Positions 1-64,000 of a stretch of DNA of 64,000 nucleotides are shown piece by piece. The DNA comes from a virus, in IMG/VR virus record IMGVR_UViG_3300024255_000004; one strand, written 5' to 3'. Positions within the stretch are counted from its first letter, which is position 1. Every line of letters begins with the position of its first letter. The notes beneath the pieces were generated by a model that was given only the letters and a program-made list of their open reading frames with translations, had not been told where the DNA came from and searched no databases. The translations under genes and the position numbers were made by a program.

Positions 1-1421
1 AGACACACCAAATTGTTGGTGCATATGTCAAAGACCCAATAGTCGGTGGACATGATTGGGTAGTGTCATTTGACTTGAACTCACTGTATCCACATATCAT
101 TATGCAATACAATATCTCACCCGAGAAAATGATAAAAGGAAACAGACAGGACTTAACCATTGATAGAATGTTAAACAAAGAATGTGACTTATCATATGTT
201 CACCAACAGGGTCATGCAGTGTGTCCAAATGGTGTAATGTATTCTAAAAACAAACAAGGATTTCTTCCCGAACTTATGGAAAAACTCTATGACGAGAGAA
301 AGGAGTGGAAGAAGAAAATGATTAAGTATCAACAAGAACGAGAAGTCTGTAAAGAAACCAAACGTAAGAAAGAACTTGATACACTTATCAAACGTGCATA
401 CAACAATCAACAGGTTCGTAAGATTGCACTTAACTCTGCATATGGAGCTCTTGCAAATCAATACTTTGCATTCTTTTCTATTGACCTTGCAGAGTCAATC
501 ACAACCAGTGGTCAGTTAATTATTAAGTGGTCAGAGAAAACTATCAATGAGTTCCTAAACAAAACACTTGGAACAGATAACGAAGACTATGTGATTGCAA
601 TGGACACTGATTCAGTTTATATCACTATGGATAAACTGGTCAAGAAAGTCTTACCCGAAGAAACAGACAAGACCAAGATTGTGGATTTCCTAAACAAGTC
701 AGAAGGTATGATTGAACAAGTTCTTGCACGTGGTTTTGACGACCTTGCAGAATATACTAATGCATTCCAACAGAAAATGCAAATGGGTCGTGAAGTAATT
801 GCAGATAGAGGTATTTGGACTGCAAAGAAACGATACATTCTAAATGTCCATGACAACGAAGGTGTCCGACTTGCAGAACCCAAACTTAAAATGATGGGTA
901 TTGAGACTGCAAAGTCCTCTACACCACAATGGGTCAGAACTAAACTAACAGAAGCCTTAAAGGTAGTAATGAATGGAACTGAACAGGACTTATGGGAGTT
1001 CGTAGAGACTGCACGAAAAGAATTTAGAAACCTTCCACCCGAGGAAGTTGCATTTCCTAGAGGTGTCAAAAACCTTGTGACGTATTCAGACCCGACTCAT
1101 ATCTATGGGAAAGGAACACCGATTCATGTCAGAGGTTCACTCTTACACAATCACTTACTGAAATCTAAAAATCTTGACTTAAGATATGAAATGATTAAGA
1201 ACTCAGATAAGATTCGTTTCTCATATCTTACAACACCAAATCCAATCAATGAGAATGTAATATCATTCTCAAGTTCTCTACCAAGAGAGTTGGACTTACA
1301 TAGATTTATTGACTATGATATGCAGTTTGATAAAGCATTTAATGAACCACTAAAGAATATTGTGAACTTAATTAACTGGAATGTAGAACCAGTTGCAAGC
1401 TTAGATTCTTTTTTCGGATAA
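1..1421 (+). CDS. 43: Family B DNA polymerase (T4 gp43-like), 5'-truncated by window edge
   Basis: Frame open from window start (GAYVKDP..WVVSFDLNSLYP). Motifs DLNSLYP, KIALNSAYG, DTDS, KKRY, and C-terminal clamp-binding SLDSFF. Confidence 0.97.
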   Translation, partial: THQIVGAYVKDPIVGGHDWVVSFDLNSLYPHIIMQYNISPEKMIKGNRQDLTIDRMLNKECDLSYVHQQGHAVCPNGVMYSKNKQGFLPELMEKLYDERKEWKKKMIKYQQEREVCKETKRKKELDTLIKRAYNNQQVRKIALNSAYGALANQYFAFFSIDLAESITTSGQLIIKWSEKTINEFLNKTLGTDNEDYVIAMDTDSVYITMDKLVKKVLPEETDKTKIVDFLNKSEGMIEQVLARGFDDLAEYTNAFQQKMQMGREVIADRGIWTAKKRYILNVHDNEGVRLAEPKLKMMGIETAKSSTPQWVRTKLTEALKVVMNGTEQDLWEFVETARKEFRNLPPEEVAFPRGVKNLVTYSDPTHIYGKGTPIHVRGSLLHNHLLKSKNLDLRYEMIKNSDKIRFSYLTTPNPINENVISFSSSLPRELDLHRFIDYDMQFDKAFNEPLKNIVNLINWNVEPVASLDSFFG

Positions 1422-1430
1422 ATAATTAAT

Positions 1431-1853
1431 ATGGCATATAGTAATAAAGTAGTAGAGAGATTCGAAGACGTTTTAAATAACCCTAAGAAACATGGTGTTG
1501 GTAGATTCGACCCCAATGACCCTAATGTTGCAACAGGACTAACGGGTGCTCCAGCATGTGGAGACGTTATGAAATTGGATATAAAAATAAATCCCGATAC
1601 TGATGTTATTGAAGATGTTAAGTTTAAAACATATGGTTGTGGAAGTGCAATTGCAAGTTCGTCTCTTTTCGTAGACATGTTAACGGGAAAGACTATTGAA
1701 GAAGCAAGTCAGATAAAAGACAAAGAGATTGCAGAAGCCTTAGAACTTCCCCCAATAAAATTGCACTGCAGTGTTCTTGCAGAAGACTCTATTAGAAAAG
1801 CAATTCAAGATTGGTCAGAAAAAACCGCACATAGGAAACATAATTATGTATGA
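1431..1853 (+). CDS. iscU: Fe-S cluster scaffold protein IscU
   Basis: GAPACGDVMKL, FKTYGCGSAIASSS and LPPIKLHCS; all three Cys ligands plus the HscA-binding LPPxK motif. Confidence 0.95.
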   Translation: MAYSNKVVERFEDVLNNPKKHGVGRFDPNDPNVATGLTGAPACGDVMKLDIKINPDTDVIEDVKFKTYGCGSAIASSSLFVDMLTGKTIEEASQIKDKEIAEALELPPIKLHCSVLAEDSIRKAIQDWSEKTAHRKHNYV

Positions 1854-2307
1854 GTATAAAGTTAAAGTAGTCAAAGTTGTAGATGGAGACACTATTGATG
1901 TGGATATCGATTTAGGTTTCGGTATGGTCTATAAAAAACAAAGAGTCCGAATGGTTGGAATCGATACGCCAGAATCTAGAACTAGAGACAAAGTAGAAAA
2001 ACTATTTGGTAAAGCTTCTAAAAAACACTTAAAGAAATTACTAGAAGAATGTGAAACTGTATCACTTGTATCACATGACAAAGGTAAGTTCGGAAGAATC
2101 TTAGGAACACTATATGCACATCATGTAGAAGGACACCCTGTATTCGGACACAAAGTAGATATCAATACTCAAATGATTAAAGATTGTCATGCAGTAGTTT
2201 ATAGTGGAGAGAATAAAGACTTGGTTGAACAACAACATTTAGATAACAGAAAATTTGTTATGGACAATGGATATGTGACCCAAGAGGATATAGATAAGGT
2301 ATCATGA
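1846..2307 (+). CDS. Thermonuclease (SNase-like) family nuclease
   Basis: VVDGDTIDV, RVRMVGIDTPESR, GKFGRILG; ATG at 1846 is the likely start. Confidence 0.88.
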   Translation: MYEYKVKVVKVVDGDTIDVDIDLGFGMVYKKQRVRMVGIDTPESRTRDKVEKLFGKASKKHLKKLLEECETVSLVSHDKGKFGRILGTLYAHHVEGHPVFGHKVDINTQMIKDCHAVVYSGENKDLVEQQHLDNRKFVMDNGYVTQEDIDKVS

Positions 2308-2468
2308 TTATAACAATGATGGACTGTTTCTATATCCTTATGATAGCCGTAATCTTTGGATTCATTATACACTTAGAATCTAAAGTTAATCAACTTGTTT
2401 CTATGATGGAAGAACACATCAAAGTTGACGAAAGACTTTGTGAGATTTCACAAAAATTAGATAACTAA
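2304..2468 (+). CDS. Small hypothetical membrane protein (54 aa)
   Basis: Read manually: MIITMMDCFYILMIAVIFGFIIH...; ATGA overlap with upstream stop. Confidence 0.6.
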   Translation: MIITMMDCFYILMIAVIFGFIIHLESKVNQLVSMMEEHIKVDERLCEISQKLDN

Positions 2469-2508
2469 TAAAAACCCCCTTTACAATTTTACCTTTCTTC
2501 TGTATAAT
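2467..2508 (+). promoter_or_regulatory. Class II sigma70-like promoter upstream of uvsX
   Basis: AATAAAAACCCCC-TTTACA-N17-TATAAT; first 19 nt identical to 4931-4949. Confidence 0.7.
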
Positions 2509-2534
2509 AGAGTGATACATTATGGAGAAGTGTT

Positions 2535-3587
2535 ATGTCATTTATTAAAGATTTAGTCAAATCAACTGGAAACGAATATGCAAATATAGTTTCAGATGGT
2601 GTGGCTGCTGGAGACGTAGATACATTCGTAGATACGGGTAGTTATGTCTTCAATTCACTTTTGAGTGGTTCACTATATGGTGGACTTCCCTCAAACAAAA
2701 TCACTGCAATCGCAGGTGAATCTGCAACAGGAAAAACTTACTTTGCCTTGGGTATGGTAAAACAATTCCTTGAAGACCACCCCGATTCTGCAGTAATATA
2801 TTTCGAATCTGAATCTGCAATCAGTAAAACAATGATTGAAGATAGAGGAATCGATTCAAAAAGAATGGTTATCGTGCCTGTGGTCACTGTTCAAGAATTC
2901 AGAAAACAGGCAATATCCATACTTGATAAGTATCTTGAAACACCCAAGGATAAGAGACCACCTATGATGATGTGTCTTGACTCACTTGGTATGTTATCAA
3001 CTACTAAAGAAATCGAGGACACTGCCGAGGGTAAAGAAACCCGAGACATGACTCGTGCTCAAGTTGTTAAAGGTGCATTCAGAGTTCTAACACTTAAGTT
3101 AGGACGTGCTGGTGTTCCAATGATAGTCACGAACCACACATATGATGTGATTGGTTCTATGTTCCCTCAAAAAGAAATGGGTGGTGGAAGTGGTCTCAAA
3201 TATGCAGCCTCTTCAATCATTTATCTTTCTAAAAAGAAAGAGAAAGAAGGAACGGAAGTCGTTGGTAATATCATTCATTGTAAGAATGCAAAATCTAGAT
3301 TGACTGTAGAAAATAGAATAGTTGACGTAAGACTATCTTATGACAGTGGACTGGATAGATACTATGGTCTTTTAGACCTTGCACTTGCAAGTGGAATCTT
3401 TGAGAAGAGTTCCACACGTATCAAACTACCAAATGGTAAAACAGAATTTGGTAAAACAATTAACAACAACCCCGAGAAATACTTTACACCTGATGTAATG
3501 GAAAGACTCGAAACAGTAGTAGAAGGATACTTTAAATATGGAAACACGCATAGAACAGACGATACTGAAGAATCTGATTCGGAGTGA
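2535..3587 (+). CDS. uvsX: RecA-like recombinase UvsX
   Basis: Walker [28 protein letters not shown]; adjacent to gp41. Confidence 0.95.
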
Positions 3588-4935
3588 AGAGTTTGCACGA
3601 AAGTGCGTCCCATTCATTAAGTCAGAGTATTTTGCCGATACTGAAGAAAGAACTGTATTCAATGAAATACACGAATACTTTCAGAAGTATACTAAATCAC
3701 CAACTGTAGAAGCACTTCTCATAAACCTTGAAAACAATACTTCTCTTAACGAGAATATTGCAAAGGGTTCAAAAACTATAGTTGATAAGATTGGTAAAGA
3801 TAAGGAGACCACACCAAGTGAGTGGTTAGTGGAAGAAACGGAGAAATGGTGTAAGGATAGAGCAATCTATATTGCAGTCATGGATTCGATTGAAGTCATT
3901 GACAAGAAATCACAGAGGTCTACTGGTGAAATACCCGAACTATTGAAGGACGCACTTTCCGTGTCTTTTGACACAAACATTGGACATGACGTGTTAGAAG
4001 ATGCAGATGCAAGATTTGAATTCTATCATACGGAAGAAGAGAAGATTCCGTTTGACTTAGAATACTTCAACAAGATTACCAAAGGTGGATTACCTAATAA
4101 AACACTTAACATTGTTCTTGCTGGAACTGGTGTTGGTAAATCATTGTTTATGTGTCACCAAGCAGCTTCATGTCTTATGATGAACAAGAATGTTTTATAC
4201 ATTACTATGGAAATGTCAGAAGAAAGGATTGCAGAGAGAATCGATGCAAACACTATGAATGTTCCTATGAAAGATTTACCCGATTTATCTAAGAAAATGT
4301 TTGATAAGAAAGTTGAGAAACTAAAAAACAAAACTAAAGGTAAACTCATAGTAAAAGAATACCCTACTGCAACTGCACACGTTGGACACTTCAGACACCT
4401 ATTACAAGAATTGGATATCAAGAAAGACTTCCAACCCGATATTATATTTGTCGATTATCTAAACATATGTGCTTCACATAGAGTGAGGCCAGGTGCTGGT
4501 GCAAACTCTTATACACTTGTAAAGAGTATTGCAGAAGAACTTAGAGGACTTGCAGTGGAATTTAACGTTCCATTAGTAAGTGCAACCCAAACAACCCGAA
4601 GTGGTTATGGTTCCACTGATATTGGACTCGAAGACACTTCGGAAAGTTTTGGTCTACCTGCGACTGCAGACTTAATGTTTGCACTGATTACCAGTGACGA
4701 ACTAGAAGAACTAGACCAACTCGTAGTGAAACAGTTGAAGAATCGATATAATGACCCCACAATCTTTAAAAGGTTTGTAATCGGTATTGATAGAAGTAGA
4801 ATGAAACTCTATGATTGTGAACAAGAAGCACAAGAAGAACTATTTGAGAATGATTCTACCTACAATGATGATGTTCCTGTATTTGATAGAGGAAGGAATG
4901 ATGGACAGAAGAGAGATTTTAACGACTTCAAATAA
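3538..4935 (+). CDS. 41: Replicative DNA helicase gp41
   Basis: [51 protein letters not shown]. Confidence 0.96.
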
Positions 4936-4972
4936 AAACCCCCTTTACAGACCACCTAAATAATGTTATACT
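4931..4972 (+). promoter_or_regulatory. Class II sigma70-like promoter
   Basis: AATAAAAACCCCC-TTTACA-N17-TATACT. Confidence 0.65.
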
Positions 4973-4982
4973 AGATGGTTCT

Positions 4983-5159
4983 ATGAAGAAAGTGATAAAA
5001 AGTTCAGAGGTTATATCAAAGATAACCGAAAAAATTGAACTCAAGAAACAATTGAGAGATGCACGTGTGTCTAAAGATTCTAAAGAAATTGATAAAATAA
5101 ACAAAAAAATATCAAGAATAGAATCAAAATTGTCTTCCTCACCACTTGCAAAATCCTAA
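4983..5159 (+). CDS. Small basic coiled-coil hypothetical protein (58 aa)
   Basis: Read manually: MKKVIKSSEVISKITEKIELKKQLRDAR... Confidence 0.55.
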   Translation: MKKVIKSSEVISKITEKIELKKQLRDARVSKDSKEIDKINKKISRIESKLSSSPLAKS

Positions 5160-5204
5160 ATAATAACATAGATTACATACACTATAGTAAATCACGGAGA
5201 ATTT

Positions 5205-5642
5205 ATGTCAAGAGAAACAGCAAGAGCCGACTTAGTATCTAAAATTGCAGGCTTAACTAATCAGAAGAATTGGTTAAAGGGTGTAAGTCAAGAATATCAA
5301 GTCACTAATCAACCTAACGGAACAGACCATACTGCACGTGGTAGTAAATCTGCATGGACAGGTGCTGGACTTGTTGGTTGGTTATCTGCATGGAAAACTG
5401 CAAACTCTTCAATAACTGCAACTGCAGATTGGAATCCAGCAGACTTTGACGGAAGTAATTGGACACATGACGATTGGCAACAATACTATTTCCAAGAACA
5501 TGCAAAAGGTATATCAAATAAAACAGATTCAGATAAAGCTATTACAGATATAGATGCTTCTTTAACTGCATATCAATCAGACTTAGACGATATCGACGCA
5601 GGAATAGCTGCTGGTGATATTGACCAAGTTGACCCAAGTTAG
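5205..5642 (+). CDS. Hypothetical protein
   Basis: 145-aa ORF with GGAG RBS, preceded by late-promoter-like CCTAAATA. Confidence 0.75.
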   Translation: MSRETARADLVSKIAGLTNQKNWLKGVSQEYQVTNQPNGTDHTARGSKSAWTGAGLVGWLSAWKTANSSITATADWNPADFDGSNWTHDDWQQYYFQEHAKGISNKTDSDKAITDIDASLTAYQSDLDDIDAGIAAGDIDQVDPS

Positions 5643-5702
5643 TAAACAAAAAAATACCATAAATAGTAGTAATACCACCAAGAATGTGGTATAATTACTA
5701 TT

Positions 5703-6905
5703 ATGGGTGCAAAAAATCTACATTTAGAACACTTAGAAGACGAGATTATCAATCAAGGGATTGATGGTGGTCGTGGTGCTATAAACTTTTTACAGGGTCT
5801 TAGAGACATGTTAAAAGGAAACTCTAATTCAAGTGTTAATATGACTGTTAAGTGGGACGGAGCTCCTGCTATTTTCTGTGGTCAACACCCCGAAACTAAT
5901 CAATTCTTTGTTGCAAAGAAATCTCTATTCAATAAAGAACCTAAGTTTTACACTTCAGAACATGAAATTAAAAATGCAGACGAACTAAGTGGTGCATTAA
6001 AAGAAAAGTTCTTAACTTCATTTCAATGTTTATCTAAACTATCTTGGAATACAATCATGCAAGGTGATTTAATGTATACCAATGATAAGAAAATGCAAAA
6101 GATTGACGGAAAATCATTCGTCACATTCCAACCAAATACAATCATGTATGCAGTAGATATTAATTCAGATTTAGGTAAAGAGATTGCAAACTCTAAAATG
6201 GGTATTGTGTTTCATACCACATACACTGGTTCTACAATAGAAGACTTGGGTGCAAGTTTTGGTGCAAACATATCTAAACTAGGAAACAGTAAAGATGTTT
6301 GGATTGACGATGCAACATATAAAGATGTCAGTGGTAAAGGTTCAATGACTGCAAAAGAAACACTTACACTTACACAAGAACTATCCAAAACAGGTAAAGC
6401 CTTCCACGGAATCAAAAAGAAAGATTTAGATAAGTTCCAAAAAATACAGGAAGAGATTGGAAAGAAAGGTGCTGGTGCATCTTACAAAACATATTGTAAT
6501 ACACTTATCAGAGGTGGTAGTTTCAATCCAACATACAAAGGATATATGGAACACTTCGAAAGCTACTGGAGAGATAAGGTGGTTGCAAAGGTCAAAATGG
6601 AAAAGACCAAACAAATCAAACAAGAGATTGGTGAACAACTTTATAACGAACTCAGAAGTTTAAAGAACATGATAACTAATCTAACTTCCTTTATGGGACA
6701 CCTAGTAGTTGCAAAACAACTTATCATAAATGCACTAAATAGAGTAAAGAGTATAGGAACTTTCAAAAAGACTGCAAATGGTTTTGAGGTAGTAAACCCC
6801 GAAGGATACGTTGCAATCGATAAAACAGGAAGTGCAGTTAAACTTGTAGACAGAATGGAGTTTGCATTCAATAACTTCACTGCACAAAAATCATGGGACA
6901 AGTAA
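5703..6905 (+). CDS. Conserved T4-like phage protein with RNA-ligase-like nucleotidyltransferase motifs (recalled as DUF6267-like)
   Basis: TVKWDG (motif I KxDG), QGDLMY (III-like), PEGYVA (IV EGxV), VKLVDR (V-like). Confidence 0.65.
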   Translation: MGAKNLHLEHLEDEIINQGIDGGRGAINFLQGLRDMLKGNSNSSVNMTVKWDGAPAIFCGQHPETNQFFVAKKSLFNKEPKFYTSEHEIKNADELSGALKEKFLTSFQCLSKLSWNTIMQGDLMYTNDKKMQKIDGKSFVTFQPNTIMYAVDINSDLGKEIANSKMGIVFHTTYTGSTIEDLGASFGANISKLGNSKDVWIDDATYKDVSGKGSMTAKETLTLTQELSKTGKAFHGIKKKDLDKFQKIQEEIGKKGAGASYKTYCNTLIRGGSFNPTYKGYMEHFESYWRDKVVAKVKMEKTKQIKQEIGEQLYNELRSLKNMITNLTSFMGHLVVAKQLIINALNRVKSIGTFKKTANGFEVVNPEGYVAIDKTGSAVKLVDRMEFAFNNFTAQKSWDK

Positions 6906-8314
6906 TGAAATCATTCAATGCATTTCTAACAGAAGCTAAAGATAAGGGTGTAGTGTTTACTTTTGGTAGATTCAATCCACCTACAACAGGTCATGGAAAG
7001 TTAGTAGACAAACTTAAAAAACAATCGGGTGGTGATGACGTTCTGTTATTCACTTCACATTCAAATGACAAGGTTAAAAATCCACTATCACACCGAGACA
7101 AGATATCGTATCTAAGAAAATTCTTTGGGAAGATTGTTGCAGACGTAAATGCAAGAACAGTATTTGAGATTGCAACAGAATTACATAAGAAGAAATATAA
7201 AAGAGTCTCAATGGTTGTTGGGTCAGACAGAGTAAAAGAGTTTGAAACACTACTAAACAAATACAATGGTGTTAAAGCACGTCATGGATTCTATAAGTTC
7301 GAAGAGATTAATATTGTATCTGCTGGAGAGAGAGACCCTGATGCAGATGATGTCAGTGGAATGTCTGCAAGTAAACTCAGAGGATATGCAGAACAAGGAG
7401 ACTTTGACAATTTCAAATTAGGTGTTCCAACAAAGAATAAAGGATTAGTTCAGAAACTTTATAACGATATCCGTAAAGGAATGGGTATTGCAGAAGGAAC
7501 ACTACCACACTACATGGTAGAAGATTTGATACAAGAAGGAGTCTATGACCCAGGCACTTTCAAAGCAGTTTTCCTAAGTGGTGGGCCAGGCAGTGGTAAA
7601 TCTGCAGTTGTAAAGAAATTAGGTTTGACTGCACTTGGTTTAAAAATGGTCAACACTGATAAAGCATTTGAGAACGGACTAAAGAAAGCAGGAATGTCAC
7701 TTGACCTTAGAGGTGCAGACTTTGATAAAGTAGACCCTATCCGTGCAAAAGCAAAAAGTATTACAGGTAAAAACTTAGATGCATATATCGATGGAAGACT
7801 AGGTCTTATCTTTGACACTACAAGTGCAAAGTCGGGTAAGATTAAGAACTACAAAAAAATGTTAGACACATTAGGATATGAATACAAAATGATATTTGTT
7901 AATGCAAGTCTAGACAATGCACAAAAAAGAAATGACTTAAGGTCTAGAAAACTACCACCCAAAATTGTAAAAGGTGACTGGGACGCTGCACAAAAGAATG
8001 CAACGGAATATAAATCAATTTTTGGTAGAGACTTTGTAGAGATTAAGAATGATGATGACATTGCAAGTCTTGATAAAAAGGCAAATTCACTATACAGTAA
8101 ACTACTAGGTTGGTCTACTTCATTCCCTAAAAACAAAATTGCAATGAAATGGAAATCTTACGAACTGATGAAGAAGACTCTTGGGTATTCATCTATGAGA
8201 AGTAAAGATGCGGTGAAAAAACCACCAACAGATAAACCAAGTCCGTTTGGGTCAAATTTAAAAACATTCAAAAGTAGAAGGACTGGTAAGAAGACAGTAA
8301 TCGGAAAGATATAA
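6905..8314 (+). CDS. Cytidylyltransferase-like (HIGH superfamily) domain fused to a P-loop kinase (AAA_33/zeta-like); IP-like N-terminus
   Basis: MKSFNAFLTEA; FGRFNPPTTGH, VVGSDR, MSASKLR; then FLSGGPGSGKS, NTD, IFDTT, lid-like RNxxRxR. Confidence 0.85.
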   Translation: MKSFNAFLTEAKDKGVVFTFGRFNPPTTGHGKLVDKLKKQSGGDDVLLFTSHSNDKVKNPLSHRDKISYLRKFFGKIVADVNARTVFEIATELHKKKYKRVSMVVGSDRVKEFETLLNKYNGVKARHGFYKFEEINIVSAGERDPDADDVSGMSASKLRGYAEQGDFDNFKLGVPTKNKGLVQKLYNDIRKGMGIAEGTLPHYMVEDLIQEGVYDPGTFKAVFLSGGPGSGKSAVVKKLGLTALGLKMVNTDKAFENGLKKAGMSLDLRGADFDKVDPIRAKAKSITGKNLDAYIDGRLGLIFDTTSAKSGKIKNYKKMLDTLGYEYKMIFVNASLDNAQKRNDLRSRKLPPKIVKGDWDAAQKNATEYKSIFGRDFVEIKNDDDIASLDKKANSLYSKLLGWSTSFPKNKIAMKWKSYELMKKTLGYSSMRSKDAVKKPPTDKPSPFGSNLKTFKSRRTGKKTVIGKI

Positions 8315-8317
8315 ATA
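8310..8317 (+). promoter_or_regulatory. T4-type late promoter
   Basis: TATAAATA immediately upstream of ORF 8323. Confidence 0.75.
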
Positions 8318-8322
8318 GTATT

Positions 8323-9798
8323 ATGTTAGAAGAACTTAGAGAAAAATTACGTAAGACCCAACAAGACAAAGAAGTTGAAGGCAAGAAAGGTTCTCAACCT
8401 AAGAAGTATTATGCTAAAGACGCAGACGGAGACGAAATGTCTCAGTCTACAAAAGATAAACGTGCAGACCACTTTAAGAATAATAAAGATAAAGAAGGTG
8501 AAGATGCATTTAAACCAGCACCTGGCGATTCAAAAGCAGATACTAAACCTTCACAACATACTAAGAAGTATAAGAAAATGTTTGGAGAAGGTGCAGCTGA
8601 TAAATCTCTACAAAAGAAAGCAGACAAGAGTGGAATGCCAGTTGGTATTCTAAAACAAGTCTACAAACGTGGAGTTGCAGCTTGGAAAGGTGGACATAGG
8701 CCAGGAACTACACCCGAACAATGGGGACATGCACGTGTTAATTCTTTTGTGACTAAATCCAGTGGAACATGGGGTGGTGCAGACCAAGACCTTGCAAAGA
8801 AAGTTTCGGGTAAATCAGAGTCAATAGAAGAAGGAATTGATATCAGAAAACAACTCAAAAAGATTAAAGGATTAACTAAGAAACAATTAGAAACATTATC
8901 AACAATGAACACTTCACAACTAACAGTTTTAGTTCAACAGTTAAGTGGTTTGGTTATGGGTGAACAAGACGAGTTAGAAGAAAGATATGCAGATAGACTA
9001 AGAGACAAAAATAAGTCTCAACAAAAGGCACATCAAAAAAGAATGATGAAGTCTGCAAAAAAATCTATCAAAGACTATGATGCAAAGAATAAGAACAAGA
9101 ACGAAGAGTCTGAAGTAGAAGAAGGTAAACTTGTCACTGATTACAGAAGTGTCTTAGATTTCATATTTAAAAATATCAAAAAGATGATTGAAAAGGAATA
9201 TGAAAAGAACTCTGAAAAAGGTTTAGGAATGATTAATCAGTTAGGTTCTTATGTTGGAATGAAAGTCACTGATAAGAAACAGGAGAAAAATAGACTCTTC
9301 CTTAAGTTTGGTGACAACATACAAGAAGACGCTACAGTTGACGCTGCAAATCTAAAAGCAAAACAAACTGAAGAACTAGAAAGATTAAAGGCAAAACAAT
9401 TACAAGAGTTAGAAGCACTACAAGATAGACACGAAAGAGAAACAGACAAAGTCAATCAACAGAAAGAAAAAGAAGCTGCAAATAAACAAATTCAAGCAAA
9501 ACGTGATGCAGATAGAAAAGCTGCAGAGAAACAAAACGAAGAAAGAGATTACAAAAAAGAGTATGAGAACTACCACTCAGACCCCGAACAAATTAAAAGA
9601 CGTGCAAAAAGAAATGAAGCACGAAGAAGTCTAAAGGACAGAAAAGGTATAAAAGGAAAGGACGTTCACCATAAGGACAACAATCCTATGAATAATGACA
9701 AGTCTAACTTATCAATTGTATCACAAAAATACAATAGAACAGAACCAAGACTTAGAAAATTGAAAGAGAAGGGGATACTTCCAAGTGGCAGGAAATAA
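8323..9798 (+). CDS. Multi-module, probably capsid-internal protein with a C-terminal HNH-like nuclease module
   Basis: Module LKQVYKRGVAAWKGGHRPG...WGHARVNSF; C-terminal KDVHHKDNNPMNNDKSNL..YNR; modules separated by xxE sites. Confidence 0.7.
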   Translation: MLEELREKLRKTQQDKEVEGKKGSQPKKYYAKDADGDEMSQSTKDKRADHFKNNKDKEGEDAFKPAPGDSKADTKPSQHTKKYKKMFGEGAADKSLQKKADKSGMPVGILKQVYKRGVAAWKGGHRPGTTPEQWGHARVNSFVTKSSGTWGGADQDLAKKVSGKSESIEEGIDIRKQLKKIKGLTKKQLETLSTMNTSQLTVLVQQLSGLVMGEQDELEERYADRLRDKNKSQQKAHQKRMMKSAKKSIKDYDAKNKNKNEESEVEEGKLVTDYRSVLDFIFKNIKKMIEKEYEKNSEKGLGMINQLGSYVGMKVTDKKQEKNRLFLKFGDNIQEDATVDAANLKAKQTEELERLKAKQLQELEALQDRHERETDKVNQQKEKEAANKQIQAKRDADRKAAEKQNEERDYKKEYENYHSDPEQIKRRAKRNEARRSLKDRKGIKGKDVHHKDNNPMNNDKSNLSIVSQKYNRTEPRLRKLKEKGILPSGRK

Positions 9799-10462
9799 AC
9801 ACGACAACGGAGTTCACGAACAGGGAACAGACGAAACAGTAAAAGCATATCAAGAAGATACGCCTGGTCAATCAGTTGAGAAATACGTAAAAGAGAATCA
9901 AAAATCATATCACGATTCAAAGAAAACATTTTCTCAAATTGCAATCAACGAAACACTCGATACACTTCAAAAAGAAAAAACCAATCTACTAGACAATCCA
10001 TTTCGTTTAGGTTCTATGATGTATTTTGAATGTATTAATGAAGCAAGAAACCTTATCAAAGAAGACCGATACAGACTTACTGAAGTTGATAAGAATATAA
10101 TGGAAACAGATATTGGTGAGTTCGAAGTGTATGAGGGAGAATTAGTTCCACTAGATTGTCCACAATATGAGTTTATAAACGAAGAAGAAGAACCCGAACT
10201 CAACAAACCAAAAGCAGGTGGCCCTAAGAAATACTATGTATATGTTAGAGACCCACAAACTAAAAAGATTAAAAAAGTCACATGGGGAGACACTACAGGT
10301 CTCAAAGTGAAACTCGGAAACGAGAAAGCAAGAAAATCCTTCGCTGCACGACATAAGTGTTCACAACAGAAAGATAAAACTACTGCATCATATTGGGCAT
10401 GTAGATTACCTTACTATGCAAAACAGTTAGGTCTATCAGACGGGGGAAATTTTTATTGGTAA
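9785..10462 (+). CDS. Conserved hypothetical phage protein, basic C-terminal domain
   Basis: GTG start overlapping upstream stop; KKYYVYV..KKVTWGD..RKSFAARHKC..YWAC. Confidence 0.75.
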   Translation: MAGNKHDNGVHEQGTDETVKAYQEDTPGQSVEKYVKENQKSYHDSKKTFSQIAINETLDTLQKEKTNLLDNPFRLGSMMYFECINEARNLIKEDRYRLTEVDKNIMETDIGEFEVYEGELVPLDCPQYEFINEEEEPELNKPKAGGPKKYYVYVRDPQTKKIKKVTWGDTTGLKVKLGNEKARKSFAARHKCSQQKDKTTASYWACRLPYYAKQLGLSDGGNFYW

Positions 10463-10474
10463 TGGAGATACATA

Positions 10475-10732
10475 ATGAAAAAAGAATTATATCATACTTA
10501 TGCAAAAGACGACAGATATGCTGAAGTCTTTAAGTCAAAAGAAGGTTTTGAAGTAGACCTATACGAAGAGAAAAAACTCTTAGAAACAAGACAACTATAC
10601 AATCATTCAGAATCATATGCAGAGGATTGTGCCGATAATTGGGTTCAAGGTTTGTTTAATATAGAGAAAGAAGGAAGTTTCTACGGCTATAACGAAAGAG
10701 ATGATAATTACTATCCCGAGATAGATGACTAA
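10475..10732 (+). CDS. Hypothetical protein
   Basis: 85-aa ORF with GGAG RBS. Confidence 0.7.
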   Translation: MKKELYHTYAKDDRYAEVFKSKEGFEVDLYEEKKLLETRQLYNHSESYAEDCADNWVQGLFNIEKEGSFYGYNERDDNYYPEIDD

Positions 10733-11018
10733 CCCTTATAAAGACCAAGTATATACCCAACACGGGACTGAACTGAAATACGTCATTAGAACGTTTTCTG
10801 CAGAAGTAGACGAAAACGAACTGGTTTGGCATAGAGATAAAGAGTCTAGAACTATCCATGTATTGAGTGGAAATGGGTGGGAATTACAAAAAGAAGACAA
10901 ATTACCCGAAGAATTAGAGATAGGAAAAGACTATTTTATCATAAAGAATAATTACCATAGAGTAATAAAAGGTGAAGGAGATTTGGTTCTCCGTATAGAC
11001 AGTAAAAATAACATATAA
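10725..11018 (+). CDS. Small cupin-like protein
   Basis: WHRD...YHRV beta-barrel His motifs. Confidence 0.6.
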   Translation: MTNPYKDQVYTQHGTELKYVIRTFSAEVDENELVWHRDKESRTIHVLSGNGWELQKEDKLPEELEIGKDYFIIKNNYHRVIKGEGDLVLRIDSKNNI

Positions 11019-11095
11019 AACTGCACTAAATATTACTGCAAAATCAACTAATAGAGAGATTGTTCTTAATATCATGCACATGACCTCTCAAAAAT

Positions 11096-11103
11096 TATAA
11101 ATA
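11096..11103 (+). promoter_or_regulatory. T4-type late promoter
   Basis: TATAAATA just upstream of ORF 11112. Confidence 0.75.
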
Positions 11104-11111
11104 ATACTGTT

Positions 11112-11714
11112 ATGAGTTATAAATCAGAAAACTGGAAAGAAAAACTAGAACAAGTCCGTAGTCACATCGCTTTGAAAGAAGGGAGTGTGGAAAAAACTGC
11201 AGACGAAATAATTAGTGAAGATATCGAAAACGACCTTCTAACTGGATTCGAAGAAGACGTTAAAGTAGTCGAAGATGAAATCACTGAAGAATTAGTTCTT
11301 GAAGCCTCAATGGGTGATATGATTAAGAAGGTATTCAATACAGATAGTGAAACAGAAGCTATGGGTATTGCAAAACTTCTTAACATGACAGACGTTAAGG
11401 TTGCACTTGCAATGCAGAAACAAAATCCTAATGGATTTAAGAAGACTACATTCGGTATGGGTGCAGACAATAAACAAAGAGACATGATTAAGGATAAAGA
11501 CCTTATGAAAATGTTTAAGAAAGCAGGTGTCAAACCTCTTAAAGATTCAGTCGAAGTTGAAGAAGAAAAATCAGTAAAAGAATCAGTAGAGAAATCTGCA
11601 GAAAAACTCGTAGAAAAAAATATGCTTGGTAGACTTGCAAAACAATTACATTTAACAACAGAAGGTAAACAGAAAATGTTTGACTACTTCGAAAAAGGGG
11701 AATTAGAACAATGA
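11112..11714 (+). CDS. Hypothetical, probable head internal protein
   Basis: Glu/Lys-rich with repeated LKE/ISE/ITE/VLE/LVE sites; late promoter. Confidence 0.65.
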   Translation: MSYKSENWKEKLEQVRSHIALKEGSVEKTADEIISEDIENDLLTGFEEDVKVVEDEITEELVLEASMGDMIKKVFNTDSETEAMGIAKLLNMTDVKVALAMQKQNPNGFKKTTFGMGADNKQRDMIKDKDLMKMFKKAGVKPLKDSVEVEEEKSVKESVEKSAEKLVEKNMLGRLAKQLHLTTEGKQKMFDYFEKGELEQ

Positions 11715-11965
11715 AACTAACATCAATGGGTCTATCACCCGAATTACTAGAAGCGTCTAGAATAGTTTTACAGAACTCAAAAGAATACGAAGAGTTCTTC
11801 CAATCTGCACTTAAAAAATTTGGTGTAGATTCCCCTGCTGATTTTAAATCAGATGAAGAGAAAAAGAAATTCTTTGATTACATAGATAAAAACTATAAAG
11901 GTAAAAACGAAGAAGAAGTTGCAGAAGGTGAATGTGCCTCTGATAAAAAGAAAAAACAATATTAG
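11711..11965 (+). CDS. Hypothetical, probable head internal protein
   Basis: 84 aa; LLEA site; FFQSALKKFGV..KKKFFDYID. Confidence 0.65.
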   Translation: MKLTSMGLSPELLEASRIVLQNSKEYEEFFQSALKKFGVDSPADFKSDEEKKKFFDYIDKNYKGKNEEEVAEGECASDKKKKQY

Positions 11966-11973
11966 GAACTGGT

Positions 11974-13806
11974 ATGAACCTCTTTTACGAAGCCAAAAAG
12001 GTATTAGATAAGGACGGGAAAGTTAACCCACTCGGCCCTTATGGAAAACAGAAACTTACTGGACGTGAGATTCAAGTCTATTTCCGTAGAAACAAAGTCA
12101 AAGACAAAGTAGTCAAGAAAGCAGTCGAGGTTGCATTAGACCTTGGTGGTGCAATGGATATTGCAATCAAATCCATTAAAGACTATTACGGGGATAAAGT
12201 CCTAAAAGCAAAAGAAGTTCAAAATGCACTTCAATTTGCAAACGAAGAATCATTCAAAGATTCATTCAATATGTTAGACGAAGATTACAAAAAAGTAATC
12301 AAAATGTTTCCAAGAGATAGAGATTGGAAAAAACTTATAACAAAACACAAGAGACATATTGATGCATTCAGAAGTGATAATCAAAAAGATTTACCTAAAA
12401 AAGTAGAAGACGATTTACTAGGTTGGGGTTCACAAAATGGTGAAATAGGTAGTAAAGACGATGCAGAAGACTTTATAATGTCAATCCTTGACGAGAAATA
12501 CAAACCTTATTCCGACTCAACCTTTTCTAGATGTGTAGACTTCTACATTCAATTCAGAGGTGGTAAAGGAGACAGAATCACTTCAGAAGAGAATAAGAAA
12601 GACTTCGAAAAAGCAAAGAAGATGATTGATGCATATTGCAAATCAAACAAAATCAAACAAAAACCAGTTTACTCAACACCTGAAGAAGGTTCAAGTGCAT
12701 ACAAAGTCGGTCTTATGATTGACCCAACTTACAGTAAAACAGATGACTATAAAAATGGTGTAGACTTACAACCTTTATATGTTGAATTAGGTAAACTTAA
12801 AACTGCAGAAGACCATGGTGGTGGTTGGGATAAACCATCAACAAACGAATCAGAAGTTTTAGAAAAGAAAAGTAAAATCAAATATCGTGGTAATCTAAAA
12901 GGTTTACATGAATCTATAAAAAGTATAATGACAGAAGGTAAGAACCTTATGCCTGATTTACAAAAGATTGTAGACAAAAAGAGTGCAACTAAAGTTGGTG
13001 GTGTAATGGTTGATATGTTTACTGCTTCAATGATTACACAAATCTATGGTAAAGTAAACGACAAAAACAAAGAGAGAATGGAGAAATCTAATATCTCTAC
13101 ACTTGTTGACCTTGCACAAAGAATGATGCAAAAGTCAGAGAACGACCCACTCGAAGAAGGAACAATGGCTATCGGTATTAAGTCTAGAGACAGAAAAGAA
13201 GTTGAAAAATCACAAAAACAACTTGAAAAAATGTTAAAAAAAGATGGTAATAAAAAAGTAGGTTCTAAAGAAGGTAAGAAGTTTGATGAAGTTTTAGATA
13301 CTTATATATTATCAGACGACCAATTAGCAGATGAATTTGCAAATCCAAAAAACAAAAATATGAAAGTTATAGATTTGTTGAAGAAACATTCAAAAAGACT
13401 CAATGTTAATTTTGATGAATCTGTAGAAGAAGGAAATGCAGTATCAAGTGCTCAACAAGCTGCAATCGCAATTGCAAAGAAAAAGAAAAATGAATCAGTC
13501 ATGGATTCTTACAGACAAATGTGGGAATCAGAAAATCTTGAAGAGAAAAAAGAATTTAAACAAAATGATATCGATAAAGTTGCAAAACTTACTGATAGAA
13601 ACGAACACACTAAATCACTCATACACATTGCAAAATCAATGGGTGACAAAAAGTCATTAAAAAAATTAGAATTAATCGACAAAATGCATAACGAATATGG
13701 TCACATGCCTAAAGGTCTTATGGACATGAGAAATGAAGTCTATGATGACCTGAAGAAGGATATGGAAAAATATTCTAATGGTAAAGACATGTATAATGCA
13801 ACATAA
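11974..13806 (+). CDS. Large Lys/Glu-rich modular protein, probable head internal protein
   Basis: 610 aa; MNLFYEA start; many (L/V/M)xE sites delimiting short basic modules. Confidence 0.65.
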   Translation: MNLFYEAKKVLDKDGKVNPLGPYGKQKLTGREIQVYFRRNKVKDKVVKKAVEVALDLGGAMDIAIKSIKDYYGDKVLKAKEVQNALQFANEESFKDSFNMLDEDYKKVIKMFPRDRDWKKLITKHKRHIDAFRSDNQKDLPKKVEDDLLGWGSQNGEIGSKDDAEDFIMSILDEKYKPYSDSTFSRCVDFYIQFRGGKGDRITSEENKKDFEKAKKMIDAYCKSNKIKQKPVYSTPEEGSSAYKVGLMIDPTYSKTDDYKNGVDLQPLYVELGKLKTAEDHGGGWDKPSTNESEVLEKKSKIKYRGNLKGLHESIKSIMTEGKNLMPDLQKIVDKKSATKVGGVMVDMFTASMITQIYGKVNDKNKERMEKSNISTLVDLAQRMMQKSENDPLEEGTMAIGIKSRDRKEVEKSQKQLEKMLKKDGNKKVGSKEGKKFDEVLDTYILSDDQLADEFANPKNKNMKVIDLLKKHSKRLNVNFDESVEEGNAVSSAQQAAIAIAKKKKNESVMDSYRQMWESENLEEKKEFKQNDIDKVAKLTDRNEHTKSLIHIAKSMGDKKSLKKLELIDKMHNEYGHMPKGLMDMRNEVYDDLKKDMEKYSNGKDMYNAT

Positions 13807-13807
13807 C

Positions 13808-14344
13808 ATGAAAGATTTATTTAAAACATATCGTGAGATGCACTTACAAGAAGTGAAACAAAAAGAAGTTGATTCACTGAAAAAACTATCTAAGGACATG
13901 CAAGCAGTTCTAAAAGGTTATCAGAAGATTGTAAAGATGGGTGACAACGAACTTAAGGACAAGAAGTATAACAAAGACTATGAAGCAGTCCTTAATGCAA
14001 GAGATGTAATCTTCTCATTGATTGGTAAAGTAAACACTCAAAAACTTTTAAATAAAGAAGAGACAACAGTAGACTTAGACGAAAGAATAAATTTTCATGG
14101 TAAAAGTCCTGCTGAGAAAAAGAACTCAGAGTTCGATAGAAAATCAGAAATCAATGGTTATAAAAAGATTTTAAAAACTATTGAAAAGATTAACAAAGAC
14201 CACGAGAAGTTTCAATATAACAATCGTGCAGAAGGCCCATCTAATATATTTAAAGGTCTACAAGAAGTTGAAAGAACATGTTATGACATGATACGAGAAA
14301 TCGAACAAGGTAAATGGGACGGAACAGTGGACTTAGATGACTAA
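13808..14344 (+). CDS. Hypothetical, probable head internal protein
   Basis: MKDLFKTYREMHLQE N-terminus (IP-like). Confidence 0.65.
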   Translation: MKDLFKTYREMHLQEVKQKEVDSLKKLSKDMQAVLKGYQKIVKMGDNELKDKKYNKDYEAVLNARDVIFSLIGKVNTQKLLNKEETTVDLDERINFHGKSPAEKKNSEFDRKSEINGYKKILKTIEKINKDHEKFQYNNRAEGPSNIFKGLQEVERTCYDMIREIEQGKWDGTVDLDD

Positions 14345-14883
14345 TGGATAGAGTAGACGCAAGATACAAAACCTTTAAAGAGAAATTAAAGAAACTCGGA
14401 TACATTAAAGATTCTGCAAAACAGACTAACAAAATCGTAGAGAAAATTGGTGATTTTGGAATGATGTCTGATACAGGAAACAAAAAAATTGCTCGTGCAG
14501 TTTCACAATCAAAGAACGAGAAAGACCTGCGTGCAAAGTTAGAGAAAATCTCTACAATGGCAAAAGGTAAGTATGCTGAAGCAGGTGAAGATGAAGTAAT
14601 TGATAGAGCATTAGATGCACTTGGTAGTAAAGCGAAGGGAGTTCAAAACAGACCCGACGCTGCAATGCTAATGCAACTTCGTAAGTTTAAAGACGGAACT
14701 AAAGATGGTGAGGTCAGAACAGACGATATGCAGAAAATTAAGGTAAAAAGAGACGATGCGGTGAAAGTTCATGACGTTTTAATGAGGGTTAAGACACCCA
14801 TTCGGTCTAAATACCTACAGTTATTACAAAAAGACAAAAAGTCTTTCGATAAAGCATTTAAAGCAATCTTAAAGGTTGCATAA
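14344..14883 (+). CDS. Hypothetical basic protein
   Basis: 179-aa ORF coupled to upstream stop (TAATG). Confidence 0.7.
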   Translation: MDRVDARYKTFKEKLKKLGYIKDSAKQTNKIVEKIGDFGMMSDTGNKKIARAVSQSKNEKDLRAKLEKISTMAKGKYAEAGEDEVIDRALDALGSKAKGVQNRPDAAMLMQLRKFKDGTKDGEVRTDDMQKIKVKRDDAVKVHDVLMRVKTPIRSKYLQLLQKDKKSFDKAFKAILKVA

Positions 14884-14896
14884 CTAGGAGAAAAAC

Positions 14897-15181
14897 ATGG
14901 CACTTTGGGGATTATTAGACAACGAAGCTTCTAAACCAAAATATCTTAACACTGCTGATAAAGCAGAATGTTATGGTGCTGATACAGCTGAGGTCGGTGC
15001 GACTGCTGGTGTTAATTCAGAAGGTTGGGTGTTAAGAAAAGTAGTAGGGTCAAGAACTCAATTTGAAACATTGGTTGCAATGTCTTCAGGTTCAATGGGT
15101 GCTGACGTTGCTGACTTTGATGACGACTCAGACGTGAATACACCTGATATCGATGACGATACAGTATTATCAGACAGTTAA
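14897..15181 (+). CDS. Conserved small protein of marine T4-like phages (MALWG... type), possibly virion-associated
   Basis: MALWG start, GWV..RTQFETLVAM; strong AGGAG RBS. Confidence 0.65.
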   Translation: MALWGLLDNEASKPKYLNTADKAECYGADTAEVGATAGVNSEGWVLRKVVGSRTQFETLVAMSSGSMGADVADFDDDSDVNTPDIDDDTVLSDS

Positions 15182-15194
15182 TAGAGGATAAATT

Positions 15195-15635
15195 ATGAAA
15201 ACATTTAAGAACTTCATTATTGAAGAGGGTGGAAGTCAAATTCCAACAGATTCTAACGCATTTTTTGTGGGTGCAGCTGGACTAAGTTCAGAAAAAGTCC
15301 CACATGATATAGACGATGCAGACGTTAAAGCTAAGGTTAATGCAATCTTAGGACAAACTGCAGTATCAGAATGGTTGAATCCAAAAGCAGCTGTTGCACA
15401 AATGGAAGCAAAACTTTCTCTATTAGGACTTAACAAAACTGGTGAATCAGACTTAGAGTTTGCATCAGAAGAAGGTTCATTCGACATTCAATTCAACAGA
15501 TATGGTGTTGTCACTGGTAAAACAGTTGATACACCTCATGACGAATTTGAAAGAGAAGAAAAAATCGTATCACTTAACGTGAAATACGAACAGAACGAAA
15601 ACGGAACTTATAAAGTTATTGGTTCTTTAAGTTAA
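15195..15635 (+). CDS. Hypothetical protein with T4 internal-protein-like N-terminus
   Basis: MKTFKNFIIEE resembles T4 IP capsid-targeting sequence MKTYQEFIAE. Confidence 0.7.
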   Translation: MKTFKNFIIEEGGSQIPTDSNAFFVGAAGLSSEKVPHDIDDADVKAKVNAILGQTAVSEWLNPKAAVAQMEAKLSLLGLNKTGESDLEFASEEGSFDIQFNRYGVVTGKTVDTPHDEFEREEKIVSLNVKYEQNENGTYKVIGSLS

Positions 15636-15685
15636 GTAGTTTCCCCGACTGTCTGAGTAAGGAAGGACATATCGGGGACACCTAC
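15636..15685 (+). other. GC-rich intergenic stem-loop
   Basis: Nested pairs GTAG/CTAC, TCCCCGA/TCGGGGA, TGTC/GACA. Confidence 0.55.
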
Positions 15686-15698
15686 ATACTATTACATT

Positions 15699-16070
15699 AT
15701 GAGTCTATTTGACAAAATTACAGCAAAAAACTTTTCTGCATATGCTATGAAGCACTATGACGACCCTCAATGTGAAGACATAGAGGATTTTCAAGAAGAC
15801 CTTCGTAGATTCAGATACCTTAAGAGGTTATTACATAGATACCATGAAAATGGTGAATTACGTGAGCGTTTAATGCTGAATCACCTTATCTGTATCTTCA
15901 ATGTCTTTGGATATGATGCATGTATGAGAATGCTAGAGTTTAAAATTAAGAATGTAAGCTACTGGTCTTCCATAAAAACTATGTTATTATACCTCGAATA
16001 CATAGAAGAAGGTTGGAAAATAGATATCCCTATCGATAATAAACTTGCAGAACGTTTAAGAGACCTTTAA
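15699..16070 (+). CDS. Conserved hypothetical protein of T4-like marine phages
   Basis: YAMKHYDDPQC..EDLRRFRYLKRLL..LRERLMLNHLI..NVFG. Confidence 0.8.
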   Translation: MSLFDKITAKNFSAYAMKHYDDPQCEDIEDFQEDLRRFRYLKRLLHRYHENGELRERLMLNHLICIFNVFGYDACMRMLEFKIKNVSYWSSIKTMLLYLEYIEEGWKIDIPIDNKLAERLRDL

Positions 16071-16089
16071 AAATACCTAAATAGATTAT

Positions 16090-16677
16090 ATGCGTATAGT
16101 CGACACCCTAATAGTATTCCGAATTCTCAAGATGTTAACCACACCTTGGAACAAAATGCAGGCATTCAAGTTTGGATTCATAGATATGAATGGAAACAGA
16201 ATCAAAGAAATTGAAGACGAGAATGGGAAAAAGATTAAGAATGACCCAGTCACAAAAAAAGAAAAGTCTTCTCTCACTCCTTTGCATAGATTAGTATTCA
16301 ATCTTAAAAAGATAATCAATAAAGTTCCCTTCGGTAAAACTCAATTTGCATCATACGTCACTGCACTTCTACTTCTGAAAGAAGAGTGTGACTTGGACAA
16401 TGAACAAGGTGAGGAGTTATACGAAAAGTTCTATAGATTCCTAAAAGAAGAGGAACTATTAGAAGCTGAAATGATTACAGAAACTATAAATGTAGGAAAG
16501 TTAATCATAGGTGAGACATATAAAATTAGATTTCCAATCAAACAAAATGATTACATTCACCAATCAAAAGAAGATGTTTTGGTTCACCAAGAATACGAAA
16601 AGATATATGGTATCCAAACATACATTGGATTTGTTAACGAAGAGAGAGTCGTATTGACTGCAGATGATGTTTATTGA
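16090..16677 (+). CDS. Conserved hypothetical protein of T4-like phages
   Basis: FRILKMLTTPW..AFKFGFID..G; RLVFNLKKII; preceded by CCTAAATA. Confidence 0.75.
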   Translation: MRIVDTLIVFRILKMLTTPWNKMQAFKFGFIDMNGNRIKEIEDENGKKIKNDPVTKKEKSSLTPLHRLVFNLKKIINKVPFGKTQFASYVTALLLLKEECDLDNEQGEELYEKFYRFLKEEELLEAEMITETINVGKLIIGETYKIRFPIKQNDYIHQSKEDVLVHQEYEKIYGIQTYIGFVNEERVVLTADDVY

Positions 16678-17428
16678 ATCGATACAAGAAATAGATAACC
16701 TTACTTTTGGTCAACAAAAAGACTTAAAGAAACCCAAGTATAAAGAACTTACACTATGGGACGAAGGTTGGGAAACTATAATGTTGGGTGCATATCCTAA
16801 AGGTCAGAAAGTTGTAGACGAACTGAAAGAAATTCAGAGATTAGTAAAGGGTGCAACAGACGAACAGAAACGTCAATACATAAATTGTGACGAAGACGCC
16901 TCATGTTATATCAAACAATACATGGACGACCATGACTTAGAATACAGTCAAGACACTATAGACTTTATCAGAAAACAATGTAGTCCAGTAATCAAACACC
17001 ACAAAAACCATTTCAATCGTGCAAGACCATATCAAGTTGCAGAACATTTAGGAATGGAATTCGAAAGATTTGAAACAGAAACAAGTAAGACACCTTCATA
17101 CCCTAGTGGACATACAACACAACCATATGTTGTAGGATTATATTACAGTAAAATGTATCCACAACACCAACAGGGAATTATGAATGGTGCAAAAATTAGT
17201 GGATTTGGAAGAGTCATAGCAGGATTGCATTATCCTTCAGACTTTGAAGCAGGTGTATATCTTGGTAAAGAATTATTCAAGTATATGAAAGTCGAAGAGA
17301 TAAATGAAGACGCACCTATGAATTCTACTGGAGGTGCAATTAGTATGCCTCCAACAATGCAAAAAAAGAAAAGAGATAAGAGATACGATACAGATAACAT
17401 GTATAAACTCTTAAGACGATACATTTAA
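16664..17428 (+). CDS. PAP2-family acid phosphatase / vanadium-haloperoxidase-like protein
   Basis: Three PAP2 motifs: KxxxxRxRP, PSYPSGH, RVIAGLHYPSD. Confidence 0.88.
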   Translation: MMFIESIQEIDNLTFGQQKDLKKPKYKELTLWDEGWETIMLGAYPKGQKVVDELKEIQRLVKGATDEQKRQYINCDEDASCYIKQYMDDHDLEYSQDTIDFIRKQCSPVIKHHKNHFNRARPYQVAEHLGMEFERFETETSKTPSYPSGHTTQPYVVGLYYSKMYPQHQQGIMNGAKISGFGRVIAGLHYPSDFEAGVYLGKELFKYMKVEEINEDAPMNSTGGAISMPPTMQKKKRDKRYDTDNMYKLLRRYI

Positions 17429-17431
17429 ATT

Positions 17432-18589
17432 ATGAGATTTTTGAATTACCTAGCCCTTATTACGTCCATTGGAATTGCAACCATAGCTGCATATTTCAGT
17501 GTTCTTGGGCTTGCAACTATATTCAGTGGTGCATTCTTAGGAATCGTTATCATGGCAGGTGCATTGGAATTTGGTAAGATTGTCAGTGCAGCTTACCTAC
17601 ACATGTTTTGGGAGAAGTTAAATTACTTCAAGTATTACTTAGTGGTCAGTGTTATAGTGTTAATGTTGATTACGTCATTAGGAATCTTTGGATATCTTGC
17701 AAAGGCAAGTTCGGATACGTCTTTTGCAACTGAATTTGCACGACAAGAAATCAGTCAAATAGACGGAAAGATTGGTAGAGAACAAAACAGAATCAAGTTA
17801 TTAGAAGAACGAATCAGTGGATTAAACTCGGGTGGATTAGACGTGTCAGATTCAGTCAATGCACAAATAGAGATTAGAGATGGTGCATGGGATAGAGTTC
17901 AAGGGGATATAGACTTTGCACAAGGTCAAATTGATAATTTGAGGTCTGAATTGACTGCATTGGACACTTCGGTATCAGAACTCAGAAACAGGGGTGTAGA
18001 GACGATTACAGTGGACGAGGGAGTGTTTAATGACGAGGTTAGAGTCATTGATTATGTTGCACAGGCAGAGGAATTATACCAAAATCAACAACCACAAAGA
18101 GAACAAATCCGTGCAGATATCAAAGACCAACAGAATAACATAGACAAGTATAGAGACCAAGCACAGAACACTATAGACACTTCAAATGCAGAAATCAGTA
18201 GACTCCAAACTCTATCAAACGGAAATGCAGACGAAAAAATAGAAAACATTGAAGAATACAATAGACAGATTGACACTATCTATGATACAATACAAGAGTT
18301 AAGAGAGGAAAAGTTTCCTTTCGAACAGGAAATACTCGGTTTTGAACGAGAAGTAGGGCCGATACAGTATATTGCAGAGGTCATATATGGACAAGAAGAG
18401 TCTGTCAAGTATCTTGACAATGCAATTAGATGGGTGATTTTTGCACTTATCTTTGTGTTTGACCCACTTGCAGTGTTATTATTGATTACAAGTATTGCAC
18501 TTATCTCTAATCCAAGTGGAAAAAAACCAAGAGTTTTGTCAGTTTTAGATAGACCAACTGTTATAAGAGTTCCAAAAAAACCTAAATAA
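17432..18589 (+). CDS. Membrane protein with long coiled coil
   Basis: Three N-terminal TM helices, coiled coil, EVGPIQYIA, C-terminal TM VFDPLAVLLL. Confidence 0.75.
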   Translation: MRFLNYLALITSIGIATIAAYFSVLGLATIFSGAFLGIVIMAGALEFGKIVSAAYLHMFWEKLNYFKYYLVVSVIVLMLITSLGIFGYLAKASSDTSFATEFARQEISQIDGKIGREQNRIKLLEERISGLNSGGLDVSDSVNAQIEIRDGAWDRVQGDIDFAQGQIDNLRSELTALDTSVSELRNRGVETITVDEGVFNDEVRVIDYVAQAEELYQNQQPQREQIRADIKDQQNNIDKYRDQAQNTIDTSNAEISRLQTLSNGNADEKIENIEEYNRQIDTIYDTIQELREEKFPFEQEILGFEREVGPIQYIAEVIYGQEESVKYLDNAIRWVIFALIFVFDPLAVLLLITSIALISNPSGKKPRVLSVLDRPTVIRVPKKPK

Positions 18590-18612
18590 AAAGTTAATTA
18601 ACGGAGAACAAC

Positions 18613-18792
18613 ATGCCAGACAACATGACACATGCGGAAGCTAAAGCATTTATCGAAGCAAATCCACCAGTCCTTTTATTAGACGGACTAGAGGGTGAAG
18701 CACTTACACTTGCACAAGCATCATATGACGCTTCAATGGTGACTCATAATGAGGAACTAGTGAGACTTCAAGCTTTAATAGACGCAGAATAG
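18613..18792 (+). CDS. Small hypothetical protein (59 aa)
   Basis: Read manually: MPDNMTHAEAKAFIEANPP...; GGAG RBS, CCTAAATA upstream. Confidence 0.6.
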   Translation: MPDNMTHAEAKAFIEANPPVLLLDGLEGEALTLAQASYDASMVTHNEELVRLQALIDAE

Positions 18793-18793
18793 T

Positions 18794-18832
18794 AAAAAAC
18801 CACTAGTATTTTCTCTCCAATTATAGTATAAT
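18794..18832 (+). promoter_or_regulatory. Class II sigma70-like promoter upstream of primase
   Basis: AAAAAACCAC-TAGTAT-N17-TATAAT. Confidence 0.55.
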
Positions 18833-18838
18833 TAATGT

Positions 18839-19870
18839 ATGCTATGGTTAGAGAGAAAATATCTTTCCCGTATTGTTTCACTCGTTGAACAGGGAAAATG
18901 GAAAAACGACAACACACTGAATCATCGGTGTCCGTATTGTGGTGATTCTCAAAAGAATCAATTTAAATCACGTGGATTTCATTTCACAATAGGTCAATCA
19001 TTCGTCTACAAATGTCATAATTGTGGACACTCAACTTCCAGTGTAAACTTTCTTAAAGACCATTTCCCTATTATTCATAAAGAATATCTCAAGGAGTGGT
19101 TAACAGAGACAGGCAGAAAACCTAAAAAAGCACAGAAAATGTTAAGTGCAAATAAGTTTAAGTTTGTTCCTAATAAAGAAGAACTAGAAGATATGAAAAA
19201 AATAGATTTGAGTGCAGTAGCCTTTAAGGTATCAGACAAGGTAGTTGCACAAGAATTTGTTGACTCGAGACAGATTCCCAAAGAACGACAAGAAGAACTT
19301 TGGTTTGTCCCCATTGCACAATCTCTAAATCTTTTATCACATAAGTATAGAGACAGAGTTCTTGGAAATGACCCAAGAGTAATATTACCATTCGAAGATG
19401 AGAATGGGGAATTAGTTGGTATCACTGGTCGTGCAATAAACGACTCACCTCTTAGATACTTAACCATGAGATTCCTAGATGACGTGCCACTCATCTATAA
19501 CATAAAAAATGTGGACAAAACTAAAACTATCTATGTGACTGAGGGGCCGATAGACAGTTTATTCCTACCTAACAGTATAGCAGTCGGTGGTAGTGATTTC
19601 AAAAAAATAGATGACTCGTTAAAGGAAAATGCAATAATCATTTATGACAATGAACCACGAAATACAGAAATAATCAAAAAGATAAATGAGGTCATAGACC
19701 TCGGATATAATGTTTGCATATGGAATGAAAAAAAAGTGAGTGAATTTAAAGATATTAATGATATGATTATGGGTGGACTAAGTCAAGAAGAGATTGTTGA
19801 AATTATAAATTCTAATACTTATAATGGACTCTCAGCAAAAACAAAATTACAGGAGTATAAGAAGATATGA
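18839..19870 (+). CDS. 61: DNA primase gp61
   Basis: Zn finger RCPYCGDS..KCHNCG; TOPRIM EGPIDSLF, YDNEPRN, KDIND. Confidence 0.95.
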   Translation: MLWLERKYLSRIVSLVEQGKWKNDNTLNHRCPYCGDSQKNQFKSRGFHFTIGQSFVYKCHNCGHSTSSVNFLKDHFPIIHKEYLKEWLTETGRKPKKAQKMLSANKFKFVPNKEELEDMKKIDLSAVAFKVSDKVVAQEFVDSRQIPKERQEELWFVPIAQSLNLLSHKYRDRVLGNDPRVILPFEDENGELVGITGRAINDSPLRYLTMRFLDDVPLIYNIKNVDKTKTIYVTEGPIDSLFLPNSIAVGGSDFKKIDDSLKENAIIIYDNEPRNTEIIKKINEVIDLGYNVCIWNEKKVSEFKDINDMIMGGLSQEEIVEIINSNTYNGLSAKTKLQEYKKI

Positions 19871-22161
19871 ATTCAGAAATTAGAGTTTCAAAAACAGACG
19901 GGTCAAAGGCAGAAATCAATTTAGATAAAATACACAAAATGGTTCATAAAGCATGTAAGAACATTACAGGTGTATCAGAATCTTTAGTGCAAATGAACAG
20001 TGGATTACAATTCTATGACGGAATCACAACAAAGGACATACAAAAGATTTTAGTTAAATCTGCAAGTGATTTGATATCATTAGATAATCCTAATTACCAA
20101 TTTGTAGCTGCAAGACTATTATTATTTGGAATTCAGAAACAAGTATTCAACACCAAATGGAAAGACTCAGAAATCTATCCACCACTCAAAGACATTATTC
20201 AACGAAACATTGACATAGGAGTATATGACAATGACATTTTAAAATGGTATAAAGAAGAAGAGTTAGACCAACTAGACAAGTATATAAAACACTCTAGAGA
20301 CCTTACCTTCACCTATGCTGGATTACAACAAATAGTAGACAAATATCTAGTGCAAGACAGGTCAAGTGGAGTTGTATACGAAACACCACAATTCATGTAT
20401 ATGTTGATTGCCATGACTTTATTTAAAAAGTATGGTGGTGAACTAGGAGACAAATTAGAATATGTCAAAAAATACTACGACGCGATTTCGCAATTCAAAA
20501 TCAATATCCCAACACCCATCATGGCAGGAGTTAGAACTCCTTTACGACAATTTGCATCGTGTGTGCTTGTCGACACAGACGACACTCTCGACAGTATCTT
20601 CTCGTCTGATACAGCCATTGGAAAGTATGTTGCACAAAGAGCTGGTATCGGAATTAACGCAGGAAGAATACGAGGACTTGGTTCAAGAATTAGAGGAGGT
20701 GAAGTCCAACACACTGGAGTCATACCTTTCCTTAAGAAGTTTGAGTCAACTGTTAGATGTTGCACCCAAAACGGAGTCAGAGGAGGAAGTGCAACAGTTC
20801 ATTTCCCAATATGGCACCAAGAAATCGAAGACATTCTTGTCCTCAAAAATAACAAAGGCACGGAAGATAACAGAGTTAGGAAATTAGACTACTCCATTCA
20901 GTTATCTGAACTATTTTATAAAAGGTTCCTTGCAAATGAAGATATTACATTGTTCAGTCCACATGAAGTGGAAGGACTGTATGAAGCATTTGGAACACCC
21001 GAGTTTGACGAACTCTATGAGAAGTATGAACGTGCAACCAGTATTCCTAAACAGAAGATTGGTGCAAGAGAATTATTTTCTAGTCTTTTAAAAGAACGTG
21101 CAGAGACAGGAAGAATCTATATTATGAACATTGACCACTGTAATACTCATAGTTCATTTACTGATAAAATAAGCATGAGTAATCTATGTCAAGAAATAAC
21201 ATTACCAACAGACCCAATTCAACATATAGACGGGAATGGGGAAATTGCACTATGTATTTTAAGTGCAATCAATGTAGGAATTGTAAAAGAAGAGGAATTG
21301 GAATCTCTTTGTGATTTATCAGTGAGAGGACTTGAAGAACTGATAGATTTCCAAGAGTATCCAGTAAAAGCTGCAGAAATGTCAACCATTGCAAGAAGAA
21401 GTTTAGGTATAGGTTATATCGGACTTGCACATTTTCTTGCAAAGAACAAAGTTAAATACGGAGACAAAGACGCATTACAACTGGTTCATGACCTTACTGA
21501 GAGGTTCCAATATTTCCTTCTTAAATCTTCTAATAATCTTGCACGTATCAATGGAAAATGCATTGACTTCGACAGAACAAAATATGCAGAAGGACAATTA
21601 CCAATTGACCACTACAAGAAAGAAGTAGACGAATTAGTAAAACCAGTTTATAAAATGGATTGGGAACAACTAAGAAAAGATATCAGTATACATGGTTTAA
21701 GACACTCCACATTGACTGCACAAATGCCCTCAGAGAGTTCCTCAGTGGTCTCTAATGCAACGAATGGAGTAGAACCACCAAGAGACTACCTTAGTGTCAA
21801 GAAGAGTAAAAAAGGAACACTTAAACAGGTAGTTCCACAATACTCTATGTTGAAGAGTGCATACACCTTGTTATGGGACATGCCAGATAACACTGGTTAT
21901 ATTAATATAATTGCAGTTATGCAGAAGTTCTTTGACCAAGGTATCAGTGGAAACTGGTCTTATAATCCCGAGAACTATGAGAACGGAGAAGTTCCAGTGT
22001 CAGTAATGGCTAGAGACATGTTGACAACATATAAATACGGGTGGAAAACAAGTTATTACCAAAATACCATGGACGGAAAAAAAGAGGACGTGGTAGAAGA
22101 TACCCCACTTGCAATAAGTGAAGACGAAGGAGATGAAGATTGTGAAGCATGTGCCATTTGA
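19867..22161 (+). CDS. nrdA: Ribonucleotide reductase class Ia alpha subunit
   Basis: ATP cone, PTPIMAG, QFASC, SNLCQEI, PSESSS, C-terminal CEAC. Confidence 0.97.
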   Translation: MNSEIRVSKTDGSKAEINLDKIHKMVHKACKNITGVSESLVQMNSGLQFYDGITTKDIQKILVKSASDLISLDNPNYQFVAARLLLFGIQKQVFNTKWKDSEIYPPLKDIIQRNIDIGVYDNDILKWYKEEELDQLDKYIKHSRDLTFTYAGLQQIVDKYLVQDRSSGVVYETPQFMYMLIAMTLFKKYGGELGDKLEYVKKYYDAISQFKINIPTPIMAGVRTPLRQFASCVLVDTDDTLDSIFSSDTAIGKYVAQRAGIGINAGRIRGLGSRIRGGEVQHTGVIPFLKKFESTVRCCTQNGVRGGSATVHFPIWHQEIEDILVLKNNKGTEDNRVRKLDYSIQLSELFYKRFLANEDITLFSPHEVEGLYEAFGTPEFDELYEKYERATSIPKQKIGARELFSSLLKERAETGRIYIMNIDHCNTHSSFTDKISMSNLCQEITLPTDPIQHIDGNGEIALCILSAINVGIVKEEELESLCDLSVRGLEELIDFQEYPVKAAEMSTIARRSLGIGYIGLAHFLAKNKVKYGDKDALQLVHDLTERFQYFLLKSSNNLARINGKCIDFDRTKYAEGQLPIDHYKKEVDELVKPVYKMDWEQLRKDISIHGLRHSTLTAQMPSESSSVVSNATNGVEPPRDYLSVKKSKKGTLKQVVPQYSMLKSAYTLLWDMPDNTGYINIIAVMQKFFDQGISGNWSYNPENYENGEVPVSVMARDMLTTYKYGWKTSYYQNTMDGKKEDVVEDTPLAISEDEGDEDCEACAI

Positions 22162-23146
22162 AGATAGAACTGTAGAATTAGTAAAGGAAGTTAAAACTCC
22201 ACAAGGAAAGAGTAAAAAATTACCATTTAAAACTAATCAAATCACTGCAGATTTTATTAATAATAGATACGTAGTTCTTAGAGATTTTGTTCCTAAAGAA
22301 ATGATTACGTTTGCAATGGATTGTTGGAAAACAGTTGAACACAATCCCGAGTGGCATGGTGCATTTTGTAAACGTGAAGACGATATCATTTTCCAATCTC
22401 CTAAAGACTCATTGGGTAAATCAGAAAGTATCTATTGTTCACCATGGGGTGTTGCAATGAACAGATTTCTAAGAGATAAATTAAGAAGTGTATTGGACAT
22501 TGATTTGGGTGAAACATATTCATTCACTAGAAAATACGACAGAGGTGCATACTTAGCTGCACATAGAGATAGACCTGCGTGTGAAATATCAACAACACTA
22601 TGTTTAGATTATAAAACAGACGATGGTAGTCCATGGAGAATATGGGTTGATAATTCTAGAAACTGGGTCGATAGTGATGATGGTGGTGAAACAGGTATAC
22701 AAAGACAACTTCAATTACTACCAAACAGAAAGAGAACTTCAATACCAATAGATTTAGAAGTCGGAGACGTATTATTATACCAAGGGCCTAATGCAGTTCA
22801 CTTTAGAGACTATTTAATAGGAGATTATAGTTATCATATATTTTCCCATTTCTATAATAAAGAAGGGAAGATAAGAAGTCACCCACTCGGAACTTGGCAA
22901 GGTGTTGATGACAATTTAAAACAAGTTGAAACAAGAGACACACATGACTTAACATTCATGCCAGGAACTGCTTTAGAACACCCTTGTGTCCTTGAACATG
23001 ATGGAAAACTAAGTAGATATCACATGCAAAACGATAGACCAAAAGAACTTGAAAAAGCATATCATGACTTTATTGATTCATATGAATCAGAACAATTTGG
23101 AAAGAGAAGTGACTATGCAAATAACTATGGATTAGAAGACGAATGA
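22118..23146 (+). CDS. 2OG-Fe(II) oxygenase-like protein between nrdA and nrdB (start uncertain, possibly 22133)
   Basis: HRDRPACEISTTLCL (HxD), GDVLLYQG..HFR. Confidence 0.7.
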   Translation: MKTKEMKIVKHVPFEDRTVELVKEVKTPQGKSKKLPFKTNQITADFINNRYVVLRDFVPKEMITFAMDCWKTVEHNPEWHGAFCKREDDIIFQSPKDSLGKSESIYCSPWGVAMNRFLRDKLRSVLDIDLGETYSFTRKYDRGAYLAAHRDRPACEISTTLCLDYKTDDGSPWRIWVDNSRNWVDSDDGGETGIQRQLQLLPNRKRTSIPIDLEVGDVLLYQGPNAVHFRDYLIGDYSYHIFSHFYNKEGKIRSHPLGTWQGVDDNLKQVETRDTHDLTFMPGTALEHPCVLEHDGKLSRYHMQNDRPKELEKAYHDFIDSYESEQFGKRSDYANNYGLEDE

Positions 23147-24240
23147 CAGTATTTAATAAAAACAAAGTAGACTTCACAAAGAATAAGATATTCTTTGGAG
23201 AGGGATTGAACACTCAAAGATTTGACGAGTTCAAATATCCAATATTTGATAAACTCACTCAAACACAATTAGGATTCTTTTGGAGACCCGAAGAAGTGTC
23301 TCTTCAAAAAGACAGAAGTGATTATCAAACACTCACTGAAGCACAAAAACATATATTTACCTCTAATTTGAGGTATCAAACTTTACTCGACTCAGTTCAA
23401 GGTAGAGCTCCGTCCATAGCATTCTTACCATTCGTGAGTTTGCCTGAACTTGAGTCTTGTATTATTACATGGGACTTTATGGAGACAATCCATAGTAGAA
23501 GTTATACACATATCATTAAGAACATTTATGCAAACCCTAGTGAAATCTTTGACACTATACTTGACGAAGAAGCAATCGTAAAACGTGCAGAAATGGTCAC
23601 TGAAAAGTATGACGAGTTCATTGCACTTGGTCGTAGAAGATTACTTGGATTAAAGGTTGACGACTATGACCTTTATAAAGCATTATATCTTGCACTTATA
23701 TCAGTCAACATATTAGAAGGAATCAGATTCTTTGTATCCTTTGCATGTTCATTCGGATTCGGAGAACTTAAAATGATGGAAGGAAGTGCAAAAATCATAT
23801 CTCTGATTGCAAGAGACGAATCACAACACCTTGCAATATCACAACACATACTCAAAGCCTATAAGAATCAAGAGAACGATAAGTTAATGAATAAAGTTAT
23901 GAAAGATTGTGAGAAAGAAGTATATGAGTTATACGAAGATGCAGTTAAACAAGAAAAGGAATGGGCAGAGTTTCTATTTAAAGACGGGTCAATGATTGGA
24001 CTAAGTGTTCCTTTACTGAGTCAATACGTAGAGTTTACTGCAAACAAAAGATTACGTGCAATAGGACTCAATCCTATCTATGATATCTCATCAACTAACA
24101 ACCCTTTACCTTGGACACAACATTGGTTCAACAGTAGAGGACTTCAGAATGCACCACAAGAGACGGAGATTGAATCCTATCTTATTGGTGGTATTAAACA
24201 AGACGTATCAGATGATACATTCTCGGACTTTAAACTATAA
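23143..24240 (+). CDS. nrdB: Ribonucleotide reductase class Ia beta subunit
   Basis: FFWRPEE, LDSVQGR, ETIHSRSY, EGIRFFVSF, RDESQH, APQETEI. Confidence 0.97.
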   Translation: MTVFNKNKVDFTKNKIFFGEGLNTQRFDEFKYPIFDKLTQTQLGFFWRPEEVSLQKDRSDYQTLTEAQKHIFTSNLRYQTLLDSVQGRAPSIAFLPFVSLPELESCIITWDFMETIHSRSYTHIIKNIYANPSEIFDTILDEEAIVKRAEMVTEKYDEFIALGRRRLLGLKVDDYDLYKALYLALISVNILEGIRFFVSFACSFGFGELKMMEGSAKIISLIARDESQHLAISQHILKAYKNQENDKLMNKVMKDCEKEVYELYEDAVKQEKEWAEFLFKDGSMIGLSVPLLSQYVEFTANKRLRAIGLNPIYDISSTNNPLPWTQHWFNSRGLQNAPQETEIESYLIGGIKQDVSDDTFSDFKL

Positions 24241-24407
24241 TGGATGGAGTAATTTTAATTGGAATACTTTGGTTGGCACTAGTGTCAGTAGTGTCATTTT
24301 TCTTCTTTGACGAGGGAACTAAAGGTATTGAGAAAGACCCTTATTATGGTCGTAAAACTGGAACAATATATACTGCAAAGAAAGAAAGGAGTGAATACTT
24401 ATTATGA
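24240..24407 (+). CDS. Small membrane protein (55 aa)
   Basis: Read manually: MDGVILIGILWLALVSVVSFFFF...; coupled to nrdB stop and glutaredoxin start. Confidence 0.6.
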   Translation: MDGVILIGILWLALVSVVSFFFFDEGTKGIEKDPYYGRKTGTIYTAKKERSEYLL

Positions 24408-24628
24408 TTGAAATATTTGGAAAAACACAATGTCCTTACTGTGATAAAGCAAAAGCTTTATGTGAACGAAAAGGATACGATTACGTTTATAAATCACTTG
24501 GTGAAGATTTCACTAGAGAAGAGATGATGGAAGCATTTCCAACTGCAAGAACCTTTCCTCAGATAAGGATAGATGGTGAAGCAATTGGTGGTTATGACAA
24601 CTTTGCAGACTGGTCATCAGTAGACTAA
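24404..24628 (+). CDS. nrdC: Glutaredoxin (NrdC-like)
   Basis: CPYC, RTFPQI, IGGY. Confidence 0.92.
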   Translation: MIEIFGKTQCPYCDKAKALCERKGYDYVYKSLGEDFTREEMMEAFPTARTFPQIRIDGEAIGGYDNFADWSSVD

Positions 24629-24894
24629 TGAAAAAGTTTTACTTGTATCTGAATGCACCTCAAAGACAAACTGTGCAAGATAGAAGATGGAATCACTTAT
24701 TCAACAACATTGATAGAATGTATCAAGAAGTCAGAGTTTTTGTTGCTGGATTAGATTTTTATGAACCCGAGAAAAAACACTCCCTACCCTATGCAACATT
24801 AGACGGAAAGAAAAAAAGTTATACAAACTTATATACGAAGATAATGGTTGATACAGGTAAAATAGATGACGGATATATTCCCGAGGAGGAATAA
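24628..24894 (+). CDS. Hypothetical protein
   Basis: 88-aa ORF, translationally coupled. Confidence 0.65.
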   Translation: MKKFYLYLNAPQRQTVQDRRWNHLFNNIDRMYQEVRVFVAGLDFYEPEKKHSLPYATLDGKKKSYTNLYTKIMVDTGKIDDGYIPEEE

Positions 24895-25055
24895 TGAATT
24901 ACGAACAAGGATACAGGATTTATTGTCCTGCTTGCAAATCAGAGTGTGACGTATTCCATTCAATGGAATCACACCAATACGAGATAGACAACTGTCCATT
25001 CTGTGGTCATGAAATAGACGAAGACAGTAGAGAAGAGATACAAGACGAAGAATAA
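24894..25055 (+). CDS. Small zinc-ribbon protein (53 aa)
   Basis: Read manually: CPAC...CPFC; GGAGG RBS. Confidence 0.7.
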   Translation: MNYEQGYRIYCPACKSECDVFHSMESHQYEIDNCPFCGHEIDEDSREEIQDEE

Positions 25056-25366
25056 TGGAGATTTACTGTAAAGACAAGAAAATGTTGAGTAAATCCATGA
25101 GTCTCGCTGAACAATTAAATATTGCAGATGAACAGGGTGTCACTGTATATATCAAACGACTACCACCCTCATTCAAACAAAAGGGAATCATAGAATTTCC
25201 ACGTCAATTCAAAGATGAGACACATATTGATATCTATATCAAATATGACTCAGAAAGATATGTGACACTTGCACACGAAATGGTGCATTTACGACAAGTC
25301 ATAACAGACGGAGTCGTAGACGAAAACGAAGCATATACACTCGAAAAAACCCTAAAAATAGACTAA
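25055..25366 (+). CDS. Small zincin-like metallopeptidase
   Basis: TLAHEMVHLRQ (HExxH) followed by ENEAY. Confidence 0.7.
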   Translation: MEIYCKDKKMLSKSMSLAEQLNIADEQGVTVYIKRLPPSFKQKGIIEFPRQFKDETHIDIYIKYDSERYVTLAHEMVHLRQVITDGVVDENEAYTLEKTLKID

Positions 25367-25372
25367 AAAAGC

Positions 25373-25402
25373 TTGACAATAGGTGTCACTTTTTGTTATA
25401 CT
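25373..25402 (+). promoter_or_regulatory. Class I (early-type) promoter
   Basis: TTGACA-N18-TATACT. Confidence 0.8.
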
Positions 25403-25448
25403 ATGTCTATAATGAAAAAACAAAAGATTAAGGAGAATACGATAAAGC

Positions 25449-25478
25449 TTGACAATGGGGTCAACTTTTTAGTATACT
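25449..25478 (+). promoter_or_regulatory. Class I (early-type) promoter, tandem copy
   Basis: TTGACA-N18-TATACT. Confidence 0.8.
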
Positions 25479-25484
25479 AACAGT

Positions 25485-26000
25485 ATGGAAAATAAAGTAA
25501 TAAAAAGAATCTTCGTTGATATGGACGGAGTATTAGCAGATTTCAACACTGGTGTTGAAAAATTGACAGGGAGAGAATTCCCTAATACAGACGCTGGTCA
25601 CAATGACTATGACGAAAGAAAAGAAGAGTTGACTAACAAAAGATTGTTCAGAAACTTACCACCTATGCCTGATATGTATGACTTGATTGCATATGTCAGA
25701 CACACTGGACTTCCTTGGGAAATCCTAACTGCAGCTGGTGTAGTCAACAGAGAATTAGTAGTGTTCGATAAGAACGAGTGGATTAGAGAATATGTCAGTC
25801 CAAGTGTTGTTGTCACTTGCACTATGACTGGTAGTCAAAAAGGTATGTTTGCAATCAAAGGGAGTGTCCTTATTGACGACAGACAAAAGAACCTTGATGC
25901 ATGGGAAGAACATGGTGGGATTGGTATTTTACACACTAGTGCAGAAGATACAATCAATCAATTAAAAGAACTTAGAAAAGGAGAAATAGTATGGGATTAG
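25485..26000 (+). CDS. HAD-family 5'(3')-deoxyribonucleotidase-like protein
   Basis: FVDMDGVLADF, ILTA, K..W, LIDD. Confidence 0.85.
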   Translation: MENKVIKRIFVDMDGVLADFNTGVEKLTGREFPNTDAGHNDYDERKEELTNKRLFRNLPPMPDMYDLIAYVRHTGLPWEILTAAGVVNRELVVFDKNEWIREYVSPSVVVTCTMTGSQKGMFAIKGSVLIDDRQKNLDAWEEHGGIGILHTSAEDTINQLKELRKGEIVWD

Positions 26001-26392
26001 ATAGAATTCAAAATGGGACTGCAAGGTGGTATGTGGTTAACACTCAGAATCTTGAGGAGTATGGAACGAACTTCCATAAGTTCAAGGGTGGTGCCGAGTA
26101 TGTGATTGGATTCCACGTGGACAAACTGGTCTTTGAGGAAGATGCATTTGGTGAGGGTGAACACTCTTATTACAATTCCCCTTCACTCACTGAAGCTAGT
26201 GTTGCAGCTTTGGTCATGAAACACGTTAACAGACTGAATGGTCTGAGTGGTTCTTTTGATTATATCACCAACATTGAAGTGATTGATTCACCTTTTAACA
26301 CACCCGACCACCCAACGTGGAGAGGTGGTGCAGAGGACTTGATTGAGGAAATCGAGGACTTGAGGGAATACAATAAGAACTTAGTTGCATAA
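25991..26392 (+). CDS. Hypothetical protein
   Basis: 133-aa ORF with AGGAG RBS. Confidence 0.7.
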   Translation: MGLDRIQNGTARWYVVNTQNLEEYGTNFHKFKGGAEYVIGFHVDKLVFEEDAFGEGEHSYYNSPSLTEASVAALVMKHVNRLNGLSGSFDYITNIEVIDSPFNTPDHPTWRGGAEDLIEEIEDLREYNKNLVA

Positions 26393-26817
26393 TGGTAGAC
26401 ACATACGAGATACAAAACGTCTCTTTTGGAGACCTAACCCAAGAAGCTATACATGATATTCTAAAAGATGGGAGACTTGCCTCACACTTCTTAGAACGTC
26501 AATTAGAGATATGGTATCCACACTTGACATTTGTGGACGGAAGAGGATATGACCATGTTGACGAAGAGGGAAATCTCTATGACCAAAAGTGTTTTACTAA
26601 AGGTGGTCTTGCATTTGCACCTTCTAATATGATTGGTGGAAGTAGAAGTATCAATGAGGAAGTTGCAACAGAACACTGTAAAGACATAACTTACATTGCA
26701 TGTGACATTATAGACTTTCCTACAGTCAGAGTCAAATTTGCAAAAGGTTCCGACCTTATGAAGGAATACAAGAACTTTAAAATACCCAAATCTCAAAGAG
26801 AAAAATTCTTCTCTTAG
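26392..26817 (+). CDS. Hypothetical protein, possible PD-(D/E)xK nuclease
   Basis: E..GYDH..YDQK pattern. Confidence 0.45.
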   Translation: MVDTYEIQNVSFGDLTQEAIHDILKDGRLASHFLERQLEIWYPHLTFVDGRGYDHVDEEGNLYDQKCFTKGGLAFAPSNMIGGSRSINEEVATEHCKDITYIACDIIDFPTVRVKFAKGSDLMKEYKNFKIPKSQREKFFS

Positions 26818-26836
26818 AATTCACCTATATATTACC

Positions 26837-27121
26837 ATGTTAAAGAAAATATGGTCAATCATAAAGAAATTTCCACTATGGACACTTACGTTCAGTGGGT
26901 GGTTAGTTGAATTATTCAAAAAACTCTTTACAAAAAGATACTTAGTCACTGTATCATTCAATTCAGTATATGGTGATTCAGACGATAGACAGTTTATAAC
27001 CCGAAAAGTGATAATTCAGAAAGAAAAGCACTTGAAATTTAGAGACGACCATGGTAAAATAGTAGAATACAGAAGTTCAGGTGGACTGAACTATATCATT
27101 GAGGAGTATGACGGAAAATGA
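26837..27121 (+). CDS. Hypothetical protein
   Basis: 94-aa ORF. Confidence 0.6.
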   Translation: MLKKIWSIIKKFPLWTLTFSGWLVELFKKLFTKRYLVTVSFNSVYGDSDDRQFITRKVIIQKEKHLKFRDDHGKIVEYRSSGGLNYIIEEYDGK

Positions 27122-27537
27122 ATATAATTGAACATTTCAAGAATAACTTGAAGACAGTGTTGGTCACAAGAGCAACAGATTTTAACGGAAGGTCAGAGAG
27201 ACCCGAATTTTGGTGGTTCTCATTATACATAAGTATAATTGCAGTATTACTAGGATTAGTAGATAACTATGTAATAGGATTTACATTTTGGAGTATACTG
27301 GAACCATTCGGTGAAATGAACGAATGTGGAATATTAGTAGCATTGCTTTTAGTATCAACTTTTGTTCAAAGCATATCCGTCACTGCAAGAAGATTACATG
27401 ACAGAGGTCGTAGTGGTTGGTGGCAGTTAATGTTTGTAGTGCCAGTATTAAACTTTATACCATTATATTGGTGTGTAAGAGATGCAAAAGATACTTATGC
27501 AGCTAAGAAATACAAAAACCCTTACGGAAATAGGTAA
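27118..27537 (+). CDS. DUF805 (YhaH-like) inner-membrane protein
   Basis: FNGRSERPEFWWF, RRLHDRGRSGWW, NPYG. Confidence 0.88.
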   Translation: MNIIEHFKNNLKTVLVTRATDFNGRSERPEFWWFSLYISIIAVLLGLVDNYVIGFTFWSILEPFGEMNECGILVALLLVSTFVQSISVTARRLHDRGRSGWWQLMFVVPVLNFIPLYWCVRDAKDTYAAKKYKNPYGNR

Positions 27538-27539
27538 TT

Positions 27540-27923
27540 ATGCAACAGTTTTTTATCGCAATTATTCTTGTTCTTGGATTGGGTGGTTATTGGTTATATC
27601 AAGAAAACCAAACACTCACTGCAAATAATCTAAAATTAGAATATGCAGTAGAAGAACAAAAACAAACCATGGCAATCATGAAAGAACAATATGAGAAACA
27701 GGGTAAAGCATTACAAAACATGAGTCGAAAGAATGCAGAGATAGAATCTGAAAAAGCAGAGTATCTTGCAATCTTTAGTAGACACAATCTAGATTTACTT
27801 GCACTTAAGAAGCCAGGAATGATTGAACTCAGAATGAACGATGCAAGTAAAAAAGTTATGGAGGGAATGGAAAATGACACAAAAGAATTATTTAATCTTG
27901 ACGTGCCTAACACTACTGATTAG
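27540..27923 (+). CDS. Putative inner-membrane spanin (Rz-like)
   Basis: N-terminal TM plus coiled coil; overlaps a lipoprotein gene. Confidence 0.65.
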   Translation: MQQFFIAIILVLGLGGYWLYQENQTLTANNLKLEYAVEEQKQTMAIMKEQYEKQGKALQNMSRKNAEIESEKAEYLAIFSRHNLDLLALKKPGMIELRMNDASKKVMEGMENDTKELFNLDVPNTTD

Positions 27924-28416
27924 TGGTTGTTCCGTATTTGGAACAAAACAGATTGAGGTAGTATCTAAACCTATCGAAATTGATATTATGCAACCTACAC
28001 TTCCAAGACCTTTGGATTTGGAAACACCACAATGGTTCGTAGTATCTGAAGCAAAGATAGTCAATCCATGTGTTAAGTCTTTATCATTTGAACCTAAGAA
28101 GTTCAATGACGAAGGTGTAGAACAACTCAAAAGACCAAAAGTATGTGAACTGGAAGAAAGAGAGAATCCCGAGTGGCCAGTTGGATATACTTATCTTGAC
28201 CAATTTATGGACGAGATGAAAAAACAGAACAATGGAGAAATCCTATTTGTTGCAACCACTATTGGTGATTACAAAGTCATGGCGGAAGACATGCAAGAAC
28301 TTAAACGTTATATCAAACAACTTGGAGAAGTTGTAATTTATTATAGAAATGTGACAATGCCTAATGGAGAGAAAGGAGTAGGTGTTGGTGTGAAAAAGAA
28401 TGACAAAGGAAATTAG
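27874..28416 (+). CDS. Putative outer-membrane lipoprotein spanin (Rz1-like)
   Basis: Lipobox LLISG-C, Pro-rich linker (QPTLPRPL); starts inside the i-spanin 3' end. Confidence 0.65.
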   Translation: MTQKNYLILTCLTLLISGCSVFGTKQIEVVSKPIEIDIMQPTLPRPLDLETPQWFVVSEAKIVNPCVKSLSFEPKKFNDEGVEQLKRPKVCELEERENPEWPVGYTYLDQFMDEMKKQNNGEILFVATTIGDYKVMAEDMQELKRYIKQLGEVVIYYRNVTMPNGEKGVGVGVKKNDKGN

Positions 28417-29161
28417 TTCAACCCCATTTAGTCCGATAAGAGGAAGTGTTGCACCACTTTTTGCAATTCCTTTATATCGAGGTATCATTCCTCTAAATCA
28501 TGACATGGTTGCACAATCCATTCGGAAGACTATTGAACCTCTCAGAGATAACGATAACACTCAGACAAATTACACTACCTATTTCCATAACGATTTAAGA
28601 GAACAACAAGAACAGGAATCTTGGTTCAAAGATTTTTCAGACATAATCAAAGACACATATGTTGCACAACAAATAGAACAATGTAATGCAGATTTCAGTA
28701 ATATGTGTAGAGACGATATTCACCTCTTTGCATGGTCAAATCAATATACTGGTCACAACTACCATGAAGCACATAATCACCCAACAACATTGATAAGTGG
28801 AACATATTACGTAAAGGTTCAAAAAGACTCACAACCTATCAAATTCTTTAATCCAAATCCAGCTGCAAGTGCATTTCCAATGGGAACTCAAACACAATGG
28901 AACGTGAACGAAAACCCATACAATAATATGACTATTACAGGACATGGTTTGAATATGATGGAGGTGCATGTTCAACCTACAGAGGGTGAAGTGTTAATGT
29001 GGCCTTCATACCTATATCATACAGTTCCACAATCCCAATCTAACGACCCGAACTATGAAAGGATATCAGTCTCTTTTAATTTAACACATAAAAGAGAATT
29101 AGAAAATAACAAAACAGGTAGAAATTTAAAGTATGATTTCTTGAGGAATGAAAATGAGTAA
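28400..29161 (+). CDS. 2OG-Fe(II) oxygenase (TIGR02466-like)
   Basis: HNH..ISGTYY, WPSYLYHTVP, RISVSFN. Confidence 0.85.
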   Translation: MTKEISSTPFSPIRGSVAPLFAIPLYRGIIPLNHDMVAQSIRKTIEPLRDNDNTQTNYTTYFHNDLREQQEQESWFKDFSDIIKDTYVAQQIEQCNADFSNMCRDDIHLFAWSNQYTGHNYHEAHNHPTTLISGTYYVKVQKDSQPIKFFNPNPAASAFPMGTQTQWNVNENPYNNMTITGHGLNMMEVHVQPTEGEVLMWPSYLYHTVPQSQSNDPNYERISVSFNLTHKRELENNKTGRNLKYDFLRNENE

Positions 29162-29843
29162 AGCATATGCATTAGACGAAAGATTTAAACAGAGTGCAGA
29201 CTGGGATATTTCCTATGATGGTTTTGCACTTACTATTGATAACTATTATGAGAATCCCGAAGAGATATACGAATATCTTATAAATGCAGATTATCCATTG
29301 TGGAAATACAATCCCGAAAGAAATAGTAAAAATGGTATTGAATACAATGACTGTAGAATCGTAGAACAATTTGGACACCCAACTAGATTATATCATAATG
29401 GTCAACAAAGACTATTAGATGTCTGCAGACAATATTGGTGGAAGTTTGATTATCAGTGGGACGACAGATTTGAGGTAAATTGTTTTCAGACTAAGACACA
29501 ATTTGATAAAACACTTCAACACTACCCACACATAGATTCGTCTTTCGATACACCCGACCACTTATCAACACTCAACATGTTAGTTTATCTCGACAAAGAA
29601 GAAGACGGGGGAACTGCAGTATATGAAGGAACATGGATTACCAATAACGAACAAGAATCATTATTATATCCAGTCGAAAACGATTTTGTATTGGAGAGAG
29701 TAATACCTGCGAAGTTTAATCGTTGTGTTGTATTTCCTGGCAACAGATTGCATGGTGCATATATAAATGACTACAATAAATACAAAGAGGATAAGTGGAG
29801 ATTCTCACAAGTGACTTTCTTCCACCCAATACAACATGCCTGA
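29148..29843 (+). CDS. 2OG-Fe(II) oxygenase-like protein
   Basis: IDNYYENP, PHID, LVYL..GGTAVY, FNRCVVFPG..H, R. Confidence 0.75.
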   Translation: MKMSKAYALDERFKQSADWDISYDGFALTIDNYYENPEEIYEYLINADYPLWKYNPERNSKNGIEYNDCRIVEQFGHPTRLYHNGQQRLLDVCRQYWWKFDYQWDDRFEVNCFQTKTQFDKTLQHYPHIDSSFDTPDHLSTLNMLVYLDKEEDGGTAVYEGTWITNNEQESLLYPVENDFVLERVIPAKFNRCVVFPGNRLHGAYINDYNKYKEDKWRFSQVTFFHPIQHA

Positions 29844-30507
29844 AATTGCAACATTCACAACCAACCCATATCAGAGTAAACTAGAAGAAGGCCGAGTCAA
29901 GGTTCTTCGACCTATGAAACACCATGACGTATTACCGACACTTATTATGCTAGCAGAAGAAGCATTAAGTAAAGACGATTGTGACCTAATCATATCAGAA
30001 CATGAGAAATTGTCATTGTCGAAGGTAGATATCGGAGACGGAAATGTTGTCACTCCACATAATAAAGAATTATTAAACAATCAAATTCCATGGAAATATG
30101 ACTTGAATAATATGCGTGTATCAGTCATTCCACAAGATACACGTGCATTCAATACAATAACAGAAATCGTTGACAGTTTTATGCCTAAGAATGAAGACTA
30201 TGGAATGATTACTTACATGACCATACAGGAATATCCAACAGGAACATTCTTTGCAACTCATACGGACGATGCAGAGTCAAATGATACTGCAACAGTTGTC
30301 TTTACACTTAATGACACATTTGAAGGTGGAAGGTTTCAGATTAATGGTCACTCAATTGCACAACGTTTGGGTTCAATGGTTGCATTCAATAATAACACTA
30401 AGATATTACATAGTGTAGAACCTATTACAAAGGGAACTAGATATGCATTATGTATTTGGTTTTGTTCATTTGAGGAATTGACTGAAGATGATGAATCAAA
30501 CACGTAA
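29836..30507 (+). CDS. 2OG-Fe(II) oxygenase (prolyl-4-hydroxylase-like)
   Basis: HTD, LND.FEGG, HSVEPITKGTRY. Confidence 0.85.
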   Translation: MPEIATFTTNPYQSKLEEGRVKVLRPMKHHDVLPTLIMLAEEALSKDDCDLIISEHEKLSLSKVDIGDGNVVTPHNKELLNNQIPWKYDLNNMRVSVIPQDTRAFNTITEIVDSFMPKNEDYGMITYMTIQEYPTGTFFATHTDDAESNDTATVVFTLNDTFEGGRFQINGHSIAQRLGSMVAFNNNTKILHSVEPITKGTRYALCIWFCSFEELTEDDESNT

Positions 30508-30643
30508 TTGTAGTATTTGCGATAAACAAGTGAAAGTAGAAGAAATAAAATATCACACTCCACTAGGGAAACCACCAGTTTATATATTCTGTGGGCCAGA
30601 GTGTAGTTTGAAATATCATGAGGAGAAAAGAAATGCCAATTAA
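30491..30643 (+). CDS. Small treble-clef/TRASH-like Zn-binding protein (50 aa)
   Basis: Read manually: CSIC...FCGPEC. Confidence 0.6.
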   Translation: MNQTRNCSICDKQVKVEEIKYHTPLGKPPVYIFCGPECSLKYHEEKRNAN

Positions 30644-30872
30644 ATTCGGTAAGACTAGTAAACAAGTCGACAGGGGAACAAAAAAAGTCACAGTTGTTCA
30701 TGAGTATATGAAGTGTCAATCTATAAAGACACTCATAGACAAATTCAACAACGAGGGAACCCAACCAAAACTTAAACGTAAAATCAGAGTAGAATTTGAT
30801 AGACGAAATAAGTTAGGTTTGGATAAAGTAATCTTCATTGAAAAGGAGGAACCAAATGGCATTTTGGGATAA
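30633..30872 (+). CDS. Hypothetical basic protein
   Basis: MPIKFGKT... with GAGGAG RBS. Confidence 0.65.
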   Translation: MPIKFGKTSKQVDRGTKKVTVVHEYMKCQSIKTLIDKFNNEGTQPKLKRKIRVEFDRRNKLGLDKVIFIEKEEPNGILG

Positions 30873-31014
30873 ATTTACAGACTGGTTAGGATTTGAATGG
30901 GTCAGAGCAAGAGACGAGAAAGGTCGTTATGTTGCAGATGACAAATCAACACCCGACATAGACGAGTCTAAAAAGAAAGTCTATAAATCACGAACAAAGA
31001 AAACAAAAGAATAA
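30856..31014 (+). CDS. Small hypothetical protein (52 aa)
   Basis: Read manually: MAFWDKF..RARDEKGRYVADDKSTPD; AGGAGG RBS. Confidence 0.65.
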   Translation: MAFWDKFTDWLGFEWVRARDEKGRYVADDKSTPDIDESKKKVYKSRTKKTKE

Positions 31015-31022
31015 TTGTTCAA

Positions 31023-31095
31023 GGGGCTGTAGCTCAGTTGGGAGAGCACCTGCTTTGCAAGCAGGGGGTCGTGGGTTCGATTCCCTCCAGCTCCA
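31023..31095 (+). tRNA. tRNA-Ala(UGC), 3' CCA not encoded
   Basis: Acceptor GGGGCTG/CAGCTCC with G3:U70, anticodon arm CCTGC-TTTGCAA-GCAGG, TTCGA loop. Confidence 0.93.
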
Positions 31096-31134
31096 CATTC
31101 GAGTCCTAAGACTCGAACTATACTAAATACTAAT

Positions 31135-31752
31135 ATGAAATACTATTATACCTATCGAGTTTTATTTAATAATGGTGACTATTACTTAGGCCAACACACT
31201 ACTGATAATTTAGACGATGGTTATACAGGTAGTGGAAAGAAACTCAATGAGAGAACAGACCCTTTCATATTTGATATACTAGAATACTACAATTCAGAAA
31301 AAGAATTAAACATTGCAGAGGCTGAGTTGATTGGTGATTTGTGGTGGACAGATGAGAAGTGTCTCAATATGAAAGAAGGTGGTGTTGGTGGTTGGACTGC
31401 AGTTAATAAGACTTTAGATAGGTCTTATATGTTGACTGAAGAGTATCGTCAGACAAGAAGAGATATTGCATTAAGATTACGAGAGGAAGGTATACTACGC
31501 ACATTCACAAAAGAAGACAGTATTAAAGGAAATCTTAGGTTGAAAAAACTATATCCACAAGGAACATTCCTAGGTAAGACACATACTGAAGAGACTAAGA
31601 AGAAGATTGGTCTGAATAGTGCAAAACACATGAAAGGTAAAGGCAATTCACAATATGGTAAAATGTGGATAACCAATGAACAGGAATCTACAAGAATCAA
31701 TAAGGGTGAATCTATACCCGAAGGTTGGAGAAAAGGACGAGTTATCATATAG
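31135..31752 (+). mobile_element. Free-standing GIY-YIG homing endonuclease (Seg-like) inside the tRNA cluster
   Basis: YTY..YYLGQH..YTGSG, E, LN..GG; NUMOD3-like GKTHTEETKKKI; MWITN..GWRKGR tail. Confidence 0.85.
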
Positions 31753-31841
31753 GTGGGGTGGCAGAGTGGTTGAATGCACTGGTCTTGAAAACCAGCAAGG
31801 GTGAAAGTCCTTCATGGGTTCAAATCCCATCCCCACCGCCA
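31752..31841 (+). tRNA. tRNA-Ser(UGA)
   Basis: GGTGGGG/CCCCACC, anticodon arm CTGGT-CTTGAAA-ACCAG, long variable arm, CCA encoded. Confidence 0.93.
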
Positions 31842-31906
31842 AATTCATAAAACCCTCTAGTCAGATAGGGTTATTTACTGTATAATATTCAGTTAGGAGG
31901 TATATT

Positions 31907-32509
31907 ATGAAAAATATACTATTAGGACTATTAGTCCTATCAACGTCTGCATTTGCAGATGTAAATGGAAGCATAGGTTATTCAAGTGACTATATGTGGA
32001 GAGGTGCAACTCAATCAGCAGGTGCATCATCATTAAACGCAGGTATCGAATTGGATTCTAACGGATTCTTTGTTGGTGCATGGGTTGGTGAAGTAGATTT
32101 CGGAGACGAAGCTACACAAGAGAGAGACCTATATCTAGGATATAATCTAGGTGTTATGGACAATTTAGATGTCCAATTAGGTGTCATTCAGTATCGTTAT
32201 GACAAAGGTGATTACGATACAGTAGAAGAGGGATTTGTAAAGGTTAGATATAACAATCTAAAAGTTGCATATTACTTGGATACGGATACTGAAAATGACT
32301 ATGCACACATATCATATGACTTGTGGTTCATAGATGCACTTGACGTATCTCTCGGATATGGATATCATGATGAAGATAATGATTTTTCAGCATTGTTATT
32401 GTCCAAAGATATCAATGACTTTACACTAGGTGCATTGATTATGTTAGACGAAGCATTTGAGAATCAAACAACTGATTCAATATCTTTTCATTTATCTTAT
32501 AATTTCTAA
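31907..32509 (+). CDS. Outer-membrane beta-barrel protein, TorF/Gcw_chp (TIGR02001)-like putative porin
   Basis: Signal peptide (AFA-D), SDYMWRGATQS, GFFVGAW, DLYLGY, C-terminal aromatic SYNF. Confidence 0.85.
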   Translation: MKNILLGLLVLSTSAFADVNGSIGYSSDYMWRGATQSAGASSLNAGIELDSNGFFVGAWVGEVDFGDEATQERDLYLGYNLGVMDNLDVQLGVIQYRYDKGDYDTVEEGFVKVRYNNLKVAYYLDTDTENDYAHISYDLWFIDALDVSLGYGYHDEDNDFSALLLSKDINDFTLGALIMLDEAFENQTTDSISFHLSYNF

Positions 32510-32517
32510 GATAGTTC

Positions 32518-33255
32518 ATGTTTGGGATACGTAATAAAAAGACCCGAGAGATTCTTGCGTTTTTTATGCATATCCCAAAGACTTCGGGGTCTCACATTAT
32601 TCAACAAATACAAGATTCAAGTGATGATTATGATATTATCAATATACGAATGATGTATGATGAGGATAATGGTGAACTCCGAAAGTCTATTGGTGGTCAT
32701 GCAGACCCACGTCATGAACACTTTCCAATAGAGAACCATGCACACCTTACACTAGACCAAGCATTTTGTCTCTATCCCAAATTAAAAGAATACATAAACA
32801 CCAATAATATAGACGTGTTTACTATTATCCGTGACCCTTATGAAAGATTTGTATCACAAGTCAGATTCATTCCGTCACTCATGATATCAGATTTCGATAG
32901 AAGAGGTGAGAATAAGAATCTCTTAGAACGATTGGATTCACATTGGTTTCATTTTTACTACACCAATCTGATATTTGAACCCCAGTGGAAATGGTGTTAT
33001 GAGAATTCCAATGACGAGAATCCATATACTAGAATCATTCGACTGGACGAAGTCAAAGACACTATATATGAAGTGACCAAAGGTTTTGACGTTGACTTCT
33101 CAAAAAACACATGGTCAAACGAAGAGGTAAACTCAGAGATAGGTGAGGTTCCTTTTAATATTCCCAAGTTCACACTGGACGAAGGGACTAAACATTTTGT
33201 GAAGTGGTTATATAAAGACGACTTCCGACTATTATTCGCTGGTATAGCTCAGTAG
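32518..33255 (+). CDS. Sulfotransferase-like protein (Sulfotransfer_2 type)
   Basis: FMHIPKTSGS (5'-PSB), IIRDPYERFVS (3'-PB), YKDDF; stop codon lies inside tRNA-Thr. Confidence 0.75.
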   Translation: MFGIRNKKTREILAFFMHIPKTSGSHIIQQIQDSSDDYDIINIRMMYDEDNGELRKSIGGHADPRHEHFPIENHAHLTLDQAFCLYPKLKEYINTNNIDVFTIIRDPYERFVSQVRFIPSLMISDFDRRGENKNLLERLDSHWFHFYYTNLIFEPQWKWCYENSNDENPYTRIIRLDEVKDTIYEVTKGFDVDFSKNTWSNEEVNSEIGEVPFNIPKFTLDEGTKHFVKWLYKDDFRLLFAGIAQ

Positions 33256-33313
33256 GTAGAGCAACTGATTTGTAATCAGTAGGTCGTCAGTTCGAACCCG
33301 ACTACCAGCACCA
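33238..33313 (+). tRNA. tRNA-Thr(UGU)
   Basis: GCTGGTA/TACCAGC, anticodon arm ACTGA-TTTGTAA-TCAGT, CCA encoded; one mismatch in T stem. Confidence 0.92.
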
Positions 33314-33324
33314 TTTTAGAATTA

Positions 33325-33399
33325 GGTCTGTTAGTATATCGGTGAGTATGCCTCCCTGTCACGGAGGAGAGAGGGGTTCGATTCCCCTACAGACCGCCA
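33325..33399 (+). tRNA. tRNA-Asp(GUC)
   Basis: GGTCTGT/ACAGACC, CCTCC-CTGTCAC-GGAGG, TTCGA loop, GCCA end. Confidence 0.92.
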
Positions 33400-33411
33400 A
33401 TTTTGTATTTG

Positions 33412-33531
33412 TATAAATACAATTGTGTCACCCAATTGACACATAAACGAAACAATTAAGTCACAAAGACTAAGTAGGTAAAATACCGAAGTGCAGTTGA
33501 TGGAACGTTTCAACAACAACAGGAGATAACA
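33412..33531 (+). ncRNA. Candidate structured leader RNA / riboswitch-like element after a late promoter
   Basis: TATAAATA at 33412; stems AAACG/CGTTT, CAATT/AGTTG, GTC/GAC, and E-loop-like AAGTA-GGT-AAAAT-ACC-GAAG; precedes a short ORF. Confidence 0.45.
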
Positions 33532-33642
33532 ATGCAACATTACGCATCATTGTCTGCCAAGTTTCTAAAGAGCTTATCAGACAACTTTAATGTGATGATG
33601 AAGAGTGGACGACTTGATAAAGTTGTGAACATTATTCAATAA
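33532..33642 (+). CDS. Short peptide (36 aa) downstream of structured leader
   Basis: AGGAG RBS; MQHYASLSAKFLKSLSDNFNVMMKSGRLDKVVNIIQ. Confidence 0.6.
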   Translation: MQHYASLSAKFLKSLSDNFNVMMKSGRLDKVVNIIQ

Positions 33643-33647
33643 ATCAC

Positions 33648-33677
33648 TTGACAAAACCCATGTATTGGTAGTATAAT
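33648..33677 (+). promoter_or_regulatory. Class I promoter
   Basis: TTGACA-N18-TATAAT. Confidence 0.7.
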
Positions 33678-33683
33678 AAATAC

Positions 33684-34016
33684 ATGGGTTTTTTAAATTT
33701 AAGTAGTTCTATTCGTTATTCACCACATGGGAAAAAACGTAAGACGAAAGCCTTTAAAAACACTAAATATAAACGATTGATTGCAGAACAACAAATTCAA
33801 TATGACCTAGTGATTCAATCAATCAAAGAAGAGGAACGTATACCTTCATACATAGGAACTTCAACAGGTGATATCACACCTAAAAGAGAACCTATGCAAT
33901 ATACAGGTGAACGTAAACTCTTAGGAATCGCAACCATGCATAAGTCGAATATGGTGCCTATCTTCGAAGAGGATAAACAACATGCAATCGACATTGCACG
34001 AATGCGAAGAAATTAA
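33684..34016 (+). CDS. Conserved hypothetical phage protein
   Basis: YTGERKLLGIATMHKSNMVPIF motif. Confidence 0.75.
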   Translation: MGFLNLSSSIRYSPHGKKRKTKAFKNTKYKRLIAEQQIQYDLVIQSIKEEERIPSYIGTSTGDITPKREPMQYTGERKLLGIATMHKSNMVPIFEEDKQHAIDIARMRRN

Positions 34017-34044
34017 ACATTATAATATATTAGGAGATTATATT

Positions 34045-34935
34045 ATGCCTATGGAAATGGTAGTTGTTAAAACAAAAGACAACGAATTAACAAGTGAACA
34101 ATTTAAAACATTCTTAACAGGTGTTAGCCGTCAAAGAATCATTGAACCCAATGAAGACGGAATACCTTTGTATAGACTCAACGTATATACAGACGACCCA
34201 ACAGGAATTCCCGACAGAGAAGACGTAAGAATTATACCCTTCTTTGCAAAAGAATCCGATAAGATAACCGACAGTGCATACAGAAAACTAGATATCTTCG
34301 ACAATGAGAGTTTATTTGGTGAAGGGACGAAGACTTGTCTTGTTGACCCACGTGTCCATATGTGTGACTTTGCGATGTCAGAACTTGCAAAAGGTATTCC
34401 CGACCAAGGGACAACCCATGAAACACACTTTACGTTTACTGCAGAAGAAGAACAAAGTGTCAAAGACAACAAGACACTCTTTATAACCCAAGGTGAAGAC
34501 TGGTGGTCACAAACTAAGACTTCTGTATATTCACCAGCACTTACCTGTTTTGTGCAAGGTGGTTGGAAGTTCCTCAAAGAAGAATTCCTTAAAGACCCAG
34601 TCGGTATCCAAACAGAATATCCTGGCGAGGACGGATTCCAACGTTGGTTAGAGACATTTATTGACAATACAAGAATCATGCCATTACCATTACCTAAAGG
34701 TGTATTGAGTGCATATACTACACATGACCACCCAAGGAATCTCATATTGAACGACCTATTTGAAACAGAAGTCAGACCTTCATGGACTGAATGGCGTGGA
34801 ATGGGTGGTGAAGAAGAAGGACGACTCTTTGATTTCGGTCATGAATACAGAACCCTCAGTAAACATGTATCCTTTCTCCTAGTTGAGGGAGACACACCAC
34901 ACGAGGACGAGTGGTTAGACCTATGGGTGATATAA
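34045..34935 (+). CDS. Hypothetical protein (possibly divergent glycosyltransferase-like)
   Basis: AGGAG RBS; LNVYTDDPTGI..KLDIF pattern. Confidence 0.6.
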   Translation: MPMEMVVVKTKDNELTSEQFKTFLTGVSRQRIIEPNEDGIPLYRLNVYTDDPTGIPDREDVRIIPFFAKESDKITDSAYRKLDIFDNESLFGEGTKTCLVDPRVHMCDFAMSELAKGIPDQGTTHETHFTFTAEEEQSVKDNKTLFITQGEDWWSQTKTSVYSPALTCFVQGGWKFLKEEFLKDPVGIQTEYPGEDGFQRWLETFIDNTRIMPLPLPKGVLSAYTTHDHPRNLILNDLFETEVRPSWTEWRGMGGEEEGRLFDFGHEYRTLSKHVSFLLVEGDTPHEDEWLDLWVI

Positions 34936-35534
34936 GTAAAGGTCACAACCAAAGACTCTTATATAATATACCCAACTTTCTCACACCACAAGACTCCGAC
35001 CATATAAAGGAGTATATTTACCATATAGAGAAAGACATACTGGAACTTCCCGAACAAGTAAATCCTTACTATTCGGGAACAACCAGTCGCCATGGGCAAT
35101 ACAACTTCTTTGAACAAGTCGAAGAGTCATTGAATATCCCATTAGGTGAATACGTCAGAGATTGCATATACGACTTCTTTCCCGAAGACACAGACGAGAT
35201 TTGGGTCAAGTCATGGTGCAACTGTTTACACACACGAGAGGAAATTCCTATACACTTCCATGGTTTCGATATGGACACCGACACCCATGACTTTATCAGT
35301 GGCAACATATTCCTCTCCAATAACAACCAACCCAACCCATGGTATACACATTACGAGACCTACGGGGATATAATCAACGAACAAGGAACACTCAGTATCA
35401 TTTCAAGCTATCAACCTCATGCAGTTCCCCCAAACCACCTAAACGAGAATAGATACTCATGTGCATTTGACGTGTATATGAATAACGAACCCGAAAACAT
35501 AGACACGGACATGTATACCCATTATGTCAAGTAA
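34923..35534 (+). CDS. 2OG-Fe(II) oxygenase-like protein
   Basis: WCN..HFH..ISGNIFL..HAVP..RYSCAFD. Confidence 0.7.
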   Translation: MGDISKGHNQRLLYNIPNFLTPQDSDHIKEYIYHIEKDILELPEQVNPYYSGTTSRHGQYNFFEQVEESLNIPLGEYVRDCIYDFFPEDTDEIWVKSWCNCLHTREEIPIHFHGFDMDTDTHDFISGNIFLSNNNQPNPWYTHYETYGDIINEQGTLSIISSYQPHAVPPNHLNENRYSCAFDVYMNNEPENIDTDMYTHYVK

Positions 35535-35757
35535 ATCACGTAGAATACACAAAGAAACTGCAACCACTGTCTTTACAGGACTTCTCATAAACTATCCATT
35601 GAATCTATTAGGGTTGTTCATATGCATAGACAAACTCGGTATGACTTCGAGTGTGCAGATAGGGACGACTATTACTGCGTGGATGACGATTATTGCATAT
35701 ACACGTGTCTATATCATTCGAAGACACTTCTACAATACACAAAACACTGTAAAATAG
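35524..35757 (+). CDS. Small two-TM membrane protein
   Basis: ETATTVFTGLLINY..RVYIIRRHF. Confidence 0.65.
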   Translation: MSSKSRRIHKETATTVFTGLLINYPLNLLGLFICIDKLGMTSSVQIGTTITAWMTIIAYTRVYIIRRHFYNTQNTVK

Positions 35758-35948
35758 GGACTTTCGAAGGGTTCCGAATATAATCAGAAGGGATTAGTGG
35801 GCGTTCTGAATATAATGTGTGTAGAAGTGTGTCAAAGTGTGTAATAATAATGGTGATTTTGTGTATGGTGAGAATCGGTAATAAACGGGGTTTAGTCGGT
35901 GTTGTTCGGAGACCTTAACCACATATTTAGTTGGGAGTCAAAGAGCCT

Positions 35949-36049
35949 GCGAACCCCTTTGCTGTAAGGGTTTCAGAGCACCCCTCTCAGCACACACCCA
36001 TATAACCCCCTCCCCGCAAACCCAAGCACAGCAAGGGTTTCAGAGCACC
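35949..36049. repeat. Two 34-bp imperfect direct repeats with internal dyad
   Basis: GCRAACCC-N9-AAGGGTTTCAGAGCACC at 35949 and 36016; 17-bp identical core. Confidence 0.8.
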
Positions 36050-36079
36050 TCAGAGAAACACTCTGCACGTCTCTGAGAC

Positions 36080-36109
36080 TTGACAATAGGTCTCACTTTT
36101 TGTTATACT
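36080..36109 (+). promoter_or_regulatory. Class I promoter
   Basis: TTGACA-N18-TATACT; near-identical to the 25373 copy. Confidence 0.8.
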
Positions 36110-36142
36110 ATGTCTATAATGGAGAAACACAAAGGAGACATT

Positions 36143-36238
36143 ATGAAGACATTAAAGAAACACGGACTATTAGACACGGACTTCCTTCAAGGGATTGCAG
36201 TGTTCATACTCCCTATAGTAATAAAGGTTATATCATAA
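36143..36238 (+). CDS. Small peptide (31 aa)
   Basis: AAGGAG RBS; MKTLKKHGLLDTDFLQGIAVFILPIVIKVIS. Confidence 0.55.
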   Translation: MKTLKKHGLLDTDFLQGIAVFILPIVIKVIS

Positions 36239-36417
36239 TGGCGATTAACAATGCAACCTACCCCCCTATAGAACCTGAATATAGACTGCAGAATGATACT
36301 AAGGTAGCTGCATGTAGATACTATGTTAACAGGTATGAGAAACATGTCCTTGAGTGGGAACATGACGAGTATACACAGGTAGAGATTAATAACATAATAA
36401 CGGAGGTAATCAACTAA
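36238..36417 (+). CDS. Small hypothetical protein
   Basis: MAINNATYPP...; TAATG coupling. Confidence 0.55.
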   Translation: MAINNATYPPIEPEYRLQNDTKVAACRYYVNRYEKHVLEWEHDEYTQVEINNIITEVIN

Positions 36418-36545
36418 TGAATTACTATAAGTTAATGATTGGTAGTATTGTGTATATCTATGATAATGAGAGAGAAGCTCGTAAAGCCTTTCATAGTGCA
36501 GTGTCAGTATATGGACATGGAAACGTAGAGGTTGCATATGTATAA
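36417..36545 (+). CDS. Small hypothetical protein (42 aa)
   Basis: GGAGG RBS; MNYYKLMIGS... Confidence 0.55.
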   Translation: MNYYKLMIGSIVYIYDNEREARKAFHSAVSVYGHGNVEVAYV

Positions 36546-36750
36546 TGGAATCAAAGGAATCCACCTAGCCACCAATACACCCATACAGATTGACTTGACA
36601 GAACAAGAAATGTCGTATGCAGTGGATAAGGTTGTGGATAACTGGGAACGTATGTGTCAGTCAGTAAAGAAACGAACAGGTATTACTATTATTGGTCAGA
36701 TTCAAATAGACTATATGGTAATCGGTGGTAAAGAACATGTTTTCCACTAG
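36538..36750 (+). CDS. Small hypothetical protein
   Basis: GAGG RBS; MYNGIKG... Confidence 0.55.
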   Translation: MYNGIKGIHLATNTPIQIDLTEQEMSYAVDKVVDNWERMCQSVKKRTGITIIGQIQIDYMVIGGKEHVFH

Positions 36751-36780
36751 ACAGAGAGCCTCTTATAGTGTATAATGAAT

Positions 36781-36925
36781 GTATAAGAACCAAACTACTA
36801 TACAGTCGGGGATTCTTATAAGTTCGACTAGGGAAGGACTTTCATTATGTAGACAGTGAAGTCCCTAGGGTTATCTACCGAGAAGGTCAGAGTGGCATGA
36901 GAGAGACCACTAACCTATTACAGGG
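36781..36925 (+). ncRNA. Candidate structured non-coding RNA with possible pseudoknot
   Basis: Follows TAGACA-N17-TATAAT; stems TATAAGAA/TTCTTATA, CTAGG/CCTAG, GGACTT/AAGTCC, loop GTAGA vs downstream TCTAC, GGTTA/TAACC. Confidence 0.45.
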
Positions 36926-36926
36926 C

Positions 36927-36956
36927 TTGACAATAGGTATCAGAAAATGATATACT
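36927..36956 (+). promoter_or_regulatory. Class I promoter
   Basis: TTGACA-N18-TATACT. Confidence 0.7.
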
Positions 36957-37265
36957 ATAATGGGAGAGTCTTGTCTGAATTCCTCCGAGGGCCTTAGAGA
37001 CGTTCTAAGACGTTCAGAGGGGTTCAGAGGTATATCGGATAGGGTCACCACGGAAAACCTCAGAGAACAGTGCTGTGGGACTCCTAGGTCAAATAGTTGT
37101 GGAGTCAACCCCCCCTCAAATAGTTAACGGAGATATTATTAAAACCATGATAAAATTTTTTCGGGGTATTTTTAAGACCCTCAGCCTTTTATACCTAATA
37201 TTTCTAATCACACTTTTATGGTTTTTAGTCTATGCACTTTCATGGACTTATGTTATAATATCACT

Positions 37266-37421
37266 ATGAGTAGAATAGAGGTTGCAATCAATTTAATTAA
37301 AGAACTCACTGAACTGGTGAGCAAACAACAAGACTCTATTGAGAAACTCCAAGAACAGATAAACCTATTAAGACGTATGGGAATAACTATACACCCACCT
37401 ACTAGATACTTTGATGAATAA
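37266..37421 (+). CDS. Small coiled-coil hypothetical protein
   Basis: MSRIEVAINLIKELTELV... Confidence 0.55.
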   Translation: MSRIEVAINLIKELTELVSKQQDSIEKLQEQINLLRRMGITIHPPTRYFDE

Positions 37422-38265
37422 GATAGAATATACCCCTATACATTGTGAAGATAATATACACTTTAAACGTGAGGACTTATATGCACCCTATGGTGAAGAC
37501 TTTATATCGGGTGGTAAAATCAGACAGTGTAGAGACCTTGTTGAACGGAACTTAGATTATATTCGGGAGTCATGTGGGTCTACCATTGCGACCGCAGCGA
37601 GTATTCATTCACCACAAAGTCCTATTGTTGCAAGGGTAGCGAAGGAGTTTGACTTGAACTGTATTATAGGGTTTGGGAATACCACTGTTGAGAAGTCTTT
37701 GAAACAGATACCCATGCAGTGGTGTCATGAGTTGGGTGCAGAACTCGTAGTCTTATCAGAGTCACAAGGGTTTAATAATGTGTTATATTCGAACCTGAAT
37801 AAATTACAACAGACACGACCTTTCTTTCCTATACTCTTTGGGTATGCAGCTCAGACCCACCGAGAGAGTATTGTTGAACGTATCTCTGAACAGGTGCAGA
37901 ACATACCCCCGAATATCCGTGTCTTGTATGTTCCAGTCGGGTCGGGTGTCACCTTAGCAGGTGTCTTAGAAGGTCGTAGGAAGTATGGTGGAGACTATGA
38001 GATAGTAGGACTCCAACCCTTTGGTTATGACCGAGTAGGGACAGTGACAGGGATTTGTGAGGGTATGCAATTTGAATACGACTATGAGTTTCGTAAAGGT
38101 GCTTATCCTTATGCAAAACTCCACCCTCGTAATGTGGGGTCTATCGAATTGGATATGATATACGAGTCTAAGGCGTTCGATATGGTGGATTGGAAAAAAG
38201 ATAATACGGAGTGTTATTGGATTATCGGTAATACAAATAAATTAAGGAAAGGTTATAATGGTTAA
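37414..38265 (+). CDS. PLP-dependent fold-type II enzyme (ACC deaminase / D-cysteine desulfhydrase-like)
   Basis: FKREDL..GGKIR (PLP Lys), SPQ, VPVGSGVT phosphate loop, LDMIYESKAF. Confidence 0.8.
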   Translation: MNKIEYTPIHCEDNIHFKREDLYAPYGEDFISGGKIRQCRDLVERNLDYIRESCGSTIATAASIHSPQSPIVARVAKEFDLNCIIGFGNTTVEKSLKQIPMQWCHELGAELVVLSESQGFNNVLYSNLNKLQQTRPFFPILFGYAAQTHRESIVERISEQVQNIPPNIRVLYVPVGSGVTLAGVLEGRRKYGGDYEIVGLQPFGYDRVGTVTGICEGMQFEYDYEFRKGAYPYAKLHPRNVGSIELDMIYESKAFDMVDWKKDNTECYWIIGNTNKLRKGYNG

Positions 38266-38554
38266 AGAAGTGTTTGATAAAAAAGAATTAGAGAATAGTA
38301 ATAGAATATTTAAATCTGCAACCCCTAAATATACATTAGATTGGTATGTGAAATGGGTTGCAAGTTTCTTTATATTAATCTCTATGAGTATGCGAGGTAT
38401 TGAGGGTTTACAATTTATAGACCTCTGTTTCTCGTTGATTGGTGTCACGGGTTGGTGTATAGTAGGTGTCCTATGGAAAGATAGAGCACTCATACTATTA
38501 AACGGGGTCGGTGTTGCACTGTTATTAAGAACTTTATTTGGAACAATCGTATGA
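38258..38554 (+). CDS. Small membrane protein
   Basis: DWYVKWVAS..GW..VGVLWKDRALILLN; three TM helices. Confidence 0.75.
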   Translation: MVKEVFDKKELENSNRIFKSATPKYTLDWYVKWVASFFILISMSMRGIEGLQFIDLCFSLIGVTGWCIVGVLWKDRALILLNGVGVALLLRTLFGTIV

Positions 38555-38739
38555 ACGAATTAATATTATTACCTTGGACAACTTTTAAATATATATTTTC
38601 ATTTCTTTTTTGGGGATTATTATTTTTTTCACTTCATTACCAGTGGAAGAAACACGATTGCACCGAATGGACACTGGGTAAACTCAAACAAAGGAACCAA
38701 ATTAAGAAAGAAGATAAACCCGAGGACTATATAGTATAA
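38551..38739 (+). CDS. Small membrane protein
   Basis: 62 aa, one TM. Confidence 0.55.
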   Translation: MNELILLPWTTFKYIFSFLFWGLLFFSLHYQWKKHDCTEWTLGKLKQRNQIKKEDKPEDYIV

Positions 38740-38927
38740 TGGAAACGGATTTATTACTCATACACTTGGTCTTTATTGGTGCATGTGTCTTTTTTTCTTA
38801 CCGCTCAGGATTTAAAGAAGGGAAAAGACGTTTATTCGAAGAACTCACCCACGAAATTATTGACCTACAAGAGGTTAACGCTGCAATCAAAGAGAAAATT
38901 GCACAAAAAAAGAAAACAGAATCTTAA
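38739..38927 (+). CDS. Small membrane protein
   Basis: 62 aa, N-terminal TM. Confidence 0.55.
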   Translation: METDLLLIHLVFIGACVFFSYRSGFKEGKRRLFEELTHEIIDLQEVNAAIKEKIAQKKKTES

Positions 38928-38942
38928 ACAACGGAATATATT

Positions 38943-40166
38943 ATGAAAATCATTGGAATTAATTCAAGCCACGACACTTCCTTGTGTCAATACGATACTG
39001 AGACTGGTATTTTAGAATTCATGCACGAAGAAGAACGTTTCAGACGTGAAAAATACTGGACACCAACCGCAGTGCAACAAGGTGACGAGGGTTTTGAGAC
39101 AACCTACCCCGACCAACTCCAGTGTATTCACAAAGGTGGTGTAGAGACACCCGATAAACTGGTCATGGCAAGTTTTGACAGACGTAATGTCGAACTTAAA
39201 ATAAACAATCAGAAATTAATGGAAGACAGAATGTTGTCTATTGAAGTTGCAGACTATGTTCGTAGTGAACCTATGACCAATCAAAGGTTAGAAGACTTTT
39301 GTGAGAAGTTTGGTGAGTTTGGTGTCGTTGACGGAATCGGTTATGGTGGTGAACACATAGAGGAATATATTCATGACGGGTTCGCAGCACAGTTCGAAGG
39401 TGATTTAGAGGATTATTATTTTTGGTTTGAACACCACATGTATCACGCATATTGTGGTTATCACTTAAGTCCGTATATAGAACAACAAGAAGACGCAATC
39501 GCAATCGTCATGGACGGAGGTGGTGCTAGGTTGAACTATGACACTATGGCGGGGTATCAAGAGATTGAGTCTATCTATAGAATGTCACCCAACCAACCAG
39601 CAAAACGTCAATGGGTTCTTAGTTCGAACCACAGATTCTTAGGTGATTTAAAAGGTTCAAACTTTCCAAATCAACAGGAAGGAACACTGGACTACATGGG
39701 TGAGAACCTTACAGAGATTGAAGACGGAGTTATCTATGAGTATACGTCACGTGCGTCCAATGGTATGGACTTCAGTAATATGAGTCATGCACTGGGTTGT
39801 GACCACCAAGGACGTGCCGCAGGTAAGGTCATGGGTATGGCAAGTTATGGTATTGTTGATTCAGATTATAAACGTTTTAATAAATTCTCCATATCACAAG
39901 AGTTAGAACTCAATGCATTTGAAGAGACTTGTAAAACAATTCAAAAAGCAATCGACATGAATGTCGACTGTAAGAATATAGTATTGAGTGGTGGATACGC
40001 ACTCAACTGCACGAACAACTACAAATATTTAAGTCGTTTCCCCGAACACCAATTTTACGTAGACCCTATTCCGCATGACGGAGGAACTGCTTTTGGTGCT
40101 TGTATACACTTAGAATATTTAATGAAAACTGGAGAAGAGAATAATGCTACTAACACGGATACATAG
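38943..40166 (+). CDS. Carbamoyltransferase (NodU/CmcH/TobZ family), N-terminal Kae1-like domain
   Basis: GINSSHD, EERFRR, EHHMYHA, MDGGG, GKVMGMASYG, LSGGYALN, DGGTAFG. Confidence 0.88.
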   Translation: MKIIGINSSHDTSLCQYDTETGILEFMHEEERFRREKYWTPTAVQQGDEGFETTYPDQLQCIHKGGVETPDKLVMASFDRRNVELKINNQKLMEDRMLSIEVADYVRSEPMTNQRLEDFCEKFGEFGVVDGIGYGGEHIEEYIHDGFAAQFEGDLEDYYFWFEHHMYHAYCGYHLSPYIEQQEDAIAIVMDGGGARLNYDTMAGYQEIESIYRMSPNQPAKRQWVLSSNHRFLGDLKGSNFPNQQEGTLDYMGENLTEIEDGVIYEYTSRASNGMDFSNMSHALGCDHQGRAAGKVMGMASYGIVDSDYKRFNKFSISQELELNAFEETCKTIQKAIDMNVDCKNIVLSGGYALNCTNNYKYLSRFPEHQFYVDPIPHDGGTAFGACIHLEYLMKTGEENNATNTDT

Positions 40167-40758
40167 AAATTTAAAAGACGTTCTAGAAGAGATAATCGAG
40201 AACAAACAAATCGTTGGAATGTTTCAGAACTCTTCTGAGTGGGGGCCTCGTGCATTAGGTAATCGTAGTATTCTCTTTGACCCACGTCACCCACACGCAA
40301 AACAAATTGTTAACGAAGTTAAGAAACGTGAAGACTATCGTCCCTTCGCAGGTTCAATCCTTGCAGAAAGAGCTCATGAGTATTTCGAAATGTTGCAACT
40401 TAAAGAATCACCGAACATGTCTTTTGCGATTCAAGCAAAACAAAAAGCATATGACGAGATTCCTTCACTGGTTCATGCAGACGGAACATGTCGTATACAG
40501 ACAGTGACCGAAGAACAGAATCCTAATTATTATAATTTAATTAAAGGGTTTGGTGAATTAACAGGGACACCGATTATATTTAATACTTCATTCAACTTAG
40601 GTGGTGAATCATTGGTTGAGAATATCTATGACGCAATCTCTACATGTAATCGTTCAGAGATTAATCATTTATATATTCCCGAAGACCAAGACATTCATAT
40701 CCCTTACGAATTAATTGCAGATAAAAGAACGAACTATCCTAAGAAGAAAGACAATTAA
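40144..40758 (+). CDS. Carbamoyltransferase C-terminal (YrdC-like) domain as a separate gene
   Basis: EWGPRALGNRSIL, VKKREDYRPFA, HADGTCRIQTV, NTSFN; own GGAG RBS. Confidence 0.9.
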   Translation: MLLTRIHRNLKDVLEEIIENKQIVGMFQNSSEWGPRALGNRSILFDPRHPHAKQIVNEVKKREDYRPFAGSILAERAHEYFEMLQLKESPNMSFAIQAKQKAYDEIPSLVHADGTCRIQTVTEEQNPNYYNLIKGFGELTGTPIIFNTSFNLGGESLVENIYDAISTCNRSEINHLYIPEDQDIHIPYELIADKRTNYPKKKDN

Positions 40759-40771
40759 CATAAATAACTCT

Positions 40772-41098
40772 ATGATAGAGGTTTCAGACATTGCAATCCA
40801 AAAACTACTAGAGAGAAAAGTTGAGTCAGTAAGACTTGGTGTCACTGGTGGTGGTTGTGCTGGTTTCGAATATGTTTTTGCAGAAGACAATTATCAAGAG
40901 GGAGACGAAGTCATAGACTATGGTAAGTTCTCTTTTCTTATAGATAAAAACAGTCAACCCTTTTTAAAAGGAATGACATTAGATTATATTAAAGAAGGAT
41001 TAAATGAATTTTTTAAATTCATAAATCCAAATGAACAATCAGCATGTGGTTGTGGAGTGAGTGTGCAATTCAATGAAAACATCATCAGCAAAAGCTAA
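40772..41098 (+). CDS. iscA: A-type Fe-S carrier IscA/HesB
   Basis: GGGCAGFEY, LDY, NPN..CGCG. Confidence 0.93.
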   Translation: MIEVSDIAIQKLLERKVESVRLGVTGGGCAGFEYVFAEDNYQEGDEVIDYGKFSFLIDKNSQPFLKGMTLDYIKEGLNEFFKFINPNEQSACGCGVSVQFNENIISKS

Positions 41099-41411
41099 AG
41101 GAAGAAAACTACAACAGTGGTTTGCAAATGTCCTTGTAGAGACACTAGGACTCGATTCAGAGGATTTAGAATCAAGACCTATGGGTTCACAAGGGGAAGA
41201 CATTATACTCGGTAGACAGAGTCGAGACGTTTTTCCATTTAGTATAGAATGTAAGAATCAAGAAGCCGTCAACGTATGGAAAGCATACGAACAAGCTTCT
41301 GAAAATTGCAAAGGGTATGAACCCCTTGTAGTTATAAAAAGGAATCGTCATAAACCATTAGTGGTTATAGACGCAGAAAAATTTGTTCAATTAATTAAAC
41401 ATGAGGAATAA
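41073..41411 (+). CDS. PD-(D/E)xK nuclease, Holliday-junction-resolvase-like
   Basis: KAKGRKLQ, GEDI, IECKNQE. Confidence 0.7.
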   Translation: MKTSSAKAKGRKLQQWFANVLVETLGLDSEDLESRPMGSQGEDIILGRQSRDVFPFSIECKNQEAVNVWKAYEQASENCKGYEPLVVIKRNRHKPLVVIDAEKFVQLIKHEE

Positions 41412-42828
41412 AAACTTGTTATCTTTCAACGAACTCATTACTGAGGAAAAAAGTAATGATAAACCATATCGACTTGTAATCATTGCAGAACGTCGCATGG
41501 TCAAGAGGGCAAAGAAGAATGCAGATAAACCTGTAGTAAAAAAACCCAGTTCGACTTCCAGTAAACTTTACAACATTGCAAAAGAGAATGGTTGTGAAGT
41601 GTATAGTGTTAAAGTGAATGGTGCATACATTGAACGTGCCGATAACGGAGTCATTACCATTCATAACCAAGATGACGAAAAAGGATTTGAGTTAGATGCA
41701 GATACCATTGTTATGGTTCGTGGTGCTGTCACAGCAAAAGATTCCTACTTAGATTTAATCAGTCAGATAGAAAGATACGGATTCCCTGTAGTTAATTCAA
41801 GGGAGTGTATCGAAGTGTGTGCAGATAAGTTTAGAACTTATTTACGACTACAAGAAATCGGAATGAACCAACCGAAAACAGTTTTGATTCCAAACGAGGA
41901 TTCTGAGACTGTAGACTTAGCTGCAAAAAGACTAGGAAACAAATTCCCAATGGTTCTAAAGACACTTCAAGGTGCAAAGGGGGTTGGTGTATTACTTGTT
42001 GAAACGGAACGTTCTCTGCAGTCTACAGTGAGTCTAGTGTATAAGATTGACCCTAATTGTGATATCCTAATTCAAGAGTATATTGAAATGGAATATGATG
42101 TTCGTGTTATGATTAATAACAAACGAATCATAGGTTCAATGAGAAGGAATAAAATTATTGATGATTTCCGTTCTAACATTTCACAAGGTGCAGAAGCAGA
42201 AGAGATTGAATTAACAGAACTAGAAAAAGAAACTTGTCTTATCGCTGCAAAAGCAGTAAACGGACAATGGGTTGGTGTTGACTTTATTCCTGCGAAAGAC
42301 AGAGAAAAAGATTCACCTTATATGTTAGAAGTCAATCAGTCGCCAGGTTCACAAGGAATCTCTGATGCGATTGGTAAAGAAGTTTGTGAAACAATTATAG
42401 AAGACTACATGGACAGAAACATATGGAAGAAGAGTGCAACTGAATGTGGTGTTCTCGAGACCATAGAGGTCGATGGTGAGACGATGACTGCAAAGCTAGA
42501 CACTGGGAACAGTGCAGCTGCTTGTGCCCTTCACGCAGACTCTTATGAGATTAAAGGTAAGGTTGTTCACTTCACACGTAATGGTAAGAAATTTAAAAAA
42601 CCTTTGGTCAGAAAAATTACATTACTCAAACCTGCTGAAACTCGACCAGTGGTTAAGTGTGAGTTAAACTTCTTAAATACTATATATGAACAAGAAGTCA
42701 GTTTAGACCAAAGAGGTAAAATCCCTTTTCTTGCAAATAGAGATTTTATGAATCGTGCAAACTTAATGATTAACCCGTCTAGGAAATTCCTATTGACCAA
42801 CAAACACGATACTGCAGAAGAAAACTAA
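41401..42828 (+). CDS. RimK-family ATP-grasp ligase fused to a retropepsin-like (RimB-type) aspartyl protease
   Basis: DKFRT, PKT, VLKTLQGAKGVGV, IQEYI..DVRV, FRSNISQG, GVD, LEVNQSPG; then AKLDTGN, RPVV, L..R..FLANRDF. Confidence 0.88.
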   Translation: MRNKNLLSFNELITEEKSNDKPYRLVIIAERRMVKRAKKNADKPVVKKPSSTSSKLYNIAKENGCEVYSVKVNGAYIERADNGVITIHNQDDEKGFELDADTIVMVRGAVTAKDSYLDLISQIERYGFPVVNSRECIEVCADKFRTYLRLQEIGMNQPKTVLIPNEDSETVDLAAKRLGNKFPMVLKTLQGAKGVGVLLVETERSLQSTVSLVYKIDPNCDILIQEYIEMEYDVRVMINNKRIIGSMRRNKIIDDFRSNISQGAEAEEIELTELEKETCLIAAKAVNGQWVGVDFIPAKDREKDSPYMLEVNQSPGSQGISDAIGKEVCETIIEDYMDRNIWKKSATECGVLETIEVDGETMTAKLDTGNSAAACALHADSYEIKGKVVHFTRNGKKFKKPLVRKITLLKPAETRPVVKCELNFLNTIYEQEVSLDQRGKIPFLANRDFMNRANLMINPSRKFLLTNKHDTAEEN

Positions 42829-42829
42829 C

Positions 42830-42859
42830 TTGACAATGACTTAAACTTTTTGTTATAAT
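42830..42859 (+). promoter_or_regulatory. Class I promoter
   Basis: TTGACA-N18-TATAAT. Confidence 0.7.
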
Positions 42860-42865
42860 TATTTT

Positions 42866-43579
42866 ATGAGTATTGAAACAAAACCAACTATCCAAGAACG
42901 AATGCAGATAAAGGCAGAACGTGCCTTGGACGAAGTAGAATCACAAATAGATAAACTTATGGATAAGAAGAAAACTTCTTTTTCAATGTATAACTATTTA
43001 ACAAAACTTGAATACAGTGGAAAGGTAGTCAAGTTTATGAAAGGGTTCACACAGGATATCGTGTATGAGATTAAAAACGAAGAATCATGTGAACAGTTAG
43101 AAGAAGCTTATAACTTTTTAACACCTAAACAGAAAGTAAAAATCATTAAACAATTAGAGTTGTTTGAAAAAGACATAGACAAATATGTCTCTGAATACAA
43201 ACCTATTAAGAAACCACGTAAACCTAAATCACCAAAACAGTTAGTCAGTAAACTTCCGTTTCTAAAACAACATGGAAAGTATCACTCGATTGACCCCGAA
43301 GAAATTATTCGTGCAACATATTTGTTCACTTATAATATTGCAAGTAAGAAGTTCACCAAGTTTGAAACCTATGGTGGTCTATCAGTTAAAGGGTCAAGAA
43401 TAGTTGATTACAATTCATGTCAAGAAAAGACCTTGACAGATATGAAGTTGCTTGATAGAATATATAAAGGTGGTAATATTATTGCAAAGAATTTTATAGA
43501 CGAGATACCTCGTTCTAAACTAAAAGACGGAAACGATTTATTGACCAAAAATACATTATTGATAAAAGTGATTAAATGA
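42866..43579 (+). CDS. Conserved hypothetical T4-like phage protein
   Basis: KPTIQERM, QLEEAY, SIDPEEII, LSVKGS; adjacent to rnh. Confidence 0.7.
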   Translation: MSIETKPTIQERMQIKAERALDEVESQIDKLMDKKKTSFSMYNYLTKLEYSGKVVKFMKGFTQDIVYEIKNEESCEQLEEAYNFLTPKQKVKIIKQLELFEKDIDKYVSEYKPIKKPRKPKSPKQLVSKLPFLKQHGKYHSIDPEEIIRATYLFTYNIASKKFTKFETYGGLSVKGSRIVDYNSCQEKTLTDMKLLDRIYKGGNIIAKNFIDEIPRSKLKDGNDLLTKNTLLIKVIK

Positions 43580-44412
43580 TACTTATAGATTTTACTCAAA
43601 CCATAATTGCTGGTTTGATGGTTCAACTCAAGTTGAATGACGGACAACTAAGTGAAGACAAACTTAGACCTATGATAATTAATTCCATTCGGAATTATCA
43701 AAAGAAATATGCAAGAGACTATGGAGAAATAGTTCTTTGCACAGACGCAGGTAATCCATGGAGGAGAGAATACTATCCTCAGTATAAAGCAAACAGAAAG
43801 AAAGCTCGTGATGCAGATGATAAGGATTGGGGAACAATCTTTGACACACTACAAGTAATCAAAGACGAACTTAGAGATAACTTTCCATACAGATACATGT
43901 ATGTTGAGAAGTGTGAAGCAGACGATATCATTGCAGTGTTAGTTAAACATGCAAAGGAACCAGTTCTCATTGTGAGTGGTGATAAAGACTTCCAACAATT
44001 ACATGCATATGATGATGTGAGACAGTGGAGTCCTAATCTAAACAAGTTTATCGATTGTGTTAACCCACAACTCTTTTTAAAAGAACATATATTAACGGGT
44101 GATAAGTCAGACGGAATCCCTAACATACTCTCAAGTGATGATTGTATGGTAGAGGGAATCAGACAGACACCATTACGTAAACCAATCAAAGATAAGTATC
44201 TCAGAATATCGATTGAAAATGACGATAAATACTATAGGAACTATTTAAGAAATCAAACACTTATTGATTTTGATTTCATTCCACCAAATGTGGAAGATAG
44301 CATTTTAAGTGAATTTGAAAAGACTGCACCTATAAGAGGTAAAGTTTTTGACTACCTAAGAACTCATAGATTAAATGAGTTGTTAGATAACATAGGAGAT
44401 TTTTCGTTATGA
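43576..44412 (+). CDS. rnh: RNase H / 5'-3' exonuclease (T4 rnh)
   Basis: MILID, WRREYYPQYKANRK, EADDII, SGDKDFQQL, GDKSDGIPN. Confidence 0.93.
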   Translation: MILIDFTQTIIAGLMVQLKLNDGQLSEDKLRPMIINSIRNYQKKYARDYGEIVLCTDAGNPWRREYYPQYKANRKKARDADDKDWGTIFDTLQVIKDELRDNFPYRYMYVEKCEADDIIAVLVKHAKEPVLIVSGDKDFQQLHAYDDVRQWSPNLNKFIDCVNPQLFLKEHILTGDKSDGIPNILSSDDCMVEGIRQTPLRKPIKDKYLRISIENDDKYYRNYLRNQTLIDFDFIPPNVEDSILSEFEKTAPIRGKVFDYLRTHRLNELLDNIGDFSL

Positions 44413-44927
44413 CGGAAACAACAAAAAAAGGAAGGGGTAGACCAAAAGGTGCTCCCAATAAACCAAAACTAGAACTCATTACAAAGAGAACTGAATTACC
44501 TAAAGATGCAGACGTGTATGAAATATTATGTCAAGCAGAATTAGTTGCAAAAGAATCTGAAGATTTAGCTGCACAAGGTCTCAGAGTTTTCGGAGAAAGA
44601 AATGGTGCAGTGAGATATATATTACAATGGGTATTTGACGACAACATTGTGTCAACACTACCCGAAGGTAAGACACCTTACAATCAAGATGATGCACCAG
44701 CTACAGACCTTGCACCAACAAGTCTAAGATTTGAAACAAGACTATTCAAATACTTTTGCACAGAAGAGGTTTCACAAAATCGTAGAGAGACAATGTGGAT
44801 TCAACTGTTAGAAGGAATACCTTCTAAAGAAGCAGAGTTAATGGAATTGGTAAAAGACGGAGTATGGCCATTTAAGAACATTACTAAAAATGTTGCACAA
44901 AAAGCCTTCCCCGAAGTTATAAAATAA
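44409..44927 (+). CDS. Conserved hypothetical T4-like phage protein
   Basis: LPEGKTPY, RRETMWIQLLEG..EAEL; N-terminal AT-hook-like GRGRPKG. Confidence 0.75.
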   Translation: MTETTKKGRGRPKGAPNKPKLELITKRTELPKDADVYEILCQAELVAKESEDLAAQGLRVFGERNGAVRYILQWVFDDNIVSTLPEGKTPYNQDDAPATDLAPTSLRFETRLFKYFCTEEVSQNRRETMWIQLLEGIPSKEAELMELVKDGVWPFKNITKNVAQKAFPEVIK

Positions 44928-44939
44928 ATAAATATTAAT

Positions 44940-45025
44940 GTCCTCAGAGACTATACATAAAATAAAAGGAAGTTTAATGTTAACTTCTATGTGTAAACTT
45001 CTAGTCGAGTAGGACTCCATGGAGT
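44940..45025 (+). ncRNA. Candidate structured 5' leader upstream of the 509-aa gene
   Basis: Nested stems GTCCT/AGGAC, GACTA/TAGTC, TACATA/TATGTG, GAAGTT/AACTTC; palindrome ACTCCATGGAGT over the RBS. Confidence 0.45.
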
Positions 45026-45032
45026 ATAATTA

Positions 45033-46562
45033 ATGGACAACAATGTGAACCCAACGTTTGCCTCACAGCAAGCACCTACAGAACCAACTGAACTGGAACG
45101 AGTTCAGCAACGTATTGCAAATTACAAGATTGCAATTGCACCTAGTTCTGCACAAGCAATATCTACACTACTACAATTACATTTGAAGAGTGGTCAAATT
45201 AAGATAGACGAACTTGATGCAGTGATTGGAGTAAGAAACGAAATCAACAAAGGTCTAACCGATTACAATCTTGCAGTTGAGACTGCACAAAGACAATTGA
45301 ATTCATTGCTTGAATCAGATAGAATTGCAAAAGCAGAAGCAATCGAAAAAGAGAAAGCAGAATTAGTTGACAAAATTAGAGACCAACGTAAACTAAGAAA
45401 AGCAGAAGAGATTAAAGTTGCACAACTAGAAGCAATCCTTGCGTCACATGGAGTTAATGTTGACTTAAATGGTGACGGAGTAATTGGTGTTAAAGCAGGT
45501 GACTTAAATGCAGACGGATTTGTAGAACTTACTAAAGAAGAAGCTGCAACACTCGCTGCAGACCATGGAGTCACAATTCCACCTCAAACAATTCAAAAGG
45601 GAACTAGGACTGAAGCACCTAAGAAGACTTCTAAAGCATTTGAAATGGCAAGACTTCTTAATCCCGAAGGTGAGTCAAACACTCAACCACCAGTGACTAA
45701 CGTTTCAGTTGCACCTATATCAGAAGACGAAGGTTTTAATAATTACGTAGCAGAAGCAAAAGACTCAGTTAACACTTGGGAAGAACAAACAGAAACAGAA
45801 GTTCCCCAAGAAGAAATGTTATTCGGAAGTGATGAAACAGAAGAAGACGGATTTGATTTACCAATAGAAGAATCTATTACAATCGAATTACCAGTTCCCG
45901 AAGATGCAAAAGGTATTGAAGCATTCTTAGAAGAAGTAGAAACAGTTAAACAAGAAGCAGAGATAGACGACATTGACGAAGAACAATTCAATCAATCATT
46001 TGAAGACACTGCAGAACAAGAAGGTAAAGAAATTTACAGTGGTGCATGGTCAAGTGGTGAAGACACAATGCCTGATATAAAGGTTGCAGAAGAAGACACT
46101 ACAACAGAACCTACTTATGCTAAACCAGCAACAACTGGTGCAGTCCCTATTACAAATACTAACGTTGGTAAGAAGACATTGAAAACTGGTGATAGTATAG
46201 AAGCACCTATTTCAAAAGAACAGAAAATTAACACTTACTCTTCTGAAGAAGAAATGATTAAGTCAGTTCAAGCAAAAATTGACGCTGCAAAAGAACAAGA
46301 AGTTGAAGAAGAGTTTGAAGAGTTAGTTATCCCTAGTGCAGACGAACTAAAGGGAATGACTAAATCTAAGATTAAAGAAGTTGCAGAAGGTCTAAACTTT
46401 GAAGTGTCAACAACTGATACTAAAGATGCAATGATTGAAAGTATTGCAACTCAAACAGAAAGTCTAATCGAGTCTTTACAAGAAACTGATGAATTTGTCA
46501 GTGCAACTGAAACAGTGAAAGGAGAAGACGATGATGATAGACGAGATGGTGGATACTTCTAA
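45033..46562 (+). CDS. Large acidic protein with coiled coil, two DxNxDG motifs and a C-terminal Rho-N/HeH-like helical domain
   Basis: VDLNGDGVI, GDLNADGFV; ELKGMTKSKIKEVAEGL..TKDAMIESI. Confidence 0.65.
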   Translation: MDNNVNPTFASQQAPTEPTELERVQQRIANYKIAIAPSSAQAISTLLQLHLKSGQIKIDELDAVIGVRNEINKGLTDYNLAVETAQRQLNSLLESDRIAKAEAIEKEKAELVDKIRDQRKLRKAEEIKVAQLEAILASHGVNVDLNGDGVIGVKAGDLNADGFVELTKEEAATLAADHGVTIPPQTIQKGTRTEAPKKTSKAFEMARLLNPEGESNTQPPVTNVSVAPISEDEGFNNYVAEAKDSVNTWEEQTETEVPQEEMLFGSDETEEDGFDLPIEESITIELPVPEDAKGIEAFLEEVETVKQEAEIDDIDEEQFNQSFEDTAEQEGKEIYSGAWSSGEDTMPDIKVAEEDTTTEPTYAKPATTGAVPITNTNVGKKTLKTGDSIEAPISKEQKINTYSSEEEMIKSVQAKIDAAKEQEVEEEFEELVIPSADELKGMTKSKIKEVAEGLNFEVSTTDTKDAMIESIATQTESLIESLQETDEFVSATETVKGEDDDDRRDGGYF

Positions 46563-46947
46563 AGATTCAGAAGTAAAACCTATTCACCCAGTAAGTCCTA
46601 GATATCAATCACAATTAAACCATGAGGGAATTCGTTTAGAAATCCCTTATGCATACGCCATGAAGAGTGGTCTTCTTTATAAGGAAGAAGTAATTGTGTA
46701 TGAAGAAGATAACTCTCTTCTTATATCATGTCTACACTTAGATACCAAAACACCCCCTAACTATCTACCTACATACTATTATAAGATTGGAGGAAATCCT
46801 ATGAGTGAACAACTAGACGAGTTAACATGTTCAGTGTTCATTGCATATCCCTCTAACTTTTTTAATATAGGAGATAAAATTCGTTATGAATATCAAAGTG
46901 AAAAACAAACAGGAACAGAAAGACACATCAAGTGTAGTCTCTGTTAA
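46531..46947 (+). CDS. Hypothetical protein
   Basis: 138-aa ORF with AGGAG RBS. Confidence 0.6.
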   Translation: MMIDEMVDTSKDSEVKPIHPVSPRYQSQLNHEGIRLEIPYAYAMKSGLLYKEEVIVYEEDNSLLISCLHLDTKTPPNYLPTYYYKIGGNPMSEQLDELTCSVFIAYPSNFFNIGDKIRYEYQSEKQTGTERHIKCSLC

Positions 46948-46950
46948 ACC

Positions 46951-47877
46951 ATGGAATCTAGAAATATCCCAATTACAGCAGTTGACCAATTCGATTTTCT
47001 TGAACATAGGAAAAAACAGGAAGCACTCCATTGGAACTCAGTCCAAGGTAAGTCACCTTTAGATTCTATTCTCACTGTAGAGATTAACACTACAGAACTT
47101 TGTAATAGAACTTGTGTGTTTTGTCCACGACACGACCCTAAAGTTTTCCCTAACAGAAACCTACACTTAACCATTAAAGGTGCATCAACGATTGCAGAAG
47201 AACTTGCAGAGAATGGATTCAGAGGTAAGATATCCTTTAGTGGGTTTGGTGAGAACTTACTTAACCCCGACTTCATAGAAATCGTAAAGGTGTTTAGATA
47301 TAACTTACCTTATGCAACACTGGAGTGTAATACTAACGGAGATAAGTTAGACATAGATTACATTAACGGATTGTATAAGAGTGGATTAGATTTACTCTAC
47401 ATTAATCTGTATGACGGGATAGAACAAATGGAACACTTCGACACTATGATGGCTGAAGCAAGAGTGCATGAAGACCGATACAGATACAGAATGCATTGGG
47501 GTGACTTTGAGAAACACGGACTGATACTTAACAATCGTAGTGGTGTCGTTGATTGGGTTGGTGTTGAAGACGACACTGTAGAGAATCTAAAAGGTAAACC
47601 ATGTCACTACCCATTCTATAAAATGTTTGTTGATTGGAACGGAGACGTATTGTTCTGTAGTAATGATTGGGGAAGAGAACATGTCGTAGGGAATCTATTG
47701 ACTATGTCATTACATGACGTATGGTTTTCTAAACCTATGACAAAGATTAGAAAGAAACTTATGAAGGGAGACAGAAGTATGTCCCCGTGTAATAAGTGTA
47801 GTGTAGACGGAAGTTTATTTGGTAAGCCGTCATTTGATATTATAAAAGATTATTATGAATCACCAAAGAATAGATAA
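46951..47877 (+). CDS. Radical SAM protein with SPASM/twitch domain
   Basis: CNRTCVFC (CxxxCxxC), SGFGE, TNG; C..PF..VDWNGDVLFCSND..GNL..CNKC. Confidence 0.9.
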   Translation: MESRNIPITAVDQFDFLEHRKKQEALHWNSVQGKSPLDSILTVEINTTELCNRTCVFCPRHDPKVFPNRNLHLTIKGASTIAEELAENGFRGKISFSGFGENLLNPDFIEIVKVFRYNLPYATLECNTNGDKLDIDYINGLYKSGLDLLYINLYDGIEQMEHFDTMMAEARVHEDRYRYRMHWGDFEKHGLILNNRSGVVDWVGVEDDTVENLKGKPCHYPFYKMFVDWNGDVLFCSNDWGREHVVGNLLTMSLHDVWFSKPMTKIRKKLMKGDRSMSPCNKCSVDGSLFGKPSFDIIKDYYESPKNR

Positions 47878-48361
47878 CTTTCTACCAAGAGAGATATTCG
47901 AAAATTTACAGAAAGACTTAATGGGTGGAAGCTTCCCATGGTTTTATAGACATGCAATGACAGACCCCCAAGATACAGAGGGGTTTCTTTTTGCAACAGT
48001 CATAGTGAATGATGAAGAAGTTGATGACACTGGAATGTTTCAAGAGATAGGTGTTCCAATAGTAAGTCGGATACCTATGACTAAATTAATTCGTATGAAA
48101 ATAAACTGTCACCCAAGACAGACACTTAGAGGTCAAGAAAATTATCCTATGTGTAGATATCATGTGGATATGAATGAACAACATACAGTTGGGATTTTAG
48201 GTATAAACACTTGCAATGGTTATACAGAATTAGAAGACGGAACTAAATTAGAATCAATTGAAAATTCTTTAGTTGTCTTCAATGGAGATATTAAACATCG
48301 TAGTGTCGGACAGACAGACGAAAATATCAGAGTGAATATTAATATAGATTGGATTGAATAA
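47855..48361 (+). CDS. 2OG-Fe(II) oxygenase-like protein
   Basis: IDNFL, FPW, YHVD, NGYT, HRS..RVNIN. Confidence 0.7.
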   Translation: MNHQRIDNFLPREIFENLQKDLMGGSFPWFYRHAMTDPQDTEGFLFATVIVNDEEVDDTGMFQEIGVPIVSRIPMTKLIRMKINCHPRQTLRGQENYPMCRYHVDMNEQHTVGILGINTCNGYTELEDGTKLESIENSLVVFNGDIKHRSVGQTDENIRVNINIDWIE

Positions 48362-48942
48362 TGAGAATAGCAATAACAGGAAGTAGTGGTCTTGCAAAGA
48401 TAATTAAAGACACACTAGAAGCAACACCACATATAGGGAACACCTTTAGAGTAGACCCAATCAGATGTGAAGACATTACAATGAATGGAAGGAACTGTTG
48501 GGTATTCGGTGGTTATCAACCTGCTGATGTTCTAATCAATCTTGCACATGAAGACCAAGCAAAGATTCTATCCATTGCACATGAAGCGTGGGAAGGTGAG
48601 AAGACAAAATACATTATCAATATCTCCAGTCGTGCAAGTCAACCAAACATATCAAAAGGTTATATGTATGCAAGTGAGAAAGCACAACTCAATCACCTTG
48701 CAAACAATCTACAATACAATTCTAAGAAGAGATATAAAATGACCACAATCAATTTAGGTCTTCTCAACGATGAGAATCTACCTAGTGTCAAACACCAAGA
48801 CGTTGCTGGACTTATCTACAAACTGATTACGTCCTATCCCGACTATGAGATTGCAGACGTGACACTACAAGCACATGCAAACTACCAAAGTGTTCAGAGT
48901 GACAAAGAAACACTCAGAGACATGGATAGGTTTACTAAATAA
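48361..48942 (+). CDS. Short-chain dehydrogenase/reductase-like Rossmann protein
   Basis: AITGSSGLA, LINLA, INISS, YxxxK (YASEK). Confidence 0.75.
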   Translation: MRIAITGSSGLAKIIKDTLEATPHIGNTFRVDPIRCEDITMNGRNCWVFGGYQPADVLINLAHEDQAKILSIAHEAWEGEKTKYIINISSRASQPNISKGYMYASEKAQLNHLANNLQYNSKKRYKMTTINLGLLNDENLPSVKHQDVAGLIYKLITSYPDYEIADVTLQAHANYQSVQSDKETLRDMDRFTK

Positions 48943-48946
48943 TACT

Positions 48947-49195
48947 ATGAGTATAGAATACAACGACTTCGGTTTTACTGCAATGGACGCTGACGAACTT
49001 GCGTCAGTTGACACTAAGATAATAGAAAAGACCACAACTGCAACTGAAGTTATCAAAAACTTAGATAACTTTATTAGACCACTCCTTGAGAATCTTGCAA
49101 AGGATTCAGATAAGGAATACATCTACTGGCCTAATAGGATTGAGATTATCAACAAGAAGATTGCAGAGTTAGATGAAATACAAAAAACCCTCTAG
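48947..49195 (+). CDS. Conserved small phage protein
   Basis: DFGFTAMDADEL..PLLENLAK..YIYWPNR; ACTAAATA upstream. Confidence 0.7.
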   Translation: MSIEYNDFGFTAMDADELASVDTKIIEKTTTATEVIKNLDNFIRPLLENLAKDSDKEYIYWPNRIEIINKKIAELDEIQKTL

Positions 49196-49319
49196 ACATA
49201 TCTTAGAGGTTAGTATACAATGTATACTATAGGTTAGAAAAAAAATCTAATCAAATTAATCAATTTGATTTTCCCTTTCAATTGCAAAGGAATCTTCGAA
49301 TTATAAAACAGGAGGCATT

Positions 49320-50633
49320 ATGCCAACAAAAAATACAGAGCCGCCGTCAGAGCTCTTTCTATCTGACAAAACCCCCAAAGAAAAAATTCAAGCATGTATA
49401 GATGCAGATATGTTCTCATATGAGAGATATCCATCTGCAAAATTGAACGAAGACTTTGGTATCTTAAACGTCCCAACAAAAAATATCTTTTTTGATATTC
49501 ACCCACAAACTGGAGAAATTATTCAAAAGTATAGAGCTGGGTTGCCTTTGTTCAATGACTACCTTGAAAATAAATTACCAAAACTATTTGAAAATGGTTT
49601 TGACTTTACTAAACCAATCGGTTATCTAAAAGTCACTCATAAAGTGTTAGATAAAGATGGTAATTTAGATGTAGAGAAATCTAAATTTGAACCTATATCT
49701 GCAACACATAGAAGTAAGTATTATCAAGACATTGATTTATCTTACATGGCATTTAAAGTAGTTGATGCAGACTACAGAGCATGTGGTATCATAGGACTGA
49801 AATCTAATATAGATGCACCTAAAGCAATACTTGGTAAACCAGTTGATGTAGTCAACTACGTTATGACAGGAAAAGAGAAAGGTGAATATGACATACCAAA
49901 ATCAAAAGAAGAAGAAGTAGTGAAACAAATTATTGAAGAAATAATGGGTCAGTGTGCAACTTCGACTAAAAAAATGGTAGTCAAATTGATATTAGAAAGT
50001 CTAGGAGTTCAATCAAGAATTAGAAGTTTAACTGCTGGAACAATTAAGTCCTTGCATAAAGAATACAAAAACCCTTGGTCAAAGTATGGACTTAGTATGA
50101 AATATAGTAATCATACTAAATCTTTCGGAACTACCTTCACCAAAGGTTATGCAGATAATAGTTTCTATGATGCAATCAAAAGATACATTGAAACCTATGA
50201 TGATTTTGGTGGAATAGGAACTACTGCAAATGTCTATGTTGTCGATTCTGCAATGAACGTGGAAAACCCATGGTTATCACGTGCAAGAATTGTTGACGAA
50301 TATAATGAAACAAAAGATTTCTTTAACAAACTCTTGGACTTTGCAAGAGATAATCCTAATTTGAAAATCGAAGAAGTTTTTAAATTAGGAGTTGCATATC
50401 CTCAAATAAATGCTCATGAAGATTTTGACGCTGAATTACCTAATAAGGAAATTTCTCTTAATCATAAAGAACTGAAAAAGGCTCTAAAGAAGGTTGTGAA
50501 GGAAAGACAAAAACTAACTCAAAAGAGAGTTAGTGGTATTGCAAAGGGTTTATCAAAGTGTGGTGTTCAACAACAGCAACAAGTTAATCAAACACTTAGT
50601 GAAGTTCTTTCAATTAATTTGGAAAAATTTTAA
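49320..50633 (+). CDS. Hypothetical protein in a stand-alone cassette
   Basis: 437-aa ORF, AGGAGG RBS, own promoter (TAGACA-N17-TACAAT near 49193) and downstream hairpin. Confidence 0.7.
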   Translation: MPTKNTEPPSELFLSDKTPKEKIQACIDADMFSYERYPSAKLNEDFGILNVPTKNIFFDIHPQTGEIIQKYRAGLPLFNDYLENKLPKLFENGFDFTKPIGYLKVTHKVLDKDGNLDVEKSKFEPISATHRSKYYQDIDLSYMAFKVVDADYRACGIIGLKSNIDAPKAILGKPVDVVNYVMTGKEKGEYDIPKSKEEEVVKQIIEEIMGQCATSTKKMVVKLILESLGVQSRIRSLTAGTIKSLHKEYKNPWSKYGLSMKYSNHTKSFGTTFTKGYADNSFYDAIKRYIETYDDFGGIGTTANVYVVDSAMNVENPWLSRARIVDEYNETKDFFNKLLDFARDNPNLKIEEVFKLGVAYPQINAHEDFDAELPNKEISLNHKELKKALKKVVKERQKLTQKRVSGIAKGLSKCGVQQQQQVNQTLSEVLSINLEKF

Positions 50634-50644
50634 AAATAATCCAT

Positions 50645-50688
50645 AAAAGAAAAAGGGGTTGACTATGACCCCTTCTTTTTAGTATACT
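50645..50688 (+). terminator. Intrinsic terminator-like hairpin overlapping a class I promoter
   Basis: AAGGGGTT-GACTAT-GACCCCTT followed by T-tract; the same bases give TTGACT-N18-TATACT. Confidence 0.6.
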
Positions 50689-50717
50689 AGTAGTATAGAA
50701 AATCAAGGAGAAACACT

Positions 50718-50915
50718 ATGAATATAGAACATGCAAAACTAATTGCAAAACAAACAATGGGTAAATACACTGCAGAAGATGTAATTAACCTTGCAACGTA
50801 TGGAACAACTAACCCCATGGACTTTGCACCCGAACCAATCGAAGAAGGTAATATGTGTATGTGTGGTGAAATGAATTGTCCCGATGCATATGCACACATG
50901 ACGAGTGGGTGTTAA
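50718..50915 (+). CDS. Small early-type protein with Cys/His cluster
   Basis: CMCGEMNCPDAYAH. Confidence 0.65.
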   Translation: MNIEHAKLIAKQTMGKYTAEDVINLATYGTTNPMDFAPEPIEEGNMCMCGEMNCPDAYAHMTSGC

Positions 50916-50916
50916 T

Positions 50917-51180
50917 ATGTCAATCTATACTAGACACGAAGACAAGATTGTGCGTATGGGTAGAAATCTCATAACACTTGCAGAGAAGAATGAACTATTC
51001 CCTAAGAATGATGAGTTATGGAATGCAGCTGTGACTGCTGGAAATAAACTGGTCACTATTGGAACTACATGGACTAGTTTCAAATCCTTCTCAGATTTAA
51101 ATGATATGGAAACAGAAGCAGTTTACACTTACTTAGATGAGTATGGTATAGACCACCCTTCTATTCCTATCGAATTTTAG
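50917..51180 (+). CDS. Hypothetical protein
   Basis: ORF in early-gene string. Confidence 0.6.
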   Translation: MSIYTRHEDKIVRMGRNLITLAEKNELFPKNDELWNAAVTAGNKLVTIGTTWTSFKSFSDLNDMETEAVYTYLDEYGIDHPSIPIEF

Positions 51181-51188
51181 GAGATAAT

Positions 51189-51299
51189 ATGGAAATTGGA
51201 TTTTTAGGTGGAACCTTACTATGTATCATTATGTTTAGTATGGTATTTGTAGGATTACACATCAACAAACCCTTCCCATGGGAGAAAAAAGATAAGTAA
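51189..51299 (+). CDS. Small membrane peptide (36 aa)
   Basis: AGGAG RBS; MEIGFLGGTLLCIIMFSMVFVGL... Confidence 0.55.
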   Translation: MEIGFLGGTLLCIIMFSMVFVGLHINKPFPWEKKDK

Positions 51300-51304
51300 A
51301 AAAC

Positions 51305-51334
51305 TTGACAATGGGTGTCACTTTTTGGTATACT
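51305..51334 (+). promoter_or_regulatory. Class I promoter
   Basis: TTGACA-N18-TATACT. Confidence 0.8.
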
Positions 51335-51364
51335 ATGTATATAATGAAAAAACAAGGAGATAAT

Positions 51365-51733
51365 ATGAAACTTTCAGAATTAGTAAACGAGGTTAATACC
51401 GAACAAGAGTTAACACAACTATGTGACAAACTTGTTGCAGACCTGTTAAAGGAACACTTAAATCAATATCCAACACTAACAGAGTATTCTTATGAATACA
51501 AAGTGTCTAGGAAATATATCAAAGTCATTATGAACAGTGGAAACCAACGTTCAGTTTGGGGATTCATTAACAAATCAGAGTGGACTAAATCAAGTGGAAT
51601 CACATTCAAATGTGGTGACGTATTAATGTCTGCTGGTTGGAATACACCAGCGTTGAATGCACCAAGGGGAAACCTTTTCGATGGATACCAAATTAGTGGT
51701 ATGAGAAAATACGGCCCCGATTATTTAAGATAG
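51365..51733 (+). CDS. Conserved hypothetical early protein
   Basis: RKYIKVI..SVWGFI..GDVLMSAGWNTPALNAPRGN..GPDYL. Confidence 0.75.
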   Translation: MKLSELVNEVNTEQELTQLCDKLVADLLKEHLNQYPTLTEYSYEYKVSRKYIKVIMNSGNQRSVWGFINKSEWTKSSGITFKCGDVLMSAGWNTPALNAPRGNLFDGYQISGMRKYGPDYLR

Positions 51734-51741
51734 GAGAAATT

Positions 51742-52131
51742 ATGATAATTAAAGATTACGAAGTTTGTTCTCCCGATATGACATCGGGTGGAACTTCCCT
51801 AAAGGGATATAAATTTACAACCTACGACAGGTTGGTTGCAGTGTTGGGGCCTCCAACGTTCACTAGTGCAGACCCATATGACAAAGTGTCATGTGAGTGG
51901 GTCATTGATGCAAAGTGGTATGATGCAAACAATGTTGACGAGATTGATTATGACGACTGGGAATATGAAACAGTCACTATCTATGCATGGAAGTATGGGT
52001 ATGTTCCTCTCGAAGAATGTCAATGGAATATCGGTGGAACTTCTTACAATGCAACAGAGGTTGTTGATATGATTGTTGACAACTTTAATCGTAATGGTGA
52101 GAACTGGAACGGACAAAGGGAAGTTGCATAA
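51742..52131 (+). CDS. Hypothetical protein
   Basis: GTSLKG..TYDRLVAVLG..DKV..EW..TIYAWK..WNIGG. Confidence 0.7.
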   Translation: MIIKDYEVCSPDMTSGGTSLKGYKFTTYDRLVAVLGPPTFTSADPYDKVSCEWVIDAKWYDANNVDEIDYDDWEYETVTIYAWKYGYVPLEECQWNIGGTSYNATEVVDMIVDNFNRNGENWNGQREVA

Positions 52132-52225
52132 TGTATAATCAAAACGATATGATGAATTCCTTTATGATGGGAATGTTATTTGGATTTCTCTTATCATTAA
52201 TTTTATTTCAACTATAGGAGTTATT

Positions 52226-52741
52226 ATGAAGACTGAATTAAAAATGAGATATTACTATTTACTATTTGGTGCATTACTAGGTTTCCTAACTGGTGCATTA
52301 TCAATGAAGATAGAAGCCTCAGATGCTAACAACGAGATTTTTTGTCTTGCACAAAACATTTATTTTGAAGCAGGTAATCAACCACTCGCAGGTAAAATTG
52401 CAGTGACACAAGTAGTGTTGAATAGGACTGAACACCCTAACTACCCAGCAACTGCTTGTGGTGTTATCTATCAAACAAAGTGGAGAACAAACTGGAAAGG
52501 TAAAGAAGTTCCTGCAAGGAATCAATGTCAGTTCAGTTGGTTTTGTGATGGTAAGTCAGACGACCCAGTGGATAGTCCAACGTGGTTATCCTCACTCAAC
52601 ATTGCAAGGAACGTAGTGCAAGGTGAATACGGAGATATCACTGAAGGTGCAACACACTACCATAGTATATACGTTAATCCATATTGGTCAGACTCATTGA
52701 ATGAGACTGTAGTTATCAACGAACACATCTTTTACAAATGA
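52226..52741 (+). CDS. Cell wall hydrolase (SleB/Hydrolase_2 family)
   Basis: N-terminal TM; CLAQNIYFEA, VVLNR, CQFSW, GATHYH, HIFY. Confidence 0.9.
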   Translation: MKTELKMRYYYLLFGALLGFLTGALSMKIEASDANNEIFCLAQNIYFEAGNQPLAGKIAVTQVVLNRTEHPNYPATACGVIYQTKWRTNWKGKEVPARNQCQFSWFCDGKSDDPVDSPTWLSSLNIARNVVQGEYGDITEGATHYHSIYVNPYWSDSLNETVVINEHIFYK

Positions 52742-52891
52742 AAAAACAAAAGGTATCAACACTAACACATACAACTAGAGAAGTTGCAATAGACTTTTTA
52801 AGGTGGAGAGAAGAACAAAAAAACAAATCAATGATAGGACACAATGGTTGTCCATTTGATGATGACGACAACATAAAGATAGGAGAAAATT

Positions 52892-53230
52892 ATGTATGAT
52901 AAAAAAGAAAATGCACAACTCTCAAGACGAGAGAGAGTATTGTTAAATCCTTTAGAGGCAAGTCAGAATAGTGACAGTCCTTTTAGGAAGTCTTTAAAAG
53001 AGACTAACTATGTTCATGGTGGAGTGCAACATGTCTACAAATTTCCAAATGGTTATGGTGCTTCGATAGTTAAACATGACGGAAGTTATGGTGGTAAAAG
53101 TGGTTTGTGGGAATTAGCGGTTCTCGAAGGAGAAGAGTTGTGTTATACTAGTGGTATAACTGAAGATGTTATCGGACACTTGACATGGAAGAATGTCGAA
53201 GAGTTCTTATTGGAGATTAAACAACTATGA
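52892..53230 (+). CDS. Hypothetical protein
   Basis: FPNGYGASIV..SYGG..GLWELAVL..DVIGHL. Confidence 0.7.
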   Translation: MYDKKENAQLSRRERVLLNPLEASQNSDSPFRKSLKETNYVHGGVQHVYKFPNGYGASIVKHDGSYGGKSGLWELAVLEGEELCYTSGITEDVIGHLTWKNVEEFLLEIKQL

Positions 53231-53766
53231 ATTTATTTTACTTACACAAAGACCCAGTGCAATCTGCAGAGATGCATTGTGACAAACATGTCGTTAAGAT
53301 GATTATCGAGTATGCACAAATGTTATCCACTGCACATAGAATGTTAGACGGAGAACAATATACAGATTCTTCTAGTGGACGTAGAATCCAAAGATGGGAA
53401 CTAGAAAATTCTAACATGGACGAAGTTCTATACAAAGCTTCACATATCAATCACCCTTCTACACGTTGGGTCAGAGAAAATGCAATTCAATATCAGTATG
53501 CATACGATATGTTTACTGCACTATGTGATGAATACACTTATCGTTATGGTAAGACACACTTAACTGATACTAAGCTTAGGGGTCTACTCAATAGATTACC
53601 ACATAATATACCACTTGGGAATTGGTCAGAACCACCTCAATGTATGCCTGAAGATGTTAAGTCAGAATCAACACTTGATGCATACCATAAATACTATGCA
53701 ATCTACAAGAAAGAATTTGCAAGGTGGACAGACAGACCAGTCCCACAATTTATGAGTATAGTATGA
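53227..53766 (+). CDS. Pyrimidine-dimer DNA glycosylase (DenV)-like protein
   Basis: MNLFYL..HCDKHVVKMIIEYAQMLSTAH..HINHPS..W. Confidence 0.75.
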   Translation: MNLFYLHKDPVQSAEMHCDKHVVKMIIEYAQMLSTAHRMLDGEQYTDSSSGRRIQRWELENSNMDEVLYKASHINHPSTRWVRENAIQYQYAYDMFTALCDEYTYRYGKTHLTDTKLRGLLNRLPHNIPLGNWSEPPQCMPEDVKSESTLDAYHKYYAIYKKEFARWTDRPVPQFMSIV

Positions 53767-53942
53767 GAGTGTTAGTTGAGAGTTATGGTGATATTAAAAT
53801 CTTTTCAGATAGACCATTCGGTTATAAAAGATATCACGTTCAATGGGAAGACGGAACTGAATCAATGTTCAGTGGTCTTTGGTATTCCAAATCACAAGTT
53901 ATTGAGACTGTAGAAAAACATATACAGTCAAGAGAAATATAA
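53763..53942 (+). CDS. Small hypothetical protein
   Basis: MRVLVESYGD...; coupled ORF. Confidence 0.55.
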   Translation: MRVLVESYGDIKIFSDRPFGYKRYHVQWEDGTESMFSGLWYSKSQVIETVEKHIQSREI

Positions 53943-54253
53943 TGCCTACTTACACATTTCAAAATTTAGAAACAGATTGTATCGAAGAAAGAATTATGTC
54001 ATACACTAAGTTAGACCAATTCAAAGAAGACAATCCACACCTTAAACAAGTTATCCTCACTGCACCCGATACAGTTGGTGGACATGGAGACAGAGTTAAA
54101 ACTGATGGTGGGTTTCAAGAAGTAATGTCTAAGATTGCCTCTAACAATATTGATACTCCACTGGGAGAAAGGTATCATAGAAAGTCTGCAAAAGAAGTTC
54201 AGACTAGAGATACTATTAAAAAACATATTGACATACAGTCAAGAAAGAAGTAA
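53942..54253 (+). CDS. FmdB-like small regulatory protein
   Basis: MPTYTF..NPHLKQ. Confidence 0.65.
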   Translation: MPTYTFQNLETDCIEERIMSYTKLDQFKEDNPHLKQVILTAPDTVGGHGDRVKTDGGFQEVMSKIASNNIDTPLGERYHRKSAKEVQTRDTIKKHIDIQSRKK

Positions 54254-54262
54254 AATAGATAC

Positions 54263-54946
54263 ATGACACAATTAAAAACAACCTTAGTAGATTTAGCAGA
54301 CTTAGAGTTATTAGATTTAAAAACAACAAACAAAGATGGTAAGAGATACTACACTGATACAGACGAAAGTTTCTACTACCCAAGTGTCACGAGTGTCACT
54401 GGTCTACTATCACGTGACCATATTAAGTTATGGAGAAAACGTGTAGGTGAAGAGACTGCAAACAAGATTACTGCACAAGCAACTAAACGTGGAACCAACT
54501 TCCATTCATTAGTAGAAGATTATTTAAGAAGAGAAAAAGAATTTATAGAGTTTGACAACGTTCTACAGGAAGGAATGTTTAAAGCTATGCAACCAGTATT
54601 AGACGAGGTCATACCGATTGCACTTGAAGCACCACTCTATTCAAACGTATTACAAATGGCTGGACGTGTAGATTGTGTTGGAATATTCAACGACCAGTTA
54701 AGTATCATAGACTTCAAAACCAGTGCAAAATTCAAAGAGGATTACATGGCAGAAAGTTGGTTTATCCAAATGACTGCATATGCAATAATGGTTGAAGAAC
54801 TAACAGGTCAAGCAATCGAAGAGATTACTGCACTAGTAGCTATAGAAGGACATAACTCCTTTCAGATATTTTCTGCAGACCCACTTGACTATGTTGATAA
54901 ACTAAACGACTTACGAGTCAGATATAAAAACATATACGGAGTATAA
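54263..54946 (+). CDS. PD-(D/E)xK exonuclease (Cas4/RecB-like)
   Basis: YPSVTSV, RGTNFH, AGRVDC, IIDFKTS, QMTAYA. Confidence 0.88.
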   Translation: MTQLKTTLVDLADLELLDLKTTNKDGKRYYTDTDESFYYPSVTSVTGLLSRDHIKLWRKRVGEETANKITAQATKRGTNFHSLVEDYLRREKEFIEFDNVLQEGMFKAMQPVLDEVIPIALEAPLYSNVLQMAGRVDCVGIFNDQLSIIDFKTSAKFKEDYMAESWFIQMTAYAIMVEELTGQAIEEITALVAIEGHNSFQIFSADPLDYVDKLNDLRVRYKNIYGV

Positions 54947-54948
54947 GA

Positions 54949-55221
54949 ATGGGAATTAGATTTATAGAAAACGAATGGCATCAAACTAAGATTGCTAATC
55001 AAAAGGAAGTTGACGCAGAAATGTTAACAGAGATTGGAGTCACAGAAGAAGAGTTCATGTGTTTCCTTGAAGATGAGATTGAAGAACTTTCAGACGATAA
55101 ACAAAATGCAATCAATGAACTTATAATGGATTTAGATACACTTGACTCATACGAAGATATGTGGACTATGAGAAAAGGTGGTTATGATACTACTTACGAA
55201 CTCGGAGAACTTGAAGGATAA
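54949..55221 (+). CDS. Hypothetical acidic protein
   Basis: 90-aa ORF. Confidence 0.6.
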   Translation: MGIRFIENEWHQTKIANQKEVDAEMLTEIGVTEEEFMCFLEDEIEELSDDKQNAINELIMDLDTLDSYEDMWTMRKGGYDTTYELGELEG

Positions 55222-55676
55222 TGAACATTGAAGTAGGAAAAGAATATCATATCTACCCGAAGTTTAAAAAGTCTTACACTGAACGTGAAGTGTTTAAGAA
55301 CAATGACAACGAAGATAGAGTAGTCATAGAAGCACTATGGAGAAGTGGTGCATATATCGTTAAGATTACTAACGAGGAAGAGAAGGAAATGTTAGAAGCA
55401 TATCTTTCAGAAGATGCAACTGGTGATATGGAACCTTGTGAGTTCGAAGAGAATGAATTTTTAGAATCATTTGACGAGTGTGGACGTGACTATTATATCC
55501 ACCTTGCAGAAGGTAGTGAAGCAGACGAAGACGAAATGGAAGAACTACTTGAAGAAGAAGGACATGACTGGTTATTTGAAAACAACTATGACTCATGGGA
55601 TTGTGAACACTTCTTTGGACTGCCTTTAATTGCAGACGAAGTAGACCCCGACAACAGATACAATACAAGGTTTTAA
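55221..55676 (+). CDS. Hypothetical acidic protein
   Basis: 151-aa ORF, TAATG coupling. Confidence 0.65.
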   Translation: MNIEVGKEYHIYPKFKKSYTEREVFKNNDNEDRVVIEALWRSGAYIVKITNEEEKEMLEAYLSEDATGDMEPCEFEENEFLESFDECGRDYYIHLAEGSEADEDEMEELLEEEGHDWLFENNYDSWDCEHFFGLPLIADEVDPDNRYNTRF

Positions 55677-55677
55677 T

Positions 55678-55917
55678 ATGATTACCCGTAAAGAATTTTC
55701 AGAACAAGTAGAACGTTTAATAGTCAGAGGAAGGGGTGCAGATATCATGTCTGCAATTGTAAAAGTTTGTGAACTAAACAATGTAGAACCCGAGTCTGCA
55801 AAGAGGTTATTGTCTCAACCTCTTAAAGAGAAACTAGAAGCAGAAGCAGCTGGTCTCAATTTAATTAATAGAGGTAAGAATCCTAAAGGAACAATATCCA
55901 GTTTCTTTTCAGACTAA
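55678..55917 (+). CDS. 33: Late transcription co-activator gp33
   Basis: FSEQVE..AIV..CE..LKEKLEAEA..LNL; C-terminal clamp-binding ISSFF; position before 59-32. Confidence 0.85.
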   Translation: MITRKEFSEQVERLIVRGRGADIMSAIVKVCELNNVEPESAKRLLSQPLKEKLEAEAAGLNLINRGKNPKGTISSFFSD

Positions 55918-55928
55918 TAGGAGTTATT

Positions 55929-56216
55929 ATGAAAAAAGGTGATATAGTAGCAGTAGTTGCTACAAGTGGTGAGTATGTTGGTGAGTTGGTTTCTAGTAAA
56001 CCAGTGACACTTGCAAACCCCAAAATGATTGTCAACACACCCGAAGGAGGAATGGGTTTCTCTAAAGGTGTTGCAGTGACAGGTGAAGTAAATCCAACTG
56101 AAATGATTTTCGGTTCATACGTCTTTATTGCTAAGTGTAATAAAGAAGTGTCGGAAGCACACTTGACTGCAGTAAGTGGTATCGAAATTCCAAAGGAAAA
56201 GAAGATAATAACTTAA
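55929..56216 (+). CDS. Small beta-barrel (Sm-like) hypothetical protein
   Basis: GDIVAV..SGEYVGEL..AVSGIEIP. Confidence 0.6.
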   Translation: MKKGDIVAVVATSGEYVGELVSSKPVTLANPKMIVNTPEGGMGFSKGVAVTGEVNPTEMIFGSYVFIAKCNKEVSEAHLTAVSGIEIPKEKKIIT

Positions 56217-56806
56217 TGACAAGTCGTGAAGGATATGATGCATACACTCTTTATCTTGGAATAAAATTACATTTCCATTCTAAAGATTATGACTTTATCA
56301 AATATAATGGTAAAGTCAAAAGTGATATAAACTCATTTCTTAAACGGAAGGACAAATACCATTTTGGTAAATTGTTCAAAACCCACAAACAAGAATTGCA
56401 AGACTTTTACATTGCAAACTTGTCTCTGAAAGACTTATGGGCGGGAGACCTACTTGATAACGAGTGTGTCAAAGTCTATAAGGACTGGAAGAACAGAAAT
56501 CAGAAACTAACGTATCTTTTTGAAACGGAAGTTGCTGATTTACTTCGTAAGAGGAATATCAATAAAGTGTTAGAAGTGAAAAACGGACAACACCCTATAC
56601 TCTTAAAAGAGTTCTTAGGTAAAAAGATATCCCTCGAGACGATGTGTATTTTAGATGAAATCATTGGTTATACTAATGATTGGGAACGATTGATTTCAGA
56701 AAACTTAGTCTATCCCGATATACAGAATAAGATAAACAAATACAAGTCCTTTGTATCTGTAGACATTAAGAAGTATAAAGGGGTATTGATTGAGTTGTGC
56801 CAGTAG
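56216..56806 (+). CDS. 59: Helicase loader gp59
   Basis: YLGIKLHF..YDFIKYNGK..FLKRKD..ISLET; upstream of gp32. Confidence 0.9.
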   Translation: MTSREGYDAYTLYLGIKLHFHSKDYDFIKYNGKVKSDINSFLKRKDKYHFGKLFKTHKQELQDFYIANLSLKDLWAGDLLDNECVKVYKDWKNRNQKLTYLFETEVADLLRKRNINKVLEVKNGQHPILLKEFLGKKISLETMCILDEIIGYTNDWERLISENLVYPDIQNKINKYKSFVSVDIKKYKGVLIELCQ

Positions 56807-56840
56807 ATTCTAAGAAACACTAAATACGAATGTCGATTAG

Positions 56841-56877
56841 AAACCCTCTTGTATTTTTATACGAAAGGGTGTATAAT
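56841..56877 (+). promoter_or_regulatory. Class II sigma70-like promoter upstream of gp32
   Basis: AAACCCTC-TTGTAT-N17-TATAAT. Confidence 0.55.
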
Positions 56878-56923
56878 AGACATATACAATGCTAATAAAA
56901 TGATAATACAATAGGAGAATACA

Positions 56924-57823
56924 ATGTCAACATCATTAGATAAACTAAGAGCAGCCATGGAAACGGCTTCACCTACAGAAGGTGCTAAAAAATCCTACTC
57001 AGACGACACTATGTGGAAACCCGAACTAGATAAAACTGGTAATGGTTATGCAGTGGTTCGTTTTTTACCTACTCCCGAAGGAGAAGAGATGCCTTGGGTA
57101 TCATACTTCGACCACGGGTTCCAAGGGCCAGGTGGCTGGTATATTGAGAAGTCTTTAACGACTCTTAATAAACAAGACCCTGTCTCTGAATACAATTCAA
57201 CGTTGTGGAATACAGGTATCGAAGCAAATAAAGAGATTGCACGTAAACAAAAAAGACGTTTACATTATGTGTCAAATGTCTATGTTGTTTCAGACCCTAA
57301 AAATCCCGACAATGAAGGTAAAGTCTTCAAATACAGATTTGGTAAAAAAATCTTTGAACAACTCAAAGAAGCTATCTCACCTGCGTTTGATGACGAAGCT
57401 CCAATCAATCCTTTTGATTTGAGAGGAGAAGGTGCAAACTTTAAAATCAAAATCAGAAAAGTAGACGGATACTGGAACTATGATAAATCAGAGTTCGAAA
57501 GTCCTTCACCACTTTTTGATGATGAAAATAGGTTGAATGAGATAAATAATTCAACATATTCTTTATCAGATGTAATTGCACCAAGTGAGTTCAAGTCTTA
57601 TGACGAACTAAAAGAGAAACTCGATAGAGTTCTCGGACTCACTGGAAGTGTATCTACTGCTACTGCAGAATCAGTTGCTGAAGACCTAGACGAAGTGCCT
57701 TGGTCAAATGTAAACACTGAGACTGTTGCAGAGGAACCTGTAATCGCATCAGCAGAATCTACTCCACAAGTTGAAGAAGATGACGCGATGGATTACTTTA
57801 AGAAACTAGCTTCTGATAGTTAG
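56924..57823 (+). CDS. 32: Single-stranded DNA-binding protein gp32
   Basis: DKTGNGYAVVRFLP, HGFQGPGGWYIE, FGKKIF, NYDKSEF, acidic tail. Confidence 0.96.
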   Translation: MSTSLDKLRAAMETASPTEGAKKSYSDDTMWKPELDKTGNGYAVVRFLPTPEGEEMPWVSYFDHGFQGPGGWYIEKSLTTLNKQDPVSEYNSTLWNTGIEANKEIARKQKRRLHYVSNVYVVSDPKNPDNEGKVFKYRFGKKIFEQLKEAISPAFDDEAPINPFDLRGEGANFKIKIRKVDGYWNYDKSEFESPSPLFDDENRLNEINNSTYSLSDVIAPSEFKSYDELKEKLDRVLGLTGSVSTATAESVAEDLDEVPWSNVNTETVAEEPVIASAESTPQVEEDDAMDYFKKLASDS

Positions 57824-57835
57824 TTTCTACATGGG

Positions 57836-57984
57836 GTAGTCGTTTAATTCATTATGAATAATTTGAAATGACGACTACAACACTAAGGTCGTGGACATGG
57901 GGATACTTAGTAAGGGAAAGGTCAATAGCATAAGCGGATTGGTCGGTGAAGAACGGGTTGCTGTAAGGCGTGGGGTGACTTCAC
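57836..57984 (+). ncRNA. Candidate structured RNA between gp32 and the methyltransferase
   Basis: Stems GTAGTCGT/ACGACTAC, ACTAAG/CTTAGT, GTGAAG/CTTCAC; G-rich relative to flanks. Confidence 0.4.
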
Positions 57985-58002
57985 ACTATTTAAGATTATA
58001 TT

Positions 58003-58884
58003 ATGAAAAGTGAATACTACAAAAATATACTACCATGGAATGAGAACGAGAGGGTTATTGACCAGTTTGGTTGGAACCCACAATCAGTTATCACTCCAAC
58101 TAAATCGTCTAAGAACAATTGGGACGATGCATACTTAACTGCATACGAAGAGAAGAGAGGAGTTTGTCCTCGTCTTCCTAACGGGTTAATGATGAGTGAG
58201 TTTCATGCTGGTTTATGTGAGAACATAGTTCACTATTGGTCTATGGTTGGTGATACAATCGTTGACCCATTTGCTGGAAGATTGACACGTGCATTCGTAT
58301 CGCAATCTTTAGGAAGAAACTATTATGGTTATGATGTATCTTCTGAAACAGTCGATAGAGTTAGACACGAGTTAGACAGACATGAACTCGGTGCAACCAT
58401 TTATGAAGAAGACGGGTGTGAAATGAAATCAACACCTGATGAATCTGCAAACTTAGTTATGACTTGTCCACCTTATGGTGATATAGAAAGATACGAAAGT
58501 GCAGAAGGTCAGTTATCCGACCTAAGAAAGTATGAAGACTTTTGTAATAGGATACAAGTTTGTGGAGATAACATAGAACGAGTTTTAAAGCCAGGAGGTT
58601 TTGCAGTTTGGGTTTGTGGTGATTGGAGAAGAGACGGAGAATACAAACCTTTTCATTCAGATACTATAAATATGTTCACTAAGTCGGGTCTGAAATTACA
58701 TGATATAATTGTAATGAAGAACGACACTATATTTGCAGCTTTACAAGCGGGTAAATGTGCAAGTAAAAGATACACTGCAAAGGTGCATGAATTCATCTTA
58801 GTGTTTCGTAAAGAAGGGGAACTAGAATATAGTTCAGATACAATAAAAAATAGAGAGGAGTCTCTAGAACAATTTTTCAAATAA
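58003..58884 (+). CDS. DNA N4-cytosine/N6-adenine methyltransferase
   Basis: SAM-binding VDPFAG precedes catalytic TCPPY; RVLKPGG, HEFILVF. Confidence 0.85.
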
Positions 58885-58885
58885 T

Positions 58886-59131
58886 ATGCCAAGTGTTAAA
58901 CCAAGAGTAAATCCAAAGAATAGAATGGAAGAACCATTCGATAAAGTGTTAAGACGCTTTAAAAAAGAATGTGAGAAGAAAGGTATCGTGCAAGAATGCA
59001 GAGATAGAAAGTATCACGAGAAACCTAACGACACTAGGAATCAGAAGAATCAAGAATTAAAAAGAAGAAAGAAACTCAATAAGAAGAAATCATTACTAGA
59101 ACAAAATCGTAGAGTTAGAGGAGTTAGATGA
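58886..59131 (+). CDS. rpsU: Ribosomal protein bS21
   Basis: [32 protein letters not shown] matches the bS21 pattern. Confidence 0.9.
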
Positions 59132-59304
59132 GAACAAAAAGAGAGAAACGAATCATTAGACAATTTCTCATCTCTGCAACTATCGGAATACTAGGATTGA
59201 TTGGTGCAATCTATATCTACTTAAACTATCAACCACCATTGAATACACCTAAAGATTATATTGATTCACCTATACAGGAAACAGCAGAAGAGAGATACAC
59301 ATGA
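59128..59304 (+). CDS. Small membrane protein (58 aa)
   Basis: Read manually; GAGGAG RBS, one TM. Confidence 0.55.
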
Positions 59305-59498
59305 ACTGGCACGGAGGGAAAGGTTCCAAAAGAAGGAACTCAGACGATAAACTCTACTCAGATAACTGGGAGAAAATCTTTGGCAAACCTAAACCCGAAA
59401 TCTCTGTTCGTAAAGAAACACCTACCCATGGGTCTACTCAGATTCATAAAGATAAAACAAAGACAATCCCTCGTAAAGGGAAGTATAAAACTATTTAA
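59301..59498 (+). CDS. Small basic hypothetical protein
   Basis: WHGGKGSKRR..YSDNWEKIFG. Confidence 0.65.
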   Translation: MNWHGGKGSKRRNSDDKLYSDNWEKIFGKPKPEISVRKETPTHGSTQIHKDKTKTIPRKGKYKTI

Positions 59499-61964
59499 TT
59501 ACCAAGTTGGAACTGGAGATAACTTACCTTGTGTAGGTTCGTCATTCATAGTCTTAGGTGCATTAACATTGGTATAAGTTTGTCCACTGTTATTGTTAGT
59601 GACATTCGACATAACATTTGAATTGGTTGTTGTGGTTCCACTTGCAGAGTAAGTTTCCATTCTTTGACCTTTGATATTATTACCAGTGTTTGGATTTCCA
59701 GCTGCAGTTATTTGTGTTTCAGTATACAAGCCAGGATACTTAGCATTGTGTTCCATCATTCTTTGTTGGAGTTTATTGTATCTTTCTTTCTCTACAATAA
59801 ATGCATTTCGCACCTCTGCCATTTCCATAGACATTGCAGAATCCGACGCAGGTTGAATATAATCTCTGTCTCTTTTAGTTTTTCTTCTTACAAGTTTCTC
59901 TTGAGGTTCATTTATTGCCATTCTGTCTCTGTCTCTTTGAGTTTCTTTTCTTATAAGTTTCTCTTCGGACTGTTCCATTTGACCTTCAATTCTTTCTTGT
60001 TCGGTAGTTCCCATAACTTTACCAGCAAGACTTTTCATCTTTTCATACCAAGACAATTCTTTAGGGACACCTTTGTCAAGTCTAATCATTGCTTCTGTTA
60101 GTGTGTCTATTGCTTCTGAGAAATTATTAAGGTTATTGGTTGAAGGTTTTAAATTCTTAAACATGGTAATTACATTACCAACACTACCTAAGTTTTTGAA
60201 TGCTTCACCTAAGTCAAGTAGAGGTTTCATATTTACATTTTCTAAACCTTTTGCAAACTCAGTGACCTTTTCCATTGGTGATTTTGCACCAAATAAACTT
60301 CCTAAACCTTCAAGTAAACTTCCTATAAGACTACCACCAGTCATTGCTACTAGACCAGCACCGATTGCAGCTAATCCAGCACCGACTGCTATAAGGTTTA
60401 ATCCGTCAACTTGACTTAACATCATTATGTCTGGCACAAAATTTCCGAATGCTTTTGCAGCTAAGTCAGCTGCATATGCAAATGGAATTAAAGATGCACC
60501 TAGTAAACCAATTGCAAGAGCTCCTAGTGCAATTAGTGGAACAAAACTACCTAGTAATGCAGCTGCAACACCTAGTGTTATTAATGCAGCTGCAATAACA
60601 CCTATGGTTCCAAGTCCAACGTCTTTCATTAAGTTAAGTGAAAATGCAAGTGGAACCATTGCAGCTCCAAGTGCTAAAACGGCTAATGAACCTTTGAGCA
60701 TTGCACCTGTTGACCTTCTTAACATTTTTGCAAGTAAAACTAATCCAGTCATTGCAATTAGACCTTTACCCATTTGTTTAAAGTCTACACCATTAAATTG
60801 TTTTAATCCTATTGCAAGTAGTCCTACTGAACCTCCTAATAGTGCCATAGAGATTGCACCTTTAAGAACTTTACTATCTCCAAACTTCTTAACACCTTCT
60901 GCAATACTTTTTAGGAATCCACCACTCTTACTTCCTTTAGAAGGTATGATTGATTTGTCTGCAGTTGAAGGTAATGCCTTTGCAATTGCACCTTCTTTCT
61001 CACCTTTCTTACTACCAAGTATACTACCCAGCATTCCTTTCTTATCACCTGAATCAGATTGAGATTTTTCTCCTCTACTAAAGACACTAGTCACACCTTC
61101 AAGTGCAGGCCCGAACTTCTCTTTGAATTTTTTCACGGGATTCTTTAATGCATCACCGATACCTTTCATTACGTCACCGAATGCATTTATCTTTTTAGTA
61201 AAGGTGTCTGCCATTCCAAGTAAGTCAATACCTATTAGTTCGTCTAGTCCTTCACTGAACTTGGTCATTCCTTTGTAGTCAGTTGCTTTCTCTAAACCTT
61301 TTTTATACTCTTCAGTAGTTGATTCTAATGCGGCACTTCTTACTTCTAAAGTTTCTTTTTCTTTGTCTATCTCTCTTTGAATCGCTGCAGTGATTTCTTT
61401 TTCTTTTTGCTCTCTTAATTCTTCAACTCTTTTAATCTCCGACATGGTGAAATTCAAGGCACCACCTTGAAGAGTTTTAGACTTAACCTCTAACTCTGCT
61501 AATTCTTTATCTAATTGACCAAGAAGATGATTTTTCTGCATTGATTTATCTATTCTTGCTTGTCTAGCGTCTTCAAGTTCTGAGATTTTATCTTGGGTCT
61601 CATTGAATTCTATTTGTGCATTTCTCATTCCATCGAAATCGAAAGTTTGCATTACACCATCAATCTCTTGTGAAAAATTACTTTGTAGTGCTTTGAGTTC
61701 TTTAGGGTCAAGTGCATCTTGACCTTCTTTCATGTATTTGTCGACAAGACCAGTTAATCCTTTTAACTTCTTAGTGGCTAATGCACCCTTAAAGGTATCT
61801 TTGCTAGACGCTCTAAAGTCTGCAGTAATCTTTGCAATCTGAGGGGAAGCTTCTTCAAGATTTTTAATAATCTTTTGAAATCCAGGCTTTAACTCTTTGT
61901 TAACGTCCCGTATTTCTTTTGCAAATTCTTCTCTCTGTTGCTTTATAGTTTTGTCATCAGCCAT
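59499..61964 (-). CDS. Probable tape-measure / baseplate hub (gp29-like) protein
   Basis: 821 aa; coiled-coil N-terminus, long Ala/Gly/Leu hydrophobic repeat core, Asn/Thr-rich C-terminus; downstream of gp26/gp51-like genes. Confidence 0.7.
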   Translation of the reverse strand: MADDKTIKQQREEFAKEIRDVNKELKPGFQKIIKNLEEASPQIAKITADFRASSKDTFKGALATKKLKGLTGLVDKYMKEGQDALDPKELKALQSNFSQEIDGVMQTFDFDGMRNAQIEFNETQDKISELEDARQARIDKSMQKNHLLGQLDKELAELEVKSKTLQGGALNFTMSEIKRVEELREQKEKEITAAIQREIDKEKETLEVRSAALESTTEEYKKGLEKATDYKGMTKFSEGLDELIGIDLLGMADTFTKKINAFGDVMKGIGDALKNPVKKFKEKFGPALEGVTSVFSRGEKSQSDSGDKKGMLGSILGSKKGEKEGAIAKALPSTADKSIIPSKGSKSGGFLKSIAEGVKKFGDSKVLKGAISMALLGGSVGLLAIGLKQFNGVDFKQMGKGLIAMTGLVLLAKMLRRSTGAMLKGSLAVLALGAAMVPLAFSLNLMKDVGLGTIGVIAAALITLGVAAALLGSFVPLIALGALAIGLLGASLIPFAYAADLAAKAFGNFVPDIMMLSQVDGLNLIAVGAGLAAIGAGLVAMTGGSLIGSLLEGLGSLFGAKSPMEKVTEFAKGLENVNMKPLLDLGEAFKNLGSVGNVITMFKNLKPSTNNLNNFSEAIDTLTEAMIRLDKGVPKELSWYEKMKSLAGKVMGTTEQERIEGQMEQSEEKLIRKETQRDRDRMAINEPQEKLVRRKTKRDRDYIQPASDSAMSMEMAEVRNAFIVEKERYNKLQQRMMEHNAKYPGLYTETQITAAGNPNTGNNIKGQRMETYSASGTTTTNSNVMSNVTNNNSGQTYTNVNAPKTMNDEPTQGKLSPVPTW

Positions 61965-61976
61965 TTACGTTATGTC

Positions 61977-62363
61977 CTATTTTCCACCGAATGCTTTACC
62001 AGCTTCACTGATACCAAATGCACCAAGTGTCACTACCACAAATGATGTGTAGATTGTTTCTGAAACTTTTAAATCCATATCAAATAATAATGCAGTCATT
62101 AGGTCTGTTATTCCAAACACTACCATTAAAAAGAAAGATATAAAACCTATAATAGATTTCTCATTTATGTCATTGTCATCTAAAAACAAATCCATTACTT
62201 TTCTTTTAGGGGGTGCTAATCCAGCACGTGCCTTCTTAGCTTCCTCTTGCATTTCTTTAATGTTGTCTTCTTGTTCATCGAGTTTATCGATAAGAGCCAT
62301 GTATTTCTCTAAGGAAATCTCTACTTCATTGGTTGACTTATCCTTTTCGTCTTTATCACCCAT
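61977..62363 (-). CDS. Membrane protein (two TM)
   Basis: DDNDINEKSIIGFISF..SFVVVTLGAFGISE. Confidence 0.7.
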   Translation of the reverse strand: MGDKDEKDKSTNEVEISLEKYMALIDKLDEQEDNIKEMQEEAKKARAGLAPPKRKVMDLFLDDNDINEKSIIGFISFFLMVVFGITDLMTALLFDMDLKVSETIYTSFVVVTLGAFGISEAGKAFGGK

Positions 62364-62380
62364 AATACTATCCTTCTTGA

Positions 62381-62521
62381 TTATCTACGAGACTTTGCGT
62401 TCTCCGCTTGTTGTCTCTGTTTTTCTTCTTCAAGATGTTGCATGAGAAGTTTAATGTAAATTTCTCTTTCCCAAGGAATCATATTATCTAACTCAGTTAA
62501 TGAATACTTGTGGTGTTGCAT
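62381..62521 (-). CDS. 51: Baseplate hub assembly catalyst gp51-like; frame extends 5' to the gp26 slippery site
   Basis: Read manually: MQHHKYSLTELDNMIPWEREIYIKLL. Confidence 0.8.
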   Translation of the reverse strand: MQHHKYSLTELDNMIPWEREIYIKLLMQHLEEEKQRQQAENAKSRR

Positions 62522-62574
62522 TAACTGAAAGTTAGTGTTATAATGATTGAACACACTTTCATGAGAAAGAGCTA

Positions 62575-63279
62575 TTAAAAAAAATTCTGTATTCCTTCTA
62601 GCTTCGTCTTGTTCTCTTCACTACAAGTTTTGCAATTCCACTCTACTGTTGCATTGAGTTTTGGTAATTTATCATACCAGTCACCTAACACTTCTAGTTG
62701 AGGGAAAGTCAATGATTCTACAAATTCATTTATCTCAACTCGAGTTAAATCTGCACCTTCATAAACCTGTTCTTCATCAAATATGTTTACTATAGATTCT
62801 TTAATTAGTTCTACCGACTGGTTGGACTCGTCAAGGTCTTGTATCTTCTCGACATGTTCAACTGTTGGGACACTAAGTGTTAAACCCACTTTATCAGTAA
62901 TCATGACTTCTTTTGATTCGGGAACTTCACCATCTACTTGTATCTTGTCGAGATGTAGGACATAATCCTCTGTCTCTGAACATTCAGGATTTCCACAAGG
63001 GAACATTAATTTTGATGTTTCCCCTACTGAAACTTTCCTAACTTGAATGAATAACCATTCTAAGTCCGTAGTTGGTAAGTTCTCAATAACAACTTTGTCA
63101 TTGGTCACTGCTTGCAATAATTTTTTAACGGATTGCATAGTCCGTTTTGCATCTTCACCTTCCTTAGCTTGAACTAAGATATTCTGTTCTTTAACTAGAA
63201 ATGGTCTGTATTCTATTGTTTGACCACTTACAGGAAGAACTGTCGTATATGTCGGTGTTGCCTGTATAGGTAATGCCAT
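62575..63279 (-). CDS. 26: Baseplate hub subunit/chaperone gp26-like
   Basis: MALP..P.Y..YRPFLVKE, DLEWLFIQVRKVSVGE, CxxxxC and CxxC pairs, ends LEGIQNFF. Confidence 0.85.
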   Translation of the reverse strand: MALPIQATPTYTTVLPVSGQTIEYRPFLVKEQNILVQAKEGEDAKRTMQSVKKLLQAVTNDKVVIENLPTTDLEWLFIQVRKVSVGETSKLMFPCGNPECSETEDYVLHLDKIQVDGEVPESKEVMITDKVGLTLSVPTVEHVEKIQDLDESNQSVELIKESIVNIFDEEQVYEGADLTRVEINEFVESLTFPQLEVLGDWYDKLPKLNATVEWNCKTCSEENKTKLEGIQNFF

Positions 63280-63304
63280 TATATTTTCCTCACTTTTTTA
63301 ATTA

Positions 63305-64000
63305 TTAACCATCTCCACCAATTCCAAGACCACGGATTGTTCGTCCTATGTTCCCAGCACGGGTAATTTGGGTATCTGCAGAACTTAACTTAGTTAAGTA
63401 TTCTCCAGCCTTTGGACTAAACCTTGAAGCAACTTTGAGAGTATCAAGTGTTGCATCTAATAGTCCACGTCCTGTATTTATACCACTAGAACTACTTGCA
63501 TCATTAGTCATTGGTTCTATAACTCGTGGTTCGTCTGTATTTTCAGGATACGAGATAACAAAATCTGAATATGCCATATCTACTGAAAATTTTAATAGGG
63601 GTTCTTGACTGTCTGCATCTAAAGACATTTCTGCATAACTCAAAGGATATGCATTAAAGAATTCATATCTCATAGCAGGAGAACCACTTATTCTTAGTTG
63701 TTCTATCATCATTCCCCCAGCATATTCGTTATAATATCTCATGACTGGTTGACGTAGTGTTCCTCGGTTTTGTCCTGCTCTATTGTCTGCAGTGAAAGAA
63801 GCCTCTTTTGCAGACTGAATTGGTTTTCCTTCATATATCTTTTGTTGCCATTGTTCAAAAATGATTCTATCTAAGAAACTACTGGTGCATATAAACTCTA
63901 AAGTAATAGAATCTCCATAGTCTATTGTTCCATCAGGGATTTCTCTACTACCCGACCAACCTGTATCTTCAGTGTTTGTTCCTAATGTTATTCCAGGCAA
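63305..64000 (-). CDS. Baseplate/tail-tube junction (gp54-like, tail-tube fold) protein, 5'-truncated
   Basis: REIP..YGDSITLEF..FEQWQQKI..YYNEY..IEQL..AYP; upstream of gp26. Confidence 0.65.
   Translation of the reverse strand: MPGITLGTNTEDTGWSGSREIPDGTIDYGDSITLEFICTSSFLDRIIFEQWQQKIYEGKPIQSAKEASFTADNRAGQNRGTLRQPVMRYYNEYAGGMMIEQLRISGSPAMRYEFFNAYPLSYAEMSLDADSQEPLLKFSVDMAYSDFVISYPENTDEPRVIEPMTNDASSSSGINTGRGLLDATLDTLKVASRFSPKAGEYLTKLSSADTQITRAGNIGRTIRGLGIGGDG

Follow-up and report, generated by a model that had tools for sequence, protein, structure and literature searches.

A DUF6267 protein with a predicted ligase fold and a leader-bearing adenylyltransferase-kinase fusion encoded side by side in a marine Kyanoviridae-type phage

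Two adjacent genes of a marine T4-like phage, ORF5703 and ORF6905, are best explained as encoding a ligase-fold protein that would act in the cytoplasm and a transferase-kinase fusion that would be targeted to the phage head, cut by a protease and injected. We give this reading as a whole a probability of roughly 0.6. The genes lie in a stretch of 64,000 nucleotides (IMG/VR record IMGVR_UViG_3300024255_000004), which is called the window here. The folds, motifs, leader, linker conservation and synteny described below come from our own analysis and the presence of homologues in virions comes from the literature, whereas the targeting, cleavage and injection of the fusion and the chemistry of both proteins are what we infer.

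Gene pair, genomic context and phage type

At the nucleotide level the window is 68% identical to Methylophilales phage Melnitz (Kyanoviridae), and it derives from a T4-like marine myophage of Kyanoviridae type. The sequence features listed in the initial annotation are all real. Both open reading frames exist as first described, ORF5703 with 400 aa and ORF6905 (6905-8314) with 469 aa, and they are coupled by an overlap of stop and start codons (Table 1). They sit at the end of a UvsX-gp41 replication block. The gene order UvsX, gp41, DUF6267 (the family of ORF5703), transferase, with the transferase directly downstream of DUF6267, is kept in Melnitz, in cyanophage S-SZBM1 and in 80 viral contigs. 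Many loci keep the DUF6267-transferase pair without the kinase. DUF6267 occurs in 404 isolate phage records, almost all of them Kyanoviridae, and comprises 2575 clusters at 50% identity.

The putative promoter-like element upstream of ORF5703, TATAATTA, follows a hairpin at 5672-5692 and differs by one base from the late consensus of T4, TATAAATA. What precedes the two genes is a TATAAT-like element and not a clean late TATAAATA, a motif that showed no enrichment within the 64-kb window.

Table 1. Features of the ORF5703-ORF6905 locus (window coordinates; a slash marks a predicted cut or xE site)
Feature	Coordinates	Strand	Basis
TATAATTA, putative promoter-like element, 7 nt upstream of the ORF5703 ATG	5688-5695	+	position
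ORF5703, Pfam DUF6267, predicted ligase-superfamily (covalent nucleotidyltransferase) fold, no N-terminal leader	5703-6905	+	Pfam, AF2, VIA, BFVD
Motif I KWDG, K50 the presumed nucleotidyl-accepting lysine	5850-5861	+	K50, D52, G53 invariant
Motif III-like GDL (D122)	6063-6071	+	D122 invariant; on model strand 118-125
Helical bundle (residues 217-346, ~130 in all) that splits the nucleotidyltransferase core into two halves, between motifs III/IIIa and IV	6351-6740	+	model secondary structure
Motif IV EGYV (E367, G368) and motif V VKLV (K380)	6801-6848	+	invariant
TAATG, stop/start overlap coupling ORF5703 to ORF6905	6903-6907	+	
Leader MKSFNAFLTE, propeptide resembling the T4 capsid-targeting sequence, predicted cut after E10 (LTE/A)	6905-6934	+	
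HIGH-motif adenylyltransferase domain (residues 11-197)	6935-7495	+	Pfam PF01467, VIA
GRFNPPTTGH (residues 21-30)	6965-6994		HIGH-superfamily motif
MSASKLR (residues 153-159)	7361-7381		ISxSxxR-type motif
Linker GMGIAE/GTLPHYMVEDLIQE/GVYDPG, nearly invariant, predicted disordered, two (I)xE/G sites	7478-7552	+	
P-loop kinase domain (residues 212-427)	7538-8185	+	Pfam, phrog_505, VIA
GGPGSGKS (residues 226-233)	7580-7603		P-loop motif
Basic disordered C-terminal tail (residues 428-469), in part of the close homologues	8186-8314	+	

The DUF6267 protein encoded by ORF5703

Over its full length, ORF5703 is a DUF6267 protein (PF19782; 344 bits with a cut-off of 27, E=1.4e-102, all 376 profile positions covered). 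The motifs KWDG, GDL, EGYV and VKLV occupy residues 50-53, 121-123, 367-370 and 379-382, respectively. Among 100 aligned homologues with 33-70% identity to ORF5703, the residues K50, D52, G53, D122, E367, G368 and K380 are invariant in all 100, and Q120 and G121 are conserved to at least 90%. Due to this invariance across diverged homologues, the motifs are not a product of chance. In the AF2 model (pLDDT 92.9), the motif IV and V residues lie on strands 368-372 and 378-381, and motif I together with motifs III, IV and V, which follow in order on beta strands and include a single lysine in motif V, fits the covalent nucleotidyltransferase superfamily. Some cyanophage homologues, of ~298 aa, have a shorter version of the helical bundle within the core.

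When the model was used for a VIA search, the top non-helical matches were ATP-dependent RNA ligases, namely Naegleria NgrRnl (Rnl5, 5cot; Z 7.8), the ligase domain of fungal Trl1 (9r3w, 6n0t; Trl1-LIG 7.7), T. brucei REL1 (1xdn; 7.5), T4 Rnl2 (2hvq, 1s68; 7.0) and T4 Rnl1 (9do4; 6.5), with DNA ligases at 5.5-6.0; Z values at this level, the best one included, are common among unrelated folds. The ligase superpositions cover the core only, with 166-194 residues aligned within the span 4-394 at an rmsd of ~4 A. In BFVD, the first named matches outside the family were RNA ligases (one at E=6e-4), and the BFVD matches include PNK-ligase fusions. Foldseek against the PDB gave weak matches to a capping enzyme and LigIV (E at least 0.1). 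The three methods agree with each other, at middling scores. Searches of ORF5703 against the PDB with phmmer and hmmsearch returned nothing relevant, and hhalign of the DUF6267 profile against T4 Rnl2 and against the Rnl2-family profile gave probabilities below 1%.

ORF5703 resembles the ATP-dependent RNA ligases in its modelled nucleotidyltransferase core fold and in the motifs KxDG, G(D/E)L, EG(Y/F)V and the motif-V lysine, which follow each other in the same order. It differs from them in that sequence or profile similarity is not detectable, in the helical bundle, in a long helix at the N-terminus that bears an invariant His, and in having one lysine in motif V instead of two. The structure comparisons showed no accessory domain of the kind by which the Rnl1-Rnl5 clades are told apart, such as the Rnl2 C-terminal domain or the Rnl5 N-terminal OB. 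We regard ORF5703 as a predicted member of the lysine-nucleotidyltransferase superfamily (RNA/DNA ligases, capping enzymes) that has diverged very far, with a modelled fold that is closest, at middling scores, to ATP-dependent RNA ligases. The ligase-type fold and covalent-nucleotidyltransferase motifs proposed in the initial annotation are upheld at this level. Most likely, the protein would nucleotidylate itself on K50 and then seal or nucleotidylate a nucleic-acid end.

The further proposal of a virion-delivered ligase did not hold for this phage. ORF5703 itself has no N-terminal leader, and the likewise leaderless DUF6267 homologue of S-SZBM1 is missing from the S-SZBM1 virion protein list. 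As a targeting leader is absent, ORF5703 probably acts in the cytoplasm. Elsewhere in the family, a loose regular expression for the leader (see below) matched 16 of 72 DUF6267 homologues. In 101 of the 109 representatives with upstream sequence, [LIVM]xE precedes the invariant His within 10 residues, mostly at a distance of 4-7 residues (background 9.7%), and the leaderless forms, ORF5703 included, start at about this point.

The missing leader would also suit a nick-sealing (Okazaki/repair) DNA ligase that replaces T4 gp30 in Kyanoviridae-type phages, in which case the transferase-kinase would be an unrelated injected cofactor enzyme. The location of DUF6267 in the replication block, downstream of UvsX and gp41, its near-restriction to Kyanoviridae and a TKS element (K73, invariant in the 100 homologues), which we take to resemble ligase motif Ia, point in the same direction, as does the lack of any other recognisable ligase (PF01068, PF01653, PF09414) in the complete genomes of Melnitz and S-SZBM1, where T4 served as a positive control. 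However, ORF5703 has no OB domain, and RNA ligases outrank DNA ligases in the structure comparison. Most DUF6267 representatives bear a capsid-targeting-like leader, which a replisome ligase would not need, and at the S-SCSM1 locus no DUF6267 adjoins the transferase. We therefore consider a replicative DNA ligase somewhat unlikely.

Enzyme domains, leader and linker of ORF6905

The architecture initially read from the motifs of ORF6905, a HIGH nucleotidyltransferase followed by a P-loop kinase, is supported by Pfam, VIA and Foldseek. CTP_transf_like (PF01467) matches residues 19-122 with 26.1 bits against a cut-off of 21, and TTGH (27-30) and MSASKLR are invariant across the homologues. By its motifs, Pfam match and Rossmann-like fold, the first domain belongs to the HIGH-motif nucleotidyltransferase class (PPAT/NMNAT/GCT), and within this class the VIA scores of residues 13-196 are tied between PPAT (Z 14.2), NadM NMNAT (13.9) and NadD (13.4). 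The second domain matches Zeta_toxin (1e-07) and AAA_33 (1.3e-07) in Pfam over residues 220-387 and phrog_505 'polynucleotide kinase' (1.8e-08). VIA places it near UMP/CMP kinase (Z 13.7), and Foldseek gave matches to DPCK, PSTK and adenylate kinase; its modelled fold is a generic NMP-kinase/DPCK/PSTK-like one.

The best Foldseek match over both domains is NadR (E=2e-6; 1lw7, 8x7f, 6gzo), and judging from the models the arrangement of ORF6905, with a PPAT/NMNAT-class adenylyltransferase and then a P-loop kinase, is NadR-like. Unlike NadR, ORF6905 has no HTH domain and a transferase that is equally near PPAT, NadM and NadD. It scores 23.3 bits against the NadR equivalog TIGR01526, which has a cut-off of 341, its HMM matches to NMNAT families are weak, and a Pfam search found no match of its kinase to the ribosylnicotinamide-kinase family. 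Eukaryotic CoA synthase, a PPAT followed by a DPCK, is an equally good formal analogue. Due to the tied scores and the generic kinase fold, a role in NAD+ metabolism is a guess; the likeliest activity of ORF6905 would be to re-make NAD+ or a related adenylylated cofactor, but this is a weak suggestion.

The initial annotation had proposed a heal-and-seal kit for RNA repair or nucleotide/NAD salvage. As a dedicated RNA (tRNA) repair pathway, such a kit would have DUF6267 as the sealing RNA ligase, the P-loop domain as a 5'-OH polynucleotide kinase and the transferase as an accessory, and would mend RNAs cut by host anticodon nucleases. The kinase matches to AAA_33/Zeta_toxin, phrog_505 and, weakly, PSTK are in line with this, as are the preference of ORF5703 for RNA over DNA ligase folds by ~1.5 Z, the PNK-ligase fusions among its BFVD matches and the existence of a kinase-DUF6267 fusion (P0148). 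However, the kinase is structurally nearest to NMP kinases, DPCK and adenylate kinase and not to T4 Pnk, whose phosphatase domain is not seen in ORF6905 by Pfam or in the model, and a 2',3'-cyclic phosphodiesterase/3'-phosphatase domain is absent in or beside the pair. The loci that lack the kinase also speak against such a kit, and known RNA repair has no role for a HIGH adenylyltransferase. Another phage has DUF6267 and the transferase joined with RimK/RimB in a fusion, so that fusion in this system does not imply a common pathway, and domain fusions may reflect shared cargo or packaging instead of one kit. With nothing specific to RNA repair, no 3'-end-healing phosphoesterase in the pair and a generic kinase, tRNA repair is unlikely.

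T4 IPII and IPIII (as well as IPI and Alt) carry the capsid-targeting sequence (CTS) MKTYQEFIAE, which is removed by the gp21 prohead protease. In T4 IPIII, positions 4 and 7 of this sequence matter for targeting and positions 8 and 10 for processing (PMC9026906). ORF6905 has F4, F7, L8, E10 and A11 where T4 has Y4, F7, I8, E10 and A11, i.e. a decapeptide in which residues 4 and 7 are aromatic, 8 is aliphatic and 10 is Glu, with Ala as the next residue. The likeness to the T4 CTS noted at the outset is thus borne out at all four functional positions, and homologues with the leader have been detected in virions (see below). A loose regular expression, which by chance would match ~0.005 of ORFs and which recovers T4 ipII and ipIII (MKTYQEFIAEA), has four matches in the window; the full form MK[ST]F..F[IL].E is present in two ORFs, ORF6905 and ORF15195. 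The leader is conserved in ORF6905 homologues and has a pLDDT below 50 in the model. The loose expression matched 43 of 80 transferase homologues, 0 of 29 gp41 and 0 of 6 UvsX proteins, and none of the homologues of o10725, o11112, o10475 and o11711. The leader is missing from the transferase homologues of 121Q and Callisto, jumbo phages that are not T4-like. It is N-terminal whichever domain comes first, and in S-SZBM1 there are other leader-bearing ORFs within the structural module.

Between the two domains, the full linker reads GMGIAE/GTLPHYMVE/DLIQE/GVYDPG. Three protease-like sites had been proposed here, of which IAE/G and IQE/G obey the (I/L)xE rule, whereas MVE/D breaks it in its canonical form. 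A single site of this type is common, with [LIVM]xE in ~10% of 10-residue windows. What exceeds chance is not the xE sites by themselves but the near-invariance of the linker (columns 190-217 are invariant across homologues) together with its predicted disorder (pLDDT below 50 for residues 198-210). The pattern [RK]xGMG[IL]xE closes the transferase domain in every architecture. Stand-alone kinases begin with MEGVNDP... or MNSVDKFKDFIDE/GVNDP, and that of another phage starts at the second predicted linker cut. These sequence patterns support the view that the linker behaves like a processed propeptide.

Two transferases of the ORF6905 family with the same leader but no kinase domain, S-SZBM1_140 (starting with MRFRQFIIEA) and S-SCSM1_91 (MKSFLQFLKEA), were detected by mass spectrometry in CsCl-purified virions (PMC9146016, PMC9602691). 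S-SCSM1_91 is 42% identical to ORF6905, and cyanophage homologues generally are 37-48% identical. A cytidylyltransferase (S-CREM2 ORF154) and an NMNAT (S-CBWM1), so identified by their published annotation alone, were also reported in virions, and the S-CREM2 paper states that such proteins recur in cyanophage virion proteomes, four in all. The virion detections comprise 2-4 peptides per protein, and the authors allow for carry-over of abundant proteins. In these papers on the S-SZBM1, S-SCSM1, S-CREM2 and S-CBWM1 proteins, a capsid-targeting leader, protease sites or a ligase-like neighbour are not mentioned. A gp21-type protease (PF03420) is encoded by the relatives Melnitz and S-SZBM1; none was found in the 64-kb window.

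As ORF6905 starts with a T4-type head-loading tag, the fusion is probably packed, cut up and injected. For marine phages, this targeting and cleavage is predicted here from sequence, and unlike the small basic internal proteins of T4 the cargo would be a two-enzyme fusion with a conserved CTS-like linker. Of the packaged, cut and injected kit envisaged at first, the part concerning ORF6905 is upheld as a prediction, with its packaging and processing well supported by the leader, the linker and the virion homologues, and the packaging of ORF5703 falls away. That nothing is packaged, ORF6905 being a cytoplasmic NadR-like NAD+ salvage enzyme with a helix or expression-favouring start at its N-terminus, a structural linker and homologues that contaminate virions as abundant late proteins, would agree with the low peptide counts and the carry-over caveat, the two-domain NadR match and the lack of TATAAATA enrichment, but is very unlikely in view of the four functional CTS positions, a leader that stays N-terminal whatever domain leads and is absent from replication proteins and non-T4-like transferase homologues, leaderless genes that begin at the predicted cut, the four such proteins in cyanophage virion proteomes, and the S-SZBM1 leader-bearing ORFs inside the structural module.

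Proposed mechanism and implications

In the reading we prefer, with a cytoplasmic ORF5703 and an injected ORF6905, the leader would bring the ORF6905 protein into the prohead core, where a gp21-type prohead protease would cut it off after E10. The protease would also cut the linker after E197 and/or E211, giving two separate enzymes, which would pass out of the capsid along with the DNA and be at work before phage genes are expressed. A bolder idea, which we consider highly improbable, is that of one injected self-sufficient sealing system, in which the kinase and adenylyltransferase regenerate an AMP-donor dinucleotide (NAD+ or a related one) for the DUF6267 enzyme. If true, nucleic-acid ends could be joined already in the first seconds of an infection, even in the face of NAD+-depleting or RNA/DNA-cutting host defences.

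Nearly all Kyanoviridae carry DUF6267 and the neighbouring transferase, and these T4-like phages, which infect Synechococcus, Prochlorococcus, SAR11 and OM43, count among the most abundant viruses of the sea. If our reading is correct, the large unannotated DUF6267 family would add a new branch to the ligase superfamily and would be the sole ligase-like gene of these phages. The capsid-targeting mechanism of T4 would be conserved in phages far outside the T-even group and would deliver real enzymes, sometimes as polyproteins cut by the protease. The leader and cut sites would then provide a simple sequence rule by which injected proteins of uncultured phages can be predicted, and these predictions are directly checkable in existing virion mass-spectrometry data.

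Genomic setting and predicted fold of ORF5703

The window is AT-rich (GC ~35%) and almost all of its genes lie on the + strand. The ligase-like candidate ORF5703 and the transferase-kinase ORF6905 overlap in TAATG; genes 5' of the pair encode part of a family-B DNA polymerase, a homologue of RecA/UvsX and a helicase of the DnaB/gp41 type, and a ribonucleotide reductase is encoded downstream of it. In nucleotide sequence the pair comes nearest to the Melnitz group of Methylophilales phages, with 68% identity; Pelagibacter phage HTVC008M and many cyanomyophages are more remote relatives. Kyanoviridae is the family assigned to Melnitz and to those cyanomyophages that were looked up. Neither TATAAATA nor sigma-70-like promoters are enriched in the window, and their counts therefore provide no argument on expression timing. 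At several genes (5688, 8310, 11096 and others) the octamer TATAA(A/T)TA is located ~7-9 nt 5' of the ATG without a Shine-Dalgarno sequence. Its count in the window is not above chance; the placement suggests late-type transcripts whose leaders are very short.

Features of the window and of related phage records
Record	Feature	Position	Strand	Length	N-terminus
Window	ORF5703, DUF6267 (PF19782)	5703-6905	+	400 aa	
Window	ORF6905, transferase-kinase	6905-8314	+	469 aa	MKSFNAFLTEA
Window	Perfect TATAAATA	8310-8317			
Window	ORF8323, DUF5824 and HNH-like C-terminus	8323-9798	+		
Window	ORF15195	15195-15635	+	146 aa	MKTFKNFIIEE
Window	PAP2-superfamily phosphatase (E=9e-12)	16664-17428	+		
Window	ORF41401, RimK-type ATP-grasp and RimB-like Zn_protease	41401-42828	+		MRNKNLLSFNELITEE (shifted leader-like start)
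L001 (Melnitz)	Genes 15-18: unknown protein, DUF6267, 130-aa protein, transferase fusion	4888-9551			MQGFKTFLSEA, MLTLINFSKYITED, MKKFSELTSE, MKKFSEIIEA
L001 (Melnitz)	ORF15195 homologue	21306-21701			MKNFKNHIAEE
L004 (ACG-2014a)	Short DUF6267	2381-3277		~298 aa	
L098 (S-SZBM1)	SSZBM1_191, SSZBM1_192	1812-2626	-		MKSFKSFLSES, MKTFKQYITEAK

All motifs that the initial annotation had read in ORF5703 and ORF6905 were found where it had placed them. ORF5703 matches Pfam DUF6267 over its full length (E=1.4e-102), a family that an exhaustive search expanded to 2575 clusters at 50% identity and that is present in 404 isolate records, nearly all of them Kyanoviridae. Across 100 aligned members with 33-70% identity to ORF5703, the residues H10, K50, D52, G53, G60, K73, D122, Y149, G167, H171, E367, G368, K380 and F387 are invariant, and this set includes the nucleotidyltransferase motifs I (KxDG), III, IV (EG) and V. 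The AlphaFold2 model built from the same alignment (pLDDT 92.9, pTM 0.88) has a beta-rich core (~40-215 and 347-395) that is interrupted by a six-helix insert (217-346). Short DUF6267 forms in some cyanophages (ACG-2014a, S-RIM2/S-RIM8) still span the whole query, and the helical insert is therefore dispensable or reduced in them.

Searching the PDB with Foldseek and the whole model yielded matches dominated by the helical insert, with human capping enzyme and DNA ligase IV among the weak ones (E >=0.1). With VIA-align, which covered 48,161 chains, the non-helical matches were led by the RNA ligases NgrRnl (Z 7.8), Trl1-LIG (7.7) and REL1 (7.5), followed by T4 Rnl2 (7.0), T4 Rnl1 (6.5) and archaeal Rnl3 (6.1), and DNA ligases scored 5.5-6.0, all values in a range that VIA-align itself calls common; the ligase matches align 166-194 residues spanning positions 4-394. 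In BFVD, the first named Foldseek matches after the protein's own family were RNA ligases, PNK-ligases and capping enzymes (best E=6e-4). No homology was detected by hhalign between the DUF6267 profile and either T4 Rnl2 alone or a 37-sequence Rnl2 profile, phmmer and hmmsearch against PDB sequences returned nothing except spurious coiled-coil matches, the ESM Atlas returned unnamed viral clusters only, and a literature search for DUF6267/PF19782 or ‘cytitidyltransferase’ found no papers. Because the three structure searches agree and the motif set is invariant, we assign to ORF5703, as predicted from its model, a ligase-superfamily fold with a probability of about 85%, which bears out the initial annotation; for any particular substrate our confidence is much lower. 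Neither Melnitz nor S-SZBM1 has, in its complete genome, a recognisable ATP-dependent DNA, NAD-dependent DNA or Rnl2-type ligase by a search that recovered gp30 and rnlB in T4, so that DUF6267 is the sole ligase-like gene of these phages.

Enzyme domains and linker of ORF6905

Pfam assigns residues 19-122 of ORF6905 to CTP_transf_like and residues 220-387 to a Zeta_toxin/AAA_33-type P-loop domain. PHROGs labels the first half ‘cytidyltransferase’ (phrog_455 is itself a DUF6267-transferase fusion), and phmmer against PDB sequences gave the P-loop match only. The AlphaFold2 model (pLDDT 79) contains well-defined domains at 11-195 and 215-425; residues 1-9, 198-210 and the tail 428-469 are predicted to be disordered. 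Among Foldseek matches that span both domains, NadR structures came first (E=2e-6) and ATP sulfurylase-APS kinase next. The transferase domain is equally near to PPAT (Z 14.2), NadM NMNAT (13.9) and NadD (13.4), and the kinase domain is nearest to UMP/CMP kinase (13.7) and adenylate kinase (13.0), with dephospho-CoA kinase and PSTK also matched by Foldseek. The enzyme class is clear; the structure comparisons do not tell NMNAT apart from PPAT, nor a PNK apart from an NMP kinase. Weak HMM matches favour NMNAT families, far under the equivalog cut-offs; a function in NAD+ salvage is a tentative reading, for which none of the evidence is discriminating.

The segment that joins the two domains (residues 190-217, RKGMGIAEGTLPHYMVEDLIQEGVYDPG) is almost invariant in homologues that are 70-95% identical overall; it is better conserved than the catalytic domains, yet predicted to be disordered. 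The motif [RK]xGMG[IL]xE closes the transferase domain in all architectures, regardless of what comes after. In other contigs, stand-alone kinase genes start with MEGVNDPSIFKAVF, the predicted product of a cut at IQE/G, or with MNSVDKFKDFIDE/GVNDP, a leader that ends at the same position. Judged from these sequences, the linker therefore appears to derive from a kinase gene that once stood alone, with that gene's leader and cut site retained.

Capsid-targeting-like leaders and virion proteins

The T4 prohead protease gp21 cuts after (L/I)xE. This specificity is partly backed by mutagenesis of IPIII, in which residues 4 and 7 were assigned to targeting and residues 8 and 10 to processing (PMC9026906). 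The annotated internal virion proteins ipII and ipIII of T4 begin MKTYQEFIAEA, and ORF6905 carries F4, F7, L8, E10 and A11. A loose regular expression for such leaders, expected by chance in ~0.5% of ORFs, recovers ipII and ipIII in T4 and has four matches in the window, with the full form MK[ST]F..F[IL].E in ORF6905 and ORF15195; a shifted copy is found in ORF41401. Applied to homologue families from 80 related viral contigs, it matched 43 of 80 transferase and 16 of 72 DUF6267 homologues, and 2/41 and 1/58 members of the families of ORFs 8323 and 9785, just downstream of the pair. There were no matches among homologues of gp41 (0/29), UvsX (0/6), o10725 (0/25), o11112 (0/22), o10475 (0/17) or o11711 (0/17). 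The leader tracks the N-terminus and not the domain type: it precedes a DUF6267, transferase, kinase or o9785-like module, whichever comes first. In the jumbo phages 121Q and Callisto, which are not T4-like, the transferase homologues are without it.

Within 10 residues upstream of the invariant His, mostly 4-7 residues off, [LIVM]xE occurs in 101 of the 109 DUF6267 representatives with upstream sequence, against 9.7% of control windows; this is true both where the upstream piece is a short leader of 10 residues and where it is an entire domain. The 25 leaderless DUF6267 proteins, ORF5703 among them, begin at about this point. A gp21-family protease is encoded in relatives of the phage; the nearest record, a 54-kb fragment, had no protease match.

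Homologues have been detected in virions. S-SZBM1_140, a ‘cytidylyltransferase’, was found in CsCl-purified particles, and S-SZBM1_141 is absent from the list of virion proteins (PMC9146016); we confirmed that the former is a homologue, starts MRFRQFIIEA and adjoins the latter, a leaderless DUF6267 protein. The ‘NMNAT’ ORF91 of S-SCSM1 is a virion protein (PMC9602691), starts MKSFLQFLKEA and is encoded among consecutive virion-protein genes, one of them homologous to window ORF15699. By the papers' own annotation, an NMNAT of S-CBWM1 and a cytidylyltransferase of S-CREM2 (ORF154) are also reported as virion proteins. The authors remark on this recurrence and on possible carry-over, and mention neither the targeting leader nor the ligase-like neighbour. 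Of the virion-delivered module proposed initially, the transferase-kinase is the part that probably stands: ORF6905 is likely to be capsid-targeted, and probably processed and injected. The packaged ligase does not stand here, as ORF5703 is leaderless.

Further candidate cargo and domain fusions

Two ORF6905 homologues (P0362, P0369) begin with ~65 additional residues that carry a leader of their own (MGQMKTFKEFLKEE) and precede the normal leader; this piece resembles a small leader-bearing gene that has become fused to the 5' end. Genes 15-18 of Melnitz are consecutive, each with a leader-like start. T4 gp61.1, a 54-aa hypothetical protein encoded beside the primase gene, starts MKTFKEFIKED. 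SSZBM1_191 and SSZBM1_192, small leader-bearing ORFs within a structural gene module and adjoining a detected virion protein, are candidate internal proteins. ORF8323 begins 6 nt after the perfect TATAAATA, and other phages have its DUF5824 part joined to the transferase. Among the window genes downstream of it to ~16070, two resemble the S-SCSM1 ‘virion protein’ cluster SSCSM1_89-97: by BLAST, ORF15699 is homologous to SSCSM1_96, and ORF14897 and SSCSM1_95 have similar N-termini. No BLAST match to this cluster was obtained for ORF8323. The gene for the PAP2-superfamily phosphatase shares a block with the candidate cargo genes.

In nearly every locus with upstream sequence the transferase lies directly 3' of DUF6267. 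That the pair constitutes a specific heal-and-seal RNA repair system, as first proposed, is unlikely; such a system lacks a 3'-end-healing enzyme here and offers no role for the transferase. DUF6267 and the transferase are also fused in both orders, and fusions to the kinase and to DUF5824 exist. In 20 long DUF6267 fusions the only Pfam partner domains were CTP_transf_like, DUF5824 and RimK with Zn_protease; most of the extra regions belonged to no Pfam family. One protein (P0230, 1325 aa) joins DUF6267 and the transferase to a RimK ATP-grasp and a RimB-like protease, the two domains of ORF41401, and junctions ahead of DUF6267 bear leader-like (L/I)xE sequences. We therefore do not take domain fusion as evidence for one shared pathway: the fusions may instead record common packaging, as polyproteins cut by the protease, and not common chemistry.

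Follow-up and report, generated by a model that had tools for sequence, protein, structure and literature searches.

Structured leaders that gate the translation of late genes are, to our knowledge, known only from a few model phages. In phage Mu, the Com-activated mom leader forms a late-gene stem-loop that hides both the Shine-Dalgarno (SD) sequence and the start codon, with the factor site lying immediately 5′ of it. Leaders placed ahead of short ORFs in marine sequences are also found among the glutamine riboswitches of type 1 (glnA RNA, Rfam RF01739) and type 2 (Downstream-peptide), which have been reported only in cyanobacterial genomes, beside gifB/DUF4278 genes (PMC6212724). In the crystal structure of type 2, all bases conserved at >97% lie in the helix of 5′ CGUUC with 3′ GGAACG and in the linking strand, and the ligand pocket is virtually identical in type 1, where the E-loop does no more than make a turn beside the pocket (PMC6698751). 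T4-like phages carry PeSLs, cassettes in which an early sigma-70 promoter is fused to a simple terminator hairpin and which occur many times per genome (PMC2839356, PMC4122927).

The leader described here lies in a window of 64,000 nucleotides, the whole stretch of DNA that was analysed, whose source is an uncultured marine T4-like myophage; the NrdA of the window is 72–73% identical to the NrdAs of Synechococcus phages and of Pelagibacter phage Mosig. The first-pass annotation had read the leader as kin to the glutamine (glnA/Downstream-peptide) aptamers, folded around a three-way junction and controlling a small peptide in a non-cyanobacterial phage. The phage indeed does not look like a cyanophage, and a conserved structured leader before a small ORF is confirmed by covariation in relatives. 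The glutamine-aptamer interpretation is rejected, the E-loop module being all that the leader and those aptamers have in common.

With glnA RNA the leader shares the bulged-G E-loop hairpin, with the same flanks (A-AGUA-GG...CC-GAA-G) and a variable tip, and the location in the 5′ UTR of marine sequences, often before short ORFs. Unlike type 1, it lacks the three-way junction, the CGUUC/GGAACG ligand helix, the CGG linker and the long-range G-C pair. Its unbranched rod adds two helices and, besides the E-loop, two conserved internal loops, and it heads other genes in a phage late-gene setting. Type 2 likewise precedes a very short ORF in marine sequences, but our leader is without the CGUUC/loop-GGAACG pseudoknot and its peptide is not DUF4278-like. 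The likeness to the mom leader concerns the outline of working only, the factor that would bind here being hypothetical; the two are unrelated in sequence and fold, and in the present leader the ORF itself supplies the anti-SD strand, which can also pair with a second partner. PeSLs are similar as short conserved cassettes in a hyperplastic region with small ORFan genes and varied neighbours (PMC2839356, PMC4122927), but the leader has a late-type promoter and a complex E-loop fold, extends into the ORF and is single-copy. Finally, the sarcin-ricin loop and eukaryal loop E have the same AGUA/GAA bulged-G module, closed by G-C and often GNRA-capped; the leader is no faithful mimic of them, since its tip is unconstrained (GAAA, UAAAAUA, UAUAU or long stems), and it is located in an mRNA leader.

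Genomic setting, relatives and 5′ end of the leader

Two tRNA genes, a late-promoter motif, the leader and its ORF follow one another at the locus, and a terminator-like hairpin separates them from the next ORF (Table 1). The tRNA-Asp gene is a clean insertion or deletion with respect to a near-identical phage (L001, 3400–3425; 97% protein identity), and the form without it is also seen as a joint 33310>33397 in contigs from two RNA libraries. The tRNA-Thr gene is overlapped by 18 nt by a sulfotransferase-like ORF (32518–33255; Pfam Sulfotransfer_2, 22.1 bits, just over the cutoff of 22). Upstream of it, 31907–32509 encodes a signal-peptide protein with a match (36.3 bits) to Gcw_chp, a Pfam family of outer-membrane-type proteins from bacteria; the protein, here phage-encoded, is kept beside the leader in several relatives. 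The ORF at 31135–31752, between tRNA-Ala and tRNA-Ser, gives weak GIY-YIG and NUMOD3 signals, both under the Pfam cutoff, and may be a homing endonuclease within the tRNA cluster. By blastn and tblastn against 50,697 phage records, neither the 36-aa peptide nor the neighbouring 317-aa and 69-aa proteins have relatives beyond chance, and a search for cultured relatives of the region or of a typical leader in the same records gave only tRNAs and chance matches.

Table 1. Features at the leader locus, with positions in the window
Feature	Position	Strand	Basis or remark
tRNA-Thr	33238–33313		
tRNA-Asp	33325–33399		
Late-promoter motif TATAAATA, T4-type	33412–33419	+	sequence; conservation in relatives
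Leader, 112 nt	between TATAAATA and the 36-codon ORF		
HP1, 5′-terminal 7-bp hairpin UGUGUCA/UGACACA, loop CCCAAU	33424–33443	+	compensatory changes
Rod, 63 nt, unbranched	33449–33511	+	RNAalifold; covariation
P0 of the rod	33449–33453/33507–33511		next internal loop AAUUAA/GGAAC
P1 of the rod	33460–33464/33496–33501		U33497 bulged; next internal loop AAAGA/CA
Lone pair	C33470:G33493		between P1 and E-loop
E-loop, bulged-G type, AGUA/GAA	A33472–A33476/G33488–G33491		
P3 of the rod	33477–33480/33484–33487		loop AAA
Linker AACAACAACA, A/C-rich, unpaired	33512–33521	+	between rod and SD sequence
Initiation-region hairpin	33522–33558	+	RNAalifold; energy; invariance
36-codon ORF (MQHYASLSAKFLKSLSDNFNVMMKSGRLDKVVNIIQ)	33532–33642	+	relatives 32–53 aa
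CAGACAA within ORF, alternative partner of anti-SD strand 33550–33556	33578–33584	+	minimum-energy fold
Terminator-like hairpin and U run with sigma-70 promoter	33648–33695	+	sequence; stem covaries
110-codon ORF	after the 33648–33695 hairpin; ATG 33684		

Relatives were collected from viral and metagenome contigs with an exact 24-mer and then with two degenerate E-loop patterns, which yielded 28 distinct leaders (alignment A2). This kind of search fixes the E-loop as a constant, hence a second, independent search was based on the initiation region only (GGAGAT-N4-ATGC-N8-GCAT-N4-GTCTGCC); with three pattern scans in total, the family came to 67 distinct leaders, every one of them from uncultured marine viral or metagenome contigs. 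Nearly all members of the set selected by the initiation region retain both AGUA in the 5′ strand and GAA in the 3′ strand, while the 28 leaders selected by the E-loop all share one initiation region. Each module is thus conserved in a sequence set that was not selected for it, and therefore the two belong together. The motif GAC-TAAGTAGGT-AAAAT-ACCGAAG, which had been picked out in the window before any relatives were known, is present at 33468–33491, and its E-loop is kept in relatives found without requiring an E-loop.

The leader occurs once in the window, once per locus and once in a 153-kb contig. Covariance model R1 detected no further copies in the window, 36 loci and three whole viral records, and its sole weak match (21.5 bits) is a plain terminator hairpin. 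No leader was found in the 50,697 phage records, and the phage clade that carries it is without any cultured member. At gathering and E-value thresholds no Rfam family claims the leader in the window and six related loci, where tRNAs and chance matches are all that was returned. It occurs in two different genome neighbourhoods, and one relative (L274) is a recombinant between leader types.

The late-promoter sequence TATAAATA pointed out in the first-pass annotation is present, and this octamer occurs in the AT-rich window six times against 6.2 expected, i.e., without enrichment. Where relatives have unrelated DNA upstream, be it tRNA genes, a terminator or coding sequence, homology starts at (T/C)TAAATA or TATATA, and the motif is followed by C/G, four nucleotides and the first paired G. 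The first paired base is always the sixth past the motif, in long and short leaders alike: in long leaders it belongs to HP1, and in a short-leader clade from which HP1 is missing and whose promoter abuts P0, it is the first G of P0. Because (T/C)TAAATA is kept at a fixed distance from the first helix despite unrelated upstream DNA, we ascribe a promoter role to TATAAATA. Such spacing from motif to start is that of T4 late promoters; under this rule the transcript is predicted to start at about G33425, the sixth base after the motif, and the RNA would therefore begin inside a helix. HP1, which had been noticed as the hairpin TGTGTCA/TGACACA (33424–33430/33437–33443), covaries in relatives, with UA/AU and CG/AU/GU/UG at two pairs and with the variants TGTGACA/TGTCACA, TGTAACA/TGTTACA and ATGTTACA/TGTAACAT.

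Seawater metatranscriptome libraries hold exact-match contigs covering 33437–33724, which attest presence only and not transcription, and near-identical contigs covering 33397–34100, from libraries that may include DNA. Gaps at 33634–33695 and starts at 33706 in two studies are likewise not readable as transcript ends. The predicted transcript 33425–33700 has a fold z of −4.5. A hidden ORF running through the leader was considered and discarded; its frame is open in some relatives, yet has an in-frame TAA in the tip loop of the window.

The rod fold and the glutamine question

Covariation supports an element without branch or junction, a rod whose three conserved internal loops include the E-loop. 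Unguided RNAalifold recovered P0, P1, P3 and the SD/AUG hairpin. Across the 28 sequences, 100% of the cells of the rod are paired; under the full model 93.8% of cells are paired and covariation scores 0.256 versus 0.084±0.013 when shuffled, with 0/500 shuffles as high and slid controls at ≤0.041. For the core, 46 distinct sequences aligned with covariance model R1 gave 97.8% paired, double changes at six of eight pairs, and a score of 0.626 versus 0.139 shuffled (slid controls ≤0.057), the clades behind the covariation being modest in number and alignment A4 having been fitted to the model.

The individual helices change in concert. By a script count on 47 sequences, the variable pairs of P0 are AU20/UA24/CG2/UG1 and AU31/GC12/GU3/UA1, so that the helix reads GAAAC/GUUUC in the window and GUGAC/GUCAC, GUAAC/GUUAC, GUUAC/GUAGC or GCAAC/GUUGC in relatives. 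P1 (G33460–C33464 with G33496–U33501) is found as GUCA/UGAC, GACA/UGUC and GUGA/UCAC, and the lone pair as C:G, G:C and A:U. In the second search set, the pairs closing the E-loop vary as well (GG/CC, GA/UC, GC/GC, CC/GG, AC/GU), and the tip has stems of 6–8 bp with loops GAAA, UAAAAUA, GUAAAA or UAUAU. Tip length ranges from 4 nt to >20 nt, with complementary arms and often a GAAA tetraloop, while the linker between rod and SD is A/C-rich and 10–14 nt long in all relatives. The full-length minimum-energy fold of the window itself favours small local hairpins over the rod, and the isolated rod has −8.4 kcal/mol (z −0.67), values in which the non-canonical E-loop pairs are not scored.

The three-way junction drawn in the first-pass annotation does not withstand the same comparison. 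The helices that would close it, CAATT/AGTTG and AAACG/CGTTT, and the small hairpin AGTC/GACT can all pair in the window, yet no substitution in the 28 relatives is compensated and each one breaks a pair; G33449:C33506, for example, holds in only six of them. The substitutions that break the small hairpin are the very ones compensated in P1 and C33470:G33493, which discriminates between the two folds. Covariation among homologs, which had been suggested as a check on the leader, was thus found, but in the rod rather than in the junction. An alternative hairpin GTTGA/TCAAC, placed by the annotation just ahead of the ribosome-binding site, gives no signal, with 389/500 shuffles as good.

A comparison with the Rfam glnA and Downstream-peptide models had been suggested too. 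Only tRNAs score above the Rfam thresholds. In a permissive search, Glutamine (RF01739) is the top cis-regulatory match, covering 33451–33497 with 13.5 bits versus a gathering threshold of 35 (E 4.8 over 451 nt; E 1.2 over the 115 nt of the leader alone); the six related loci have no Glutamine match at E≤1, and the type 2 model has no match at E≤10. The E-loop of RF01739 is present as AAGUAGG...CCGAAG, with AGUA/GAA kept and covarying closing pairs, and AAGUAGG-loop-CCGAAG is the only part that matches in the cmscan alignment, where three of five P1 pairs are non-standard and the GGA and CGG segments are deleted. The sequence GGAACG, which had been taken for a conserved aptamer strand, does exist at 33502–33507, 13 nt further downstream, but it is kept in just 6/28 relatives and is replaced in the others by GGAUAG, AAAACG or UUAAAG. 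As the annotation had already remarked, the leader contains no CGUUC strand, and no CGUUC/GGAACG pseudoknot of the type 2 kind is present. In Pfam the 36-aa peptide bears no DUF4278/IF17 signature, and the association of glutamine riboswitches with nitrogen genes (gifB/IF17-like DUF4278, in cyanobacteria) does not occur here.

It is thus extremely improbable that the leader is a divergent glutamine riboswitch of type 1 or type 2. The identity of its E-loop hairpin (A-AGUA-GG/CC-GAA-G) with that of glnA RNA, the rank of the Rfam match, the short ORF downstream and the marine setting would all suit such a riboswitch, but the score is far under threshold and not repeated in relatives, no branch is supported, the peptide is without DUF4278, and the ligand-contacting CGUUC, GGAACG and CGG linker are absent or not conserved (for their roles see PMC6698751). 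Riboswitches of this kind have moreover been reported from cyanobacterial genomes alone, with gifB homologues next to them (PMC6212724).

The initiation region and the ORFs behind the leader

The AGGAG at 33521–33525 and the 36-codon ORF had been annotated correctly. RNAalifold pairs the SD GGAGAUA (33522–33528) with UGUCU(G)CC (33551–33558) and AUGC (33532–33535) with GCAU (33544–33547), and both SD and AUG are thus predicted to be paired with codons 5–9 of the ORF. This initiation hairpin has −11.7 kcal/mol and z −3.4, with 1/200 shuffles as good. Among the 28 relatives found by the E-loop pattern alone its paired bases are invariant, including the synonymous third positions of GCA, UCU and GCC; the two changes seen in the hairpin, A:U to U:G and U:G to U:A, preserve pairing. 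Being invariant, the hairpin is almost without covariation of its own. Its pairing accounts for the conservation of the first nine codons down to their nucleotides, third positions included, and for the presence of the same nine codons at the head of three ORF classes.

With about 30 more bases, the anti-SD strand 33550–33556 prefers the CAGACAA within the ORF (−14.7 kcal/mol, z −3.3), and this pairing is predicted to free the SD. The complement of the anti-SD is kept in three ORF classes and two reading frames, as GCAGACAA, GCAGGCAA, GGUAGACAAU or GCAGAUU, with wobble-compatible changes, and in L283 it is GGUAGACAAU in a different reading frame; conservation across reading frames suggests that selection acts on the RNA rather than on the protein. 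For the SD, the predicted probability of being unpaired is 0.05–0.1 in the secreted-protein class versus 0.2–0.9 in the peptide class. Pairing between the rod and the anti-SD was also considered and rejected, amounting to only 3–4 bp (GCAG/CUGC) that are uncompensated where G33493 changes.

The ORFs that share the leader and first nine codons encode peptides of 32–53 aa, a class of 40–43 aa, and a signal-peptide protein of 92–98 aa. The 32–53 aa relatives of the 36-aa peptide differ by conservative replacements. No Pfam family was found at E≤1 for the 36-aa and 43-aa peptides and one of two 94-aa proteins, and the other 94-aa protein (L024) gives only sub-threshold chance Pfam matches, none of them DUF4278; no PHROG family was found for the peptides and the 94-aa protein. 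The 92–98 aa protein, with a cleavable-looking signal peptide (MLKYALVSALFLVGFAQA...), is encoded on the minus strand of L024 (6669–6953) and L149 (7159–7443), and also in L226, L238, L273, L274, L291, L308, L309 and L347. In L332 (603–664, minus strand), L063 and L123, the leader-peptide unit is followed by a phage gene of the small heat-shock kind (hsp20). That gene has its own conserved AACUUGCUUA-N-AAAGGAG leader, with a weak match to Rfam ROSE_3, an RNA thermometer (25.5 bits versus a threshold of 43).

The leader-peptide unit ends with the hairpin of 13–14 bp and U run at 33648–33695, whose stem covaries in relatives. Within this hairpin there is a perfect TTGACA-N18-TATAAT whose -10 box (33672–33677) falls in the loop, and the ATG of the conserved 110-aa ORF lies in the 3′ arm, exactly at the expected promoter start. 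This arrangement suggests that the ORF may be read from a leaderless early mRNA, and the whole has the makings of a PeSL-like promoter/terminator cassette (for the concept see PMC2839356, PMC4122927). Perfect TTGACA-N18-TATAAT promoters number only two in the 64 kb, whereas PeSLs repeat through hyperplastic regions; the second one, at 42830–42859, stands directly after an ORF ending at 42828.

Possible workings of the leader

Our best explanation, to which we give a probability of roughly 55%, is that a late transcript begins with a single-copy 5′ leader, common to a clade of uncultured marine T4-like phages, and that this leader controls the translation of a tiny ORF. The transcript would most likely start where a terminal helix has its base (HP1 in the window, P0 in relatives with short leaders), and this paired 5′ end would shield the RNA from 5′-end-dependent decay. 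Next would come the 63-nt rod with its two covarying helices, covarying lone pair, invariant bulged-G E-loop (A-AGUA/GAA-G) and free tip, and then ten unpaired A/C-rich bases that would lead into the SD/AUG hairpin and may offer the ribosome a standby site. We infer that the initiation hairpin gates ribosome entry by having two states: codons 5–9 would swap to their complement about 25 nt further into the ORF, and the SD would be freed. A trans-acting factor would dock on the rod, with its strictly conserved internal loops, and would either bias the gate or protect the RNA. A protein, from phage or host, or the ribosome is a likelier candidate for this factor than a metabolite, because none of the rod's strands is in competition with the SD, the anti-SD or the partner of the latter, because the regulated genes give no metabolic logic, and because E-loop modules typically serve proteins and RNA as docking sites.

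Three other explanations have to be set beside this one. The leader could be a constitutive expression cassette, a late-promoter counterpart of the PeSL cassettes: the terminal helices would do no more than stabilise and insulate the late mRNA, and the conserved DNA would serve as a hinge for recombination by which genes pass from one phage to another. Different ORFs behind the same leader and first nine codons, the two genome neighbourhoods, the recombinant L274, the 5′ end that is paired in every case and the PeSL-like cassette directly downstream would all agree with this, and variants of PeSLs and of promoter-middle are documented (PMC4122927). A stabiliser or hinge, however, has no need of an invariant E-loop and conserved internal loops, nor of a hairpin that sequesters SD and AUG and has a conserved alternative partner, and the leader is single-copy per genome, unlike PeSLs; we therefore hold the cassette to be unlikely, though with a real chance of being right.

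A small chance goes to a new riboswitch for a small molecule or ion other than glutamine, with the rod as aptamer and the SD/AUG hairpin as expression platform. Rod-shaped aptamers do exist, such as those of the THF-II and xanthine riboswitches, and covarying helices around strictly conserved internal-loop bases, with a variable tip and directly 5′ of a sequestered ribosome-binding site, are what one would look for; on the other side, the rod neither overlaps nor competes with the SD, the anti-SD or the alternative partner, the regulated genes are those of an uncharacterised peptide or a secreted protein, and there is a single copy per genome. A related and equally doubtful proposal sees in the rod a sensor of a new riboswitch-like class that would respond to a metabolite, an ion or a protein of phage or host and would likewise act through the two-state SD/AUG hairpin. 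Very improbable, finally, is an array of regulator sites at the DNA level, similar to Pho boxes. The window has four GNNAC units at an exact spacing of 11 nt (33427, 33438, 33449, 33460), and short-leader relatives carry TTGTCAC-ATAA-TTGTCAC on the minus strand, which is close to the E. coli Pho-box consensus. Yet the units vary freely (GAAAC, GACAC, GUGAC, GUAAC, GCAAC), each of their changes is matched by a complementary change 40–60 nt downstream and so is explained by RNA pairing, the window is without two direct TGTCA repeats, and the units lie downstream of the conserved promoter motif.

Whichever factor the late leader responds to, a false riboswitch call is removed: the E-loop hairpin by itself is a recurrent RNA module and no proof of glutamine sensing. 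In its place stands a new and well-supported RNA family of 67 variants, in which five helices or pairs covary and which is absent from Rfam. If the rod were a sensor, it would set the moment at which abundant uncultured T4-like phages of the sea translate a tiny late peptide or a secreted 95-aa protein. That so complex an element is conserved points to the importance, for these phages, of a regulatory step and of a small peptide.

Follow-up and report, generated by a model that had tools for sequence, protein, structure and literature searches.

A probable programmed -1 frameshift joins gp26-like and gp51-like reading frames in a T4-like phage

Tail genes near the end of the window

We analyzed 64,000 nucleotides of DNA from an uncultured marine T4-like phage (IMG/VR record IMGVR_UViG_3300024255_000004), which we will call the window. 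Near one end of the window is a group of tail genes, all on the minus strand. The features that we will discuss are:

63305..64000, minus strand: gp19-like tail tube gene, truncated where the window ends (phrog_45, tail tube, E = 3.9e-20)
62575..63279, minus strand: gp26-like gene, encoding the short chaperone form, TAC-N (PF12322, phrog_150, and a Shine-Dalgarno motif)
62593..62598, minus strand: Shine-Dalgarno-like GAAGGA (codons for Glu-Gly), 8 nt upstream of the heptamer; candidate dnaX-type stimulator
62578..62584, minus strand: putative slippery heptamer U_UUU_UUU (T_TTT_TTT in the DNA) in the X_XXY_YYZ phase, adjoined by the 0-frame stop UAA at 62575..62577
62381..62581, minus strand: -1 frame extension, 66 codons and a stop (phrog_634, E = 3.6e-25; phrog_150 positions 242-280)
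62522..62578, minus strand: linker LIALSHESVFNHYNTNFQL, the 19 -1-frame codons from the heptamer to the Met that is annotated as the start of gp51 (wobble pattern)
61977..62363, minus strand: ORF of 128 amino acids, hydrophobic in its C-terminal half, that has a Shine-Dalgarno motif (AAGGA) (position, composition)
59499..61964, minus strand: tape-measure-like protein of 821 amino acids, with a coiled-coil N-terminus and a Gly/Ala-rich hydrophobic centre (position, size, composition)

The gp26-like ORF (62575..63279) encodes 234 amino acids and ends with ..LEGIQNFF*. Its ATG is preceded by a strong Shine-Dalgarno motif (GTGAGGAAA). Residues 9-234 match PF12322 (T4_baseplate; E = 3.7e-51, 174.3 bits, where the cut-off is 24.5 bits), and the protein also matches phrog_150 (“baseplate hub”, E = 1.4e-52). 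The tail tube gene lies directly upstream. (Its match to PF06841, with E = 2.3e-06, is slightly below the cut-off.)

The 3' end of the gp26-like ORF reads CAG AAT TTT TTT TAA (codons 62589..62575), with a run of 8 T's at 62584..62577. As originally predicted from the sequence, the heptamer T TTT TTT lies directly before the stop codon, at 62584..62578, and it is in the right phase. The -1 frame reads FF-LIALSHESVFNHYNTNFQL-MQHHKYSLTELDNMIPWEREIY... and, again as predicted, is open into a gp51-like peptide: there is no stop until the TAA at 62383..62381. Joining residues 1-233 to the extension by a -1 shift gives a long form (TAC-NC) of 299 amino acids. For the extension, an ORF finder yields just a 57-amino-acid piece that begins with GTG. 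It has matches to phrog_634 (“baseplate hub assembly catalyst”, gp51) and also to the last 40 positions of phrog_150, which is the profile for gp26.

The gene order is tail tube, chaperone, the 128-amino-acid ORF, and the 821-amino-acid ORF. The gp26/gp51 pair had been described as lying just upstream of a tape-measure-like gene. There is such an ORF downstream, but the 128-amino-acid ORF (61977..62363) intervenes. Profile searches against the phrogs and Pfam found no family match for the 128-amino-acid ORF. Phage Melnitz has a small ORF, of 109 amino acids, in the same position (L002 2725-3054). Contigs from two RNA libraries have a 3-nt deletion at 62347, near the start of the 128-amino-acid ORF, which resembles strain variation.

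The 821-amino-acid protein has no match to PF25671, and its BLASTP alignment to T4 gp29 is not significant (E = 0.48). In the ESM Atlas, its neighbours (0.93 and 0.90) bear the name of tape measure proteins, which we treat as just a lead. By its composition and this lead, we call it tape-measure-like and no more.

The remainder of the window contains large-phage genes for replication and nucleotide metabolism. Among the replication genes, at 6893-9798 and 38943-42828 on the plus strand, are cytidyltransferase-like, carbamoyltransferase-like, and glutaminyl-transferase-like genes, which possibly have DNA- or surface-modification functions.

Conservation of the junction in related phages

To compare the junction across relatives, we ran blastn on 50,697 phage records, with the 5-kb tail segment as the query. 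Nucleotide similarity was confined to the gp26/gp51 junction, and the matches were to cyanophages and to the Methylophilales phage Melnitz, whose gp26 proteins are about 35% identical to the gp26 of the window. We then assembled a larger set of loci: 32 were found via the gp26 protein, 80 were found via an alignment of the extension, and we added isolate genomes from several families. In the loci analyzed, the ORF upstream of the junction in the 0 frame is the size of gp26.

Among 93 distinct junctions (from 94 related loci), all 93 have TTTTTTN at the same phase and place; searching with the extension biases the set towards loci that have an extension, and neither the upstream TTT nor the phase was imposed. 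The last base of the heptamer varies (T in 45 junctions, C in 36, A in 11, and G in 1). There is a 0-frame stop codon at most two codons past the heptamer in 88 of the 93 junctions. From the heptamer onwards, every junction has an open -1 frame, while upstream of the T run, a stop in the -1 frame is found within 1-20 codons, and in about 14 loci it abuts the run. The heptamer is also present in distant lineages: the GC-rich Acidovorax phage ACP17, Aeromonas phage CC2, Rhizobium phage P10VF, and a KVP40-like vibriophage. So the heptamer of the original prediction proved to be invariant in the junction alignment.

Could the T's be explained by the conservation of the two phenylalanines? We considered 86 junctions that are under 90% identical to each other at the nucleotide level. 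The six T positions have zero entropy, and the two synonymous positions that help to form the run are T in 86 of 86 junctions. As a background from the same genes, TTT accounts for 0.72 of the Phe codons, and the wobble position is T with a frequency of 0.76 (two-fold sites) or 0.41 (four-fold sites). Elsewhere in the gp26 genes, Phe-Phe is mostly encoded by TTC TTT. Also, the heptamer is kept even if the second residue is Leu (TTA or TTG) instead of Phe. By these comparisons, the T run at the junction is beyond what would be expected by chance.

Position-specific entropy across the same 86 junctions shows which frame evolves as protein. Up to the heptamer, the periodicity is that of the 0 frame, and from the heptamer on, it is that of the -1 frame. 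In codons 4-19 of the linker, the first and second positions are nearly fixed and the third position is free. For example, the three positions have entropies of 0.58, 0.00, and 1.71 bits for a Leu codon, 0.32, 0, and 0.92 bits for a His codon, and 0, 0, and 0.99 bits for an Asn codon. The core of the “gp51” peptide has the same wobble pattern. Judging by this pattern, the linker evolves as protein-coding sequence; in other words, there is amino-acid conservation upstream of the gp51 Met, which is what a fusion would predict.

We also asked if translation of gp51 could begin within the -1 frame. The Met at 62521..62519 is conserved in 81 of 86 junctions. The lack of an obvious ribosome binding site for this Met, which had been pointed out for the window, turns out to be general: a Shine-Dalgarno-like motif precedes it in just 6 of 84 cases, as compared to 65 of 83 for the start of gp26 and 51 of 81 for the downstream gene. 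The linker of the window has a single canonical start codon, the GTG at 62554, and there is no Shine-Dalgarno motif upstream of it. In most loci there is no ATG ahead of codon 19 or 20, and in one locus (L103) there is none ahead of codon 33. Given the coding pattern of the linker, the missing ATGs, and the rarity of Shine-Dalgarno motifs at the Met, independent initiation fails to account for the observations as a general rule. About a tenth of the junctions do have an ATG among the first five codons of the -1 frame (for example, P-SSM2, P10VF, and the vibriophage), and coupled re-initiation is possible in these phages.

T4 gp51 and the fold of the shared domain

In T4, genes 26 and 51 are transcribed divergently, so no frameshift can join them. 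T4 gp51 (249 amino acids) nevertheless has the architecture of the conceptual long form. Its residues 1-201 match PF12322 (E = 3.9e-52), and it covers phrog_150 positions 13-280. We used MAFFT to align the conceptual -1 products from eleven phages with gp51 from T4 and from Serratia phage 4S. The alignment has no gap through the predicted junction, where the window reads ..QNFFLIALSHESVFNHYNTNFQLMQHHKYSLTELDNMIPWERE. At the level of sequence, the -1 join yields the pattern of the long form, which is a gp26-like domain followed by ..NF.LM.H..YSL.E...M.P.ER... T4 gp26 ends three residues past the aligned FF.

T4 and Serratia phage 4S each have a separate gp51, and their gp26 genes (L043 3803-4429 and L042 2004-2621, respectively) encode the FF with TTC TTT, so that they have lost the slippery run. 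On the evidence of these alignments, T4 gp51 is a paralog of gp26 with the extension attached, and the gp26 and gp51 of T4 are short and long forms that have become fixed as two paralogous genes. The window's phage and T4 would share the PF12322 family and a short/long pair, with the long form colinear with T4 gp51. They differ in that T4 and its close relatives have two separate, divergent genes and no T run, while this phage has one gene with a slip site.

Among the 120 best database homologs of the gp26-like protein, we found one in which gp26 and gp51 are fused in frame (P0054, 295 amino acids, from one ENA contig). The fusion reads ..SFF-LIALSH.., which is the same as the predicted join. 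P0054 could come from a naturally occurring variant whose T run is longer, or it could reflect a homopolymer error. The precomputed list of Pfam matches for P0054 includes PF28602.1, for the extension.

We used P0054 as a natural fused homolog to model the structure of the long form. The AF2 model, based on an alignment of gp26 homologs and extension peptides, had a mean pLDDT of 88 and a pTM of 0.75. The extension is helical in this model, with lower confidence over 230-270. We compared the model exhaustively to 48,161 chains with VIA-align. The top matches were 3fgx_B (Z = 7.7), 3klu_A (YqbN, Z = 7.1), and 2ob9_B (the HK97 tail assembly chaperone, Z = 6.9), and the next match had Z = 5.4. 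All of these scores are under 8, which is graded as middling. The three top chains align to residues 1-94 of P0054, over 84-85 residues and with an rmsd of 3.7-4.4. These three structures are the solved tail assembly chaperones (PMC9603447). On the other hand, Foldseek comparison of the model to PDB found nothing at E ≤ 0.001, and a sequence search of PDB with the gp26 profile found no relevant match. The modeled resemblance of the shared domain to the solved tail assembly chaperones is supportive of a chaperone function, but it is not conclusive.

A model for expression of the two forms

We think it quite likely that one gp26-like gene gives rise to both the 234-amino-acid and the 299-amino-acid chaperone via programmed -1 ribosomal frameshifting on U_UUU_UUU. 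Most ribosomes would stop at the UAA after ..NFF, which would give the short form, the counterpart of T4 gp26. In a minority, the two Phe-tRNAs would re-pair with UUU UUU after a backward slip by one base on U_UUU_UUU, and these ribosomes would read 66 more codons in the -1 frame, which would give the long form, the counterpart of T4 gp51. The helical C-terminal extension of the long form would be the small “gp51” of the databases. The original prediction that this “gp51” is the C-terminal extension of a gp26-51 fusion is supported by the heptamer, the linker, the colinearity with T4 gp51, and the chaperone-like domain. By analogy to gpG/gpGT of phage lambda, the shared domain might coat the tape measure protein and the extension might recruit another tail or hub protein. 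Neither form would be expected in the finished virion; in T4, both proteins are listed as chaperones for assembly of the hub, and the particle does not contain gp51 (PMC3004832). We infer the ribosomal nature of the slip, its efficiency, its stimulators, and the binding partners of the two forms.

What might stimulate the slip? For 86 ungapped junctions, we gave RNAalifold the region between -60 and +130 relative to the heptamer. It yielded no consensus structure (the alifold energy was 0.0), and so none that is conserved over the 130 nt past the heptamer. For single sequences, the z-scores of the minimum free energy were weak (mean of -0.86). With no conserved structure downstream, any stimulator would be unconventional or absent. 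One candidate is the 0-frame stop that adjoins the heptamer. Another is the upstream Shine-Dalgarno-like motif: 79 of 86 junctions have such a motif 6-16 nt upstream of the heptamer (GARGG, at 8-9 nt). This is confounded because the Glu-Gly that it encodes is conserved as amino acids. The wobble position before the Gly is G in 38 of 83 cases, which is a modest excess over the background of 0.30. So GARGG is a possible dnaX-type stimulator, or it may simply be conserved Glu-Gly, and the evidence is not decisive.

The -1 frameshift in E. coli dnaX involves a homopolymeric heptamer, a nearby stop codon in either the old or the new frame, a Shine-Dalgarno-like element about 10 nt upstream, and a downstream hairpin. 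The phage junction shares the homopolymeric heptamer, the nearby stop, and the upstream element (here a candidate stimulator), but dnaX uses a downstream hairpin, and none is conserved among the relatives of this phage. With lambda gpG/gpGT, the phage shares overlapping ORFs after the tail tube gene (here upstream of an ORF that is tape-measure-like by composition and the Atlas lead), a heptamer near the end of the first ORF, and an N-terminal domain that would be common to the two forms. Sequence similarity to lambda gpG/gpGT is not detectable. The domain in this phage is about twice as large as in lambda, with an extra beta-rich part, and in the structural model it is the N-terminal ~90 residues of P0054 that resemble the HK97 chaperone. 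Also, the slippery sequence is U_UUU_UUN with the stop immediately adjacent, while lambda's is G_GGA_AAG.

The same long form could instead arise during transcription. If RNA polymerase stutters on the run of 6-8 T's and adds one U to some of the mRNAs, then standard reading would give the 299-amino-acid form. The signal is a homopolymer, with 8 T's in the window; there is no conserved downstream RNA structure; and because the product would be identical, all of the comparative evidence fits equally well. However, efficient transcriptional slippage usually needs 8-9 or more T's, so that six is short, and exactly six T's are present in 48 of the 93 junctions. Nor is there a trend towards longer runs: what is strictly kept is the heptamer, together with a stop at most two codons later. 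RNA-library contigs from four studies cross the T run without an indel, but these reflect the dominant form only and might include DNA, so they count for very little. Overall, we consider slippage by the polymerase to be unlikely, and it is similarly unlikely that the long form is due to a phage-modified host RNA polymerase stuttering on the T run or to contributions at both levels. If polymerase stuttering were the mechanism, then transcriptional recoding would be very widespread for this structural gene of phages, and it would explain the lack of a conserved RNA stimulator.

We give even less weight to the idea that gp51 is a separate small protein, initiated from the Met, from the GTG at 62554, or by reinitiation after termination at the gp26 stop, which works with gp26 non-covalently; this seems very improbable. 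The Met is usually kept, as discussed above, and an ATG overlaps or adjoins the gp26 stop in P-SSM2, P10VF, the KVP40-like vibriophage, and Vibrio phage K364, which moreover lacks an in-phase heptamer. But the 19 codons leading up to the Met have the conservation of coding sequence, though most loci lack a start codon in that stretch, and the Met rarely has a Shine-Dalgarno-like motif (6/84). A separate protein would also leave the invariance of the heptamer at synonymous sites unexplained, and the T4 homolog of this segment lies within gp51. Finally, homopolymers are error-prone, and the one fused ORF (P0054) is from a single contig, so one might imagine that the arrangement is a chance overlap or an assembly error with no biological meaning. 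The arrangement recurs across 93 distinct junctions, which come from independent assemblies as well as from the genomes of isolates in several phage families, and we give this idea almost no credence: it is effectively refuted by the conservation of the junction, the switch in the entropy pattern, and the T's at synonymous sites.

Ribosomal frameshifting in this family appears to have been reported already. Xu, Hendrix and Duda (2004), as summarized in PMC5009743, described a conserved -1 frameshift in tail assembly chaperone genes, and that review (Atkins et al. 2016, PMC5009743) describes G-T frameshifting as a conserved feature of long-tailed phages “except T4”. More recently, Vladimirov, Gautam and Davidson (Virology 2022; 566:9-15, PMID 34826709) has been cited for frameshifted tail chaperone genes in T4-like phages. 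The PRFect paper (PMC10885494) cites it for T4-like phages having a short gene and a long fused gene, and PMC12846349 credits it with poly-T -1 frameshift signals in T4-like TAC-N genes. Going by these citations, the principle appears to have been published in 2022, and our locus would be a further well-supported example, with statistics.

If frameshifting is the correct explanation, then the textbook exception (“except T4”, PMC5009743) is closed, as the T4 lineage would have the same short/long pair of chaperones. Most relatives of T4, including abundant marine ones, would use recoding, while T4 itself uses a duplicated gene. Frameshifting would also explain why gp51 of cyanophages is so short: it was reported to be about 20% of the length of T4 gp51 and to lack the first ~200 residues (Sullivan et al. 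2010, PMC3037559). And the invariant T_TTT_TTN followed by a stop would provide a simple rule for correcting the annotation of phages.

Public records annotate the extension wrongly or omit it. The records of P-SSM2, Melnitz, and the KVP40-like phage treat it as a small gene of its own. In GenBank or RefSeq, the ORF for the extension is not annotated in ACG-2014i (L003 2464-2649), ACP17 (L036 2253-2420), or Aeromonas phage CC2 (L038 2211-2381).

Two other phages have a gp51-like peptide in the -1 frame after gp26 and no in-phase T_TTT_TTN. In Vibrio phage K364 (L037 2170-2410), the junction reads CTT TTT GCG TAA TGATG, and the gp51-like ORF has its own ATG, which overlaps the stop. In Salmonella phage SJ2, from the Ackermannviridae (L041 2200-2420), the junction reads ATT TTC ATT TAA; the gp51-like ORF is not annotated, and its homology extends to the 5' side of the first ATG. 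Some other solution may be in use in these lineages.
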